NCBI GenBank assembly: GCA_946965045.2 | Contig: OX337233.1 | Coordinates: forward strand, 806,001 to 870,000 | Length of the DNA: 64,000 nucleotides | Source: Epithemia pelagica | Taxonomy: Eukaryota > Protista > Bacillariophyta | Reading direction: 5' to 3' | Part shown: positions 1 through 64,000 of the stretch, piece after piece | Layout of the letters: the number at the start of each line of letters is the position of its first letter | Numbering within the stretch: position 1 is the stretch's first letter | Notes under the pieces: model-generated | Database searches by the model: none | What the model was told of the DNA's origin: nothing | Seen by the model: the letters and a program-made list of their open reading frames with translations, nothing else | Made by a program: the position numbers and the translations under genes

Positions 1-8
1 CTAGCAAC

Positions 9-2183
9 ATGCCCGGAGGAGGATCCCAACCTCGTCGAAAACGACCCGATTTACGACCCACACCCTATCGCATGGATCTCGAAGAACATCATTCCGTGGA
101 TCCTTCGTTGGAGGAGGAGGATGGAGGCCTGTCGGACCACCACCACGATTCACCAACCATGGAGAACACAAAGGCGGCGATTCCGATGGAATTGCCTAGT
201 CAAGACAATGATGACATGGTGCAACGCACATTGGTCTTTCCTCCTACGGAAGAAACAGCAACAGCAGCAAGTCATGTCGTACATGCCAGACGGACCATTG
301 CCCAGGTCCAAGAGATTGTATCCACCCATAAGCAAGATCCTTCTCCCTCACAACCACGCCCAGTCGAAGTGACGACTGTGTCTGGTCCCAAACCCGATCC
401 GCCGAGTCCCTTGCTACGAGGGATCTACCTACCAATGTCGACTACTACGACCGACCAGCACCACACGGTCAAACCTGATCCACCGTGTGTGGCGGCGGGC
501 ACCGCATCGTCTCATGCGACAGATGCTGTTGCTGCGAGTACTCCTATTCCAAACCGACAAAACCAACCAGAGGTGGCGGTCCATCGGTGGCAGGGTCCAC
601 GAGATCCAACCCCTTGCAAACAAGAGGTACTACGATCCTTTGTCGTGGTTTCAAAACGAGAAGCCCCAATAGTCTCCTGCGACACGAGGGGTGTGCCACA
701 CGAGCAAGCGCACCACCCGCAAGATCCTCCCCTTGTAAGCACGACACCATCACCTCCACTACAGTCCAGAAGCTCCCCGCAACCAAGTCGTCCTACGGTG
801 GACCTTGGGAATGAGGTGGAACGGACGCTAGTTCCGCCCGAGGATGCCACTGTTGAGGTGGAATACAATGTCATTTCCAGTACTGATGACGGTGCGAAGA
901 ACCAGCCGAGCGCGACACAAAACTCGTGCGACTCCCATCACGCCGAGACCGACATGGATCAAACTACTGTCGATAGGGTGAGCTCGGCTGTCGAGGCGGC
1001 CCCAAACCTACTAGATGGTGAGGGATCCGAACGAGGAAAAAAGAATTCGAGCCAAGTCAATTCCATTGACGAAATGGATAATCTACAAAATGACAGAGCT
1101 GTCACTACCATCGACGTTCAAGAGATGGACACGGACGACAATTGTGATCCACCTCCTTTGGATAGCAAGAGTGTTTCAGAAGAGGAAAATGATGAGGAAC
1201 CAATTGTGGAGAAACCCAATACTCGACAAGTTGAACATGGTGGGCGCAGGAGAACACGAAAGCAGCCCTCTCGTTTTGGATCGTACGCGACGGAGGAAGA
1301 AATTGAACGCAAACTTCGACGAAAAAAGAAGGCTCCACTTGCCAAGGCAAATCCAAAAGCATCCAAAGGCAAGGGTGGCTCTGAAAAGTTGGTGAAAGCC
1401 ACTCGGATATGTGCCACAAGAGACAGTGCCTCCAGAACACGCTCAGACAAAGAGCACCAGCACACTAGTGAAATGGACCAAGTGACGAGTAAGAACGAAA
1501 CTATCGCCATGTCGACCAATAACCAATCATCATCTGAGGATGAAGAAACCGGTGAACAAGATGAATGGTCTGACGCAGAGATTGAAGCCCTTCGACGGGC
1601 TCAAGCAACCGTTGACCCACGGTCAAGTTTCTATTGGGACCGCGTCGCAGGTTTCCTCACCGATCGGACAGCGGAAGAATGCAACAGCAAATGGTTTTCT
1701 CTGGTTGCTACTCCCAAATGCCCAAGGGTTAACCATAATGATAAGGAGGGATCCAGAGCGGAACCACGACCGACAAGCAAGGAGGATGACATGTTTGATT
1801 CTTCACCACAATCAAGTGGCGATTGGAAAGCCGCCATTAACGAGACAATGGACCTGGGAAGTCCGATTGTGCTTGACGTTGCGGAACCAGTGACTCGACC
1901 AGGAGACAGTGCCCTAAATCCCAAGGCTGGATACAAATCCTACATTGCACGATTGACGCGAGAAATGAACAAGGACAAGCGCGGCAAACCAAAAGGTCGA
2001 AAACAACGACCCACACCAAGTGTTGGCCCGACGAGCAAGACATGTTCCCAATCGGTGCACCAAGAGGATTACGAACTCAAGGCTCGAATGACTCCCGGTG
2101 GGACATTGACGGTACGTCAAATTGGTAGTCCCGAGGAGGAAGACGACGACGACGAAGAGTTTTACGAGGACTACGAGGAGTAG
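9..2183 (+). CDS. Myb/SANT-domain protein, M18BP1/KNL2-like C-terminal region; may extend 5' beyond the window
   Basis: 724-aa ORF, mostly disordered, with one SANT/Myb repeat EWSDAEIEALRRAQATVDPRSSFYWDRVAGFLTDRTAEECNSKW (~1563-1695), a basic NLS-like patch (RKLRRKKKAP) and downstream motifs DDMFDSSP and YKSYIARL. The frame is open upstream to the window edge. Confidence 0.75.
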   Translation: MPGGGSQPRRKRPDLRPTPYRMDLEEHHSVDPSLEEEDGGLSDHHHDSPTMENTKAAIPMELPSQDNDDMVQRTLVFPPTEETATAASHVVHARRTIAQVQEIVSTHKQDPSPSQPRPVEVTTVSGPKPDPPSPLLRGIYLPMSTTTTDQHHTVKPDPPCVAAGTASSHATDAVAASTPIPNRQNQPEVAVHRWQGPRDPTPCKQEVLRSFVVVSKREAPIVSCDTRGVPHEQAHHPQDPPLVSTTPSPPLQSRSSPQPSRPTVDLGNEVERTLVPPEDATVEVEYNVISSTDDGAKNQPSATQNSCDSHHAETDMDQTTVDRVSSAVEAAPNLLDGEGSERGKKNSSQVNSIDEMDNLQNDRAVTTIDVQEMDTDDNCDPPPLDSKSVSEEENDEEPIVEKPNTRQVEHGGRRRTRKQPSRFGSYATEEEIERKLRRKKKAPLAKANPKASKGKGGSEKLVKATRICATRDSASRTRSDKEHQHTSEMDQVTSKNETIAMSTNNQSSSEDEETGEQDEWSDAEIEALRRAQATVDPRSSFYWDRVAGFLTDRTAEECNSKWFSLVATPKCPRVNHNDKEGSRAEPRPTSKEDDMFDSSPQSSGDWKAAINETMDLGSPIVLDVAEPVTRPGDSALNPKAGYKSYIARLTREMNKDKRGKPKGRKQRPTPSVGPTSKTCSQSVHQEDYELKARMTPGGTLTVRQIGSPEEEDDDDEEFYEDYEE

Positions 2184-2380
2184 ACATGCTAGTACGAATC
2201 GAAATTCGATTGTTGTTCAAAAGTTTACAAAAGCGTTAAAAATTAAAAAACTGGTGGTTCCAAAAAAAATCAAAATAGACAAAAAAGATACCCCTCTTTC
2301 CCTGTGTTGTTTTGTTTCGTAGATCGTAGCATCCCAAAGATGAGAAAGCATATCACGTGCCACGCATCGCGGTGTCGCAA

Positions 2381-3016
2381 TCATGATTCGTTATCGTCGT
2401 CGTGAACCAGCAACACGTTGGTCGGTGTCGGTCGTCGAAAAACTTGTACAATGTACAAGGTTCCATGGTGGTGATCCATGGCAGTTGCCATTCCCATGGA
2501 CTGCGACAAGACCTGAGCACGATAGGCCGCGTCACCACGCACAGCAGGAGAACGATTCGTGCCACGTCCTGCTGGAAACCAGTGCTGTCGTCGCCACCCC
2601 GAGGATTGGGTGCGAGTCGCATGACAAGGATCCAGAACAGTGCTGCGGCTTTCCATGGCCTTGAAATGAACATGATGAATGGATGGTCCGGCACGAACCA
2701 TGGTTTCCACCAGGTTGTTGTTGTTGTTCCAGGTGGTAGTGGAAGAAGTGTCCGTCGCCAGATCGTGGGGACGAACCGCAGCCTCGTTGGTGGTTCCACC
2801 TTCATCATCCTCAACAACAACATCATCAGGTTGCGATATCAGTGACGAACATGTGGAGGACAAGGAAAGCTGCTCCGTGTCATCTTCGTTGGTATTCTCA
2901 GGATTGTGTTTTGTTCTCGTCTTGTCGTTGTCATTATTGTCGTTGTTGTCGTTGTGTGAAACTATCGTGCATCCAATCACGCGTGACTGAATCACCCCTG
3001 CTTGGGGGTAAGACAT
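2381..3016 (-). CDS. hypothetical low-complexity protein (frame uncertain)
   Basis: 211-aa ORF with the N/D/T-rich composition seen in real genes of this window. No recognisable domain, and an overlapping alternative frame exists (2353-2826). Confidence 0.25.
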   Translation of the reverse strand: MSYPQAGVIQSRVIGCTIVSHNDNNDNNDNDKTRTKHNPENTNEDDTEQLSLSSTCSSLISQPDDVVVEDDEGGTTNEAAVRPHDLATDTSSTTTWNNNNNLVETMVRAGPSIHHVHFKAMESRSTVLDPCHATRTQSSGWRRQHWFPAGRGTNRSPAVRGDAAYRAQVLSQSMGMATAMDHHHGTLYIVQVFRRPTPTNVLLVHDDDNES

Positions 3017-5116
3017 CCCCCAACGCGATCAATGAAAGACGCCCAATACCGAATCTCACACTTCTTGGGCAGCTTTGCAGCGAGTCTGGCGGGACTGAGG
3101 AGCAATGGAAGCTACCATACCTACCTAGGTAGTAGGGTAGCGTTTATATCGCTTGTGCTTTCCTAAAAGCTCCAATATAGATAGCCATGACGGTAGGACT
3201 CCGTACTTGGCTCGAACAGAATACAACGAATGCTTTCGATGCATCTGTGTGACAACTGCCTGTTCACCAAAATGCAGGTCGGCGACGAATCCTGTATGAC
3301 CAACACGAGAAAGTGTCTAGTTCATGTTGAAATTTTGTATTTGCAGAGGGACCGCTGGGACCGATAGAGTCGGATGCGCAATACAACGCCATTGTCTTTT
3401 TGCGTTAGGAGCTGTGACCTCAACGCCGTTTCCAATGAGCTGCGAAGTTTTACTGTCCTGCGCTCTTTCGAGACACGAAGAACTCCAAAAATAGACAAGA
3501 AGCTACAAAATTCCTGGTATTGTCCACATCGTCGTTTCGGAATCACATGCGTTGCAGTCCTTGGATTTGCACCACGTCTCCAATTTCAAAAGTGGCGTTG
3601 CTGCTGCTGCTGCTGCTGTTGTGGTCCATTTTGGTCCTCGAATTTCTTGTTGGGGCTCTGTGGAAGAAAATGTTTGTCAGCTATGTTCCGCTGTCTGTTG
3701 AACAAAGTGAGTGAACATCCAACTCGCTATCAAGCATTGATGATTCCGTTGCTTGCTCTGCAGTGTCTTACCTTCTTATGATCCAAACTCCTTTGAGAAG
3801 ATGATGACTGATGACAATGGAGCGACGGGAATTTCATTCCGAGAACTGTGGGTTCGTATCTTTCGTCTCGTGATTCGTGATTGCTTTCGTGGCCGTGGGA
3901 CTGGATGGGAGTGACGTGGCGGATTCTGGTCAGTATTCAGCGACTAACAAGCGACTCAAACGCCCGGGTCGATATCTCACCCTTTTCTGCGGGATGGACG
4001 TTGTCATGGTGTGTCTCTGTTCTTGGATCATCTTGGTTCTCTTTTACGACGCGCCAAAGTCCACCATGGAACACAGAGGGCATGAGGCGAAACAGTATGG
4101 GGAGTCGAACGACTTTTTGCGATGTATCTACATTGCCGCGACAACTATGTAGTATGATATCATGACGAGCCACGCCAACAACAACAACAACAACAAGACA
4201 CTCCAGGGTTTGGAAACCCTTAAAATCTCCATGTATAAAGTCCAGGGTGGATTCCTTCCACCGAGTAGATATTCGTGGGAGAGATGATGACGATGATGAT
4301 TGGGCCAAAACTGTGTGGAACGTTGCCGTCGCACGAACTGTCTACCTAGTAGAGGAGGAATACGTGTGGCTCAAAGGGAAATGAAATGTACATCATCATT
4401 GGTTACGACACCACAAAAGGTTGCAAGATCCTTGTCGACCAGGAAGCAACAACCGATAGGAGACTAGGTAGACATGGCAAAGGGAAAGGTTTGGTTGGGT
4501 AGCTAGGAGTTCTCTCATCGCCCTTTGTTGCGGACCGAGATGCGCGCGCGTGCTCACAAACTCGTAAGTATGGCTCTCATGTTTGTCGACTCTGCATCTA
4601 TTGTATGGAAGACGGCAAAGATTCTCTTCTTTTGGCCAGCACACACCAAGGACAAAGATCTCTCAAGACGAAGAAGACGACGAAGAAGAAGAAGAGCGCA
4701 GCCATAATCACAACAACAATCTCGTTGTCAAGACAAGGACACCAACGAGATTCAACGACTGGTTCCAGCAGTGGCGACAAGAGAGTGTATAGTTCTTCAT
4801 CGGTGGTGACAGTTCGACCTGTTTCTCTCTCCTTTGTTTGGGTGGTAGAGTTCACACCCACTTTTGTGGTCTAGCTACTAGGACACACATACAAAGGTTG
4901 CCTCTCCTCCAGTGGATATATATTATACAGACAGTGTCGACCGACCAGCAGCAGCAAATCAAACGAGGAGTGGACGACGACGACAACACGGGAGGACCGT
5001 CCATCACGCAAACAACACAACAAACCAACAACCCGAACCATTGGATCCCCCCAAATCGTTCCAAAAAACCAACCACCACAAGCAACAACGACGACAACCA
5101 CCACACTCCCCAAACA

Positions 5117-8100
5117 ATGACCAGCGGCATGGATTTGTTTGTCGGTCAAGGATCGGCCGAATTGTTTGATCCAGCCTTTCGTCATCAAATCTTGTTGGAA
5201 GTGGTGGGATGTACCGGATTGGAACGAGCCTTGCATCCGACGACGACAAGTAGTAGTACGAAGGATGCCAGCCAACAGGACAAGGACGCTCCAGCCACCA
5301 AGAACAAGAAGCAAGCCAACAAGGTTGCATCCAAGAAAAAGACGAATCACAAATCCAAGAATGCCGACCATGACACTCTGGACGACGACCATGACAATGA
5401 AGAGGAAGAAGAGGAAGACGATGCCGGCAATCGCATTCATCCCTATTGCGTCGTGCAATTGGCCCAATTGGTGGTGCACAAAACCAAGGCTCTACGGGGC
5501 GGTGATCCCACGACGCATTTCAATCCCATTTGGACTATTTTGACCAAGAGTTTGTGCGTCTTGGAAATTCCCACCGTCCAAGCCTTGGACGAATCGGTTC
5601 CCGGATCGCCGCGTCGGGCCCTGGGCTTTTCGGAACACGAATCGCACAAGTCCATTTTGGAAACGGGCTTGTCCCTGCATGTCTGGCAATCGCATCCGCA
5701 ACATGTCCGATTGGGAACCATTGCCTTGACCTTGGATCAAGTGCGAGCCATTGCCTTGACGCAACCGGGAGAACGATTGGAATTTCCCTTGCATGTGGAA
5801 CAACCACAACAACCACATGACACTCATCCAAAAGAAGCAGCATTGACGCGAGCACCGTCTCAAGTCTTGGATGCGTCCTCCATTCGGGATGGATCCGCCA
5901 CCCGTCCTCCCATTGTCGCCTTGCGCATGCGATTGGCCACGGTCGACGATTTGATTCAATTGGGCAAACATGCCCCGCTCGAACGCAGCCGCAGTCAAGA
6001 CGACGACGACGAGGACGACAATGACGCCACCAATGGCTTGCCCAGCAACTTGCCCACCAATACAATCTTTCAGGATTGGACGAAACAGGCGGCCGATTTG
6101 GAATTCAAGGAAGTCCGCATCAAGTCCATTTTTCAATCCTACAAAAAGACGGTCCACGGTGTCAAACACTATCGGGTCATGCCCGGACCAGATCCCTTTC
6201 GCCCTACCGTGGAAACGGAATGGATGACCAAGACTCAAATTCTCGATCGGGCCTTGCATCCGTCCTATCACTTTGTCCATGTCGGAACGGGTACCGTTGG
6301 CAAGTGTTTTGTCGAAATTTTGGGCGCCAACGAGTTGCCCAACATGGACCTGAGCGTGTCGGGTGACAATCGCACCGACCCCTTTGTGGCCATGGTCTTT
6401 GAAGATTGCATGGTCCGGACGGACATGTTGTGGGATGAATTGAATCCACGATGGATGCCCTGGACGATGCGAGCCTTTTGTTTTCACATTCGGCATCCCC
6501 AATCCCTCTTGTTATTGGGAGTCTTTGATTACGATGAACCGCCGCTCGAAAGTCACGATGCCGTGGGTCGTATTTGCATCAATTTGGCCCACTTTTATCC
6601 CGATACCACCTATCTGTTGCACTATGATTTGCAACACGATCCTCGATTTCCCCCGCACTTGGCGGGACGAGGCCAAGTCCAATTGCGATTGCGCGTCGAA
6701 TGGACCAATGAAGTGGAAATGCACAAACTGAGTTTCACGGCGCCACCCAAGTGTATTTTGAATTGCAAGACGGACAAGTGCTTTCAAGTCTTGAGATATC
6801 TCAAACGGGGACCGGTCGATATGGAAACCTCCTCCATGGAAACCATCAAAGTGTATTGTGGGGAAGTGGCACAATATTGGAGACGGTATTGTCACTTTTT
6901 GGATATCTTGTTTGAAGTCTTTTTGTGGCGGGGGCGATTGCCATTGTGGAACAACCCTGCAAAGGACCAGAGCTCGCCTCACAAGGTGCGCACCATCTGG
7001 TTCCCCTTGCATTCCATGGCCTTGTCCGTGGCGGTCTTGACCAGTTTGGAATATCCGCGCTTGATTGGACCCATGTTCTTGTATGCCATTGCCTGGATTT
7101 TGTTGACCATTAATTATCACAACAGTCGTCATCCCTATCCGTGGAAACGATGCAAGAAATGGATGGAAAGCAATTATGCCGTGTGGACCGGCCGACCCCT
7201 CAAACGGCGCGTCCGCATCCCGGCCATGTCGGACGACGACGAGGCGGTTCGGGCCGCGCACCGCCAAGAGTTGGTGGACGAATGGCGTGGCACTCGCATG
7301 AGTGCCTTGATTGGCGCGACACTGAGTTTTTACAATCAAATGTATCAAATTTACAGTACCACCAGTGTCACGGCCAAATTCTTTTCCACCAAACAATCCG
7401 GATGGACCTTGTTTGGGAGTAAATTGACGTATCCGCACATGGTCCTCAAGTACCTGTGCAAATATTCTCGCTTGTATTTGGGCTTTTTGAATTGGGATGG
7501 CTACGGTGCCCACAGTGTCGTGTGGAAATGTCTCGTGGTGGCCACCCTGTGGCTCTTTTTGCCCGTCAATGCCATTTTGTTGTGGGTCTGCCGCATCTTG
7601 GCCTGGACCTTGCTCGGTCCCTGGATGAAATTGGTGGATATCTATTGGATTCATTCCTGGTACAAAACGTCGGACGAATTGGCCGACTTAGCCCAGCAAG
7701 GCGTGCAAGATCCGGGACCGGACTTGCCCAATTACAATGCCGTCCTCCAAAGTGGGTGGCTCAAGGACATGGCCTACAATGGCCGATTGGTGGCCGAACA
7801 TGCGCTCAAACTCAAGGATATGCGCGATTACCGTTTTGGTCGTTACAGTGAATTCATTCCCGCCTTGGACGAATCGCAGTATCCCAGCATTCCCTTGCCC
7901 CAATCCACAGCCGAACCCTTTGTCCCTCCACCAACGACCCGTACTAGTTCGTCCAACTCGAGCCGCATGGGTGCGACCCAACGGGCGGCCACGGCCCACA
8001 TGGCCTTGCCGAAACGATTGGTGGTGGGTCAAAAATTACGGGGCAGCATGATTATGGAACCCGATTCGTCTCGTCCATCCAAACACCACACTCACGACAA

Positions 8101-8539
8101 TCACCAAAGCAACAACAACAACAACACGACGAGCAGCAATTACCAAGACCCTCCGCCCTCGGCACCGCCCGCCACACCCCCACGCACTCCACCCGGTCAT
8201 GTTTCGTATACGCGATCCGTGTCGGGAGCTCCACCCGTTCCCGATGCCCAAAGTCCTACCCGTGAATCCTCCTCTTTGTCCTCCTCCTTTTTTAGTTCGT
8301 GGCGACGGGGACGATCCACGAGTGGTACGCAACCACTATCTGAGCAGGAGGAATGGAGAACGTCCTTGCAACAACCCTCCCTCCTGCCAGCCCGTCAAGT
8401 AGCAGAAGAAGAGGAATCGGTGCATTTGGCTCCTTCTGTGCGGAGGAGAACCGCCAGTCCACCGCGCCCATTGCCTCGCGATCGGAGTCCGGTCCGACAC
8501 TTGTCCCTTGCCTTTTCCCAACGCATCAAGGTGGAATAA
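5117..8539 (+). CDS. Multiple C2-domain transmembrane protein (MCTP-like)
   Basis: Part of the 1233-aa ORF; first plausible ATG at 5117. Two C2 domains (HPYCVVQLAQLVVHKTK...NPIW; VEILGANELPNMD...TDPFVAMVFED...NPRW...LGVFDYD...HDAVGRICINL), followed by hydrophobic TM segments and a disordered tail. Confidence 0.85.
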   Translation: MTSGMDLFVGQGSAELFDPAFRHQILLEVVGCTGLERALHPTTTSSSTKDASQQDKDAPATKNKKQANKVASKKKTNHKSKNADHDTLDDDHDNEEEEEEDDAGNRIHPYCVVQLAQLVVHKTKALRGGDPTTHFNPIWTILTKSLCVLEIPTVQALDESVPGSPRRALGFSEHESHKSILETGLSLHVWQSHPQHVRLGTIALTLDQVRAIALTQPGERLEFPLHVEQPQQPHDTHPKEAALTRAPSQVLDASSIRDGSATRPPIVALRMRLATVDDLIQLGKHAPLERSRSQDDDDEDDNDATNGLPSNLPTNTIFQDWTKQAADLEFKEVRIKSIFQSYKKTVHGVKHYRVMPGPDPFRPTVETEWMTKTQILDRALHPSYHFVHVGTGTVGKCFVEILGANELPNMDLSVSGDNRTDPFVAMVFEDCMVRTDMLWDELNPRWMPWTMRAFCFHIRHPQSLLLLGVFDYDEPPLESHDAVGRICINLAHFYPDTTYLLHYDLQHDPRFPPHLAGRGQVQLRLRVEWTNEVEMHKLSFTAPPKCILNCKTDKCFQVLRYLKRGPVDMETSSMETIKVYCGEVAQYWRRYCHFLDILFEVFLWRGRLPLWNNPAKDQSSPHKVRTIWFPLHSMALSVAVLTSLEYPRLIGPMFLYAIAWILLTINYHNSRHPYPWKRCKKWMESNYAVWTGRPLKRRVRIPAMSDDDEAVRAAHRQELVDEWRGTRMSALIGATLSFYNQMYQIYSTTSVTAKFFSTKQSGWTLFGSKLTYPHMVLKYLCKYSRLYLGFLNWDGYGAHSVVWKCLVVATLWLFLPVNAILLWVCRILAWTLLGPWMKLVDIYWIHSWYKTSDELADLAQQGVQDPGPDLPNYNAVLQSGWLKDMAYNGRLVAEHALKLKDMRDYRFGRYSEFIPALDESQYPSIPLPQSTAEPFVPPPTTRTSSSNSSRMGATQRAATAHMALPKRLVVGQKLRGSMIMEPDSSRPSKHHTHDNHQSNNNNNTTSSNYQDPPPSAPPATPPRTPPGHVSYTRSVSGAPPVPDAQSPTRESSSLSSSFFSSWRRGRSTSGTQPLSEQEEWRTSLQQPSLLPARQVAEEEESVHLAPSVRRRTASPPRPLPRDRSPVRHLSLAFSQRIKVE

Positions 8540-9262
8540 TGAAAATAGAAAGAAGAAGAAGAATATCACCAAGAATCATCCCTGTAATGGGATATCGTAC
8601 TCTGTTATTGTAGGAGTGGAAAATGATTACACGAGAATCTAATCAACAATCCTGAGATTCTCTCAAATAGCTGTATAGGAAAGCTCCATATATCCTTCTG
8701 GGGTGTCCAAGATCTCCCTCGGTTTGGCAAACGAGGTTTGAGACAATCGTTCCTAAGGTATCTTACCTGCAATAGAGTCACCCGGCGTGTGTGTGTGATC
8801 CGCAATCCGAGTCAGCCGGTCGTCGACAGTCAGTGGTTGTGTATGCGAGGATGCCGTGCTTCTTCGTGACTGCTCAGTCACAAAAGCCATCGGACAACCG
8901 AAAACACAAAGGAGGAAGAAGTCTGCCATGGCATGTGTGTGTACCGGTCGTGTAGACCATTGGACCATGATGCGGGAACCAACGCCCAACTCGGCAGGAG
9001 TGTAGAATGTGGTTGCGACTCTCTCCAGTCGCAAGCATCTCACACAGTGCAAGGGGGGCACAATCGGATGTCTACAAAGTCGGTGAGTCTTTTTGGACGC
9101 TTCTTCTTCCTCTTCCTGTTGCGCGCAACAGCTTTTCGACGACTGAAAGAGGAGAGAACCCCAACTCGAAATTGTGCTATTGTTGTTGGTGGTGTGATCG
9201 GTGTAGAGAGAGAAAGAAACTCCATCCAGAACAAGAACTCCAAAGCACGGAGGAGGAGGAGG

Positions 9263-11254
9263 ATGGAGCCGCTAAACCCACTCGAAAAAGAATCCTTGTC
9301 CCAGACAAACCCCCAGGAGGAGGATTCTCACAACACCAAAACACATGAGAGGAATCATAGCAGCAACAACCCTCTTCCAAACGACAACGACGAGAAGGAG
9401 ACCAACGACCAAACGGACCAACAGCACTTTACAAACAATCCTGACGACAACAATGACGACACGAACGAGGTTTGGCAATTGCCACCGGGTGCCGCCACGA
9501 TTGTCCGAACCATTGCCGCCGAACGCATTGTCCATGGCTGGTTGGGTCAACTCTTGCAACACTCGTTCCAACAAAAACGAAAACACCGACAACCACAATC
9601 ATTCACGTGTCGTCGCCGTATTTCACCCCGCTTTTGGCAGGCCTTGCAATCCGTCGTGGAGGAATTTCCCAGTTTGAAGTACAAGACCTATCTGTTTCAA
9701 CAGTCATCATTGTCCAGTAGCAGCAACCACCACAAGAACAAGAACACTCCTGCCCCACAGTCATCGTCATCGTTGCAATGGTTGGATCCCTTGTCCATTG
9801 TCTTGCGAGCTTCACCACCCCTGTCCTTGGTCCAAACCTTGTTGGTAAATCGTCGTGGTCATTCCGACACTGGTTCTTCTTTTTCGTGGTTGCACATTGC
9901 CTGCGAATATGGAGCCTCCTTGGACGTGTTGCACTGTTTGCACCACTACAATCCCTCGTGGATTTTGCAGCCGCATGCCTCCACAGGATGGTTGCCCTTT
10001 CATGTCGCCTGCCGTTCCTGTGGTTCGTGGTCGGACGACAATCACTACCATCATCCTTCTTCTCCTCCAAACGACTCGTCGGTTCGGACCCGTCTCCAAT
10101 GGTTGGCGCAGGCCCATCCAGCCGCCCTGTCCATGCCCGAACCCCTGCATGGATGTTGGCCCTTGCACTTGCTCTTGCTGAATGAGAATGACCAGGAAGA
10201 GGAGGAGGAACTACAACAACCACTACAACACGGGGAGGCACTCACGAATGCGACTGGTCCACAAAAAGCGTCCGAAATGCCGCAATCGAAAGGATGGTTG
10301 TACGACGTCGTCCAGTGGATGCTCCACGTTTGTCCCCAATCGGCCGCCGCTCGTACGACAGTCGGAGGACGCACGCCCTTGCATGTGGCCTGTCGACGAC
10401 GGCCGAATGACAACAACACGGTTACGACCCGTCGGCTTTGTGGTGTCATTCAAGTGCTGGCCCAGGCGGCTCCCCACACGATACACGTGCCCAGTGACTC
10501 GACGGGATGGACCCCCTTGCAATTGGCCGCCGCCTTTCATCCTCCGGCCGTCGTTCAAACACTTGTCCACGAGTCGTCGTTGTCCATGGTTCCGAGAAAC
10601 CTGCCAGAAATCCCCAACCACAACGACAACAATCGCAATGACAATCACAATGATTGGACCTTGTTACACTTGGCCGTGTATTGCAATCCCAATCCACTCC
10701 CCATGGTCCACGCCTTGGCCGTAACTTGTCCCCAGTGGTTGACCATGCCCTGTCACTCCTATCACGGCAATACACCCTTGCAGTGTGCCTGCCTTCGCTT
10801 GGCCCAGTGTTTGCAATCCGAGCAGGACGAGGAGAACGAGGAGGATTCGGTGGTCGAACCCAGTCTCCTGATTCGACGCCTCCAAGACACGATTGCCGCC
10901 TTGGTCCAATTGGCACCCCACACACGGACCATGACAAATGATCATGGCAAACTGCCTTGGCAATTGGTCACGGCGGCCATTGCCTCGCATGCCACCACCA
11001 AAACAAAACATACGACCACCATGACCACCAACCGTCGGTCTGGCTCATCCTCCGGGGCGTGTCGTACGGACAAAGCCTCCCCTGCCACCACCATCACAAC
11101 ACCCACAACCACACCACCTTGTTCCTCCTCTTGCTCGTTGCGGCGCTCCACATTCTCGTCTTCCTCCTCATCATCTCCAACGTCCTCCTCGGTCGTGTCC
11201 TTTGCAAGCTTGCGTGAAACAACACAGTTGCTGTTGCAGTCCTCGTCCTCCTAG
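9263..11254 (+). CDS. Ankyrin-repeat protein
   Basis: Several ankyrin-like repeats: WLHIACEYGASLDVL, GWLPFHVAC, GCWPLHLLL, GRTPLHVAC, GWTPLQLAA, WTLLHLAV, GNTPLQCAC, GKLPWQL. First likely ATG is 9263, inside ORF 8933-11254. Confidence 0.85.
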   Translation: MEPLNPLEKESLSQTNPQEEDSHNTKTHERNHSSNNPLPNDNDEKETNDQTDQQHFTNNPDDNNDDTNEVWQLPPGAATIVRTIAAERIVHGWLGQLLQHSFQQKRKHRQPQSFTCRRRISPRFWQALQSVVEEFPSLKYKTYLFQQSSLSSSSNHHKNKNTPAPQSSSSLQWLDPLSIVLRASPPLSLVQTLLVNRRGHSDTGSSFSWLHIACEYGASLDVLHCLHHYNPSWILQPHASTGWLPFHVACRSCGSWSDDNHYHHPSSPPNDSSVRTRLQWLAQAHPAALSMPEPLHGCWPLHLLLLNENDQEEEEELQQPLQHGEALTNATGPQKASEMPQSKGWLYDVVQWMLHVCPQSAAARTTVGGRTPLHVACRRRPNDNNTVTTRRLCGVIQVLAQAAPHTIHVPSDSTGWTPLQLAAAFHPPAVVQTLVHESSLSMVPRNLPEIPNHNDNNRNDNHNDWTLLHLAVYCNPNPLPMVHALAVTCPQWLTMPCHSYHGNTPLQCACLRLAQCLQSEQDEENEEDSVVEPSLLIRRLQDTIAALVQLAPHTRTMTNDHGKLPWQLVTAAIASHATTKTKHTTTMTTNRRSGSSSGACRTDKASPATTITTPTTTPPCSSSCSLRRSTFSSSSSSSPTSSSVVSFASLRETTQLLLQSSSS

Positions 11255-12106
11255 GTAGTCATTGTCTTCGTCTTGACAATTGTGGAAACAACAAGAACAA
11301 GAACAAGATACCACGGTGAGCTTCTCTCTCTCTCTTTTGCTGGGACCTCGACAAGGAGGAGAAACAGAAGGAGGAGGAAGAGTCATCTCTCTCTACAAGC
11401 ATCACGGATCGTAGAATTCGGAGATTGGCCAACACATACACAGACTGGTCGTACCACACACTGGAACGGTTCGACCACCGGTCTGGTCCTATGTACGTTC
11501 CGAATCATTTCCGTTTGGACGGGACATCCACCGAAAGCGGCAAATCGTCCATACCACACGGGCGCAATCACACAATTCGCCCCTGCTATAGCAGTTTACA
11601 GGTGAAACACCAATCGTAGACGAGAAGCAATGTTTTGGTTTGCCCTTGCACACATAATCAAACACACATATTACCCAAGCGGAGAGGACATCTTCAATAT
11701 CATAGCCATGACGGCCATGCATGCGTTTTGACCACTGGGGATGTTATCAAATCCTGAAACATGGAAGAGTAACATTCGCATCATTTGTCATGTGACAATC
11801 GCCTGGAACACAATGAGTTGACACACAGGACCTATCGCTCTGTTTACTTTAGCTTCCGATTGTCTTGAGCAACCCGCCTACATGCAAGTGCATGCTTGTC
11901 ACTATCTTGAAGACACTTGTCACTAGACGAGATAGTTATCAAAAGAAAGACCTGAACCAACACAAGATAGAGTTTCTATAATTGACTGTAGGATTTAGAT
12001 GAAAGTATAGGTTCACAATCCATTATACATCCAATGTTCCATAACAATACAGAGAGCAAGCTAGACGCAATGCCCCTTCGTTATAAAGTTTGTGCACTTT
12101 CACGTG

Positions 12107-13495
12107 CTACAAACAAATCATAAAGGAGAAACAACTGTCCATCATCGAGTCGGCAGCCGCATACTCATTCGGTCGACAATCGGACGATTTGGTAATGGAG
12201 TACTGCCGCCGTGGTGGTTGATGAGGCATTGAGTGGGTGTGGTTGTCGGCCAAGGTGCTGGCCGCCACCCGCGCTCCATTCTCTCCATCGTGACTAATCA
12301 TGAGATCCGAATTCGAACCCAGTGCTTTCAGGAGAGGAGACGCCAAGTCACAGTAAATCAATCGGAGACTCTGATTCGTCAATGACAAGACCGAATGCAG
12401 TGAATCGACAAATTCCTTGTAGGCTTCTTGAGAGGCGGCCGAAAGGGAGGTCGAAGCGTCCTCTTTGGGCGTTTGCTCTTCTTGACCAGTGCTCTTGTTC
12501 TTGTTGGCTTCTTCTTCTTGTGGTGCTTTTGCTTGGTCGTCCTCCTCGTCATGAAATTCAAAGAGATCGGTGTAGGTACAGGAACACAAGACCAATTCTT
12601 GCACACTAAAACATTGATAGACCAGACTGGACAAACTTCGGAGCGAGTGGAGACCAATCGAGCTGCCGGAAATGTCCAAAAACTGTAACTTGCGATCCTG
12701 TCCACCATGTACCAAGGCATCCACGAGGTTTCCCAATTGTCCATCGTTCAAATTCAAGCCTCCCACATCCAAATAGCGCAATTCAAAATGATTCTTGAGA
12801 CCATCCAGCAATTCCTCATACATGCCATCGTCAATCCGACAGCCGTACAATTGCAGCACTTCGAGATTGGGATTATTAGCCAAAATACACCGTAAAAAGT
12901 GTCCAGTTAATTTGCCTCGCAAATCAGCCTTTTCCAAAATGAGAGATTCCAACGATCGAATGTTGCCCATTCCTCCCAACAAGGCACCTAGGGGACTGTT
13001 GCCCATAACTTCGGGCGCGTCCACGCAGCCATCGGTAATGACAAGCTCCTTGAGTTCATCCCCCAACTTGTTCATAAAGATTACCATGAGTTGAACGGCA
13101 AATCCCGCCGTAAAGGAACACCGATCCAAGACAATCTTGCGAATGGTCTTGTCGTCGGCAAAACATTGCGTTTGACGCATCAAACAGAGTTCGTCCCATT
13201 TTTGCAACAACATACCAATTGCAAATCGGTCCAAATGGACCATTCGTAACGTAAAGATATCACTGTTTGCATCCCAGGCTTCTTCAATGGCATCCATCGC
13301 CTCTCTTCGTTGATAAGACTGAGTGCTCTTTTCACTGCCTTGATCGCTTTCCTCACTATCACTGTCCGAATCATCCACAGGCTGCAACAAGGGCACACTT
13401 TCTTCGTGCAGTGACGTATTGAGGCCCATGTTTGTGGATGACGGAGTTGTTGTTGTTGTTTCCAAAGGAGCAGTCATCTTCATGGTGCCAGTCAT
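12107..13495 (-). CDS. Leucine-rich repeat (RNI-like) protein
   Basis: LxxLxL repeats: LKELVITDG, LESLILEKADL, LEVLQLYGCRI, LRYLDVGGLNL, LQFLDISGSSI, VQELVLCSC. Confidence 0.8.
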   Translation of the reverse strand: MTGTMKMTAPLETTTTTPSSTNMGLNTSLHEESVPLLQPVDDSDSDSEESDQGSEKSTQSYQRREAMDAIEEAWDANSDIFTLRMVHLDRFAIGMLLQKWDELCLMRQTQCFADDKTIRKIVLDRCSFTAGFAVQLMVIFMNKLGDELKELVITDGCVDAPEVMGNSPLGALLGGMGNIRSLESLILEKADLRGKLTGHFLRCILANNPNLEVLQLYGCRIDDGMYEELLDGLKNHFELRYLDVGGLNLNDGQLGNLVDALVHGGQDRKLQFLDISGSSIGLHSLRSLSSLVYQCFSVQELVLCSCTYTDLFEFHDEEDDQAKAPQEEEANKNKSTGQEEQTPKEDASTSLSAASQEAYKEFVDSLHSVLSLTNQSLRLIYCDLASPLLKALGSNSDLMISHDGENGARVAASTLADNHTHSMPHQPPRRQYSITKSSDCRPNEYAAADSMMDSCFSFMICL

Positions 13496-14704
13496 CGATT
13501 CTCCACAAGAGAGATGCGCGTTCTCAACAAGCCACTGAGTAAGTTATGCGAAGCGGTAGGTTTGACAAGAGCAAAACGGAAACGAAAAACTACTGTTGCA
13601 AGAGCACGTGATGACGATGATGCTGCATTCTACTTTTGGTGATGTCAAAATCAAAAGGCAAGAAAGAAACTCATGGCGTTTTGAAGGAAACAAGATAAAA
13701 GAGTAGGTAGACGGAGAACACGTTTCGTTGGAACAGACGCTGCATGGTGGAGTTGTTTTCCTTGGGTGTGTGCGGTCGTGCCTCTTCTGCGGGCACACGT
13801 TCGATGCTCTAAGTGACCGCCGCAGACTCGTGCTGCAGAGTGAGGCACAGCAGAAAAACATGTCGGACTGACCGCCCGGCGGATATGACATGTCTGAAAC
13901 CGTGATATTGATTAAGTAAATCATGTCGTAGTGTCTTGATTCTTTCTGAGAGTCGGAAGTTCTTATTTCATGCCGACTCCTATTGTACTTATGATATGCG
14001 ACATAAGAGAGCACGCTCTTGCTTTATCAACGCAAACTCAACGGACCAACCAACAAGACTCGCGAGCCGGACCTGAAATATTTTTTCGCACAAGTCTGCA
14101 ACGGGACAGGCGGGCTGCCACAAGAAGTCTGCCAGGACTAGCCTTCCGGGACCTCTTCCAAGTGGAGACGAAGAACATACGAGTACTCCTAAAATGAAGA
14201 GGAGTCCCTCATCCCACACTTCAAGACGCGGGACCCTTTCATCTCCGTTGATCGGTGAGACAGGGGACACATAATACGAGTAGGACATCTTTGCAGCAAG
14301 CAATTAGACAAAACGACCTCTTTGGGGCCAGATGAAGCTACCGAGTCGTTGGAAATGCTAGAGTTACCTGTCGTTCTATCGTAGTTTCGTATCATTGAGT
14401 GGATTCACTCTACATATCTCATTTAGAGGCCTCAATTAGTCCTCTTAAGGAATTAGCTCCGAAGTCGAACGTAGATTTGAACGCTCCTCCTCGTGAGGAG
14501 AAACGGATGTATCAGCTCCAACGTAGTAGAACGGTAGTACATCCCCGGAGAACACAGTCTATTGGGGTCGTGTCTTGGGGAGAAGGTGTACACCGAGTGT
14601 AGCCACCACCACCAACCAACAATGTAGAAAGACTGATATACAACAACAAAATACGACCTGCCGAGTCGTTGCTTTCACAGAAGTACGTGGTGCAGACACC
14701 GATC

Positions 14705-16594
14705 TTAGCATACTGGCTCGTCATGCAGTGCTGCGGAAAATCGAAACTCTTCCGAGAGTGACAGTGGTTCTTCCAAACGCGTTTGGACAAAGTCTCTCAG
14801 ATAAACGACACTATTGTCTTGGAACATTTGGTCCATTTCGTCAAAGAGTTCCTGCGCAGGTGATTCGTACAAATCGTTCCATTCCAACGGAACTTGAAAA
14901 AATGTCGAACAGGGATAGGATACATTATGTCGAACAGGGATAGGATACAATTGTACTTTGTCCGTCCGGGGGCAAACAGGACGTTCCCAACATAGGGAAT
15001 CTTGCAGAAGTTCGTAGCACATGAACGTCAGCACTGATACTATATTGGTCCAAGAAATATGTGGTCACTTTTGCATCGTTCACGCCGAACAACTCTTCCC
15101 GTGTAGTTGAATTCGGTACACGGAATGAGATGGTATAATGCACGAGAACAAGAGAACTCGTTTCTTCATGATCAAATGGTTCCACTTGGACAAGCCCGAA
15201 TGCTGGTATCGTGCGCAAGACAACCAAAGAGGCTCGAGTCTCGCCCACTGGCATTTGTTGTTTTTCAATAAAGGTGGACAAACCTGTTTTTGTGGAAGTT
15301 TCCAGGAATGCGTACAAGTCAAAAGACTTGTTCACATCTCCATCTTGTTCATATCGCAATTGAATGGTTGGGATCTCAAATAGATCCCAAATCTCACCAT
15401 ATTGAAAGGCCGAAGGTCTCCAACCATCAGGTACCAATAAATCGTGATACACATTCTTATCCTCGTCTGAAGCAAAATAGTTGGTTAGACTCTCATTCCA
15501 GAAGGAAACGGTCCATTGGAATAGTTGCTCATGGTCCTCTTGCCCCAATAGGCTGAGATCAATGGGCACGTTATCTACAACATCAAGATCCACAAACAGC
15601 TTGATACCCTTGAGTTCCTCCACGATCAAACGAACCAAGGATGATGCTTTCTCGCCACCACCATGGCCTGGTGACTTCGCACTCGTTTCCCCCGCTGGAG
15701 TACCCGTGTCCGTCGTTCTTGTCTTTGTCTCGTCCCCGGATGAAACCAGGGTGGTTGTGGAACTTGTAGTTGGTGCGTCTTGTATCCTTACGACGACCAG
15801 CACAGCAATCATTACGACTGCAACAATTGTTGCCACCGCCGCCCACACAAGTCGTCCCCCAGAACACCAAATGGTGTTGGTGTTGTCATCATACGTGGAG
15901 GTTTCTACGGGTTCGGCCTTGACCGATTCCAACGCCATCTGGTTTCGGACTTGATCCTTGATACGATCTCGTTCTTGTTGATCCAAAGTCTCGGCCAATT
16001 CAGCCATGACTACCAATTCTGGTACCACATCACCACCGTGTTCCAGGTCCTCGTCCTGTTCCGATAAATCACTGTCCCTTTCAAGGCTACTCGTGCTACT
16101 AGTTTCTTCGTGTTGGAACGTAGGCCTTCTCGTTGTCGTCGTTGTCGTCCACCACCAGGATAAATGCAAAAAGCACCCGGCAAGGAGAATGGTTGTTGCG
16201 ACGTCCGAACCAGCATTGTTGTAGGAAGCTCTATAGAGTTTGGGTGGGAGGGTTGCTCCAAAAGTGCGATTTCATAATTTTGGTGACGATTCACAATCGT
16301 GCCCGTGTTGGTGTTGGTCTCCGTATCGCAATTGTTGGTGGTGGTGTCTTGTTGTGCTTGTTGTTGTGGTGGTGGTGGTTCTTGACATGTTGGTGTTCTC
16401 GGGTGGCCGCTTTTACTAGAAACGTTGTGCTCCATGGAATATTGTGGTCGCGGAGGAGGTGACACCAACGATTCATTTCTTTCATTTCCTTGTGCTTTTC
16501 CTTTGTCCTGGTCCAACCGGTTCCTCACCTCATCATGATGAACTGTAGCCTTTGGATCTGGATCCCTCGTCGTATCGGCGGACATGCCCGTCAT
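14705..16594 (-). pseudogene. Type II membrane protein family, copy 1 (two frameshifts)
   Basis: Paralog of copies 2 and 3: PGAFCIYPGG motif, AELAETLDQQERDRIKDQVRNQMALESVKAEPV helix, TM segment, ectodomain GTSCLPPDGQS...FQVPLEWNDL. One frameshift lies at ~16125-16156 after YPGG. A 25-bp tandem duplication at 14902-14951 (atgtcgaacagggataggatacatt/aat) shifts the frame near the 3' end. Confidence 0.75.
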
Positions 16595-17329
16595 GGTTTC
16601 GAGACTTCTTCGTACCTCAAGGGAACCTCCGTATGGTTTCTTCTCGTGTCCGTTTGGTGCATCCCAGTTGTTGGAACGAGAACGAAAGTATGACTGTTTC
16701 GTAGGGAAAAAAAGGATCAAGCACTGTTTCTAGAAATCCCAAACTTGAAAAAGAAACAGAGTCTTTGTCTTTTTGTGTTGTTCATGATTGTGTGAAATCA
16801 TCAGAAGATGGTACTCGTCGTTCCTTATTCGTAAAAATATGAGCCAGACTAACCCGGTGAAAATGCGGAGTATAACAAGTGGTTGGGACACATGCGGTAG
16901 TTTGACAAAGAGTAGAATGATATCGATCGCTGTGACGGAAATTGGTGGGGCGATTGGCAATCGGCTATGCTCAAAGGCACAAGGCATAAGTCTTTTCACT
17001 TCCGTATCGTGTAGGGCCTACACGCAGATTCACGCAGCAAACAATCTCTCCAAAAAAGAGACCCAGCTGGAAACAGCCACTTTTTGTCACATTTTTTCTC
17101 TGGTGGAGAGGAAGCAGTGAATACATTGATATGCTAAAGAGTCGGTCCAAACCAAGAGATTTGGTACCCAAGATAAACATCGGGTCCAATAGGAGAGATC
17201 GTATCAATGACTGCTCTTCTTGATGGTTACGTCTTTCATGGTTTTCCTGTACCAAATAGTTATGCGTACATTGTCTGATGTATGAAGCCACGGTGGCACT
17301 CGCAAACACATGGCCCAACACTAAAGACC

Positions 17330-19229
17330 TTAGCATATGGGCTCAAAATTCAGCGATGCGGAAAATCGAAACTCTTCCGAGAGTGACAAGGGTTCCTCCA
17401 TTTGCGCTTGGACAAAGTCTCTCAAATAAACCAGACTATTGTCTTGGAATGTTTGTTCCATTTCGTCAAAGAGTTGCTGTCCGGGTGACTTGTACAGATC
17501 GTTCCATTCCAACGGAACTTGAAAAACTGCCGAAGAGGGATAAGACGCAATTGTACTTTGTCCATCCGGGGGCAAACAGGAAGTTCCCAACAGAGCAGAC
17601 GTTACAGAAGTTCGTAGCAAATGAACGTCACCACTGATAGTACTATATTGGTCCAAGAAATCTGTGGTCACTTTTGCACCGTTCACGCCAAACAAGTCTT
17701 CCATCAGTGTCGTTGAATTCGGTAGGCGGAATGACATGAAAAATTCCACGAAAATAACCAGGGATGAATCATGAGAGCCATCTTCTACTTGATCTAATGG
17801 ACCCTTTTCTTTGGAAAACCGGAATGCCGGTATCGTGCGCAAGACAATCAAAGAGGCTCGACTCTCTCCCTCCGGTATCTGTTGTTGAATGAAGGTGGCC
17901 AGACCAGTTTCTGTTATGGATTGCAGGAACGTGTACAAGACAAAAATTTTCTTGACGTCTCTATCTCGTTCATATTGCAGTTGAATTGAGGGAAAGTTCA
18001 AAAGATGCAAAGTCCCATAAGGGGCATAGTTCGAAGCCGTCCAACCATCAGGTACCAATAAATCGTGAAATACTTGTGTCTCGTCTGAAGCAAAATAGTT
18101 GGTCAGACTCTCCTTCCAAAAGGACACGGCCGGTCCATTGGAATAGTTGCTCAAAGTCTTCGTCTCCCAATATGTTCTGGTGGTCAATTGTTAAGCTCTC
18201 TTGAGTGGTTTTATTCGCATACAGATTGGTATCTTTGAGTTCCACCAAGGTCAAAACAACAGAGCTTGATGGCGTGACCTCCTTTCGACCAACCATATCT
18301 GTAGTTTCTGTCTTTGCGTTGTCCTTTTCGATGACAGAATCTCCACCAACAACATTCTCGCCAGACGAGCCCACCATGGTGGTTGCGGAACTGTCACCGC
18401 TGCTTCGTTCGGGTATCACCAGGGCGGCTACTAATACAATGGTGACAATGGCTGCAATGGCTGCTGTCAGTCCCATCCACAGTATCTGTCGTCGCCGCTG
18501 TCCAAACCCACAGTAATTGAGTTGGTTGTTCGACGGGGAGGTTGGAACCGGTTCGGCCTTGACACATTCCAACGCCATGGCTTGACGAACTTGTTCCCTG
18601 ATGCGATCTCGTTCTTGTTGATCCAAGGTATCCGCCAACTCCGCCAGAGCTACGACCATCTCCTCCTCTTCTAGTTGTGGGCTAAAATAGCCATGATTCT
18701 CCATTGGACCGTGTTCCAGATCCTGTCCCAACTCACTGTCTGTATCGTCATGGCTACTATTGCTATTGCTGCTTTCATGGGAGAAGATTCGTGGTCGTCG
18801 TCTTCTTCCACCAGGATACATGCAAAAGGCACCTGGCAAGGAGAGTGGCTGTTCGGCCCGGGCGAGCATTGTAGGCTGAACAAACTGTGAATGCTGATAT
18901 GGTGGCACCTGTTCCATGTTGTGCTGGTGGTGGGTCGTTCTTGTAGTAGTAGTGGTGGTGGTCGTGGAACTACGACCAGGATTGACAGTCGCCCTGGTAG
19001 TATTAGGTGTTTGTCTCGTCTGCATCTCATCACTGTCATTATTGTTGTCCAATGTCTCGGTCTGACACTCCTTGGTGGGCGCTTTTGGTGGTGTTGGTAT
19101 TGGTATTGGGAGCTGTTGCTGGTCCAACCAATTCTTGTCCTCCTTCTCCTCATGATGATGCTGAGGAACACTATCCATTGACATGTCACTTGGATTGATC
19201 GTCTGTTTGGTGGTGTTGGCGGCTGTCAT
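17330..19229 (-). pseudogene. Type II membrane protein family, copy 2 (one frameshift)
   Basis: ORFs 18048-19229 and 17330-18187 overlap in different frames. Versus copy 1 (CAA TGG ACC GTT TCC TTC TGG), copy 2 reads CAA TGG ACC ggcc GTG TCC TTT TGG, i.e. 4 extra bases at 18128-18131. Confidence 0.75.
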
Positions 19230-19626
19230 GGTTTCAAAACGTGCAGTCGTTGTCGTCGCAATAAGGCATGTTTCTTATTTCTTCCTTTGGTCCGGTCGAT
19301 AGGTTCAGGTGAAGGTGCATCCATTCGGCAAAGAGAGAGGGAGAGACAGTATGTATGTATGTCTCTGTGGTTGCTTTCTCGTTGATTTGTAGAGGGGTAG
19401 AGGACCTCCAATTGTTTGATAGGAAGTCGAACTCAGACAAATGAGAGCTTGTTGTCGATGATTGTGAGAGGGTAAAACCAACCCGGTAAGATTGGGGAAT
19501 AATGTTATGAAAAATAGTTGGGACGAAAACATCCGTAGCCACAAATAATAAACACTACACTATTATAACATTCACACATTATCGGGGAAGCTGGATGGGC
19601 GTCCTTCCGACTTCACAGTGTATGTA

Positions 19627-19660
19627 CCCCCAAGCCCAAGCCCCCCCCCCTCCCCCCCCC
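19627..19660. repeat. Poly-C tract (G-rich on minus strand, potential G-quadruplex)
   Basis: CCCCC-AAG-CCC-AAG-C10-T-C9, lying between divergently oriented genes. Confidence 0.6.
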
Positions 19661-19848
19661 AGGAACAAAAGAGTGCAGAGTATCCAGGAACAAAGGTGCC
19701 CCAGTCAAACAAAGATCCAGCCGCCACGTGATGCAAGAAGATCCTTTTTGCGGCTCTGACAGTCTGTTCTAAATATTATTTGTGGTGCAGCCTTGAAAGA
19801 TCAAGTTTGTTTCTGCTTCTCCCTACTCCGCATTCTCTGCTCTCTTCG

Positions 19849-20517
19849 ATGATGAGTGTCGTGTTTGATTCTGGTTGTGGCCGACGATTCTTGGGGGTCC
19901 TGTTACTCCTCGTCACTTGGACCATCGTCGGCGATGCCTTTGAGCTGACACAATCCTGTTCCAGTCAGACCTCTACCCTGACACCTGGCGACGACCTAGC
20001 GACAGCGGCCGCCGATATTTTTTCCCTTGCGGGCATCAACCTTGGCGACAATGCGGACATGACCGCCCTCATCAACCAAGTGGGGCAAACCGGAGGAGAG
20101 TTGACCTCTCACAAATGCGAAATTTCCGTGAATCAAGGAAAAAAAATCGAGGGCTTTGCACTCTGCCGCAATCGCGTAGAGGATTGCTCCCTATTTGCCT
20201 TGTTCAATGGCCGAACGTGTACCTCTGCGAGCTTGAGTTGCCTCGATACCTCTGACTTTTATTTTAGCGTGGACTGCAAGAATCTCGAGAATGACTACCC
20301 GGATTGTGCTCTCGACTGTGGTCCGCCTCTCACAGGCACTGAAACGTGCTTTCCCACGTCTTCGGATCCAACACCGAGTCCTACTCCAGATGGCGGTGGT
20401 GGTGGAGATACGAGTGCTGCGACAAGGATGGTTGCACCAGGTTTCGCCACGCTTGCCCAAGCGGTATTGACTGTATCAGGGATGGCGTCGACCTTGTTCT
20501 TGTCTATTTATGGGTGA
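19849..20517 (+). CDS. Secreted/GPI-anchored cysteine-rich surface protein, copy A
   Basis: N-terminal hydrophobic signal (FLGVLLLLVTWTIVGDA), 10-Cys domain, PTPSPTP/GGGG linker, small-residue omega-like site (DTSAA) and hydrophobic C-terminus. Paralog of 21623-22267. Confidence 0.8.
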   Translation: MMSVVFDSGCGRRFLGVLLLLVTWTIVGDAFELTQSCSSQTSTLTPGDDLATAAADIFSLAGINLGDNADMTALINQVGQTGGELTSHKCEISVNQGKKIEGFALCRNRVEDCSLFALFNGRTCTSASLSCLDTSDFYFSVDCKNLENDYPDCALDCGPPLTGTETCFPTSSDPTPSPTPDGGGGGDTSAATRMVAPGFATLAQAVLTVSGMASTLFLSIYG

Positions 20518-21622
20518 GTCGATGGAACGCTCGCTTCTGTGGAAGCACAAAAGACAAAAAATATTAGTTCGACGAAAGTTACCTCAGAGCAAAGCATATT
20601 ATTCCTCCTTAGAGAGCGTGGAGGTCAAATCTAGCCAGTCTCTTTCCATGGAGTGCGTGCACCCGCTTTATCTTGTGGATAAAAGGAGTATATCGCATAT
20701 TCATGTCATGATGAATGACTCCGGAGTCCGGAGAGGTGATTGGTGATAAATCGAATATAAACTACAAAGCGCAGAGTAGGACGGAATACGGAGTACGCAG
20801 AAAGGAAAAGGGCAATAGGCAATGGGGCTGGGAGCAGGGACCTGTCATGAGTCATGAATCTTGAAAGTTGCTCAACAGTCATGAATCATCAATCCTGTAT
20901 GAAAGATGATCATGAAAAAGGAAGCGAAGAGATAGAGTACATATCGACTCATCCTCTGCTTGGGGCTTAGAGGATAGAGACAAAAGTACAACATATACAA
21001 TAGGATAGAGACTCCATAACTCCCAGCGGGGGTAAGTTTAGTCGCAGGTTGGTCTGCTTCTACGAAGCATTCCCTCATTGGCATCGCGCAGTCGACGCAT
21101 CTGCGACCAGTAATCACCCGTTCATGGGGTAAGAGACACTCCATAGCTACGCGCTTGCTCAGAGTGCGACCGACCTGCTTCCGAGTGCGAATCCGCAAAG
21201 ACCGAGATGTATAACTTATACAACGCGCCAACAAACTACGAGAATACAAACTACCTCCTCGATCCTAACGTGGTGTGTTGGAAAAGTGATTGAAGACAAG
21301 GATCATACTCCAGTCCGTCATGATCAAATGACGTTGCTTGAGTTCGTCGTCCTTTCCAAATGCGATGGTGCAAAGTACGACGAGCTACAAGGGACCTTGA
21401 ACTCTGGAGACAGTGGATCTTGACAATCTCAAAGCGCCACTAGATGGACTTTGATGTTGTTGCTGTCGAGTATGCTTTCTGACGTGTTGAATGGTGACCC
21501 TGTTTGTTGACCTCTGTGTTCTCGTTTCTCTTGTTTGCTGGTCTCAACATTCTGCTCATAAAGTTTGAGCAGCCTCCATTCCTCTCTCCCTGCCTGTGCC
21601 TGTCCTTGCTGGTCCTTTCGCA

Positions 21623-22267
21623 ATGATGTATTTCTCCTGTTCTCTCTTGTTTGGTTTCCTTCTCTCCTTTTCGACAGTAGCTGCCAACGGTGTGGACATC
21701 ACAACTAGCTGTGGCATCGAGGATGGTGATGTAACTCTTACACAGGGAGCCCCAGTCGGTCCTGTTGCTGAGAACTTGTCACCGATTGCAGGTTTCAACG
21801 TTCTCGACAACACTGACATGGTTGCCCTCCTTGACCAAGCTGCGCAAACCGGAGCCACCCTTTACTACCATACTTGCACAGTGACTACTTCCGGCCCTGA
21901 TATGAAAGGTTTTGCCCTCTGCACGGCACCCCAGGATGGATGCGTATCAGGCGCCGTTTACAGTGAGAAACCATGTACCTCGGCTTCGTATTGTAACAAT
22001 CTCGATTCTCTTCTTACAAGTTATGTGTTTAAATTCACGGTTGACTGCAAGAACATCAATGATGATTTCCCTGACTGTGCTTTCACCTGTGGGGACGTGG
22101 TTTTAGGCGGAGGCCTTGGAGCATGCTTTTATGATGATTCTTCGGAGCCTACTCCGAGCCCTAGTGGAGAAACAAGTGCTGGTACAATGGTCGCTGGTCA
22201 CCCGGCGGCTGTCCAGTCAGTCATTGCTGGTATGGCGTTGGCCTTGTTCGCCTTGACGACGGTGTAA
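21623..22267 (+). CDS. Secreted/GPI-anchored cysteine-rich surface protein, copy B
   Basis: Signal peptide (MMYFSCSLLFGFLLSFSTVAANG), the same 10 Cys as copy A (GFALC, CTSAS, VDCKN..DD.PDC), PTPSPSGETSAG linker and hydrophobic tail. Confidence 0.8.
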   Translation: MMYFSCSLLFGFLLSFSTVAANGVDITTSCGIEDGDVTLTQGAPVGPVAENLSPIAGFNVLDNTDMVALLDQAAQTGATLYYHTCTVTTSGPDMKGFALCTAPQDGCVSGAVYSEKPCTSASYCNNLDSLLTSYVFKFTVDCKNINDDFPDCAFTCGDVVLGGGLGACFYDDSSEPTPSPSGETSAGTMVAGHPAAVQSVIAGMALALFALTTV

Positions 22268-22645
22268 TGGCTGAGTCAATCACAGTCTGGAATCTGGTAC
22301 CACAACAGAACCGATAGCTTGGTAATGCATTCTACCTACGTAGATTCTCTAAACAGGACGCAAACCTTCACTCTATCGTAATTCGTAATAGGGCTCTAGA
22401 CTTGTGCGTCCCTTCTCGTTGTAATCTTTGATTATTATTTGCTATGTACACTTGTCCTTGCTCGAACTTCAATCGGAGATCGTATTCACTATTCGGATAG
22501 TTGCTCTTTGCTCTTTGTTTTGTGTGTAATATAGGAGAAAACCTATTGGTACAAGACTAGAGTACCACGAACCACGAACTACGAATCATAGTCTCTCGAA
22601 AATCGTGGATTGTCCCTCTAGCAAGAAAACTTCCGACCAGTTTTT

Positions 22646-22730
22646 GAGTACCGTTGTGGACAAAGATGAGCCATCGAGTACCGTTTCGGACAAAGATGAG
22701 ACTTTGAGTACCGTTTCGGACAAAGATGAG
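22646..22730. repeat. Minisatellite, 3 copies with 30-bp period
   Basis: gagtaccgtt(g/t)(t/c)ggacaaagatgag repeated at 22646, 22676 and 22706, separated by 5 variable bases. Confidence 0.9.
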
Positions 22731-23633
22731 ACATCCACTGTGCGAAATACATTGCGAGTCGGCACAAAATCTCGCGCCATGATGGCAAGAGACAAGAGAG
22801 ACGACGACCGAAAACATGACCGCATTGCGGCGGAGGAACGCTCTCTCTTGTTAGTTCCCTCTCCATCTTAGAATCCTGAATGGTACTGCATACTCCCTGC
22901 ACAGTCTTTTCGAAGAATACGAGTAGTAGTATTGGAAATCCAACCGGAAGCAGCATGTAGTTTTGGAAATCCGATCAACAGCAGCGAGAGAGAGAGAAAG
23001 AGACTCAAACTACGTTCTTGTTTGTAACAACAACTTCCAGCATGACCTCCGTGTTTGTTTGGAGTGACCAACGACACCCTGAAAGGAGAAAAGCACTCCG
23101 TTCCATCCGCCCAACCAACATCAACAGTGGTGCGTCTGTACGCCACTTCAATCGCAAATGGACTATTTTGCCCTCTCCAATCAATGGTGAAAGATGCGAC
23201 ACACATTTAAATGTCGTAATGAGAAAGGCACAACCTACATCCAAGAATGAGTTTGGAGAAACTCGGAACCATGTGTTGTGTTTTTTTTTTTTGGGGAGTG
23301 TTGTGAGAGGCTATAGTCTAATATAGATGGAGGCAAACACCACAACCCAACCGCACAGTATTAGTGGTGGTGCCTAATACAGAAGGACGTTGAGTTTTGC
23401 AAAACGTACCACTCTGTGTGGGTTTTGTTTTGGATTGGAGCATGAGACCTGTGACTGTATTGACACGGAGAGGCACATAATTTGGAAGATTGGCAGTGCT
23501 GTGGTTGCGGTAACTCCGATTTTGTCTCATTGATACTACTACTACTCGACGACGAGGACAAGATCGACGCAACGTGGTATCTGATAGGTACTGAAAGTTC
23601 CACGAGGGCACTGGTTCTCTAGTAGAGAGAAGG

Positions 23634-25979
23634 ATGCCGCCGAGAAAGGTTGCTACTCGAGGAATAGTGGCGGTGACCCTGCTCATGGGTTGTGGCAGGG
23701 TCCGGACCACAACAAGCCTCTCAGCGACACGGAATGAGAGTCCATGGAACGAGGAGGTGGCCGAATCCACAACAAGGAACAATCGGGTTCCTCTCCAACC
23801 GGACGACAATGACGATGATACATCACGTGACGGTAGCGTCCCCCGGATGACTGATCAAGACTTTTTTCTCCACGAGGAGCACCAAGACTGGAAGCAGCTC
23901 GGCTCCGCGAGTAGTAGTAATGAGGGAACTCTTGGAATGCCTGCACCATTCAAGGACGATCGTACAACCGACCTTTTTGTTGGTCAAAGTCCCCTTTCTC
24001 CCTCGTCTCAATGCTGGACCTGGGCTGTCTCCTTTTTGGTTCCCACCGACAATAACAAGAAGAACCACAAGATTCGCCACGGCTACCCCAGTGATCCAGA
24101 GCAACTCTGTCATGCCATGACGCCAGCACATCAAAAGACATTGGCCTTGCACATTGCGGCTTGTCATTTGCAAGATTTGAACCGTGACTTGTTTGAACCG
24201 CAGGGACGCTGCAGTCATGCGGAGCGACCTACGAATAACGGCAAAGAATCCAACGTCCATGACCCGTCCAATCGGCCACCCAACGATATTTTGCAGTGTC
24301 TTTCCGAATTGACCGATGCCGGAATCTTGGCCTATACGCAATACATTAGTCACGTTCAAATTCTTTGTTTGCGACTCACACAAGAAAGCATGGTGGCACA
24401 CCAAGAGTCGATGCAACAAGAATTGTGGAAGCAACAAGTGGAATCGTCACGGAGTCTGTCACGACAGCTTTTCGAAATGACGCAGGCGGCTCGCCAATCT
24501 CAAGATGAATTGGAACACTGGTTTGCAACGGTCTTGCCGCAACAGGTTCACAGTCAGGTCTGGCAAACCTTGCATGAGGAATTGTCCTTGTGGTCGACCG
24601 GACCGCTCCAGGTGTGGATGCAATCACTACAAAACAACATGACGAACCGCTTGACCAAGGTCGTGGACACTCATGTCACAGACTCCCAAACCTCCATGAC
24701 AAACTGGTGGAAGGAGTGGCAACAGACCGCAACCATACACCAGGCTCAATGGTGGAATGCGACGCATGAAACCTATGTGTCACAAATGCAACGCGAGTGG
24801 CAACAGCATGGGAAAGCTATGGAAGGCATTTGGAATCAACTTCAAGACGTACAAGCCTCGGCCAGCGGTGTGCATCGAGTCCTTGTGTCTGGCTGGAGTC
24901 GGTTAGGACATTGGCTGTGGAAGACACTGGGCCTTTCGGTTCTCATACGTCCCTGGTACCTAGTCCTGGAAGGACTTGTGTGGTATTGGCTCACGACACA
25001 CTGGTCGACTCGTCGTCGACATTGCCAACGGAGACGTGAAGAAGACAAACCACGATCCTTGTTTCGTTCCGCAGTTTGGATTGGTTGGTTGGGAGCCTTG
25101 GTCGAAGTGGGTCTGACCGTGCTCATGAAAGAGGAGACTCGCGGCGACGACTCTGCCTCCCTGTTGTTGGATCTGGAACTGGACGACGGTGTCCGTGTAT
25201 CTTTTGGACGATGGAAGTTCCGAGGCCTGACACTTGTGTTGCAAGGATTGATCTCCATTGTAGCTTGGTGGTGGTGGAAGCGACAAACCACGTTGCAGCA
25301 GCCGTCCCAAGAAAACCAGGATTCTGGACAATCCACCATGGCAAAGACGCAAGGAGCAGACTGCCCCAATCCAAATCCTCTTTTTTATCCCACTTCATAT
25401 GGATGGTACGGACCACCGTTACCGCCTCATGCTTATACTTCGACTAGTTCACCGCCGCAGCCTCCAGTATTCCTCGGCCGAAGCCAACACACCACCTATT
25501 ATCCTCCCTTTGTTTCGCCTCTACCACGCGATGCTACAACGAATACTTTAACCCATCGGTTGGAGAGCAACCAGCAGCCACCACACGTGACCGTAAACTC
25601 ACCTTGGACATTTCCTGATGGTAGTAGGGCAGGTGGTACGTGGACCTACCCGCCTCCAAATTACAATACTTACAACGCAATGCCTCCTCCTGTTTCCTCG
25701 TCTGGTGTGGTATCACCACACGACCACCACGAATTCAGACAAGAAGACGACGCTTCTTCGACGGCGACCGTATCGTATGCAGTGGATCCGGCTACGGCTG
25801 CTGCAGAGACCGGTACGACGACTTGTCCAACTCCTACGGTAGCACGTAGCAAGAAGCGACCCTGGTCCTCGTCGTCCGTGCCCTTGGAGGACGAAGGTCG
25901 CGAAATGAAAAAATGCCGACCCGCCGAAACCATGCAGGAAAACGACGAAAATGAAGTACCCGGCTCGTCTTTGTCGTAG
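23634..25979 (+). CDS. GEX1: GEX1/KAR5/Brambleberry-family nuclear-envelope fusion protein
   Basis: N-terminal signal; Cys-rich domain CWTWAV...LCHAMTPAHQKTLALHIAACHLQDLNR...C...QCLSELTDAGILAYTQYISHVQILC matching the KAR5/GEX1 CRD pattern; long Q/E-rich coiled coil; 2-3 C-terminal TM helices; Pro-rich tail. Confidence 0.85.
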   Translation: MPPRKVATRGIVAVTLLMGCGRVRTTTSLSATRNESPWNEEVAESTTRNNRVPLQPDDNDDDTSRDGSVPRMTDQDFFLHEEHQDWKQLGSASSSNEGTLGMPAPFKDDRTTDLFVGQSPLSPSSQCWTWAVSFLVPTDNNKKNHKIRHGYPSDPEQLCHAMTPAHQKTLALHIAACHLQDLNRDLFEPQGRCSHAERPTNNGKESNVHDPSNRPPNDILQCLSELTDAGILAYTQYISHVQILCLRLTQESMVAHQESMQQELWKQQVESSRSLSRQLFEMTQAARQSQDELEHWFATVLPQQVHSQVWQTLHEELSLWSTGPLQVWMQSLQNNMTNRLTKVVDTHVTDSQTSMTNWWKEWQQTATIHQAQWWNATHETYVSQMQREWQQHGKAMEGIWNQLQDVQASASGVHRVLVSGWSRLGHWLWKTLGLSVLIRPWYLVLEGLVWYWLTTHWSTRRRHCQRRREEDKPRSLFRSAVWIGWLGALVEVGLTVLMKEETRGDDSASLLLDLELDDGVRVSFGRWKFRGLTLVLQGLISIVAWWWWKRQTTLQQPSQENQDSGQSTMAKTQGADCPNPNPLFYPTSYGWYGPPLPPHAYTSTSSPPQPPVFLGRSQHTTYYPPFVSPLPRDATTNTLTHRLESNQQPPHVTVNSPWTFPDGSRAGGTWTYPPPNYNTYNAMPPPVSSSGVVSPHDHHEFRQEDDASSTATVSYAVDPATAAAETGTTTCPTPTVARSKKRPWSSSSVPLEDEGREMKKCRPAETMQENDENEVPGSSLS

Positions 25980-26282
25980 GAGCCGACGATGGATCGAACT
26001 GTGAAGGAGAACGGACACACAGGCCATCTTGTTTTGATTGTTGGCGTATGTGTGTGAGTGTGTCTGCAGTAGTGTTGTTTGCCGCACTACAAAATCTCCC
26101 TTTAGTACAAGGTAGTTCCAATGTTATTGGGTATGTACTCCTAACTTTTGTTTGAAATAAACTATCTCCCACACCATTACATCAATTATGTGACCAAAGA
26201 CATTCTTCCAATTTGATATCACACCTACCCTCGCATCAAAGATCTACGTGCGAGACCAAAAAAAAACGTTCTAGGTTTTGTT

Positions 26283-29200
26283 CTATTCTGCCGACTCGTT
26301 TTCATTGTCGTTGTCCTTGTTTTCTATGGTTGGATCCATCGCAGGACTCGCGCCATCCTGCGGAGATGATGATGAGGAGGAGGAGGCTGGATGCAGTCCA
26401 GTTTCGGCTTCTTCCTCGGTGACTACATTAGTGTTGTTGTCGCCGCCTTGTGTCGCTTCCATCTTTTGTTCTTCCAAAGTGGCGTCGACAGAAGAAGGAT
26501 TGCATTTTGTCGTCGTAGATTCATCTTCTTGTTCCTCTTCCGTTTGTGGTACGATGACATCATTCTTTGCTTCTTCCTCTCGTTGTTGTTGCTGTTCGTC
26601 TTCCAAATCGTCACCACTTTCCTTCTGTCCAGCCAAACTTGAGGTTGATGAATGGGGAGTGGCAATGGCACCTTCCGTCGTGGTGGTGGTTGTAGTTGTG
26701 GCATCTGTTGTGCTCGTGGATCCAACGATATTATCCGTGCCTTGACTGGAATTGTCGTGACTGCGAGTACGAGTCCGAACCCGGACCTTGGGTAAGGAAA
26801 AGACACGAGGTCTCAAGGCTCCTCCTTGTTGCAGCTGTGCTTGAATATCTTGCAAGGTTTCTTTGGGCACCGTGCTGGACCAAAAGGCATCGCGAAAGTC
26901 CATGGGACGATCCAAGGTTGCCGGTGGATGGTAGGTCGAAGTCACAATCCGACGAGATTGTGGAGACAGCGAGGGACTGTACAACCATGGACTGTCCTGT
27001 CCGTCTTGCTGTTCGTGGTCGTTTTCATGCTGGTGGTTGTTGTTACTGTTGGTCGCGGTTTCATTGGGTGAGCTTGTGTTTGCTCGATCAGTACTGGTTC
27101 CAGATCCATCACTCGTTGTACCTCCACCACCATGACCCTGACTCTTGGCTGTTTCCAGCGAAACCGTCGATGGCGTCGTCAAGACTCCCAAGACGGTAGC
27201 ACTTGCAAAGAGCTGTTGATTTTCGTCACCTTCCTCGTCTTGCATGACATGAGCAACCGGATATTTCAAGGAGGAACCTGGTTGCGGTTGTCCCGACGGT
27301 GTCATGGCGACATTGCTATACGTGACGGCTGGACTGTTTCGAGTTTCCGTGTTGTGGGTGGTGGTAGTGTTGCAGACCGTGTTGGTGTTGGTTCGTCGAA
27401 ATTCCAAAGGAATCGCACTGGGCAAATACTCCTTGTACGTAAAGGTATAGGAGTGCGCAATGGCAAAGCCCACCATTTCAATCACTACGCAATAATCAAT
27501 CAGTCCATTCGCCACCTGTTCGGAGGACCAGGTTCCCATTTCCTTGATCCATCCATGATCCTTGAGATAAAAAATCACGACACCTTGCCACCAGGTAAAG
27601 AACACGACGCCCTTGATACACAAAAATTTTCCCAGCGGTCTCCAATTAATGGGATACCGCAATTCATCACTTACGGCCGAAAACAACAAGACCAAACAAT
27701 ACAGGGCATACATGACAGACACATTTTGAAAAAAGCACATGTAGGGGTAGGCGTTGAACCAACTGAATTTTCCTTCTCCATAGACACCGGCGGATTCACA
27801 AATGAATGTGATAAAGGCCGAGATCGATTTGAACACAACATATTGCAAGACTCCATGTTTGCAATTCAACATGAATTCTTCGCCCATTTCCCATTCATCC
27901 AAAATCAAACTCAGTGGGAACGAATGTCGTCCCAAATGACTGTAAGGGTTCTCTTCTTCTTCTTCTTCGTCTTCCTCCTCCTCGTCATCGTCAAGCCCAT
28001 CCTCGACTGGCTCACTGGTATGGATAGTGTTAGACAAGAGGGGACGACGTGGTTGGGACGAATCGTCTGGTTGTACCATGGCCTTGGCTTTCAAAATTTG
28101 ACACAGTGCGTCTTGTCCTCCCAACAATTCAATTAAATAATACACAAAACTGGCAATGACAAAGGCTTCGTAATAATCGCGGAGGGTATCAATGTACAAG
28201 CGCATTTCGTGAATGCCCAAACTCAACCAGGATTGTACGGCATAGAGTGGAACCATCCACAAGATGCGCACCACATATTTCTGCACACTGGGCATGTACC
28301 AATGGGTCAAATGCAAATACACGAGGCGGAGGGACAAAATAACGGTACCAGCTGCCATGACACCGGCCGATCGAAAGGCAGCCGAATCCAAATGACGATG
28401 TTGAAAACCTTGATGATACACGACCGTGGGTACGAGACACAACATGCACAACAAGGTGGCATAGGCCAAGTAATTGCCCGCCTTACGAATCCAACTGCGG
28501 ACACGTTGACGCGTGGCGGGAGATAACAAGGCCGTGCTGCTTGCACTGTGCGTCCGGGCTCGTAACCGAGTGGGCGAAGGAGGAGCTGGCGCATGATGCA
28601 GCAGCACGGGAGGATTGGACGCTGTGTTCGCCGTCGCTGTGGAATCCAACAAGGGTTCCGACAAACCACCATGACTGGGACTGCCGCCATCGCCCCTTCG
28701 ACCACCCAACCAAAAGCCTGTTTCTGGATCCGAAGTTCGTGGATGATGCAATGGATGAGATTCGTCCCATTCCTCCTCCTCTCCACCACCCGTATTGTTG
28801 GTTTCCTCATCTCCCAACAGCAAGACATCACTGAGGTTCCCCAAGGACGAGCCAGTGGTATTCAAACTGCCTACACTAGGAGATCGCAAATGATGTTGAG
28901 GATTGACCATGAGACGACTCCTCCCTCGCCGCCGTCTTCTTCGCCTCCGGTGTTGTTGAGAGCCTTGCTCCTCCTGATCATCGTCTTCTTCTTCTTCTCC
29001 TTCATCCTCTTCGTCCTCTCGAGTCATGACTTCTCTCCATGCTTTCGTGGCTAGTCTGGAAAAGTGACGCATGCGATCCATAAAGCCCATTGCATTGGTT
29101 GAATGTGAAGTAGGTTCGCTACTAGGAGCAGGAAGCAAAGACGGAGGAGAGGTGCTGGAAGGAGGAGATGATTGTGCGGTGGTGGTTGTTGTTGGGTAAG

Positions 29201-29396
29201 TGGGGGATGGAGAAGAGTCTACAGCAGTGGAAGAGGACGATAGAGGAACCGCTACCGTTGGCAACCGAGTAGCCGAAGTCGAGTCCTGTTGGCCAACGTC
29301 GTGGTGGTTGCTTGTGTCATGAGTGTCAAGGGTTGAATCATTCGTGCTGTTACTCGATGGAGCATGTTTTGGATTGTCATTGTCGTCTGGATTCAT
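26283..29396 (-). CDS. TMEM184 / organic solute transporter alpha family protein
   Basis: HLTHWYMPSVQKYVVRILWMVPLYAVQSWLSL, LRDYYEAFVIASF, CKHGVLQYVV, KFLCIKGVVFFTWWQ, CVVIEMVGFAIAHSYTF are characteristic Solute_trans_a motifs. Long disordered termini. Confidence 0.92.
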   Translation of the reverse strand: MNPDDNDNPKHAPSSNSTNDSTLDTHDTSNHHDVGQQDSTSATRLPTVAVPLSSSSTAVDSSPSPTYPTTTTTAQSSPPSSTSPPSLLPAPSSEPTSHSTNAMGFMDRMRHFSRLATKAWREVMTREDEEDEGEEEEDDDQEEQGSQQHRRRRRRRRGRSRLMVNPQHHLRSPSVGSLNTTGSSLGNLSDVLLLGDEETNNTGGGEEEEWDESHPLHHPRTSDPETGFWLGGRRGDGGSPSHGGLSEPLLDSTATANTASNPPVLLHHAPAPPSPTRLRARTHSASSTALLSPATRQRVRSWIRKAGNYLAYATLLCMLCLVPTVVYHQGFQHRHLDSAAFRSAGVMAAGTVILSLRLVYLHLTHWYMPSVQKYVVRILWMVPLYAVQSWLSLGIHEMRLYIDTLRDYYEAFVIASFVYYLIELLGGQDALCQILKAKAMVQPDDSSQPRRPLLSNTIHTSEPVEDGLDDDEEEEDEEEEEENPYSHLGRHSFPLSLILDEWEMGEEFMLNCKHGVLQYVVFKSISAFITFICESAGVYGEGKFSWFNAYPYMCFFQNVSVMYALYCLVLLFSAVSDELRYPINWRPLGKFLCIKGVVFFTWWQGVVIFYLKDHGWIKEMGTWSSEQVANGLIDYCVVIEMVGFAIAHSYTFTYKEYLPSAIPLEFRRTNTNTVCNTTTTHNTETRNSPAVTYSNVAMTPSGQPQPGSSLKYPVAHVMQDEEGDENQQLFASATVLGVLTTPSTVSLETAKSQGHGGGGTTSDGSGTSTDRANTSSPNETATNSNNNHQHENDHEQQDGQDSPWLYSPSLSPQSRRIVTSTYHPPATLDRPMDFRDAFWSSTVPKETLQDIQAQLQQGGALRPRVFSLPKVRVRTRTRSHDNSSQGTDNIVGSTSTTDATTTTTTTTEGAIATPHSSTSSLAGQKESGDDLEDEQQQQREEEAKNDVIVPQTEEEQEDESTTTKCNPSSVDATLEEQKMEATQGGDNNTNVVTEEEAETGLHPASSSSSSSPQDGASPAMDPTIENKDNDNENESAE

Positions 29397-30742
29397 GGTA
29401 ACAGTGCACTGTCACAACCACCACCACCACAAGGAATCCAAAGAGTTTGATGGTTTCTGGATGGCATTCAAGAACGATTCGAATCGTGCTATCTAGACTG
29501 TAGCGGAACTAGTAGGTACTGGGGGTAGAAGAGCACAGTTCTGGAAGGGAGAAATGTCACGCTCTATCCCACAACCATAGAAGAACAAACACAAAAAGGT
29601 TAGAGTGCCAAATCGGTAGACATGATTTTCCAAATCCAAGTGCCGTTTCGAGAGAGCCACTTACCGACCGAAAGCAAGCAGAAACAATTACAGGTTCTTC
29701 TGTTAAGGAATTGTTTTCAAACGCCACGAAACTAGGGGGCTATATACAGCTGCCACCGCACTATAGAACGTCCACGTGAGTAATTTTCGATTGGGCAATC
29801 CAAATCAATGGACCAAGACAGGACGTGGACCTTGAACCACAAAGGATTCTTGGTAAGAATGAGAATGATTCCACCGTCGAGGATGCAACTCAAGTTCGGT
29901 TGTTCCAGACGCAAGGACAACTTCGCTGTTCTGCGTGCCTGCTGCTGTGGTGGTGGTGGAGAAGAAGGAATCTACTATAGTCCAACGATCTTGAGAAACA
30001 CCTCCTCCTCGCTTCTTTTCCTCGACACACACTTGGTTTTTTGTCGTGTGTCGTGATAGGTTTGTTTGTCAGCCAAAAAGACAGCGACCATGATGGCGGC
30101 AGGTGCGGCGCGAGAGAAAGGCCGCGAAGCGCACGACACACGACACGGAAGGTAATCACCCCCTGAAACGTTTCACGATTCAAAAAACCGTTGATTCGTC
30201 GCCCCCGAAGTGAGAAGAGAACGAGGGGGCATAATCATAGAGATAGAGAGTGGGTAGTTTCGGTTCTACCTTAGGTTAATCATGCAGGAGTATAGAGCAG
30301 CATCCGTGCTCTATACCTATTCATGTGGCTCCAAAGCCAGTCAGATCAAACTTCTTCACGCTCCAGATCATGGCATGAGGAAGAAGGATCCACCGAAAGT
30401 AGCAGAACATAATGTATAGGAGGCGGCAACCAGAGGGTGGTCGAAAATGCCCTTCTTCATGGAGTACCAACCACCTGTAAGGACGGTGGTAGGTGAGCTG
30501 TTTTTGTACATGGTGTAGTCTATGAGCACTGGAATTGTGAACGACCCTGGGCTTTTGTGTGGCCCGGGAGCAGTACCATTGCTACAGCCAAGGAGCAAGA
30601 GCGATACCGTGCCAGAGTCCACGTGCCAATAGAACAATGCCGTCCATTGTGGAGGCTTGATATCTTCTCTTGTTCCTAGTAAAGAATAGGATTCAATCAT
30701 TGGGCATTGACTGATCGATTTCATCCACCTTCCAGTTGTAGT

Positions 30743-31927
30743 TCATCTCTTCTTCTTGGAAAGCGTCTGCTCCGACATGCCAAGGATCTTCTCACGAGGA
30801 AGAGGAGGAGTTGGTTCGTTGGTTCCCATGAGCTCCCAATGGCTTTCCAGTTCTTGTGGATGGTTCTGGGGGGACCGTGGCTGATCGACTTCAGTCCATG
30901 GTATGGTAATCCCAATGGCTTTCAAGTCCAATTGCGCCAAGACCGATTCATGAGCAAACAAAAGTTCTCCAAAGTCCGACACCTTTTTCAAAAATCGATA
31001 TCCCTTTTCTCGCAAGAGTTGGACCAAGTGAGGTTTCGGTCGTTCCACCGTGACAATGGAAAATTGGTACCGATCAAACTCAAATCCGGAAAGAATAAAG
31101 TCTTCGGCACCTTCCACATCCAACGACAAGTAATCCACATGTTGGGGAGCCTGAAATCGATCCAGAATCTCCACCAAAGGAACCGTGTAGTAGACTTCCG
31201 GGTGATTGTTATTATTGTCCTTTTTGTTCTTGTTTTGCTTTTGTTTGTTGTCAAAGCCCACAATGCCTCCAAATTCTTGTTGGAGTTGAAAGGAAATGGC
31301 TTCCATGCGACGTTGTCCCACGGCGGCAGCGACGACTTGACAGGATCGCATACGTGCCAAATCCTGCCAATAGTGCGGATTGGCTTCAATGCACAAGCCA
31401 GTCCATTGCAACCGACGTTCCAAGGCATAGGTGTTGGACAAGTAGACGGCCGCATTGGCAGCCAAATCGACAAAGTATCCATGCTTCTTTTCATGACGAA
31501 ACAAGGCAGATACCATGAAATCTTGACCCACTTGACTGTGCCAATAGAATTCATTCTTGTTTTTGCTGTTTACGCGAAGCTCCTTTTCTTTTCGTATGCC
31601 TTGATGCTTCCAATCTTGAAGAGTCATGTTGGCCAGAGTTTTGCGCCTGCCTCGAAACACTTGGATCGATCGCCATCCATGGTCTACGGCTTCGTCGTCG
31701 TCATGGTCGTTAATGCCTTGGAACTGATTCTTGCTCTGCTGGAGAGGATTCATCACGGCTTGTTGTCGTCTTGGTGGCGCATTCTTGTCCACCGTTGTTG
31801 TTGTCGTCGTCGTTGTCGCATGTTGATAGAGGTGAAGCTGGGCACCCAACCAAAAGGAAACAAGGCAACTGAGAAGCCATGTACACTGACTCATTTGCTG
31901 TTTCGAAAGCCTGGTGATAGGTGCCAT
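30743..31927 (-). CDS. FkbM-family (Methyltransf_21) SAM-dependent methyltransferase with N-terminal anchor
   Basis: GYFVDLAANAAVYLSNTYALE...WTGLCIEAN, YLSLDVEGAEDFIL, FSIVTVERP; N-terminal hydrophobic segment. Confidence 0.9.
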   Translation of the reverse strand: MAPITRLSKQQMSQCTWLLSCLVSFWLGAQLHLYQHATTTTTTTTVDKNAPPRRQQAVMNPLQQSKNQFQGINDHDDDEAVDHGWRSIQVFRGRRKTLANMTLQDWKHQGIRKEKELRVNSKNKNEFYWHSQVGQDFMVSALFRHEKKHGYFVDLAANAAVYLSNTYALERRLQWTGLCIEANPHYWQDLARMRSCQVVAAAVGQRRMEAISFQLQQEFGGIVGFDNKQKQNKNKKDNNNNHPEVYYTVPLVEILDRFQAPQHVDYLSLDVEGAEDFILSGFEFDRYQFSIVTVERPKPHLVQLLREKGYRFLKKVSDFGELLFAHESVLAQLDLKAIGITIPWTEVDQPRSPQNHPQELESHWELMGTNEPTPPLPREKILGMSEQTLSKKKR

Positions 31928-32511
31928 TGTCGTATGTCACTTGTAGATAGTATATAATCGTTGGAAACAGAGCAAATACGGAGATGGTGCAAAGGACCAT
32001 GGACCATTGTGACAAATATTTTTCGTCATTGTCCTACGCTTTTTGTGCGACTATATGATTCTAACGGTCGCTCTACAGTCGTCCTTGAGAAGCGTCAAAA
32101 GCTATGGATGCTAAGGCTATATAAAAGGGGCATCGAAAATACGATCAAAGCATATCTATTGAGATTCCAGCCAGAAGCCTCGATGGATCATCATGATGTC
32201 CTGTTCTGTCTGTGGCGGTCTAAACAACACTCCCCTGAAATCGGGACCGTGGATATCGGGATCCTGGATAGGACCGTCACAATTTCGTGGAGTCTCAATG
32301 AAAATGGAATGAAAGAGATTTCATCCACTTTGCCGGTGGTCTTGTCGCAACATCATCATAGTACCGTCCCCCAACTAGACAAAAGAGTTGTTGGTTATGT
32401 CACAGCAAGCTCTACCCTGCATGACAGCGTCCTTGGCATTTGTTTGGTAGACTCCATACCAACGAATGGGAACGAGAAACCAATGCAAAATTGCGCTCCG
32501 TAATATGGTGT

Positions 32512-34704
32512 TTAGCAATTCACCTTGCCCGCTTTGAGATCCGCCGATGACGTTGTTTCACTCGAAAAGTAAAACTGGTTGGAAGCCAACGACACCAGAG
32601 CCTTTTCTCGAACATAATCATTCAGATATGTATCTTGATGATCCAGAAAGGTTTGACGCATAACTTGTAGCAATTGGTCCGGCGATCCCGTGGTAGCTTT
32701 CCACTCCAACGGAACTTGAAACACAGTGGCCATCTCCAAGTACACGCTGGAGCTATCATCACTACTGCGGGGCAAACAGGACGTTCCCACAGGTACACTA
32801 CTCTTTCCCCAAGTTTCCACCGCTTCCATAGTATTATTGTTCCATGGAAGGTAGGTATTCAAAAAGTCGGTCGTAGCTTCGCTGACCAAAAGTTTTCCGT
32901 TCAAAGTATATAAATCCGATTGCGTCGTCGACTTGGGAACGGCCACGGAAAGTGTGTATGCTACTCGGGTGTAAGAAACTGGACTCTGTTTGATTTGATC
33001 GCCTGGATCAAGCCCCGAAAATCGAAATTGTGGGACTGTGGTCCATATGGACCGCATTGTAGCAGTAGCAGAGTTCTCCTCGTCGTCCTTCCTTTGAATG
33101 TAAGAGGACATTCCAGCCTGTGTCGATTCGCTCAAGACTGCTAGGAGCGCAATGCCATTAAATTCGACGGGGGGTCCTTCGTATGTCATTTGAATAGAGG
33201 AAAAGCCCAACATATTGAGTCGGTGGTTCCTTGAACCGGAGTCCACAACGTAGACCCGTTCTGCCAAAAGATCTTGTTAATAGGTCGCGTCGGGAATCTT
33301 TTCAGCAAAGTAGCTCGATAACGTTTCATCCCAAAAGGCCAACGTCCAATTGAATAATTGGTCGTAATCCGCTTGGGACAACATGTCAGGCAGAGATTCA
33401 AATTGTTCTTTATCTGTGTGGAATTCAAAATAAACTTTGATATTCAAAATCTGGACCAGGTTCCCTGGCGGAACCTGTGCTTCACCACCCTCTTGTCCAT
33501 TGTTTTCTTTATTCCCAGGTACAACCACAACGACATCTCCATTGGAATCCCCCAGTGGGGCACCTGAAGTATTGCCTTGCACAATGTTGGATGTCTGGCT
33601 CTCGTTACTGCTGGTTGGCAACAAGACAATTGCCACGACAATGACCACAAGGGCAATGGTCACGAGGAATCCAATGAGTGTCCACACACACACTCGAGAA
33701 ACGTGCCGCGTGTCATGGCCACATTCCAGGGTGACGGGTTCGGCCAAAACGGCTTCGGCCGCCATTTGTTGGCGGACTTGTTCCTTGATACGATCCCGTT
33801 CTTGACGATCCAAGGTATCCGCTAATTCAGCTGGAACCATCACCACAGTCTCATCATCATCATCGACTACAGGAGCGAAATCAGTCACGGTATGAATGCC
33901 GGATGATGATGGTGCTTGTTCTATTCGGGTATGAAGCACTCTGTCTGTAAAGGAGCGGTCCGACAAGGCTACCACGGCAGAGGAAGTGCCATCGTGATGG
34001 GTTGTTGTGATCGGAGTACTTGTATCGGACGGAAGATTTCTGTCTGATCCGAGTTGTTTTCGCATGCTCGAAAGCAGGGGAGGACGTTGAATGGCTTCCG
34101 TTGGTTGGTTGGGTCCTTGCGAGGGGAAAATGGCAAAGGATCCAGGACGACTCAAGGCCGTTCGAGTCACTGCCGTTGCTGTTGTGGTGCTAGCACTGGA
34201 GTTTTGGTTTGAGCCTGTGTTTTGGTGGGATGTCATTCTGGATCCTGCTCGAGTGTCGTCCATGGCAGCCCATTCTGTAGAAGGCTTTTCTTTCATTTCC
34301 TCGTCGTTCTTGTTGCTCACCACCGCCGTTCGTTCTTCGTCCGGTTTGTCGTGAACTTCTTTTGTGTCTTCCAGACTTGTAGCTGGAGGCACTGCCACGG
34401 GCTTTTGTATCAGTACTTGCTCGGTTTGATCGAGGCCTAGTGCGAGGGGAGGCAACACTTTGAAAGAAGACAAAGTGTCCCTCTGTTTTGAGTCGTCGCT
34501 GTCCTTCCCATTGGTTTCATGACTAGTATGCATTGCAGCATGCTTGGTTGTGTCGTCGTCCGTATTGTGGGCGACAAGAACAGGATCCATTCTTTCCGTT
34601 TCTTTCTCCTCTTGATAATCCAGCGATTCGTCTCTGCTCATTGTCTCCTTCTCATGATTCTCCTCTCCTTCCTCCAATATATCATTCTCGAACGACGAGC
34701 TCAT
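32512..34704 (-). pseudogene. Type II membrane protein family, copy 3 (in-frame premature TAA)
   Basis: PGSFAIFP motif, PAELADTLDRQERDRIKEQVRQQMAAEAVLAEPV, TM segment, DQLFNWTLAFWDETLSSYF. TAA at 33277-33279 (TAT TAA CAA GAT CTT TTG), after which the same frame continues as ORF 32512-33267 with GTSCLP and FQVPLEW. Confidence 0.75.
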
Positions 34705-35430
34705 GGTTCGGGATTTTTCGTCTAGACAGAAAGAAACAACAACGAACTGTCATATGGAACTGGAACCGTTTGATATCCTGGCAACAAGAAAAGGACCGGC
34801 GGGAAGGAATGCACCACTCTATTCTAACAACTGTAGGTGGTTTCTAGAGATACAAAATATCTTCCAGGGTTTTGCTTGTCTTGCACCTTTTCGTTGCCAG
34901 CTTTCCTCCCTGAACACCTTATTCCTTGTGCTATTAGGGAGAGGTTCTTGCCAGTGGCGTTGTTGTACCTCCTTTCCCCTGTTCTCCGGCCTCATCCCAT
35001 TGTGGCTGCCATCTGCCAAGCCACAAACTGAGTCTGGAACGGCATGGCGACGCATATATTTTGCTCCCTAGCGGATATTCTGAGCTGGTATACTTCGATC
35101 AGTCATGTAGATTCAACTTTTGCCTGGCGAAAAATAGACTCGAACCACTGGGGTGTAAACGGGAACTATGCTGTCTATGTACGGATTACGGATAGCTATG
35201 CGAAGCGCTCTTTTTTCGCTGTCTCTTTCTCTACCTATGGTCCTCTTTCAAGTCGCTTTGATTGGAAGGAGTCCAATTTTTACTCCATGTGGAGTCCATG
35301 TGGAGAACATTCGATCAGGTTTTGCTTGTTAAGGGCAGTCAACCAAACCGGGATGCAGAGCTGTACCAAGGAGAACTCTCTAGAGCTACTCTCTAGGGGC
35401 TGCCCCCTCTCGATTTCATTGAGATTGCTC

Positions 35431-35433
<3 letters not shown>

Positions 35434-35472
<39 letters not shown>

Positions 35473-35485
35473 ACTCTCTCTCTCT
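35434..35485. repeat. (CT)n microsatellite
   Basis: ~50 bp of CT dinucleotide with two CA interruptions. Confidence 0.9.
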
Positions 35486-36087
35486 TTGTTCTCTCAATGC
35501 TCTCTCAATCGCTTGGAACAGGGACTTGTGTGTTTTCTCCATTGCGTACATCGACCGCTAAATTCGCAAAGTCCAGTCTCTCCCTACCGTACCATTCCAC
35601 TAGGTAGATCAGACAGATTGGTCTTGGTTTCCGTTCATTCAATGGGCTTGCAAAGGGAACGATGGACATCCTTGCTCAATATTAGATTCATTTCGGTTTG
35701 GTTTTTTTGGTGCTGTCCCTTAGTTGTCGACATTCGACATAACACATGGCGAATGCTCGTAAAGCATACGAAATACGAACTTGGTGAGACGTGAGACGCT
35801 TTGGGAATGCCATGTCCACCAAGTGTGACTCATATCTAGTGTAGAAAACAAGTCTGTATTCTGTATACTCGTAGAAACTGTGTTTGGATTTGGATGGTCG
35901 GATGACTTGTTTGAATGGATGGTGTTGCCAGTGTCGAGGGTCGAGGACCATGAAAGAGCCTTTTGCGCATTCGGAGGGGTATTGGTAAACAAAGTCTCTC
36001 TTTCTCTCTCTCTTGTGAAAGGAGCAAACAGAAGAAATGAAACAATCGTCATGATGCAAGCAAACAAGTCTCGATAAAAAAGTCACA

Positions 36088-36849
36088 ATGAACCATCGTC
36101 ACCGGGAGAATCGAACCATCAAGCCACTGACGGACCAGGCCGAAGCAGACGAGAAACCTAATGGGAGAGAGATGAGAAGCAAGACAGGCAGTGAAAATCG
36201 AGAGCCGAAAGAAGAAGAAGAATCAGCCTCGCAATCCGTATTTTCGTCGGCACCCTGCATCCAGCAAACCGAAGAAGACGATAAAACAAGTCATTGTCCT
36301 TCTTCACTACTACCAAACAACAGCAAGAACAAGAACAAGAACAAGGACGGTTCTTCACAAGATGCTCCTACTAGAACCGAAATGATTTTGTTGTGGAGTA
36401 CTTCCAGCTCCTCCGTGTTCTCGCAGGAGGTACATCCACATGAAACAGCCTCCAACAATGATTCTGAAAGAGAACCATCTTGTTCATCGGGGAGCCGCAC
36501 AAAACCAACTCGTCTTTCTTCTAATACCACGAGTCCAGATTCCCAACGCAACCATGCTATCTCAGCCAATCCTAGCGTCATCAGCCGAGACCACCACCAA
36601 CATCAGTCGGTTCTCCTTCACAATCAAGCAAACGCTCGTCTCAACAAGCAATCGGATTCTCCATGTCACGCGGACATGATTGTATTGCTGAGCAGTCGTA
36701 GCTCGTCGGTGTTTCATGCCAATGAGGACAATCCTGATCTGGTAACAGGCGTGCGTTTGGACAAGTGTGGTAACAGCTGCCCGGTGGTGATGAAGGAGGA
36801 GAATGAGGAGGATACACGAACTCTCCTATTCGCAGTTCGAATCACCTAA
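36088..36849 (+). CDS. hypothetical low-complexity protein
   Basis: 253-aa ORF with ATG and an internally repeated motif (EMILLWSTSSSSVF / DMIVLLSSRSSSVF). No known domain. Confidence 0.3.
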   Translation: MNHRHRENRTIKPLTDQAEADEKPNGREMRSKTGSENREPKEEEESASQSVFSSAPCIQQTEEDDKTSHCPSSLLPNNSKNKNKNKDGSSQDAPTRTEMILLWSTSSSSVFSQEVHPHETASNNDSEREPSCSSGSRTKPTRLSSNTTSPDSQRNHAISANPSVISRDHHQHQSVLLHNQANARLNKQSDSPCHADMIVLLSSRSSSVFHANEDNPDLVTGVRLDKCGNSCPVVMKEENEEDTRTLLFAVRIT

Positions 36850-38318
36850 AACTATAAATAAGTCTTTCTACAGTTTGTCCATGTGTGAGAAACGGTAGGG
36901 TTGCATCGAATTCGATTCGTTTGAACGTCTGTTGTTGTGGCCCCTGAGAACCTGCATTTCGAGCGGCAATCTTGGAGGTTTTATGTTCCGAATGGAATGA
37001 CATGGCGGCGGTGGACCAAATCAGTGAGGAGAGGTTCTATACTGTCTGCCGCCATCCATCCAGCAGCAAACGTAGGATTCATGGACCTGGCCCTGGGAAA
37101 ACGGTATGGTTGTCATTCACCTGCTGCCGTGGTCTTGGAGAACTTCACCATTTGGGAGTTTCAGAGTGTACCCAATCCTTGATCACAGTGTTGCACTATC
37201 TATATGTAGAAACGAATGGAAGCTCACCGACCGTGGGAGACCAGATCCCACACGGGCATGTCACTGGCGTCGTCGGAGCGCCAAACGTTCGCACACCACA
37301 GACCGTTGGATGGTTCGTTCCGACCAGGTTGCTCTCCCAATCCCACGCATCAACAACAACAGACTCTTTGGGTTGATTGTTGGTTGACTAGTGTGGTACA
37401 GCGATTCCGGTTCCAGATGAGTGTGGAACACAGACGACGAACCTGAATGTTGTTGCGGACGTGCCCGGAATGGATGCATACATGGATCCTCCAGATTCGT
37501 GAGTGGGAGGACCCTTGTTTGGTGGTGTGGTGGCTGTCACCTGGCGCGATCTTGAGAGAGTTTGAACCAGTCAATGGTTCCCTTTTGCTATTGCTATCGC
37601 TGAAAAACGGTATCGTATAATATCATAGGATCTCTCCTGGACCACCCAAAGCACAGTGTATTGTGTCGCAGTACTCGTCCGGTCGGTCTCTCTTTTCAGA
37701 AATGGCGCCAAGCAAGTTGGAGCGCGACGCACTTCCGACCAGGTTGCGCTCCCATCATACGAGGCTCTTGTCTTGTAGGTTTGTGGTTGTCCTGCCAAGT
37801 AGCTTTTCTCTTGTAAGATATGTTGAGGTTTTCTTGGGAAGACGTCGTGCATCCAAAAAGAATGGGATGCAAGCGGGTCCCCCGGCTGTGGTGCACGAGT
37901 TTGCCTGGATTGATAAATCCTCCATGGTCATAATATTTTTCAGTCCGGGCAAACGCGCGGCAACGACCAACCGAAAAATTTGGTGAGTCACGTTTTCTAT
38001 GTCGGGACACAACGGACCGTTGGTCCGTCACTTAAATTATAGGGGCCCGCGAGCCGGTCCTGTGAAGAACGACTTGAAAAAATGAGACCGGGAGCCGCTC
38101 ACAAATCCAACACTCGTGGTTGTTCCGGCAATCCAACAACCGCGTTGGAAGACAGCTCTGTCGGCCTTTCCAAACAATCCAACCACACACAACAACCCAA
38201 TCCAATCCAAACCAAACGGCATCGACTGTTTCTTGGTCTCATTTTCTGGTCGAGTGAGAAAACGAAACATTCCCCATTCGCACCTCTAGTTAGTAGCCAG
38301 TAGAGCACCTCTACGACC

Positions 38319-40808
38319 ATGAAGTTCTTGGTTGCTTGGATGGCCGTAGTGCCCTTGCTGCAATCGACCACGACGACGACCGTGATTGCCGATTCCCTCC
38401 TCTCCCATACCGCCGCATCGACGAGTCCCCATCATGGAGGAGGAGGAGAACAGACCACCACCACACACTTGCGACGATACTTGCAAAAAGGTGGATATCC
38501 CAATGACTATTCCAAGGGAAAGGTAAGTGTATGCGCCAACTTGAAGAAATCGATCCAGAAACTTTCTGAATCGTCACTCATGGTTCGTCGCCTCATTTGG
38601 ATAGGGCAAAGGAAAGGGCAAAGGAGGCGACGATTCCTACTCCAAGGGCAAAAAGAAGTACAAGGTACCGTAAAAACAGACGTTGTGCTTTGCCCTGGAA
38701 TACTATTGATCCAGTCCATCTCACCCTTGTCCTTTATTGTTTTGTCAGGCGGACCAACCCATTTATTCCAAGGGCAAAGGAAAGGTACGTTTTCCATTCA
38801 CTGATTGGAATCACAGTGTTGAATCAACTCGTTCTCTCTCTCACACAAATACGTTTGGTCTCTGGAATATCTCTATACTTTTAGAGAAAAGGCAAGGGGA
38901 AGGGAAAAGGCAAGGGCTACGAGTAAGTGCCTTCGGGAGAGAGAGAGAGAGTTTCCAACGTTGAAGTGTAACGTCCTTGTTCACTCACGCGGCTGCTTTT
39001 CTCGTGTTCCATTCTATAGCTACGATACCGCCAAACCAACGGCCAAACCAGTTGATATGCCAACTTTGAAACCCACGATCAAACCAACCGTGAAACCCAC
39101 GGCCAAACCAACTGACAAACCCACAGCTGAACCAACCTCCAAACCAACTGTCAAACCCACCGTCAAACCAACATCCAAGCCGACCGTTAAACCCACAGCT
39201 GTACCAACCTCCAAACCAACTGTCAAACCCACAGCAGAGCCGACTGCGAAACCAACCGTGAAGCCAACGGCCAAACCCACCGTCAAGCCTACAGCAGAGC
39301 CGACTGCGAAACCAACTGTTAAGCCCACGGTCAAACCAACTGTCAAACCCACAGCTGAACCAACATCCAAACCAACTGTCAAACCCACGGTCAAGCCTAC
39401 AGCAGAGCCGACTGCGAAACCAACAGTCAAACCGACTGCGAAACCTACGGTCAAACCTACGGTAGAGCCGACTGCAAAACCAACCGTGAAGCCCACAGCA
39501 AAACCAACCGTGAAGCCCACAGCAGAGCCGACGGCAAAACCAACTGTGAAGCCGACGGTCAAACCTACTGCAAAACCAACAGTGAAGCCCACAGCTGAAC
39601 CAACCAAAAAGCCGACCGCGAAACCAACTGTCAAACCGACGGTCAAACCTACACCAAAGCCTACACCAAACCCCAACCCTCTAGCGACTCCGGAGCCGAC
39701 TTTGAAGCCTACGCCAAAGCCCTCTCCGAAGCCTACTGACAAAGCTACGCCAAAACCAACTCCGGCGCCAACTGACAAACCAACAGTTAAGCCTACGCCA
39801 AAACCAACACCCAAACCATCTCCGATGCCAACGGACAAGCCGACTGTTAAACCTACACCAAAACCATCTCCGGCACCGACCGATAAGCCAACAGTCAAAC
39901 CAACTCCTAAGCCCACACCAAAACCATCTCCGGCGCCAACTGACAAGCCGACTGTTAAACCTACGCCAAAACCATCTCCGAAACCCACACCAAAACCAAC
40001 TCCTGCGCCGACCGATAAACCAACAGTCAAACCAACCCCTAAACCCACACCAAAACCATCTCCGGCGCCAACTGACAAACCAACAGTCAAACCAACTCCT
40101 AAACCTTCTCCGGCGCCAACGGACAAGCCGACTGTTAAACCTACGCCGAAACCAACTCCTAAGCCCACACCAAAACCATCTCCGGCACCGACCGATAAAC
40201 CAACAGTCAAACCAACTCCTAAGCCCACACCAAAACCGACTGTCAAGCCAACTGCAGCACCGACCGATAAACCAACAGTTAAGCCAACTCCAAAACCGAC
40301 TGCCAAGCCAACCGAAGAGATCACCTCAAAGGGTAAAGGCAAGGGTAAAGGCAAAGGCTATGCGAAAGGCAAAGGCAAGGGATACAATAATGAGCCGTCA
40401 CAATGTCGGTATCGTGTATTCGAGATTGCCCAGATGTGGTCAGGACCTGTTGTTGAACCAGACGGAACAAAGGTTTACGATGTTTCATCAGCGTCAAAGG
40501 ATATGGGCCAGCAATATCCATACACAGGATCAGTGTACAATGAACCCGAGGGAAATGCTGTAGGATGGAACGCTGAGCTCTGTACTCGCCTGGATGACGG
40601 AAACTACTGGCATTGCGAAGGGAACCTGTATGATTTGTACGGATGCTCTGGTCAGTTGAGCTTTTCCGGTGTCTATGACGACAATGCCTACGTCGGCCGT
40701 CTGGTCATTACTGGTGGAACAGGCGACTTCCTTGGAGCTGTTGGTTCTATCTACTCAGAATACGACGAATACTCGGGCTTTGAACTACAAACAATCACCA
40801 TTGAGTAA
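38319..40808 (+). CDS. Secreted mucin-like protein: K/G/Y micro-exons + KPT repeats + dirigent/AOC-like domain (5 exons)
   Basis: Hand-built model with phase-consistent GT-AG introns of 82-100 nt. Exons 38319-38522, 38605-38664 ([20 protein letters not shown]), 38749-38784 ([12 protein letters not shown]), 38885-38922 ([12 protein letters not shown]), 39020-40808. Signal peptide; C-terminal barrel with CTRL, WHCEG and [16 protein letters not shown]. Confidence 0.85.
39031..40315 (+). repeat. Coding tandem repeat ([12 protein letters not shown], then [12 protein letters not shown] units)
   Basis: About 100 four-residue units (12-bp period) with heavy synonymous variation. Confidence 0.95.
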
Positions 40809-41066
40809 CCGCGTTTCCCTTTTTCATGTTTGTTCGTTGTCGCATGTTATCCCGCGACACGTTTTGGACACTATTCATCTTCAGATGTATTGAGCAGGTT
40901 TGTTGGTTTCCATTGATGTGGAGATCTGTAAGACAACCTGCAATTATCAACAATTCACAATGACGAGAGTTACATGAAAGGAGTAGTTTGTTGTCTAATA
41001 TACCATAGCAATTCATGGAATATAAAAGCACACTGTTTTTCGTGATGATGGCAAAAACATCGAAAC

Positions 41067-44000
41067 CTATTTCAATGCAACGCGCTGAACAGAGTTGGCA
41101 ACATCTTCTTTTCGGCTCTTCCCATGCCGAAATCTATCGTAGATATGCTGAAGACGGACTCTCTCAGGTTCGGACAGACCCATTTCCGACGATCGGAGGG
41201 CATGATGCAAGTCATCACTTGATATTAACGGAGTTCCTTCGCTTTCATCCGCATTGGCCCTGATGTGTTCCCGAATCACCCTGATTTGAGCCGTATCGAA
41301 AACCGCCTTAATGTCTGCAGGTGTCATTGCAAGTGGTATACTGTTTGACAGATTTTCCAGGAATGATCCATCAATAAAACTTTGCTCAAGAGCTGGATTT
41401 AGATTGTAATTCGTTGCAACTTTCGCCCACGCATCATCCAATTCACGACGAGAAGAAGGAGGTCCCACGTAGATATGTTTCTCCAGGCGGCCTGGTCGCA
41501 AGAGTGCCGAATCAATCTTATCAGGACGCGAACTGCTCCCAATCACATACACTGTCTTGCCTGCTGATGAGTCCTCTACTCCATCCAGAAATGTTAAGAG
41601 TTGATTCACGACCCGGTCCGTTACACCCGTAAGATCTGATCCTCGGTGCGGAGCCAATGAATCAATCTCATCTAGAAACAAGATTGATGGAGCGGACAGG
41701 TTTGCTCTTTCAAACAACGCTCGTACCTTGGCTTCCGACGCACCCATGTACTTATCGAGAATCTCAGGTCCGCGACATACGATGAGAGGAATACCAACTT
41801 CTCTCGCCAAGGAAGCGGGAAGAACCGTCTTCCCACATCCCGGTGGTCCGAAAAGTAGAATACCTTTGGGAAGTCGAATGCGAGCTGTTTCGTAAATCTG
41901 TCGAAATTTGATGGGCCGCACGACCAGATCAACAAGTGCTTTTTTCGCATCAAACAGTCCACCAATGCTTGTATTCCAATCGGGAAAAGACTCACGTGGT
42001 TCTTCGGATGCCGATCGACGACTGAGTGGAATGTACGACTCGAGTTCTTCCTGAATCGTTGATATCGGATTTGAGGGAGACGGATCCGCATTTCGGCGTT
42101 TCAAGCATCGAGACGCCACCATTTCAATATCTTTGGGCAAAAGATCACGAAGTCTGAATTCGAGTGGGAGTGCACCGGGTGAAGAAGTCATCCCTCCGTC
42201 AAGATTGGGAACTGATGTGTCGTCTTTGCCATAGAGTCCATCATCGACACGTATGAGCTTCTGCAAAAGCTCTACTTTGTTTTGCGTTGTCATAACCGGC
42301 AAAGCAATCCGATGACGTACATAATGTTGTCGAGCAGCAAACATCCATTCGACAGAATTGACATCACGACAGGTAACTACAATGGAGAGCTTATCCGAGG
42401 GAGAAACAAGATTCCTCAAATGATCGCCAATTGCCTTGACTTGTTCCATCTCGGCCGGACTGGTTTGTTCGAATGCTTGTGAGCTACTGGAAATGCCATT
42501 GGACCCTTGTAGATTTGGGCAGATTTCATCCAGATCATCGAGAATGACAAGACAAGGACTTTGACTCGAACGGGCAGACGTGAATAGCTGTGTAAGAGAT
42601 TCCAGTAGTTGTTCTAGTTGTGTCGCGTCATCTTTTTGTTGACGGCAATCATAATAGACTGCACTGGCCTGAAACTTGAAGCGTGCCACAGTGGCAATAA
42701 GCTTGGCGCTGGTTGTTTTACCACTTCCAGATGATCCCGTGAGGAGCATGTGGCAATCCCGCGGTCCATGGAGTGTTTCACAAATGGTTGTCCAACGTGT
42801 CATGGTTGGCATCAAAGTGGGCTCTGGTAGTAGATTCAAGAGGTGGGGTGGTTGTGTAGGAGATACAAGTGAAATGGAATCGTCGTATGATTCTGGAACA
42901 AGGAACGACGCCAAGCGATCCAAGTCCCTGGCAAGAATGAACAAGGGACTGGCATTTCCCGAGACTATTCCAGAAGAGCCCATATCTGACTCGGAGTTGG
43001 AATTGACAACATAGTCAAGCTGAAAGATGCCGTCTCGTCGTTTCACAAGTGCCCCAAGAGTCAGCGGGTCGTCCTTGTCTACATTGGAGAGTGCTGACCA
43101 GGACTCTTTCTCGTCCATGACTTTATTATCCGCGTGGGACGACAAGGAAGCCATGTAATGACTCGTGCCTATCCATGACGATTTAACTACACGAGCTCGA
43201 CGCCATTGCAATCGTACCGTTCCATTCTCCACAAGATGGCACAACTGGGCGGACTGCAGTTGCGCCTCCCACGGCGTCAATGGCTCTATGGACACGCGAC
43301 CTTCGGTTTCAGTGTGTTGTTTGGTAAGATCCAATTGAAGTGCCTGACACTGCAATGGATGAAGGGCTAATTATACATGGAAATCGTATATCGTACAACA
43401 AGAGAGTTTTCAAAACAAAAAAAAACAGTCAAAACCGTGAGTACACAAACCAAACGCTCTGTTTCGGCAACACAGGACACTAGTTTGTACATTTTCTCAG
43501 AATCAATTGGAGGTTGAATAAACGTGGTCCACAAAGTACGATGCATACACATCTTCAGTATTAGCATGGTATTGAATCATCTCGGAAAACGACCGAACGA
43601 CATGGCACGTCATGGCAAAACACACAAAAACGTTGGCGTTCTTCTTACCAATGGATTGCGGCGAGGGTACGGTATTGCAACTTGAAACGCGAACAATCAT
43701 GGATTGCACCAAGGGTGACGGAGCCGCAGTTGCGACCACCGTCTCTTGTCGTTGCAAGGATTGCGTCGTCGTCGTCGTCGTGGAAGTACTGGAGGACTTG
43801 TTGTTCCTGTGGTCCGTCTTGGAATGGACCCGTTGAATCCGAACCAACCCCGAAAACAACAACGAATCCTGCGCTGGTCGTGTCGCATTCTCATCTGCTG
43901 GGTCGCCCATGGTGCTGCACTCTTCTTGTGGACGGTCGTTCCAGTGTCCACGGACTGCCAATTGCTCAAACACCCGTGGGTGAACCAAGACGGTGCAACT

Positions 44001-45571
44001 GGTCGGTACCCAAGGGGGTGGTGAGGATTCGTGTGGCAGCATAGCGCGGCACGAGGGTGCATAATCTTGGAGGGTGGGACAGGGACTCAACCGTATCATT
44101 GACGACGACAATGACGATGATGACGATTCCTGTGGATCGTCGGGTGGATCCACCAGGACCATGCGCACATTGGCCACCAAACGAGCGTAGTTTGGGTTGT
44201 TGGTAGTAATCGGAGTGGTGGTGTGATTCGAGGGTTTGTTGTTGCTGTGATGATTGTCGCGACGGCCATTTGCCATTCCATCTTGTTCGTGTTCTTCTGG
44301 CGTCGGCCATTCGACTTCCCATGCTGGAACAGACCACAACCGTTCCTCTGGCGCAATGTCTTGGTCGTTGTTGTTGTTTCGGTCGCCGTGTATCGGGTCT
44401 TGCGGGTCGTGTTCCTCCTCCTGCGCCAGTGTCGTCGTTGTGGTTTCAATGTGCAAGACACGTGCCCGGCAGATAGTATTCGTCGTCGTCGTCGTGGAAG
44501 ACTGTGGGACGGTCAATTCCACTACTTGATGGACAAAGACGACACTGACTTGGTGCAACCATCCATCCTGTTCCAACCACGTGGCATGGACATGCCACAA
44601 TTCGGCATCGTTGGACGTCAAGGGTTGCAAAACAACCTTGGTTGCCGTGGGAATCCATGGCAGGATGCGAACTCCCACCACTTCAGGTGGTGATGACTGT
44701 CGTTCCGAGGAGATCCAAAAAGACGACGACACTTGCATCATCATTCCATCATCATCATCATCATCATCAGTACCACTGATGGGACGACGGTCCATCACTG
44801 CATCCAGCAACAATCCAAACAGCAAGCAAACAGGAGTTTGAGAAACACTACCAAAGGACCACACAACAATTCAACAACAACAACAACAACAAAGCAACAA
44901 CCTCAGTAGGAAGGCAACAGTAAGGATGGATTCGACACAGTATCAATATTTCCGTGGTAGTGACAAATTCTCTACTGATTCGTCATGGGCTGTCCCAACA
45001 AGCAAGAACGAAACGGAGGGTGGTTTGTGTGTACCAACGTACCTGAATTCGGGGGCAACAAACCTCCATTGTACGAGGCATACCAATACTGGAATGAAGG
45101 AGAATCAGCAGCAGAAGAAGAAGAGTCCACACGTGTCGTTTCAGGCCGATTGACCTCGACCACAAGTTCCAGGGGCAAAAAGTCAATTGTTTGGGCCAAG
45201 GACGAAACCATTATATCCAATTTTCTTGAATAGTTGTCCTGATGGTCGGCCAGAATGGAGGCCAGAGACCAGTCCGTCGTTGGTGCGTTCTTGTTGTTCT
45301 TGTTGTTTGGAGCCGACGGTTGGTCCAGGGCATCCTGAAGCAAGGCACACAGCGTGGCCGGTGGAAATCGCACAAAGAGATTGTTGTGGGACGGTTGCAA
45401 CCGTGGTTGCGGAACAAGCGAGCTGTCAAAGCAGTGACACCAACGATAATAGGGTTCATCCGAACCGAATTGTGGTGGTGATGATGATGGTGCGTCGTTG
45501 TTGTCGTTGTCCGAATGTGATGTGACAACCACGTCCGGGTTGTTGTTGTGGTCCAACGGATGGCGACTCAT
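41067..45571 (-). CDS. PEX1: Peroxisome biogenesis AAA ATPase PEX1 (3 exons)
   Basis: Exons 45571-45043, 44797-43649, 43366-41067; both introns GT-AG phase 1; total 1326 codons. N-domain motifs (NLFVRFP...YASYNGG; KVVLQPLTSNDAELWHVHATWLEQ), D1 Walker A GSSGSGKT, and D2 IGGLFDAK...GILLFGPPGCGKT...PEILDKYMGASE...FLDEIDSLAPHRGSDLTGVTDRVVNQLLTFLDGVE. Confidence 0.92.
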
Positions 45572-46298
45572 GGTGTTGTTGTTTGTCTCTGTTCCTCCTG
45601 TTGTCGAGTCTACTTGGTGCGTCAAGTTTCACATACTACGATTGCGGACGGTTCCAGTCGTTTGGTCCTTTCTTCTTTGTGTATGTCGTCGCGTCTCTTC
45701 CATGGCCGTTTGTGTGGTTCTTCCCAAAAAAGATCGCTCCCGCGATCGCACATTTGTCTCGTGCCGCGGGACAGACGGACAGATTGCGCAATCCCCCCCA
45801 ACAAGAGTCTTTGCACGCGGGCTGAGTCTGAGAATCTTCGTCATTTTTTATTCGCCACCCCCGCTTTGTCATTTTTGTGTTGCCGACTCGGAGGCCATAG
45901 AGTCGTTGTGATTGGAAGGTTGAAACGTTGGAAGCACAAGTCGCTTTGGGGTCTCTATCAACAATCAACACAACATATTATGGGGAATGGGGAGCGAATG
46001 GTGCTATTCCCCCCACACGAATGAGGGACCTTTTACGAACGAAATAGTAGCCAAAGATACCCTGCCGCCAATCGCCAAGTCTTCTTCATTTATTCACTTA
46101 GGAACCAAGATGCTCAATCAGTTCGTGTGCCAAGTGTCATTTACAAGCATCCCGCCAATCCATCTTCTTGTCGTCGTCTTGTAAAAAACGAAAGAGAGAG
46201 AGATGCCTCTTTTTCTCTTCAGTCATAAATTTTCGTCTCCTCGCTCCGAGTGATATCATCAAAAGGCGACACCACTGTATCAACCAAACAACAACACC

Positions 46299-47849
46299 AT
46301 GACTGTCCTTCGATTCCTTTGTCTCGTCCTTTTGACCATGACCATGATGACGACCACCACGGTGGCCTTTGACTCGTCGTCACTGGTACAAACCCCCGAA
46401 GAACAGCAACAAGAACAACTAGAGGTTGACTCCGAAGAACGCACACTCGAGGTAGGCAAAAACACTGGATGGTATGGTGATACGGATGGATCCATGGATT
46501 GGTATATCTCATGTCTCGTTTGTGTGTTGTTGTTCTTTTTTTTATATCCTATTCTATTATACGTAGTACTACAAGGGTGGAAAAGGCAAGGGAAAAGGAT
46601 ACGACAGTGACTACGACTCTGGCAAGGGAAAAGGCAAAAAGGAAAAGGTACGTCACATACTGCGACAATGCCCGACCGACAAACACACAAATCACTCACT
46701 GTCGTTTCGGTTGTGACCATAATATATAGTACAAGGGCAAGGGCTACCAGGGCTACTATTACTACGGCAAGGGCAAAGGCTATAAGGTACGTCGTGTTTC
46801 GGAAATCCTCGTTGTCATGGTGGTGCCCCACTACTACTACAACCAATGTTTCCTCTCTCATTCTCACTCACACTTGTTTTATCCGGACCACCATAGCCTA
46901 CCAACAAACCTTCTACCTCTCCCAGCGATGTACTGACCGATGTACCCAGCGACGTGCCCTCCAGCAAACCCACCAGTAAACCCACGCCCAAACCCACTCC
47001 GGCCCCTACCGCGGCACCGACGGCCAAACCAACTCCCAAACCCACTCCGGCTCCGACCGCGGCACCGACGGCCAAACCAACTCCCAAACCCACTCCGGCT
47101 CCGACTGCGGCACCGACGGCCAAACCAACTCCCAAACCCACTCCTGCTCCTACGGCTAGTCCGACTGGCAAACCCACGCCCAAACCAACTCCTGCCCCCA
47201 CCGCCAGTCCCACCGGCAAACCCACGCCCAAACCAACTCCGGCTCCCACTGTCAAACCCACTGTCAAACCCGTGGAAACCTACAAATACGTGGCACCCGC
47301 CACGGACGACAAATGCAAGGGAACCTTTAAAGTGGTCGAGGTACGAATCCGTCTTTTGTGTGTGCACAAGAATCGTTCATGGGTGGTTCCGTATCCTAAC
47401 CGCGTGTATTGTGTCGGACTTCCTTCGTCTTGTTGTTGTTGTTGTTGTTCTTCTTCTTCTTCTCGTCTTGTGTGCAGTACTGGAACGACCCGATTGTGGA
47501 ACCCAATGGTAACATTGTCACGGACGCCAAATATGCCAGTTCTCTCATGGGACAACGTTGGTCCTTTACGGGAGATGTCCTGGACGACCAAGGCCACGCG
47601 GTGGGCAAGGCGGTGGAAACCTGTTCTCGTCTCAACAAGCGGGACAAGTGGAGTTGCGATGGTACCATGATCAATTTGCATGGGTGTCATGGATTGCTCA
47701 CCTTTACCGGACCCTTTTCCGACTTGGTCTTGGGCGGCAAGTATGTCATTACCGGTGGAACAGGAGCCTTTGACGGTGTGACGGGATACATTTCCGAAAC
47801 CTTTCACTACTCCGATCTCTATGCCTACCGAACCATTGTCATTCGATAA
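46299..47849 (+). CDS. Second secreted K/G/Y micro-exon + PT-repeat + dirigent/AOC-like protein (5 exons)
   Basis: Exons 46299-46451, 46567-46647 ([27 protein letters not shown]), 46730-46786 (YKGKGYQGYYYYGKGKGYK), 46897-47340, 47478-47849. All introns are phase-0 GT-AG of 82-137 nt. Signal peptide, [12 protein letters not shown] repeats, C-terminal domain aligning with that of 38319-40808 (CSRL, WSCDG, VITGGTGAFDG). Confidence 0.85.
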
Positions 47850-48259
47850 GCAAGCAACAGTTCACGTCATTCAAGAGTGCCAGAACTAGCAAACCTTGTC
47901 TGGAGGATAGAGCCTAGCGATGCACGGCTGGAGTTTTGTTTCAGAGACGGTTTGCTCCACTGTTTCTTAACCACAACAACGGCCAGGAGCAGCTCTTGTT
48001 CGCACATACTGCCCCTGTTGGTCATCTGGGTGAAGCCACTATTATAGTGCCTGAACCACATAATTTATGTACGAATCCGAATCGGAACTATTTGTGTCGT
48101 TACAGTAATCTAAGAGGAATCCATTGTTTCCACAGTGCTATCGTCTACATTTACGTCCACCACACAAGACGGAGTTTCCCGCAACAGATTTCACATGGAC
48201 ATGGAGGCATCCTCATGACAAAGGACCAATCACTCTTCTGAGATTTTCGTTTCCACTAT

Positions 48260-50954
48260 CTACGAATAGTATACAGGTGCCCCTCCATTGCCCAGTAGAT
48301 TGCGGAGACTGTACTTGTCACTTTTCTTGACATCCAAGTACGTGTTCAGGACACGTCGGGTAATGAGGTAGACTTGTTCCACATTGTCGGGTGTCAATTT
48401 ACCATCCGGATTAATCGTTGGAAAGGCCACGAGAATCATTTGTTTGAGGACAGTGGGATTGATTTGGGCATTGTATCCGGCATCCCGAATGTAATCGGCA
48501 AACCATTGTCCCAACAATCGATGCGATTCGGCAATATCTTCGGGATCGGCCTCCCGCGATTGATTCATCAAGTTGCAAATATCTTCAATCTTGTCTTGAT
48601 AGTCGGGATCCGCCAAGCGGGCCAAGACTTGGTCGTTCCATCGTTTGCCAAATTCAAACGTGGCCCGGGCATTTTGGCGCAATTCGTCCAAGGCTTCCTT
48701 ATCTTCTTCATAGCTTCGCACACCGGGCAACAACATGTGTTTGCCTTGTTTGGCGCGTTCAATATTCAACAAATGCAAGGCTTCCGGATCGACAAAGGAT
48801 CCATTCAAGGCCCGTTGGACCAATTCTTCGTCTTCTCCTTCCAAATACTTCTTTTCTTGCGGCACCTTGGGGGCCTTTTTGGAGGCACCCAAACCCGGTT
48901 TGGACATGAGCGGGTAATTGATAATGGAGGCCAAGACACTGACGCCAATCCCAATCCAAATGGCGGGATTGGTCCCAATGTAATCGGCCAACAATCCAAA
49001 GATCCACGGAGAAATGGCCATGCCCAAATTCATGACGGTATTGTTCAAGCCTTGCACATACCCAATCTTTTCTTCTGGCGCAATCAAATCCAACATGGGA
49101 CCGGTCGACAATTGACTCACCACGGTAAGGGGGAACCCCAAATACATGACAATGATAAAAAATGCATACATGCCCGTCGTGGCAGGCTGTCGAATATGAG
49201 TATATATAATGCATACAAACGAGAGGATCCCAAACGACACACGGCGTGAGCAAGATACAAACAAAGCAGAGAAAGGATATAACATCCAAAAAGAGCATGA
49301 GAATCTTAAAACCACCAACAACACAAACAAACAAACATTGAAAACGTACGCCATTGCCAATAAACAAGAGTGCCATGGTCAAAATGGCCGTGGCCAAATT
49401 GCCAAAGACGCATCCACCGGCGGCGCCAATCCAGGCAAAGACGCGGGGGGTAATCAAGGTTCCGGGAATGACCATGAGAGCGACCAAGACGGACAACCAT
49501 TGATAGGCCGAAATGCTCATGATTGGATCTTCCGGTGGTTCGGCATTGACAAAATCCAAATGATATTGTTCCAAGGCCAGGGGAGACAAGCACAGGGGAA
49601 ACAAGGCCGTCGATCCGACATTGTCGGCAAAGGCGCCCATGACAATATGCCACAAGGTCATATTGTCCAAGTGTTCGGGACGAGGAATGACAGTTTCATC
49701 ATCGTCATCATCATTGTCATTTTTCTTGGTGGCGTCGCCGTCTTCTGCCAGGTTACTTTTGGGAAGCGTTTCGTCGGCTTCTTCCGTGGCTTGTTCGACG
49801 TGTTCCACATCCTCCTCCTTGGTGGGAAGCAATCGTTCGTATTCGTCATCATCTTGAGCGAGTTTGTCATTGGCAATGGGTGTATACGTGGCACCCGGTC
49901 GTGGTTCAATCAAGTACCAGATATTAAGGACAAAGGATACCAGGACAAAGGCGGCGCCCAAAAAGAGGGGGGTAAACAAGCCGGAATCATTCATGAGAAT
50001 GGCAAAAATGCCACCGCCGGAATTGCCCAAGACATAATATCCAACAATGACGGACAGGGCATCTTGTTTTTCCTTTTTGGTCGTAAAGACATCGCCGACA
50101 TAGGCCATGGCCACGGGTAGGGTACCCTTGAACAAGCCGGCGGCAAAACTGGCGGCACAAAAGCCCCAAAAGGTTTTGCGAGCGGCATACATAACGACGG
50201 ATCCAATACAGGCACCGACGGAACTCACTTGAATAATGTGTTTGCGTCCCAGGCGATCGGACCAATTGCCGGTAAAAATCGAGGCAATGGCCACTCCCAT
50301 GAGACTGGACAGGGGCAAAAAGTACGTGGCGGAATTAAAATCAAAAGGATCGGTATCGGGAAAGGAATCCTCATTGGCATCGGGCGTTGCCATGATGGCA
50401 AAATTGGGATTGAGCAATTTGGTATTAATGGCCGAGGCCACGACATTGAATTGCAAGGCCCACAAACTGTATTTCAGAGCCGTTTCGTCCGTGGCCAAGT
50501 CTTGTCCCCGTTGGACGCCTTTCTGACCCCAATTCTGGGGATGCCACAAGGCGTGCAAACTACTCGAGGCCTTGGCCCACAGCGAATCGCGCTCTTTTGT
50601 AGTGTCTTGAAATTCGTCCAAGGGAACTTCTTCGGCTTCACCATCATGGTCGACTGTTTCCACCTCGGCCGCTGATGGATCATCGTCCTTGGTGGGTGGA
50701 TCTTGTGGAGGAACAGCTGCTGGCACCACGGGTTCCTCATCATTCGCCTCCTCAGTTTGTGGTGGAGCAGCACCCGCAGCATCGACTTCGACACTTTCTT
50801 CGGCCATGGCGACATCGGTCGCCGTGGGTTCGACGCCTTGATTGTTTGGATTGTCGCCATGACTGGTATCGTCAATGTCGACACCGGTCGAAAAGACAAT
50901 TTCGGTAGCGTCTTCCTCTTGCACCACTGGTTGCGGCTGTGGCTGTTCCGCCAT
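48260..50954 (-). CDS. Major facilitator superfamily transporter with long C-terminal cytosolic extension (2 exons)
   Basis: Exons 50954-49350 and 49186-48260; phase-0 intron GTACGT...ACAG of 163 nt. MFS motif A GNWSDRLGRKHII, PVAMAYVGDVF, DLIAPEEKIGYVQGLNN, IFGLLAD; multiple TM helices. Confidence 0.9.
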
Positions 50955-51071
50955 GGTGTTTGTGGTTGTCACTGTTGTTTTATTTGCTAGTGTGGAACCG
51001 ATTCACCTTTTTCTCTCTCTCTCTCTCGTTTTCGTAGTCAACTGTCGAGTTGGTCGAGCACGACCGCTGAT

Positions 51072-51087
51072 CCTCGGGGGGGATGTA
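51072..51087. repeat. Left end of Crypton: direct repeat CCTCGG + inverted arm GGGGGATGTA
   Basis: Read directly: tcctcggggg ggatgta at 51071-51087. Confidence 0.85.
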
Positions 51088-51567
51088 TTCCCCCCGCACG
51101 TGCCTAGTTACTATAGCCCGAATTTTTACTGTACTCAAATTTTCTTTTTAGTGTATTTTAAGTAAAATTTTCGGTCGTGGGAAAAACCGAAACAATGAGG
51201 CGAACGGAAACCGTCACAAAATGAGCCGAAATAGACCACGAAAAACAAACCGCGTGCAACAACAGCAACAACAATAGCAACAAGAACAACAATAGCAACA
51301 AGAACAAACAACAGCAGAGCCAGGACAAAGACAATGTAACAAAAAGGACATCACAACCAACCAGACCAAAGGATAAAGGCGAGACATGAAGACCAACCAA
51401 AGAGAGACACAAGGCGAGACAAGTCGACAACCAAAGAAGGAAGGCAAGGCAGAGGAAGGCTAAGACAAAGGCAAGACAAAGCAAAAACAACAGATAGCAC
51501 CAGAAAAAACAGAAATCGAAGAGAGCCATTAAGAGACAACAATCAACAAGGAATAGGGAGGGTGAAT

Positions 51568-51633
51568 GCATTCGAGGAGGACCAAAATCAAAGAGAAACG
51601 GCATTCGAGAAGGACCAAAATCAAAGAGAAATC
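51568..51633. repeat. 33-bp tandem duplication inside the element
   Basis: gcattcgag(g/a)aggaccaaaatcaaagagaaa(cg/tc) x2. Confidence 0.85.
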
Positions 51634-51828
51634 AAGATTAAGGTTAGACATGCCTTTGGAAAGAACACAGCAATCAAGAAGGAACAGCAAAAGACAAACT
51701 TACCTATGGATTTGTAGCGAACATCACAAAGAGCTCAAGCATCAACCTGTTAAGACGAAGATGGTGAGAGAATAGCAATAGACAGACAGCAAATCAAACA
51801 AAGTAACTTACCCATTTCATTCTGTCAT

Positions 51829-54613
51829 TCAGTAGTGACGACCCCCGTGGTTGTAATGGTAGTGATCACCGCCATGTCGGTGATAGCCACTGTGGTGGTT
51901 GCCGTGGTTAGGCCACGAAGAAGATGCAGGATACTGACGTGGAGGCGGTGGTGGCGAGGAATGATGGTGATAATGATGGACCGTTGGGCCATTCACACGG
52001 GACGAAGGAACAGGAGGAGGTGGCGAATATGATCGAGGAGGGGGTGGCGGAGGGGAAGGCCCGCGGTAATGATTGTAACGGGGTCCATACGATGGTGGAG
52101 GTGGAGGAGGAGTCCACCCACCATGGTTACGATCGCTCGAATGGTAGGAGTACGATCGAGAATGAGGGGGAGGAGGAGGAGGCGACCGATTGTAGTGGTT
52201 GTCGCGTTGGTGGTAGTGACTGCGACTCTCGTTGCGCTGGTAGTTGTGGTGGTAGTTGTCGTGTTGGTGATGAGAGTGTGTGGTGTTTGTTGTATTGTTG
52301 TTGTCCCATGCAGAAGGAGGAAGGAGCGGGGGTGGTTCGTCCTCGTCGTCTTTTTTCGCGGCTACTGGTGGAGATTTTTTCTTAGGTTCCTCTGAAACGA
52401 GAACAGTAGAGAGGTAAGATACAGAAGTAGTAACAACATGCATCAGTCAGACAACAACGTACCTTTTTTGGTTTGTTCTTCGTCATCGGATGGCGTGTAC
52501 CAATGGGCCGTCACTGCCTTCTGTTTCGAGTGGTCCGTCACTTCTTGATACTCAAAGTTGATCTTTTCACCCTTGTGGCGGCCGTTATTCGTTGCAAGAG
52601 GTTGAGGAACGCCCGAGTTCGCAACCGTGGTGATCCCAGTTCTCCGAGCGGAACGACCAGTAAAGTTGCCGGTTCCTTCGAAACCACAACGCTTAGCCAA
52701 CTCTTTCGTGTTGCGCGCAGCGAAATTTTCGCCCAACTTTCCACCAGGACGCATGCCAGTCAATGGATTAATCTTTGTTTTCGACATATCAGGAACAAGA
52801 TCCGTCCAGGCATGGTGAGTCGATCCGTCAGCGCGTGTGGCAATTACTTTGGCGGGTGCTTCACGAAGGAAGAAGAGCCCTTTCCAACCCGGCGGGTGGG
52901 CAACTCTACGGTACTCCATGACCAGTTTGTAGGTGCTCCATGGATCCTTGGGGTTTTCCACAATCATGTTCCCTTTGCAATCCACTGCGCGCCGGAACGG
53001 AGGGTTGACAAGAGTCAATTTTACATTCTTATGGTGACCGGAGTCAAGAGGGATGATCGCCGCCTTACCAGCGAGATCGCCGTGCAAATCATCTAGACTT
53101 TTAACAAATAGAAAGTCTGTTACTTTTGCTAAATGCATCTGAGTAGAAACAACAAGCAGAGGTGAGAAGCGTGTGATCCATACGACAATCCAACGGATCG
53201 TGGACGTACCTCTAGACATCGAAAACTACAGTCACGGCAGACTTTGTAGAACACCATCATGAGGAGATCCTTGTAAATTTCGAACAGACGAAGTGGAGGA
53301 CTCGCATACTTTTGCATGGACTTCTCGTCGTTGAGGCAAACTCCGGCTCGTTTGGGAAGTCGGCCAAACTCAGAACGGACGGTGGCGGTTTCCGACCACA
53401 AGTTCTCCAAGTAGGCATGGTACGAGCCCTCCCCTTTGAGGTCCGACTGCGTGATCACGACTCCATTGGCTCGCAGGATGAAAAAGATGTGATTGAGCAC
53501 TTTGCCGGTCGTGTTTGGCTGGTAGTGATACTTGGGGTCGTGGGGATCGTGCTCCCCCTTTTTGTACCCAGCCATGCGCAGATTCATGCAGAAAATCATG
53601 CAGAGAGAATTCAACAACCTAAGTTTGCCACGAGTAATACCCCCCCCCCCCCCCCCGAGAGCAACAAAAAGCTTGGGCACCTTCAAATTTTCGCCCTTTT
53701 CAGTATCAGGATCAATGATGGGCGCCGCGAGTCCTCTATAGTGTTTATGGCGACGGAGAATGTCCAAGAATCGTTTGAAAGAGTCCGCCTTGGCCTTGTT
53801 GTACGACTCGGAGTTCTGCGAGAGCTTGCGAACGTCGTACTTGTGGTTCTCGTCTTCGTATACATCCTCGCTGATGCGAGCAAAGGTGTTCCAGTACTGA
53901 ATACTGTCCTTGGTGTGTGGCACATCCACGGGGAGTTTTTGATACTCCGCAATCATCAGCTCGCCATCCTCATTTTCGGTCACATGTCTCTGCTTGACGC
54001 ATGCCATGGCAATGGTTCGTGTATCGAGTGGAGATGGGGGACCAATGGCAGCAGGAGGATGATGTTCGTCCAGTGGTTCCTCGTCGTCCGTATCTTCCAA
54101 CAGGTGGTACCAATCGTCTTCATCTTCATCGTCATCGTCCCTGAAAGAAAGAACGACATTCGTGTGAGACACAACAATCATACAAAAGAAGGGAGTTTCT
54201 CATCCTCAACTTACTCCGGAAGATAAGGAACAAGAGGAGGAAGACGATCGTCTTCTTCGTCGTCGTCTTCCTCGTCGAAAAGGGAAGGACGATCCTTCTT
54301 CCCATTGGTGCTGAAAAAGAGGAGGCCATTCTTGTCAGACACAACAATCATACAGAAAAGAAGACGGCAATGATGATCCAACAACTTACCTTTCTTTCGG
54401 GTGAAGATGGTGACGAGGAGGAGGAGGGACGTTTTCCTTCCCATTGTCGACGGTGGGAGGAGGAAGTTTCTTCTTCGGATGAACCTTCTTTGTAACCTTC
54501 CGAACAGGAGGGCGAGGAATGTCGTCTTCCTCTTCATCGCGGTACCTCTTCTTGGCTGCTGCAGCAGCAGCTTGGCGTTTAGATCGACGGGGGCGGAGCG
54601 GAGTCTTGGCCAT
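51829..54613 (-). CDS. Tyrosine recombinase (Crypton/DUF3504-like), 5 exons, ~829 aa
   Basis: Exons 54613-54390, 54310-54215, 54140-53210, 53138-52463, 52391-51829; introns of 79, 74, 71 and 71 nt, all GT-AG and phase-consistent; total 830 codons. Motifs: YQPNTTGKVLNHIF (core-binding), SFRCLEMH (Arg I), HHKN (Lys), FTGRSARRTGIT (Arg II), GRH, INFEY (Tyr nucleophile). Confidence 0.85.
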
Positions 54614-55325
54614 GGTCTTTCGTTTCCTGCAATGCGATGCAAAAATGGCAATGGAAGAAAAAGTGTGAGGTTTGTTTTGCACGGTAAACACAGCAGCGAA
54701 TTCAAAAATGGATGAGGCGGGGCACGCGCGCAGGAAGAAAAAGGAAGGAAGGAAGAGTCGCAGGAAGGAAGACTGGTCGACAATGACGAAAAACAACAAT
54801 CAAACTTACATTTTCTCCAACTTGGCAAGGTACCAAGGATCGGAATGAACACTGTGAGCGTTGGTGTCGCTCCCAGTGCATTCATCCATCTTTGGAACGA
54901 AGGTACCGTCCAAAGGTACGAAGGCGAGTGAGATGGCGTCCGACGAGGATGAACACAACGATAAAGACGACGAAGACGATGAACACGACGACAAAGACGA
55001 CGAAGAAGACGCAATGGAGATAGGAGAAGACACAATGCCACGATGTCCCTTGTCCTTGGAAGGCATGGGGCTGACAACGGCCGTAGGAGGTTTCGTCATG
55101 GTCAGGTCTTCCTTTTTCCAAACGAATGATGAAAACACAAAACACAACGCCCAACACACAAATGCGGCCACTTTATCTGCTTGGAAACTCGTAGCTCCTA
55201 AGTAACCTCTAAGTATATTTGTGAGTCCTAATTAGATTGTTCCTAATTGTCGTAAGTAATCTTTCTTTACAATGGTACTGTTTTCCTATGTATTCCAAAC
55301 AATTAGAAAACTCAACGTACTTTAT

Positions 55326-55341
55326 TACATCCCCCCCTCGG
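55326..55341. repeat. Right end of Crypton: inverted arm TACATCCCCC + direct repeat CCTCGG
   Basis: Read directly: tacat ccccccc tcgg at 55326-55341. Confidence 0.85.
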
Positions 55342-55355
55342 ACGCAACGGACGCC

Positions 55356-55558
55356 TATGACATTTGCTGCTCGGAACGCTTCTCGTCGGGGGCTCGTCGG
55401 GGCGTAACTCCTCGAAGGGCAATAGGTCCTCGTCGTGGACTGCCCCTATATCCGCTGACGCGGGGGACATTCCACTCCTCGGACCTATTGCCCTTCTCGT
55501 CGTTACGCCCCTCCTCGTGCCTCCCTCCTCGAAGCTACTCCTCGCAGCAAATGTAATA
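55356..55558 (-). other. ~200-nt rod-like hairpin with nine tandem G.A internal loops
   Basis: Perfect stems ACATTTGCTGC/GCAGCAAATGT, GCTTC/GAAGC, GGGGCGTAAC/GTTACGCCCC, GAAGGGCAATAGGTCC/GGACCTATTGCCCTTC, GTGGA/TCCAC, CCGC/GCGG, separated by TC/TC mismatches (GA/GA on the minus strand). Confidence 0.85.
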
Positions 55559-58376
55559 TTACCACAAAGACCTCTAGGAAGATTGCTAGAGTGTCTCTTG
55601 GACGACTTGGAATGCCTGTGGAATCGTCCCAGCTGCTGCTCCCGACAGTGTGTGTTGTGGAGTGTGTGTGTTTCAGCAGGGTCCCTGTTCTGAAACCACC
55701 ACCACCACCACCACCACAAAAAAGATTTTCGTCGTCTTCCAAAATTTGGCCACGGTCTCGTTGTCGTCTTCGGGTTTCTGTGTTTGTGTAGTGTGTTGAT
55801 GTTGGGGGTATCTTTTGAGCACATTTTTGTGGGGGAGTGCGGCGCGCGCCGTTGGGGGTTGGGGTGTGGGTGTGGTGTCTGTCGTTGTACGTAGTGTACA
55901 ATAGTAGAGTCCCGTTTCTGTCGGGGTTCTCGTTTCTTGATCTTGGGTCGCACAAGGCTGTCTCGCGTGCAAGACGCCGGGCGAGTAGTGGACAAACGGT
56001 CGGACCACACATTCATCTCTCTCGTTGTTGCTCCGTCGACGCCGACAACCATGGAACCACACCAACGTTCCACCACCACCAACAACAACAACAACTCTTA
56101 TAACGAGGGCCACAAAGCAGATTCTCGTATGGAGACCAGAGAGAGAGAATCATTCGAACGAAAAAACTCGAGCTGTTGTGTGGGTTGTGAACCCCAGCAC
56201 AACAAGGCGAACAAAGAAACCCCAACACAAAAAGAGAGTGATTTCTCGACCCACACGAATACGAATCAAACGTTTGCCAACCACACAGTGACAGCTAGTA
56301 TTTCCTACATATATGTATGTGGCACAGTATCCAGAACCGGTAGAGTCCACATGACGTGGGTTTTTCCAGTCTGCCTCGAATGGACCATTGCTCGGGCGAT
56401 TCTTGCGGTGCTCCGCAGAGCTATTTCTATTAATTTGTAGAGGAGCCAAGTTCTGTTTCGTTTCCAAACAGAGGCACGACGGGTTACGCCTCTGCAATAG
56501 TACCAGTATGCTACAGCATCCGGTAACTATTACTCCACCAGATGGACCTTTGGTCAGATTACCTCCGTCTTGTAGTACTAGATGGCCTTGTTGTCGTTCC
56601 GTAACTCTGGCACAGAAAATGTTTGTTTTATTGCTTCCCCATGCAACGTTTCCCTTGTCGACGAAATCTGCACAACCACTAGTACGGCTAGATCACAAAC
56701 AGCAAGCCACTTTGCCAGCAAGCAAGCTCGTAAAACACACACAAGGGTCCAGCAACGACAGCAACATCGCGCCACCTACCATCGCATAAGGCTCCATACC
56801 ACCATCATACATTCTTCTCGTCTTTATTTTATCACTCGAACCTACACGTTATTCTTCTTCCTTGTCTCAACTGGCAATCGATGAACGTCGGTGACTCCGA
56901 ATACACTTACTGTTCCCGGCCTTGTTGTTTTCAGATTTTCGCGCTTGTCGTTACCACGGATCCTTATCCCGCCGTTTGGTTTCTGATTTTTCGTCGTGTT
57001 CTTTTGTAGCCACCGTACACATGAGACATGTTCGCCGAGTAAACGACGTTCGGTAAAGCAGCACAAGGATGATACGTGTTGTACACGAGGGCGTCCTTCT
57101 TGTTGATCGTGTTGGATCGCCCGTGTCCTTCCTGTTACGCGAAAATAGCTGTCTTGTGTGGCAGCCCAGGCCTGTTGCATTGGAATTCCTGCCTTCACTG
57201 GTTTGTTGGTTGCATGTCAAGAAAGTTGGACACACAAGGGACCAAATACCAGACACTTTTCGGTGGTATTTGCTCCCCTGAAAGTAAGGGTAACCTGATT
57301 ACATGTACCATTTTCCAGTCAAGTCTACGGAGTTGCATGTGCTCGGGGTGACTGGGGGCAATCACACGTGTCCATTCAAATCGAGAGATAATTATTTGAT
57401 GCTCGGTTGACATGGAGGCAGTCACAAATGCCTCGAGATATGTCTCTTACGGATAAGGGCATGCCGATGAAAGCAACACTAGGGCTTGCCAAAGGAAAGA
57501 CTCTTATTTTGATACCTGCCATGCACTCGTATTCCTGAGGTCATTGTGCAATTCACCACTTGTCCTTTGATTCATGAACAGAATGTGTTCATGTATTGAA
57601 ACTTTGTTTTGGTCGCCCTGGTCGTTGCCCCGGACATTTGTTCTTGTGAAGAGACCATGATCAGTGATAGCCAACTGGATACTTGACTTCGGAGTTCGGA
57701 GAAAGCAAAAACGTACAACCATTCTTCCGTATCAACACAACATGATGACGTTGTCTAGTCACTCACCGATCAAAGTTCCAAGTGAAGACCCCCTTGCCCC
57801 GTGGTTCATCACAAATAAATCTTTGTTCTCTACTAGTTCCGAATTACAGATTGCCGAAAGACCCCAATCCCCCAAAACCAAAAACACGACATAAAATATA
57901 TCATATGACTTTTGATATGGCTGCGGTACTCGGGAGGCATAAATCAGGTGAGCTCCCTACCAGGTACAATGTCCCATTACATTTCCAGCTGAGTCATTCC
58001 AGAATGCCCAAGACTAGACAAAACTGAGATGTCATCTCTACTCGCTAGTTCGAAAGCCATTCGATGACATAATAGAGCTAACAGCCTATTCTTGTTCCAT
58101 CAAGGAGAAAAGAAGCATGATTAGTTTTCTATCACAATTTCACAAGCAGCATATTCGCAACACAAAAGACTACCGTATAGTGTGCTGATCTCTAGAAACG
58201 ACTCCAACTCAGGTATTTTCGTTGTGGATTTCGGAAATGCTACGATAGAAATATTATCTGCGGAAACTTACCTACTTTTGTATCCTATCTTATCCATGCA
58301 GGTGAAATTGAATGCCGACGATATGCTGAAAAACAGAAGGCTGTATGATATCTGCGAAGGCCATGTCAAGGTCAGC

Positions 58377-61300
58377 ATGGACAGTTCGATCCATTCCCCT
58401 TCTTCAAATGCTTCAAAAGTCTCGTGGCCCAGGAACTCTCGACTACATGTCCTCTTACTTGTGTTATCCTTTAAGACGCTTGGTTTTCTGACTGCCTGGG
58501 ACACTGTTGAAAAATTACCGTTTGCCGTTGCAGTTGCACAATCAAGTGGCATACAGAGCAATACAAACAGTCGGAGAGAGCTTCGACGATTTCCACCCAT
58601 CATTCACAAGGATATGTCTTGGATTCCTTTGGAGAAACCATCAAAAGCGATCCCAGAGGCACCCGGGCCGCAAGGCCGGGAGGCACACATGGAGATTGAT
58701 AAGAGCAGCATGACACAAATGGCTGAAAACAATCATGAAGAGGATAATGATCTAAGTCTTAATCGTATGTTGACCGAAGAGACTCGGGAAGAGGACGACA
58801 ATCATTGTATTCGCCAAGACTTGTTTGAAACTGACGAGCAACTTCAGCGTGTGCCGACAAAAACAGGAATGGCATTTTACCTCGGATCTAAAATCAAGCC
58901 GTTGCGAGTTGTTGGTATGGAACTTTCAGTGAACTCCGACCTGGGTGACCCAGAAGCATACGATTGGCGCATTCGAGTCTACGTCTCCAACAATACATAC
59001 AATGAACATGCCTTCGATGTCGATACGCATGAATATATCAAGGTAGCGGATGCGACTGCAGTGCTTCATCCAGATGGACAACGTGCCTTGATTCCTGCGC
59101 ATGCATTCCATCCTGTTTTCTTTGATCGCTTGCAACGCCGTACCATGTTCATTCGTGCTGCCGGGCCGTGGCTCAAGTACACCATCGACACCTTTGTCAA
59201 ACCCAAGGAGCAAGCCATCAAAGGCGATTTCATGACAATTTTTGCTGGCAGTCCAATGTTTTTCTACCCAGATCTGGAAACCCAAATCAATCAAGAAACT
59301 TCGGGTGAAGAGAACCCATTTGCCCTTCCGCCATCGTCCCCAGCTGCTATTACGTCAACATGGTTTGATGACAAGAATCAGGAATTCCCAGTTTCGCTTG
59401 ATCCCAAAACAGCATCAATTTTTTCTGGCAAGCTCCATCTCGAGTTTGAACGTGACATTTGCATCAATGAAGATGGAACGAATAACGCCGTCACGGTACC
59501 GCCTGAAAATATTGAGACTGAGTTAGAAATCCTTCATGTTGTCAACGCGACGTTGGGTGCCCCCGACTATCAGCGCATTGAAGAAGCAGTGAATAAGCAA
59601 GTGGACTGGATCCTTCAAAATAACCCTGCTTTGTCCGAGTTGGTAAATACCAGTCAAGTTCGCATGGAAGATTCATCCAAGGCTTTCTTCAGGAACTATG
59701 TAGGGAAGTGCTTGGTGCCTGATTGGATCTTGTGTAACTTCTTGGTGGTCAAAGTCACACTTCAACATGACGATACCGTGTCCTCTGGAGTCTTGAAGAG
59801 TCATGTATACACCCATTCTATCAGCGAGTTCTCCCGTGGTGCTGTCCTCCAGAATGTTCCGAGTACAATTGGTGCAGCGTATGTCGGGCTGACAACAGTA
59901 ACAGCTAATTTTCGAATGACCATCCATGGGATACCCGACAACATTCAAGAAATGGACAAGTACCAGACCGACTTTCTCCTTAACCAATTGACTGGTTTCT
60001 TGAACATGGAAATGCCAAATATCCATTCACAAGCTTTCACAATGAAATTAAACACTCAGCGATTTATCCAAACTAATAACGACCCCAAGACAAGAGGACG
60101 ACGTCAGTTACCAAGAGCAGCCTCCAACGCGGCGGCAGTTGACCCTCGAGCAATCCAAGAACGCCCAGGACAAAGTTTAGAACTCTCGGGTACAATCACA
60201 GGTGGCAACATTGTGTTTGAGGATGCCTCACAATTTGCCACACGTGTCGAAGAAGCCGTCGCCGATCAAGAGGCCGTCGACAAGTTCTTTGCTCATCTCA
60301 AATACAGGGCAAATTTGCCAGGTCCCCTATCAAAAAGAGAGCGCTACCATGTGTTTGAATGGATGTATTCTATGTCCAGTGATGTGGACAGTGCGGTCCG
60401 GGTACAGCCAGGCGGGGATGTAGATTCGGCAGGAAATGGACCTGGCGATTCTTCGAACGACATCATTTTAGACAAGCTGGGAGTTGACTTGTGGATTCTG
60501 GCTCTTGTGGCTGGCGTTGGGTCTTTGATCATCCTCCTTGTGTGCATGTGGTATGGGGTCCGATTGCTGTATCAGCCCAGTGGTCAGAACAAGACTTTGA
60601 ATGTCCCAGAAAGCGAGCCAACCGACGACCAGTGTGAAGCAGAATGCAACCCAAACTCTCGAGCCACTTCTTTGCGTCCTCAACTGCTCTTTCCATGGCA
60701 ATCGGAGCAACCGGACAGCGCATTTGTGGACCCACATGTTATATTGCAACCAGCAACTGGTTTATTACCTTCATGCATGGGCGGAACATCGCGTGGGTTT
60801 CAACTTCCATATGACATTCAAAGGAGCGACAATGTCCAGGAGGAGAAGCACGACGACGATGACGACGATACCACACGGCCACCACCAGAAATAGCCATTT
60901 TGTCTTCAGCTGACGTCCAGTACACGAGAAGCAATGCTGACGGTGATTTTTTGAGTACAGGAGAATCAAAGAAGAAGAAAAAGAAGAAAAAATCAAAGGG
61001 CAAGAAGAAAAAGAAGAAAAGCACCTCTGACGGTAGCACGGACAATGGTGATAGTTCTCCGGAGGATGAAGACGACGCTGCCACGTATTTCTCGGTGGAT
61101 CCTACGGTTGAAGAGACCACAATGGGTACCGCTTCCATCACACGACAAGACGACGACGAGGAACAAATCATGACGGGACGAAACGCAAAGTCCATCACTC
61201 AGTCCCCAAGAACCAACTACGACATCCACAATTCGTCGGCGTTCCGAAATGACCATCCACCATCACCCGTTACACCTCGGCGAGATAACGTGAGTCCGAC

Positions 61301-63008
61301 TGGACCATACTTTACAACCATATCACCCGGCAAGACTCCGCCCGGACATCTTCTTTTTCATGGCAAACCTCGTGCTGCATCGACCATTGCACCACGACAG
61401 AGACGTCATGTATTGCCACCACTGACATTTTCCCCCATGCAACACGCACAACATTCTAAACAACGTCCATCTTCGTGGTCGCGTGGCCGTGGAGCTGCCG
61501 CCTCAGCCGCACCCAAGCCACCTCGGACATCCAACAACTTGCTTCGTGTGGGTGCCGGGCCCCTTCCCCCCAATATTCGTCCTTCTCGTGGCGTTGTCAA
61601 GGGTGGTGGCCCGGCGATCAAGCGACCCTTTGTTCCTCATGGCAGTCTCTTGTCGTCCAAGACAACCACAGAATGTGGTAAAGATTTGGATGATGATGAA
61701 GAAGAAGTAATCGAACTTTTTGATGACAATGAACATGGCACAAACCCAAGGCAAGTGCCTCGACCATACCAAAGCACCATGGGTCCAGCACCTGTGAGGT
61801 CATTACCTCGACCTGCACCGCCACGACGCATGTCCAACCATCAGCCCACTCTTCATGACAGTATGAACTACATGGAAGCTACAGTGCCAGTCAATGAACT
61901 TCGAGAGCAGACGAACCATCACCCCACGACGATGCGCCGTACATCCATGCCCCAAGGGAGTCACCCGGATGACACGGCTGCATCCACCAATTTTTATGGA
62001 AGCATGAATAGTATCGGGGATTTCTTTGTGGTGGAGCCACAAAGTGCTGTACCAGCACCAGCATCATCATTACCGCATGTTCCAGCCACAGCCGCTACTG
62101 CCGAGCAATCCCGTCGGGCCAGTATGAACAGCAGCATGGACAGTATTGGTCAAATCTTTGTCCAGGACACCAAAACACAAGACTTTGTCTCCCCCGTCCG
62201 ACGACTGCAAGGTCGACGAGCTTCGGCGTCGTACAACATAGCACAGCCACAGAAACCCATGAATTTGCATGGAAGCATGAACGGGAGCTTTTCCTTTTAC
62301 CCAGAGACAAGCCGCAGCCGAAGTAGTAGCATTGGATGGAATCCTCCTGCGCCATGTCATGGATCTACCAATCACCACCCCCACCACAGTTCCAGTAGCT
62401 TCGGATATTCTGAAGGTGATGGTGGAGGATTCGAGGATCCTTCCCATCCACGTCCACAACGACGACGTTCCTCCGCGGCATATAGCATGAGTCGACCTCA
62501 AAAACCCATGAATTTGCATGGTAGCATGACCAGCTTGGAGGGAGGATATCAAGCATACCACCCCCCGTCTCCGACACATTGCCCACCACAGCCACCAGCA
62601 CCAGCACCGCAACAACAACAGCAACGACGGCGATCGTCTGGTTTCTTTTCCAATTGGTTTGCTTCGTCACCTTCACCATCGTCTCCAGTCAAGCAAGGTG
62701 GCTTGCGACGTGGATCCATGAAGCAGGCTCTCCGTCCTCCATCAACATCCGGCCCACAACAACCAACAACAAGAATCTTCCCGACGGTAACACCAGTTTC
62801 CTATACCTTGTCCTCTTTGCGACGCATGACGACCGCACAACTAAAGCAGTGTCTTGAAGCCGCAGGAGTTGACTTTGATCCTCGTTATATTGTCGAAAAG
62901 GACGACCTGATTCGAGTCTTTTATGCCAGTGGCAAAATAGACATTCTCCCCGAAAACACGAGGAAGAGCAGCAACAACAACAAGAACAACAACAACATCC
63001 CGTTGTGA
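58377..63008 (+). CDS. Large type I membrane protein with long disordered cytoplasmic tail and C-terminal SAP/HeH-like module (start uncertain)
   Basis: 1608-aa open frame; signal-like segment LHVLLLVLSFKTLGFLTAW; ~700-aa ectodomain; single TM LWILALVAGVGSLIILLVCMWYGV; poly-Lys; repeated xLHGSM motifs; terminal MTTAQLKQCLEAAGVDFDPRYIVEKDDLIRVF. Confidence 0.8.
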   Translation: MDSSIHSPSSNASKVSWPRNSRLHVLLLVLSFKTLGFLTAWDTVEKLPFAVAVAQSSGIQSNTNSRRELRRFPPIIHKDMSWIPLEKPSKAIPEAPGPQGREAHMEIDKSSMTQMAENNHEEDNDLSLNRMLTEETREEDDNHCIRQDLFETDEQLQRVPTKTGMAFYLGSKIKPLRVVGMELSVNSDLGDPEAYDWRIRVYVSNNTYNEHAFDVDTHEYIKVADATAVLHPDGQRALIPAHAFHPVFFDRLQRRTMFIRAAGPWLKYTIDTFVKPKEQAIKGDFMTIFAGSPMFFYPDLETQINQETSGEENPFALPPSSPAAITSTWFDDKNQEFPVSLDPKTASIFSGKLHLEFERDICINEDGTNNAVTVPPENIETELEILHVVNATLGAPDYQRIEEAVNKQVDWILQNNPALSELVNTSQVRMEDSSKAFFRNYVGKCLVPDWILCNFLVVKVTLQHDDTVSSGVLKSHVYTHSISEFSRGAVLQNVPSTIGAAYVGLTTVTANFRMTIHGIPDNIQEMDKYQTDFLLNQLTGFLNMEMPNIHSQAFTMKLNTQRFIQTNNDPKTRGRRQLPRAASNAAAVDPRAIQERPGQSLELSGTITGGNIVFEDASQFATRVEEAVADQEAVDKFFAHLKYRANLPGPLSKRERYHVFEWMYSMSSDVDSAVRVQPGGDVDSAGNGPGDSSNDIILDKLGVDLWILALVAGVGSLIILLVCMWYGVRLLYQPSGQNKTLNVPESEPTDDQCEAECNPNSRATSLRPQLLFPWQSEQPDSAFVDPHVILQPATGLLPSCMGGTSRGFQLPYDIQRSDNVQEEKHDDDDDDTTRPPPEIAILSSADVQYTRSNADGDFLSTGESKKKKKKKKSKGKKKKKKSTSDGSTDNGDSSPEDEDDAATYFSVDPTVEETTMGTASITRQDDDEEQIMTGRNAKSITQSPRTNYDIHNSSAFRNDHPPSPVTPRRDNVSPTGPYFTTISPGKTPPGHLLFHGKPRAASTIAPRQRRHVLPPLTFSPMQHAQHSKQRPSSWSRGRGAAASAAPKPPRTSNNLLRVGAGPLPPNIRPSRGVVKGGGPAIKRPFVPHGSLLSSKTTTECGKDLDDDEEEVIELFDDNEHGTNPRQVPRPYQSTMGPAPVRSLPRPAPPRRMSNHQPTLHDSMNYMEATVPVNELREQTNHHPTTMRRTSMPQGSHPDDTAASTNFYGSMNSIGDFFVVEPQSAVPAPASSLPHVPATAATAEQSRRASMNSSMDSIGQIFVQDTKTQDFVSPVRRLQGRRASASYNIAQPQKPMNLHGSMNGSFSFYPETSRSRSSSIGWNPPAPCHGSTNHHPHHSSSSFGYSEGDGGGFEDPSHPRPQRRRSSAAYSMSRPQKPMNLHGSMTSLEGGYQAYHPPSPTHCPPQPPAPAPQQQQQRRRSSGFFSNWFASSPSPSSPVKQGGLRRGSMKQALRPPSTSGPQQPTTRIFPTVTPVSYTLSSLRRMTTAQLKQCLEAAGVDFDPRYIVEKDDLIRVFYASGKIDILPENTRKSSNNNKNNNNIPL

Positions 63009-64000
63009 CAGAGACACAAACCTGAGAGACTCCCCAATCCACATATATTTCATTCCTAATAGCATGCAGCATGTATCAGAACTAATGTTCAACGTGTTGT
63101 TCCTTCCTTCTTGTTGTTGTCAGTGGGGGAGTAGAGCCGACAATCTTTGTCGAAGCAGCAGGATGCTGTTGTTGTTGGTTTTGTTTGTCATGACTTGCAA
63201 TCCATCGACCAAACTCCAATCCACATTTCGTCCGCATGATTACTCTCATTTCATAGAATAATGACCCAAAGCAATGTGAATGCGTCTTGATTTAGTATAG
63301 TTTCAGCATTATGCATGAGTGCGGATACTCTCTGAAAACTCTTCGTGTTGTTGTTTGTTTGAATACAGTGTTGGTTGGTACCAACGGCTCCTTGTCCTCG
63401 GCGTGTACAACAAAAGAATCTCGTGTGGAAACTGTTCATCTTCTCTTTCTCTTCTTTTCGTTGTCAATGTTGTTGTCGAGAGTTGGTCGAGCACCCAATT
63501 AATGAACTGACTTTACTAGCTAGTATAGTGTCTGTTGCAATGTATGTGGAATGGGACAATGAATCGTTCATACATATGCCATTCCGGTGTATGGGAAATG
63601 GCTGTGGTAACGTCTGGAATGGCCTTAGCGTCAATGGCAACAATCGTTCCGCTCCCCGACAAGGTCGAGAGTCGTGCCCTTATTGGAAACACAGAATAGC
63701 TTAAAACCAATGGCAACACGCGTGTCAGTAGCATCCCCATATTTTATTGTTTGTTTGTGGTTCTTGCCGCCTTGAGTATCGATAATCATGAGCGTAGGGG
63801 TGCACCGTCGCAAGGGCAACGAGTGAGGACTTGGCAATAAGTGGGAAGATCATAATATTGTAAGCAGCAGCGTCGCAGCAACTTCCGGTAATGGACTCAA
63901 AACTCCCCCTAGCGGGGGTGGTTTTGAGGTTGTAGTTTCTGTGAACCACCCCCATACCTTTTTCCTGGCTCCAGTCGGCCGGCATATCTCATTCCTTCCA

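Follow-up and report, generated by a model that had tools for sequence, protein, structure and literature searches.

The window, that is, the whole 64-kb stretch of DNA that was analysed, carries at positions 51060-55560 one copy of a young, autonomous and recently mobile Crypton-type DNA transposon of a diatom. This 4.5-kb unit holds one gene of six in-frame exons on the minus strand, encoding 930 aa; in the orientation of the gene, the 5′ end of the element, which bears a long palindrome, lies at 55560 and the 3′ end at 51060. The element and the parts of its gene are as follows:

51060..55560, minus strand: whole mobile element, 4,501 bp, delimited by empty-site contigs and the ends of sister copies
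54810..55099, minus strand: exon 1, with its start ATG at 55099, in frame across a GT-AG intron; its reading frame is open in each of the three intact copies
54390..54626, minus strand: exon 2, a basic region with an alternative start codon (gene model)
54215..54310, minus strand: exon 3, an acidic region (gene model)
53210..54140, minus strand: exon 4, N-terminal domain and box I arginine R515 (...SFRCLE), from the alignment of homologues
52463..53138, minus strand: exon 5, predicted catalytic core (K555, R680, R683, H706, Y715), from alignment, profile search and structure model
51829..52391, minus strand: exon 6, a Pro/His/Tyr-rich low-complexity tail and the stop codon (gene model)
51745..51809, minus strand: 65-nt GT..AG intron in the 3′ UTR

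The gene is complete, as a sequence-only reading of the same DNA had held, but the five exons of that reading become six; five fit if the ATG in exon 2 is the start, and exon 1 is possibly 5′ UTR should translation begin there. Homologues align without gaps across the exon 4/5 junction and also bear tails similar in composition to exon 6. One contig from run X4 lacks the 3′ UTR intron, indicating transcription and splicing of the family.

The encoded protein has the full catalytic set R515, K555, R680, R683, H706 and Y715. In the alignment, the box I arginine R515 is conserved, R680 and R683 are found at 90% or more in relatives, and R705, H706 and Y715 are invariant; the position of the box II histidine is occupied by an arginine (R680) in at least 90% of relatives. 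A profile search of the PDB matched only tyrosine recombinases (XerA, Xer, Int), in register. The exon-5 model (pLDDT 87.9) gave Z = 6.9 to Cre and 5.9 to the Crypton-derived QRICH1, and a Foldseek search with a full-core model of the Entomoneis homologue placed Cre and its Tre variant in the top 13 positions at probability 1.00; the matches of the exon-5 model alone were weak (E about 2). Tn1549 Int was also present among the fold matches. Neighbours in the Atlas carry PF00589 and DUF3504 and include oomycete and diatom clusters. Pfam searches of exon pieces, antisense ORFs and ten homologues returned nothing except one weak PF00589 match in a relative, and a single-sequence search of the PDB gave nothing useful; by Pfam, no reverse transcriptase, RNase H, methyltransferase or other transposase was found in the exons or antisense ORFs. 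We conclude that the gene product is a predicted Cre-like tyrosine recombinase, with catalysis likewise predicted from the alignment and the models. The sequence-only reading had called the locus an intron-containing tyrosine-recombinase transposon of the Crypton kind that lacks reverse transcriptase, and both this assignment and the recombinase fold agree with our results.

The extent of the element was taken as 51060-55560 because an empty-site joint and two intact copies give identical ends. In contigs of three public runs (X1-X3) from the same organism, 51059 is joined straight to 55561, and the allele without the element is 4,501 bp shorter; the joint, which has a 2-nt ambiguity (AC), reads ...GGTCGAGC-AC-CACAAAG.... 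The full-length copies L006 and L007, which are 97.4-97.8% identical to the window copy, cease matching at exactly the same end positions, in unrelated flanks. RNA splicing was considered as a source of the 51059>55561 joint and rejected, given that none of the possible registers offers a GT-AG pair and that the joint occurs in assemblies with contigs over 400 kb. The empty allele could represent the ancestral state rather than an excision product; no circle junction or backward-directed joint was seen among the assembled contigs, which seldom retain rare forms. Both inverted repeats and LTRs are absent from the true termini.

Elements of this family measure 4,023-5,218 bp. Three intact copies, with different flanks, are about 0.5-2% apart, and their coding sequences are open throughout (930, 935 and 927 aa); L001 and L003 are truncated, dead copies. 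The dN/dS between intact copies is 0.22-0.28 (about 0.25), the recombinase protein being under purifying selection, and haplotypes or samples differ in whether they carry the insertion. Given this polymorphism, the three intact copies in different flanks and the dN/dS value, the element looks intact and is very likely active, in keeping with the potential activity that had been proposed for it.

The junctions and the features near them are, from the 5′ to the 3′ end:

55561..55565, minus strand: target-derived pentamer GTGGT, adjoining the element outside its 5′ junction
55553..55560, minus strand: 5′ terminal octamer AATATTAC, which with GTCGT gives the 13-bp quasi-palindromic core GTCGTAATATTAC
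55356..55558, minus strand: 203-bp imperfect palindrome (rod hairpin) with regular tandem G.A mismatches, part of the element, from fold and covariation
55326..55341, no strand assigned: inner arm of a 12-bp subterminal inverted repeat (55326-55337), then a C-GA-G unit; the right arm and hexamer of the sequence-only reading
51072..51087, no strand assigned: partner arm of the 12-bp subterminal inverted repeat (51076-51087); the left hexamer and arm of that reading
51060..51064, minus strand: element-borne terminal pentamer GTCGT (ACGAC on the plus strand), the 3′ crossover repeat

The 3′ pentamer is GTCG(T/C) in all five copies of the window family (GTCGC in L006) and GTAG(T/A) in other lineages (GTAGA in L008); the third base thus goes with the lineage, which assigns the pentamer to the element. 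On the opposite side, the 5′ flank ends in GTNGT in 8/8 independent insertions from three lineages, the N differs among copies within one lineage, and the flank pentamer occurs once in the empty allele. The target consensus from the eight insertions is approximately GTNGT-NN-WCNAC, a short palindrome, with G, T, G and T at positions -5, -4, -2 and -1 and A and C at +6 and +7 in every case, and C at +4 in six. The third pentamer base is target-derived at the 5′ junction and element-derived at the 3′ junction, and two copies differ in the final base of the 3′ pentamer; together these observations place the exchange point at approximately the fourth or fifth base. As the third bases differ in young copies, GTNGT and GT(C/A)GT do not constitute a duplication, and the short terminal repeats are, as judged from sequence, Crypton-style crossover repeats rather than a target-site duplication. 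When the ends are joined on paper, the same core is rebuilt in every lineage, a 13-bp quasi-palindrome of the general form GT(C/A)GT-A(A/G)T-WYTAC that reads GTAGTAATACTAC, a perfect palindrome, in L005 and GTAGTAGTTCTAC in L002 and L004.

The 203-bp palindrome is missing from the empty allele. Its DNA fold has an energy of -66.9 kcal/mol (z = -11.5), and among its 63 consensus pairs 15 have compensatory changes and almost none are broken. The hexamer CCTCGG is present at 51072-51077 and 55336-55341, and the 10-bp inverted arms GGGGGATGTA (51078-87) and TACATCCCCC (55326-35) adjoin the hexamers, exactly as had been described from the sequence; the 10-mer arm has only two perfect matches in the window. 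These motifs are not due to chance, since they are conserved in diverged relatives and both arms changed jointly in L005, to TACCTAGGCAAC and GTTGCCTAGGTA. With the ends joined, the hexamer, arms and palindrome make up one continuous rod-like imperfect palindrome of ~290 nt, in which 20 junction-spanning pairs are kept in 158/160 cells, six of the pairs being compensatory; one-sided stem changes retain G.T pairs, and the positions of the tandem G.A mismatches are invariant while the stems co-vary. Although the region is otherwise palindromic, CGASRAG motifs are confined to its sense strand, where 9-11 of them are present, and this strand also folds better than the antisense one in 8/8 copies. 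In every lineage the divergence of the palindrome keeps pace with that of the gene, and the palindrome pairs with the opposite end of the element. The more distant relatives L011 and L010 have such hairpins too, upstream of the gene; the 3′ end of L011 was looked for and not located. Neither solo hairpins nor extra ends were found in the window or in eleven other loci, the sole Rfam match, to a long-hairpin miRNA, was below threshold (37 bits vs a gathering score of 137), and Cryptons with terminal palindromes were not found in a search of the literature. We consider the hexamers, arms and palindrome most likely to be accessory binding or architectural DNA, that is, putative cis elements.

Taken as a whole, these results are quite probably best explained by a Crypton-type transposon that uses a circle with a 13-bp core and a single point of exchange. 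The element would leave or enter as a circle, in which the 3′ GT(C/A)GT would abut the 5′ A(A/G)T(A/T)(T/C)TAC to form the quasi-palindromic core; the recombinase could then exchange strands of this core with those of a similar-looking site in the genome, which would create imperfect direct repeats of 5 bp but no true duplication. The hexamers, arms and palindrome would form the long rod only once the ends are joined, and may in this way mark the joined form and position the core. Several points count against this model. A circle junction is missing from the assembled contigs, and the empty allele could be ancestral; the half-sites lie 1 bp further apart in the joined ends (a 13-bp core) than in the targets (12 bp); certain identity at the exchange point amounts to only 1-2 bp, an unusually small amount for a tyrosine recombinase; and arginine (R680) takes the place of the box II histidine across the whole family.

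The ~290-nt rod hairpin could itself be the substrate, either as a cruciform from a supercoiled circle or as a single strand, with recognition through the tandem G.A mismatches and exchange at a fixed point ~30 nt from the base; such a system might resemble integron attC or CTX-phage attP with bacterial tyrosine recombinases. We regard this as unlikely, if conceivable. The 15 + 6 compensatory pairs around invariant mismatch positions, the G.T pairs kept after one-sided changes, the polarity of CGASRAG together with the better fold of the sense strand, and the upstream hairpins of L011 and L010 all argue for it, and the sequence has a conserved hairpin structure, invariant unpaired positions and strand polarity, as attC does, with folding in vivo hypothetical. 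The single-stranded and cruciform forms are purely hypothetical, however; moreover, the arms of a palindrome can co-vary by templated repair without function, the strand-polar motif may instead represent protein-binding repeats arrayed in duplex DNA, and the target is ordinary duplex DNA.

The sequence-only reading had placed the element at 51072-55341, flanked by the CCTCGG hexamers, which would serve as the strand-exchange spacer in a loxP/dif-like circle junction, TACATCCCCC-CCTCGG-GGGGGATGTA. The motifs exist, are conserved and, taken alone, have the geometry of a tyrosine-recombinase core, but recombination between them is contradicted as the mode of insertion and very improbable. The empty site predicted on this basis, ...GCTGAT-CCTCGG-ACGCAA..., was not the one observed, as the empty allele joins 51059 to 55561; no joint of the 51077>55342 type occurs in the contigs of any run, and exchange takes place at 51059/60 and 55560/61. 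The hexamers and arms are internal to the mobile unit, set back from its true ends by 12 bp (the left pair, at the 3′ end) and 219 bp, and these extra 12 and 219 bp, with identical outer ends, are common to all full-length copies; the hexamer self-pairs as a C-GA-G unit of the long rod. The empty-site alleles and further copies that this reading suggested looking for do exist, in runs X1-X3 and as L006 and L007, although the empty sites are not at the hexamers and the copies end 12 bp and 219 bp beyond them. Likewise, the joined ends rebuild a palindromic site, in the form of the rod with its 13-bp core and not of a small loxP/dif-like site.

That the two junctions share only 2-bp identity (AC/GT) could suggest a domesticated host gene, or movement by another transposase class with a 2-bp duplication; this is hardly credible for a multicopy, polymorphic sequence in unrelated flanks, whose true termini lack inverted repeats, whose pentamer differs at its third base in young copies, hence no duplication, and whose sole gene is a tyrosine recombinase under purifying selection. 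The view that the Crypton merely adjoins the palindrome, itself an independent repeat (a MITE or a preferred target), arose from a first alignment in which homology between copies ran past 55341, possibly as a shared target, and it can be dismissed as next to impossible because the empty allele lacks the palindrome as well, to which may be added that no solo copy was found in the window or in eleven other loci and that the palindrome diverges alongside the gene and pairs with the element's opposite end.

The circle-core transposon can be compared with described Cryptons and with other tyrosine-recombinase systems. Cryptons are said to have neither terminal inverted repeats nor long direct repeats, and the short terminal direct repeats of CryptonS elements, TATGG in most of them, are taken as crossover substrates; CryptonS-1_PTri of Phaeodactylum tricornutum is 4,671 bp long with the termini CTGTAAG (Kojima & Jurka 2011, PMC3212892). 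As far as the relevant passages of that paper describe them, these elements resemble ours in having a tyrosine recombinase only, with no reverse transcriptase, a low copy number and short crossover repeats, and CryptonS-1_PTri also in its diatom host and its size (4,023-5,218 bp here). Crypton traits found here comprise the catalytic residues, with arginine for the box II histidine, the lack of reverse transcriptase, short imperfect repeats and mobility; the subterminal inverted repeat and terminal palindrome are extras beyond Crypton-type short direct repeats. The termini, compared by description only, are GTNGT here and not TATGG or CTGTAAG, and those passages of PMC3212892 make no mention of a long palindrome, subterminal inverted repeats or a palindromic target.

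The element shares with Cre-loxP a two-domain tyrosine-recombinase fold closest to that of Cre, the R...K...R...H...Y set and a palindromic joined-end core. Unlike Cre-loxP, Flp-FRT and XerCD-dif, it has half-sites of ~5 bp, 1-2 bp of certain identity in place of an identical 6-8-bp spacer, a degenerate target with no second copy of the site, an arginine for the box II histidine and a ~290-bp accessory palindrome around the core. The integrases of Tn916, Tn1549 and CTnDOT work through a circular intermediate, accept degenerate targets and require hardly any overlap identity, or none at all; degenerate targets and scant overlap identity recur here, where the circle would be analogous, but those hosts are bacterial, and a coupling-sequence heteroduplex would yield two junction types whereas one type was found in 8/8 insertions. 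Integron attC and CTX-phage attP are folded-strand substrates of bacterial tyrosine recombinases, and they share with the rod an imperfect hairpin, structure conserved over sequence, invariant unpaired bases, strand polarity and a crossover near one stem end; the hairpin here is several times longer, in a eukaryotic host, with regular tandem G.A mismatches instead of extrahelical bases and a hypothetical single-stranded stage. DIRS1-type elements have reverse transcriptase, RNase H and methyltransferase genes and an RNA intermediate; as in these elements, the repeats make sense only when joined (circular), but the reverse transcriptase and RNase H that accompany the recombinase of DIRS1-type and DIRS/Ngaro elements are absent.

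To our knowledge, no class of eukaryotic DNA transposons is less well understood than the Cryptons, whose ends are hard to define, and we know of no Crypton recombination site characterised so far. This locus combines an apparently intact recombinase with base-exact ends from an empty allele and sister copies, a target motif from eight insertions and a co-varying cis structure across the joined ends, and it could thus provide a concrete test system, a Cre-like enzyme for which donor junction and target are both defined. The 26-bp hexamer site would probably not work as a tool, because exchange happens elsewhere. The results also raise the question of why a eukaryotic tyrosine recombinase retains a strand-polar, G.A-mismatched hairpin. 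There is a slim chance that this diatom Crypton clade recombines via a folded ~290-nt rod hairpin that exists only at the joined ends; if true, integron attC or CTX-phage recombination would have its first counterpart among eukaryotes.

The CCTCGG hexamers that the sequence-only reading took as the ends of a Crypton at 51072-55341 are located as described, at 51072-77 and 55336-41, next to the 10-mer GGGGGATGTA (51078-87) and its complement (55326-35), the only two perfect matches to this 10-mer in the 64-kb window. A protein search returned relatives from one ENA assembly only, and eleven related loci (L001-L011) were obtained by fetching the matches in that assembly. In nucleotide comparisons, similarity between independent copies continues beyond both hexamers, by ~12-20 bp on the left and, on the right, by as much as 220 bp, where it crosses a 203-bp palindrome (55356-55558). 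We also placed contigs from four public runs of this organism on the window; in three of the four, 51059 runs straight into 55561 within one contig, with the intervening 4,501 bp missing and two bases (AC) assignable to either side. This joint was rejected as an RNA splice, because GT-AG is impossible in every register and the joint is present in assemblies with contigs >400 kb. Allelic differences close by in the empty-site contig (a 21-bp indel at 50946, several SNPs) identify it as another haplotype rather than an artefact. Over 4.5 kb, two copies in unrelated flanks, L006 and L007, share 97.4-97.8% identity with the window copy, and both stop matching it at the same two bases, which delimits the mobile unit:

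51060-55560, gene on the minus strand: mobile unit, from the empty-allele joint and the ends of L006 and L007

The ends previously placed at 51072 and 55341 are thus superseded, and the observed empty allele is not the one predicted from excision between the hexamers. Two further copies of the window lineage (L001 and L003) are 5′-truncated and lie within an 11-kb segmental duplication (97% identity). They start mid-palindrome, between ~101-bp direct repeats (L001:4667-4767 and L001:9126-9226, with the same arrangement in L003) that derive from a host tandem-repeat region; they may stem from a break in the palindrome or from aberrant insertion.

Between the hexamers lies a multi-exon minus-strand gene with tyrosine-recombinase-like motifs (...SFRCLE..., HHKN, GRSARRTG and GRHKGEKINFEY). 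The gene model has six exons with canonical GT-AG introns and a 930-aa product; the five coding exons proposed earlier hold if the exon-2 ATG is the start, leaving exon 1 as UTR. Longer homologues, including a transcriptome-derived 1,027-aa protein of the diatom Entomoneis paludosa and one from Cylindrotheca fusiformis, align across the exon 4/5 junction without a gap. In a 40-sequence alignment (spliced numbering), R705, H706 and Y715 are invariant, and K555, R680 and R683 occur at at least 90%. R515, the box I arginine, is also conserved. Matches of the alignment profile in the PDB were tyrosine recombinases only (XerA, an integrase, a XerC-like protein, Tn1549 Int and XerD); their scores are weak (E 0.03-1.9), yet RxxR...H...Y lines up exactly. 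A model of exon 5 (pLDDT 87.9) aligned with the Cre catalytic domain (Z 6.9), XerA (Z 6.2) and QRICH1 (Z 5.9), the last belonging to the DUF3504 genes for which Kojima and Jurka propose a Crypton origin (PMC3212892); all eight matches with Z of at least 2 are tyrosine-recombinase folds. For a full-core model of the Entomoneis homologue, Cre and its Tre variant fill the top 13 Foldseek matches at probability 1.00, followed by QRICH1, XerH, XerA, Tn1549 Int and Flp. Atlas neighbours bear PF00589 and DUF3504. Coding exon 4 contains a slippage-prone 17-base poly-C tract (53640-53656, encoding Gly6); in sister copies and read contigs it is 9 bases shorter, with the frame kept. A ~185-aa Pro/His/Tyr-rich low-complexity tail (exon 6, 51829-52391) closes the recombinase, and the C-termini of homologues P0007 and P0032 have similar composition, likewise ending in His/Tyr runs.

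The 5′ junctions of eight young copies, in gene orientation as are all junction sequences here, were as follows.

5′ flank end at each insertion
Window: GTGGT
L006: GTGGT
L007: GTTGT
L002: GTAGT
L008: GTAGT
L004: GTCGT
L009: GTCGT
L005: GTTGT

The element starts directly after this pentamer with A(A/G)T(A/T)(T/C)TAC and ends in GGTCGT in the window lineage or GGTAGT in the others, apart from two copies in which the final base differs. The pentamers are not a target-site duplication, because the 3′ pentamer is characteristic of its lineage, the one at the 5′ junction varies between copies of a single lineage, and their third bases differ in 6/8 copies. They are instead the partner sequences of a crossover, in line with the proposal made for the terminal repeats of Cryptons (PMC3212892). 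Reconstructed targets have A at +6 and C at +7 in all eight cases and C at +4 in six, so that the target is a short palindrome, about GTNGT-NN-WCNAC. The joined ends form a 13-bp quasi-palindrome, perfect in L005, with 5/6 positions pairing in L002 and L004 and 4/6 in the window lineage. Strand exchange must occur around base four or five of the pentamer, and not in the hexamers.

The element shows all the defining features of a Crypton that could be tested, and the earlier classification stands: a tyrosine-recombinase fold, short crossover repeats and mobile copies, with no RT or any other domain found anywhere in the 51060-55560 unit. Its GTNGT and GT(C/A)GT termini differ from those that PMC3212892 gives in its account of CryptonS, namely TATGG for the majority of members and CTGTAAG for a 4,671-bp Phaeodactylum element. 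Literature searches turned up no Cryptons described as having a terminal palindrome.

We folded the joined ends (the final 45 nt followed by the initial 262 nt) of all eight copies, and the hairpin continues across the junction as a rod of ~290 nt closed by a 12-bp subterminal inverted repeat. At the junction, the 3′ CGT pairs with GCG, CAGCGG with CCGTTG and GGA with TCC, and the GA dinucleotides of the two CCGAGG hexamers (CCTCGG on the plus strand) lie opposite one another, forming a tandem G.A mismatch. Of twenty pairs that span the junction, six are compensatory, one of them at the terminal pentamer's third base (C:G in the window lineage, A:T elsewhere); pairing is kept in 158/160 cells. 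Within the palindrome (fold z = -11.5), 15/63 pairs are compensatory; unpaired positions are invariant and lie within the motif CGASRAG, present in 9-11 copies on the sense strand but absent from the antisense strand, and the sense strand folds better in 8/8 copies. Rather than a loxP-like spacer or a duplication, CCGAGG is a further C-GA-G unit of the rod, which explains how it can be both a direct and an inverted repeat. Such hairpins also lie upstream of the gene in more distant relatives (~40% protein identity): L011 has one with z = -11.8 and a GTCGT|AAATCTAC start, and that of L010 is smaller. That the recombinase recognises the rod itself as folded DNA, a cruciform or single-strand hairpin, seems to us improbable; our best guess is that the rod is accessory or architectural DNA marking the joined form. 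A sub-threshold Rfam match to the long-hairpin plant miRNA precursor MIR1858 (55360-55555, minus strand; 37 bits against a gathering score of 137) probably reflects just a common hairpin shape.

Coding sequences are intact in the window copy (930 aa), L006 (935 aa) and L007 (927 aa); those of the truncated copies are interrupted by 3 and 7 premature stops. L006 and L007 diverge by 0.5%, dN/dS among intact copies is 0.22-0.28, and in one contig from run X4 a 65-nt intron of the 3′ UTR is spliced out, indicating transcription. Together with the presence/absence polymorphism, these features show a recently active family, in keeping with the earlier suggestion of potential activity. Part of the 3′ UTR (51230-51700) is purine-rich with AAC/CAA repeats and a 33-bp tandem duplication (51568-51631); its very high read depth and spurious joints point to low-complexity sequence common to other loci. 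Several copies lie near DDE_Tnp_4, DDE_Tnp_1 and copia-type RVT_2/rve genes, a setting suggestive of TE-rich neighbourhoods:

L002:241-792: mobile-element sequence
L003:12480-13016: mobile-element sequence
L004:12406-13149: mobile-element sequence
L006:1-3963: mobile-element sequence

Beside the window copy, a 737-aa ORF (48759-50972) looks like a membrane transporter, and on the empty-site haplotype the 21-bp insertion at 50946 is in frame within its N-terminal Gln/Pro repeat. Because the Crypton sits ~90 bp upstream of the start of this ORF, it may affect the promoter on one haplotype.

Follow-up and report, generated by a model that had tools for sequence, protein, structure and literature searches.

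A conserved hairpin of tandem G·A mismatches at the 5' end of a Crypton and the complementarity of its inner flank to the opposite element end

The imperfect hairpin at positions 55356 to 55558 (minus strand) of the window, by which we mean the whole 64,000-nucleotide stretch of DNA analyzed, is the conserved first 200 bases of a Crypton and not a neighbor of one. It was defined by folding both strands, by a structure walk and by conservation and covariation in five Crypton lineages (A to E). We see about an even chance that it is a 5'-terminal cis element that serves, as a folded strand, as a site for recombination or circularization.

The earlier note had placed the hairpin next to the Crypton end and set the Crypton boundaries at 51072 and 55341. 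Two lines of evidence now place it within the element. Contigs from four publicly available DNA runs of this organism join position 51059 to 55561, skipping 4501 bases with two letters that fit either side, and a single 3.7-kb run contig covers both flanks. This joint represents an empty-site allele, and the insertion is therefore polymorphic and recent. In addition, the window is 97% identical to two other copies, L001 and L002, from 51060/51061 to 55566/55567, so the similarity spans the hairpin and does not stop at 55341. Taken together, the empty-site allele and the copy identity define the Crypton as 51060 to 55560 (4501 bp, gene on the minus strand), with the hairpin inside it and the hairpin foot (55558) 2 nt from the element end. 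A 2-nt ambiguity in the boundary makes 51062 to 55562 equally good. The two positions formerly taken as boundaries fall in internal boxes that pair across the joined ends, as described below. What stands of the previous proposal, that of an undescribed structured element tied to the tyrosine recombinase, is a selected and strand-asymmetric structure; the suggestions of a non-autonomous partner element or of a separate hairpin target are not supported, given the position inside the element that the empty-site allele and the copy homology indicate.

The same data bear on the possibility that the structure has no function, being either a relic left by a fold-back duplication or an element of fold-back or MITE type that is separate from the Crypton and happens to abut it, with arms homogenized by conversion and incidental G·A mismatches. 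In the empty site the hairpin and the gene are missing as one unit. A covariance-model search of 244 kb found the hairpin at the Crypton 5' end in 16 of 16 hairpin-bearing loci and found no hairpin away from a Crypton, in keeping with the co-occurrence that the earlier note had proposed as a test. An independent fold-back or MITE was rejected on these grounds.

With moderate confidence, we assign to the element a tyrosine recombinase that bears the catalytic signature of the family. The ORF for the catalytic domain (52443 to 53219, minus strand) carries R189-x-x-R192, H215 and Y224 (ORF numbering). These residues are near-invariant, and their spacings of 23 and 9 residues are those found in box II of Cre and XerD; at 189, arginine takes the place of the usual box II histidine. 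An upstream ORF (53129 to 54181, minus strand) contains the N-terminal region of the gene in a different frame, which implies an intron. An AlphaFold (AF2) model of the recombinase (pLDDT 77.5) matched Cre (residues 151-319, Z 7.4), XerA, QRICH1 and IntI at Z 6.4 to 7.4, and all 15 of the 15 VIA matches with Z of at least 5, as well as the 17 best Foldseek matches, were tyrosine recombinases or topoisomerase IB. As these Z scores are below 8, the structural support for a recombinase is moderate. The DUF3504 domain of QRICH1 is itself Crypton-derived (Kojima and Jurka, PMC3212892). No Pfam match was obtained for the recombinase ORF or the N-terminal ORFs, and a PDB sequence-profile search with the recombinase returned none. 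As leads only, the lineage B N-terminal ORF had language-model features of the DUF3435, NDC10_II, Phage_int_SAM and DUF3504 clusters, and one nearest cluster in the N-terminal ORF comparison was mostly diatom.

The split recombinase gene and low-complexity tails occupy the 4.5-kb element, in which we found no terminal inverted repeats, no long terminal repeats and no true target-site duplication. Nor did Pfam reveal a reverse transcriptase, an RNase H or any other transposase among the ORFs of 51060 to 55560 and the N-terminal ORFs of lineages B, D and E. An empty site, short direct repeats and no other enzyme fit a recently active Crypton, a DNA transposon encoding only a tyrosine recombinase. 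Membership of the CryptonS subgroup was rejected, judged on the termini: those of CryptonS are mostly TATGG (PMC3212892), whereas the ones found here are GT, GTA, GTAG or GTAGT, and the change from histidine to arginine in box II is a further difference.

Several other features were noted in and around the element. In contigs of runs X1, X3 and X5, position 51274 is joined directly to 54250, with loss of the intervening 2975 bases and, among them, the recombinase gene; the joint has high depth in X5 and just 21 letters on its shorter side, and may reflect an internal-deletion, non-autonomous derivative. An Asp/Glu-rich ORF of 114 aa lies antisense between the hairpin and the N-terminal ORF (54861 to 55205, plus strand). 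A gene is called at this position in L001 and L002 as well, possibly as low-complexity noise. Past the Crypton 3' end is a host transporter gene of the Major Facilitator Superfamily (48759 to 50972, minus strand; E 2e-23), and a 1608-aa ORF at 58182 to 63008 (plus strand) matched no Pfam family at E ≤0.01.

A protein search with the 258-aa ORF returned four clusters, all from one ENA assembly, and the loci and cluster members were then compared. Lineage A consists of the window, L001 and L002, lineage B of L003, L005 and L017 to L023, and lineage C of L004. Lineages D (L024) and E (L025 and L026) were found by a full HMMER search of representatives. The sample is therefore approximately five Crypton lineages of one assembly, with few independent events; the contigs of two P0019 loci (L027 and L028) were too short to include flanks. 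Recombinase identity to the window ranged from 96% down to approximately 40% over the lineages. In diverged copies the coding sequence was about 65% identical to the window, as compared to 79-82% for the hairpin and 77% for the other terminus. The rod lies upstream of the recombinase gene in all five lineages: at the 5' terminus, as set by copy comparison, in A, B and C, and behind the same terminal box in D and E. An exact-pattern scan of metagenomes yielded 11 loci (L006 to L016), about as many as we would roughly expect by chance for matches to 18 specified bases, and none of them had hairpin homology; the same kind of scan of viral sequences gave no match.

Two copies were seen to be broken within the rod. 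In L017 the lineage B hairpin (261-375 and 2497-2659) is split by an insertion of approximately 2.1 kb with an integrase (rve) gene, which indicates that a retrotransposon fragment landed inside it. At 55424, inside the hairpin stem, contigs of runs X1 to X3 diverge into unrelated sequence, so at least one other copy is interrupted or truncated at this point.

The crossover dinucleotide, AC on the plus strand and GT in the sense reading, lies at 55561 to 55562 and again at 51060 to 51061 (minus strand). It corresponds to the two-letter ambiguity of the empty-site joint and is common to the Crypton end and the target. Junction sequences place a 10-bp palindrome, GTAATATTAC, astride the element end (55553 to 55562, minus strand), and its last two plus-strand bases are this shared AC. 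The 5'-terminal 10-bp palindrome was GTAATATTAC in lineage A, GTAGTTCTAC in B and GTAATACTAC in C, and GTAAATCTAC is a further terminal palindrome among the other lineages. The repeat shared with the target was G or GT in A, GTA to GTAGT in B, GTA in C and GTAGT in E, a length of 1 to 5 nt as compared to 4 to 6 for published Cryptons. Lineage B targets were GTAG-N4-CTAC in five of seven independent insertions. This target is a short palindrome like the lineage B terminal palindrome, GTAG-TT-CTAC, and at the lineage B insertion sites (L005, L018, L019, L020 and L022) GGTA or GGTT usually precedes it.

Folded in silico, the hairpin formed a rod of approximately 200 nt with a z score of about -10. 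With DNA parameters, positions 55340 to 55575 gave a minimum free energy of -59.9 kcal/mol on the plus strand (z -9.4) and -66.9 kcal/mol on the minus strand (z -10.5), and none of 200 shuffles matched the fold energy of the hairpin. RNA parameters gave -112.1 and -138.8, respectively. The sense (minus) strand was thus stabler by 7 kcal/mol with DNA parameters and by 27 with RNA parameters.

A structure walk passed from an 11-bp outer stem to a single TC/TC loop at 55371/55542 and then to four doublets. Three of these read TCGTC/TCCTC on the plus strand (55383/55526, 55394/55512 and 55430/55476), and the fourth is flipped, TCCTC/TCGTC (55409/55497), with C55411-G55499 as its central pair. Every 2x2 loop of the window hairpin is TC/TC on the plus strand, which is GA/GA on the minus strand, giving nine GA/GA loops on the sense strand as one single and four GA-S-GA doublets. 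Five of the tandems are in CGAG/CGAG context. At the apex (55452 to 55463, minus strand) a 4-bp stem, CCGC/GCGG, closes a GTCA tetraloop on the sense strand; the plus strand reads CCGC-TGAC-GCGG and the minus strand C-GTCA-G. The apex is identical in lineages A and C, and that of lineage D is the same but inverted. The walk agrees with the earlier note on all of these points: the nine loops, the four doublets, the flipped pair 55411/55499, the five CGAG/CGAG contexts and the apex. Its suggestion to fold both strands was likewise rewarded, the minus strand being stabler by either set of parameters. One qualification concerns the doublet at 55394/55512, which in the window copy pairs only with a 2-nt bulge. 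L001, L002 and the run contigs carry two bases here that the window copy lacks, and all nine GA/GA loops are therefore clean in those copies.

Tandem G·A/A·G pairs in C-GA-G context are stable sheared pairs, as established by NMR and thermodynamic work. On the opposite (plus) strand the same places would have destabilizing T·C/C·T oppositions, so that only the gene-sense strand can form the G·A pairs of the rod. The sense reading alone also shows G·T wobbles, and no 1x1 loop is an A/C, which would be G·T on the other strand.

The helices of the rod are supported by covariation. RNAalifold on eight sequences predicted 54 pairs, 21 of which had compensatory double changes. In a covariance-model alignment of 12 sense-strand copies from the four alignable lineages, 98.8% of cells were paired and both-side changes occurred in 18 of 54 pairs, counts to be read as those of an alignment fitted to the model over few lineages, and of a DNA palindrome whose arms can also co-vary by arm-to-arm conversion without any single-strand function. 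None of 500 shuffles of this alignment reached any of five measures, and sliding the partner by 1-3 columns left at most four compensatory pairs in place of the 18 of 54. It had been foreseen that homologs might lack the GA/GA loops and show no covariation; instead, the loops are kept and the stems covary. Acidic-repeat coding sequence was rejected as a source of the pattern, as the ORFs over the hairpin are short or cross the element boundary and the changes are compensatory, not synonymous.

A per-column census identified the internal loops as the most conserved columns of the hairpin. The 2x2 loops of lineages A to D are GA/GA or else AA/GA and GA/AA, and of the 105 opposed positions that symmetric loops contributed in the junction folds of A, B, C and E described below, 84 were G·A or A·G. 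The stems of lineage E have no sequence in common with those of lineage A; its loops are nevertheless GA/GA or 8x8 loops, GACGAGGA/GACGAGGA, that resolve into the same C-GA-G tandems. As a further observation, L025 (3763-3790) and L026 (3903-3930) differ in the innermost loop, where an A to T change affects the second position of GACGAG in each of the two arms and replaces an A·A opposition by a T-A pair.

These loops also weigh on the reading without function. Palindrome arms are able to co-evolve by conversion, and some GA/GA sites of lineages B and D have become Watson-Crick TC/GA, the change expected from arm-templated correction. The same change shows that the mismatches can be lost and must be kept by selection: conversion would erase them, yet the same type of mismatch persists without shared stem sequence and occupies the best conserved columns. 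An inversion within the lineage D hairpin could also be counted in favor of the reading without function. In L024 (3487-3608) the innermost doublet is inverted, with TC/TC on the sense strand and a TTAC in place of the GTCA loop, while the outer loops remain in GA orientation. The palindrome center seems to have been flipped by recombination between the arms, and as a DNA-level event this means that G·A orientation is not absolute. Together with the TC/GA changes, it suggests that not every G·A site or orientation is obligatory. On balance, absence of function is largely refuted and we consider it very improbable.

The hairpin is only part of a larger predicted structure. In lineages A, B, C and E the 3'-terminal 30-40 nt of the element can pair with sequence just inside the hairpin. 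In the window the partners are a 3'-terminal box (51060 to 51087, minus strand) and an inner-flank box (55326 to 55355, minus strand), which contains the motif TCCGTTG (sense) and is conserved in lineages A, B and C. When the ends were joined in silico and the sense strand was folded, the rod gained approximately 33 pairs and reached -92 kcal/mol, forming a rod of about 290 nt with the crossover (GT, or GTAG in lineage B) at a conserved irregularity. Pairing of the two boxes adds a tenth GA/GA loop, in which the plus-strand TC at 51074-51075 lies opposite 55338-55339, and a T/T mismatch next to the crossover (A51063 and A55351 on the plus strand). The junction helix is TACATCCC(C/T)CCC in lineages A and B, TACCTAGGCAAC in lineage C and 20 nt long in lineage E. 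These three are unrelated in sequence, and each has a GA/GA or GAA/GA loop. In all four lineages the crossover falls in a small irregular segment flanked by a 6-bp helix (CARYGG/CCGTTG, G·T tolerated) and the outer stem of the hairpin, and it adjoins the T/T mismatch in A, B and E. As the 3' arm of the hairpin and the inner flank pair with both ends, they could act as a splint for extremities placed side by side. Lineage B is represented in this comparison by L020, since the minimum free energy fold of the L018 junction is an alternative one. In lineage D we found no convincing 3' partner of the inner flank (best alignment score 24), and L024 may be a decayed copy.

One possibility for these observations is that the sense rod acts as RNA, as a structured leader or non-coding RNA that regulates recombinase translation, binds a protein, or feeds or evades silencing as a hairpin RNA. 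The G·A orientation agrees with the sense strand of the gene, and the fold is very stable with RNA parameters and well ahead of the antisense fold. Tandem G·A pairs are also common protein-binding motifs in RNA. On the other hand, the start of the hairpin is 2-3 nt from the element end, too close for an internal promoter, and the promoter would have to lie outside. The rod also runs on through the DNA joint to the 3' terminus, and it is interrupted where the DNA crossover lies, as expected of DNA ends and not of transcript ends. In lineage B the long ORF is approximately 750 nt away from the hairpin. Known RNA families offered no counterpart. The best Rfam match to the hairpin, MIR1858, scored 37 bits against a gathering score of 137, and as these matches were sub-threshold and miRNA-shaped, a miRNA precursor or other known Rfam family was rejected. 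A K-turn was rejected as well, because it needs a 3-nt bulge followed by tandem G·A and no bulges adjoin the tandems. The position of the discontinuity and the lack of promoter space favor DNA, and we regard an RNA element as improbable.

Another possibility is that the site works as a duplex. About ten CGA(C/G)GAG motifs in one orientation could be iteron-like double-strand binding sites for the N-terminal domain of the Crypton protein or for a host factor, and could build an arm-type nucleoprotein complex by a duplex core, the 10-bp palindrome. Accessory arms are frequent among canonical tyrosine recombinases. The motifs are better conserved than the stems, and a short palindromic core and palindromic targets are present; these are compatible with ordinary double-strand recombination in which the rod is an accessory. 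A duplex site leaves unexplained why the spacers between the motifs are inverted repeats kept by compensatory change, and why complementarity between the 3' end and the inner flank is achieved by different sequences in each lineage. We therefore think a purely double-strand accessory site unlikely.

The reading that we prefer is that of a terminal site recombined as a folded strand. The first approximately 200 nt of the gene-sense strand, with helices kept by compensatory change, would fold into a rod, either as a single strand or by extrusion of a cruciform. We infer that this occurs in vivo and at the level of DNA, not RNA, and that the rod is a substrate of the recombinase. Once the ends are joined, or merely annealed, the rod would extend to approximately 290 nt and place the exchange point between two helices by the T/T mismatch; this would be the form in which the site is presented to the recombinase. 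Such a fold could bring the two ends together for circularization or excision and could mark the strand to be exchanged. The tandem G·A pairs would provide the strand choice, by stabilizing the sense fold, destabilizing the antisense fold and interrupting the duplex palindrome, and the short terminal palindrome would pair the element with GTAG-N4-CTAC-like targets. It could further be speculated that Cryptons move via single-stranded or strand-specifically processed DNA, the sense-strand rod splinting the termini and being cut and joined by the recombinase, as a eukaryotic counterpart of attC and CTXphi sites and an ancestor of the DIRS internal complementary region (ICR). This broader proposal is possible, and we hold it to be doubtful.

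The closest analog among known systems is the DIRS ICR (Cappello model; tested in PMC7192593), followed by the integron attC site. The ICR of DIRS-1 is an 88-bp segment complementary to both adjacent extremities and is essential for retrotransposition, and the DIRS-1 junction has a short repeat shared with the target (PMC7192593). Similarly, the Crypton has an internal segment complementary to both extremities side by side in lineages A, B, C and E, through which a single strand can bring the two ends to a "circle junction", and it encodes a tyrosine recombinase and has a short, species-specific junction repeat shared with the target. In contrast to DIRS-1, the complementary segment is approximately 135 nt (100 + 35) and abuts the 5' terminus, so that a hairpin forms, and its complement is imperfect and studded with tandem G·A where that of DIRS-1 is exact. 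The element lacks the reverse transcriptase, RNase H and inverted LTRs of DIRS, and its copies keep the intron. A DIRS element was accordingly rejected: the proposed working is ICR-like, but neither RT, RNase H nor long terminal repeats turned up.

Integron attC sites and the CTXphi attP(+) hairpin are folded single-strand substrates of tyrosine recombinases (PMC2727003, PDB 2a3v), and the folded attC sites show strand selection (PMC2727003). The Crypton hairpin appears to resemble attC in being an imperfect palindrome in which structure is conserved over sequence and one strand gives the fold. The crossover is near the hairpin foot in both, and the identity with the target is very short (G/TT in integrons, GT or GTAG here). 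Unlike attC, it occurs in a eukaryotic host and the rod measures 200-290 nt as compared to 57-141 nt. Its strand asymmetry arises from G·A tandems in symmetric 2x2 loops and not from extrahelical bases, and where attC has an unpaired central spacer, the crossover here has just small irregular loops and a T/T mismatch at its sides. The crossover also lies between rod parts from opposite element ends, and single-strand exchange by Cryptons is putative.

More distant likenesses are found in the subterminal hairpins of IS200/IS605 elements and the "bubble" hairpins of parvovirus telomeres. These too are imperfect terminal hairpins read from one strand with a cleavage site at the foot, and their asymmetric mismatches give strand or orientation choice. 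They differ in being served by HUH nucleases and in being much shorter or without repeated G·A modules.

In other respects the element resembles the Cryptons described before (Goodwin 2003; Kojima and Jurka 2011, PMC3212892): it encodes only a recombinase, has no TIRs, LTRs or real target-site duplication, carries short direct repeats at its termini, is present at low copy number and has an apparent stramenopile-type host. Published descriptions have Cryptons lacking TIRs and conserved non-coding sequence (PMC3212892, PMC13465315), and no hairpin or terminal structure is mentioned in the Crypton literature that we searched, which included these two papers. Judged against that literature, a conserved terminal hairpin, with a joined-end rod at the point of recombination, appears to be new for Cryptons.

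For a Crypton, these data define the precise termini, an empty-site allele, a target motif and an extensive conserved cis structure. We know of no experimental study of Crypton transposition, and because the geometry of the rod fixes where the crossover lies, the mechanism is open to direct tests that need oligonucleotides and a single purified protein. The C-GA-S-GA-G module, repeated along the rod, is in itself a natural, evolutionarily validated building block of tandem sheared-type G·A pairs. Should the rod function as a folded single strand, we would have in it the first case known to us of structure-specific tyrosine recombination in a eukaryote, and Cryptons would be tied in a concrete way to the ICR of DIRS retrotransposons.
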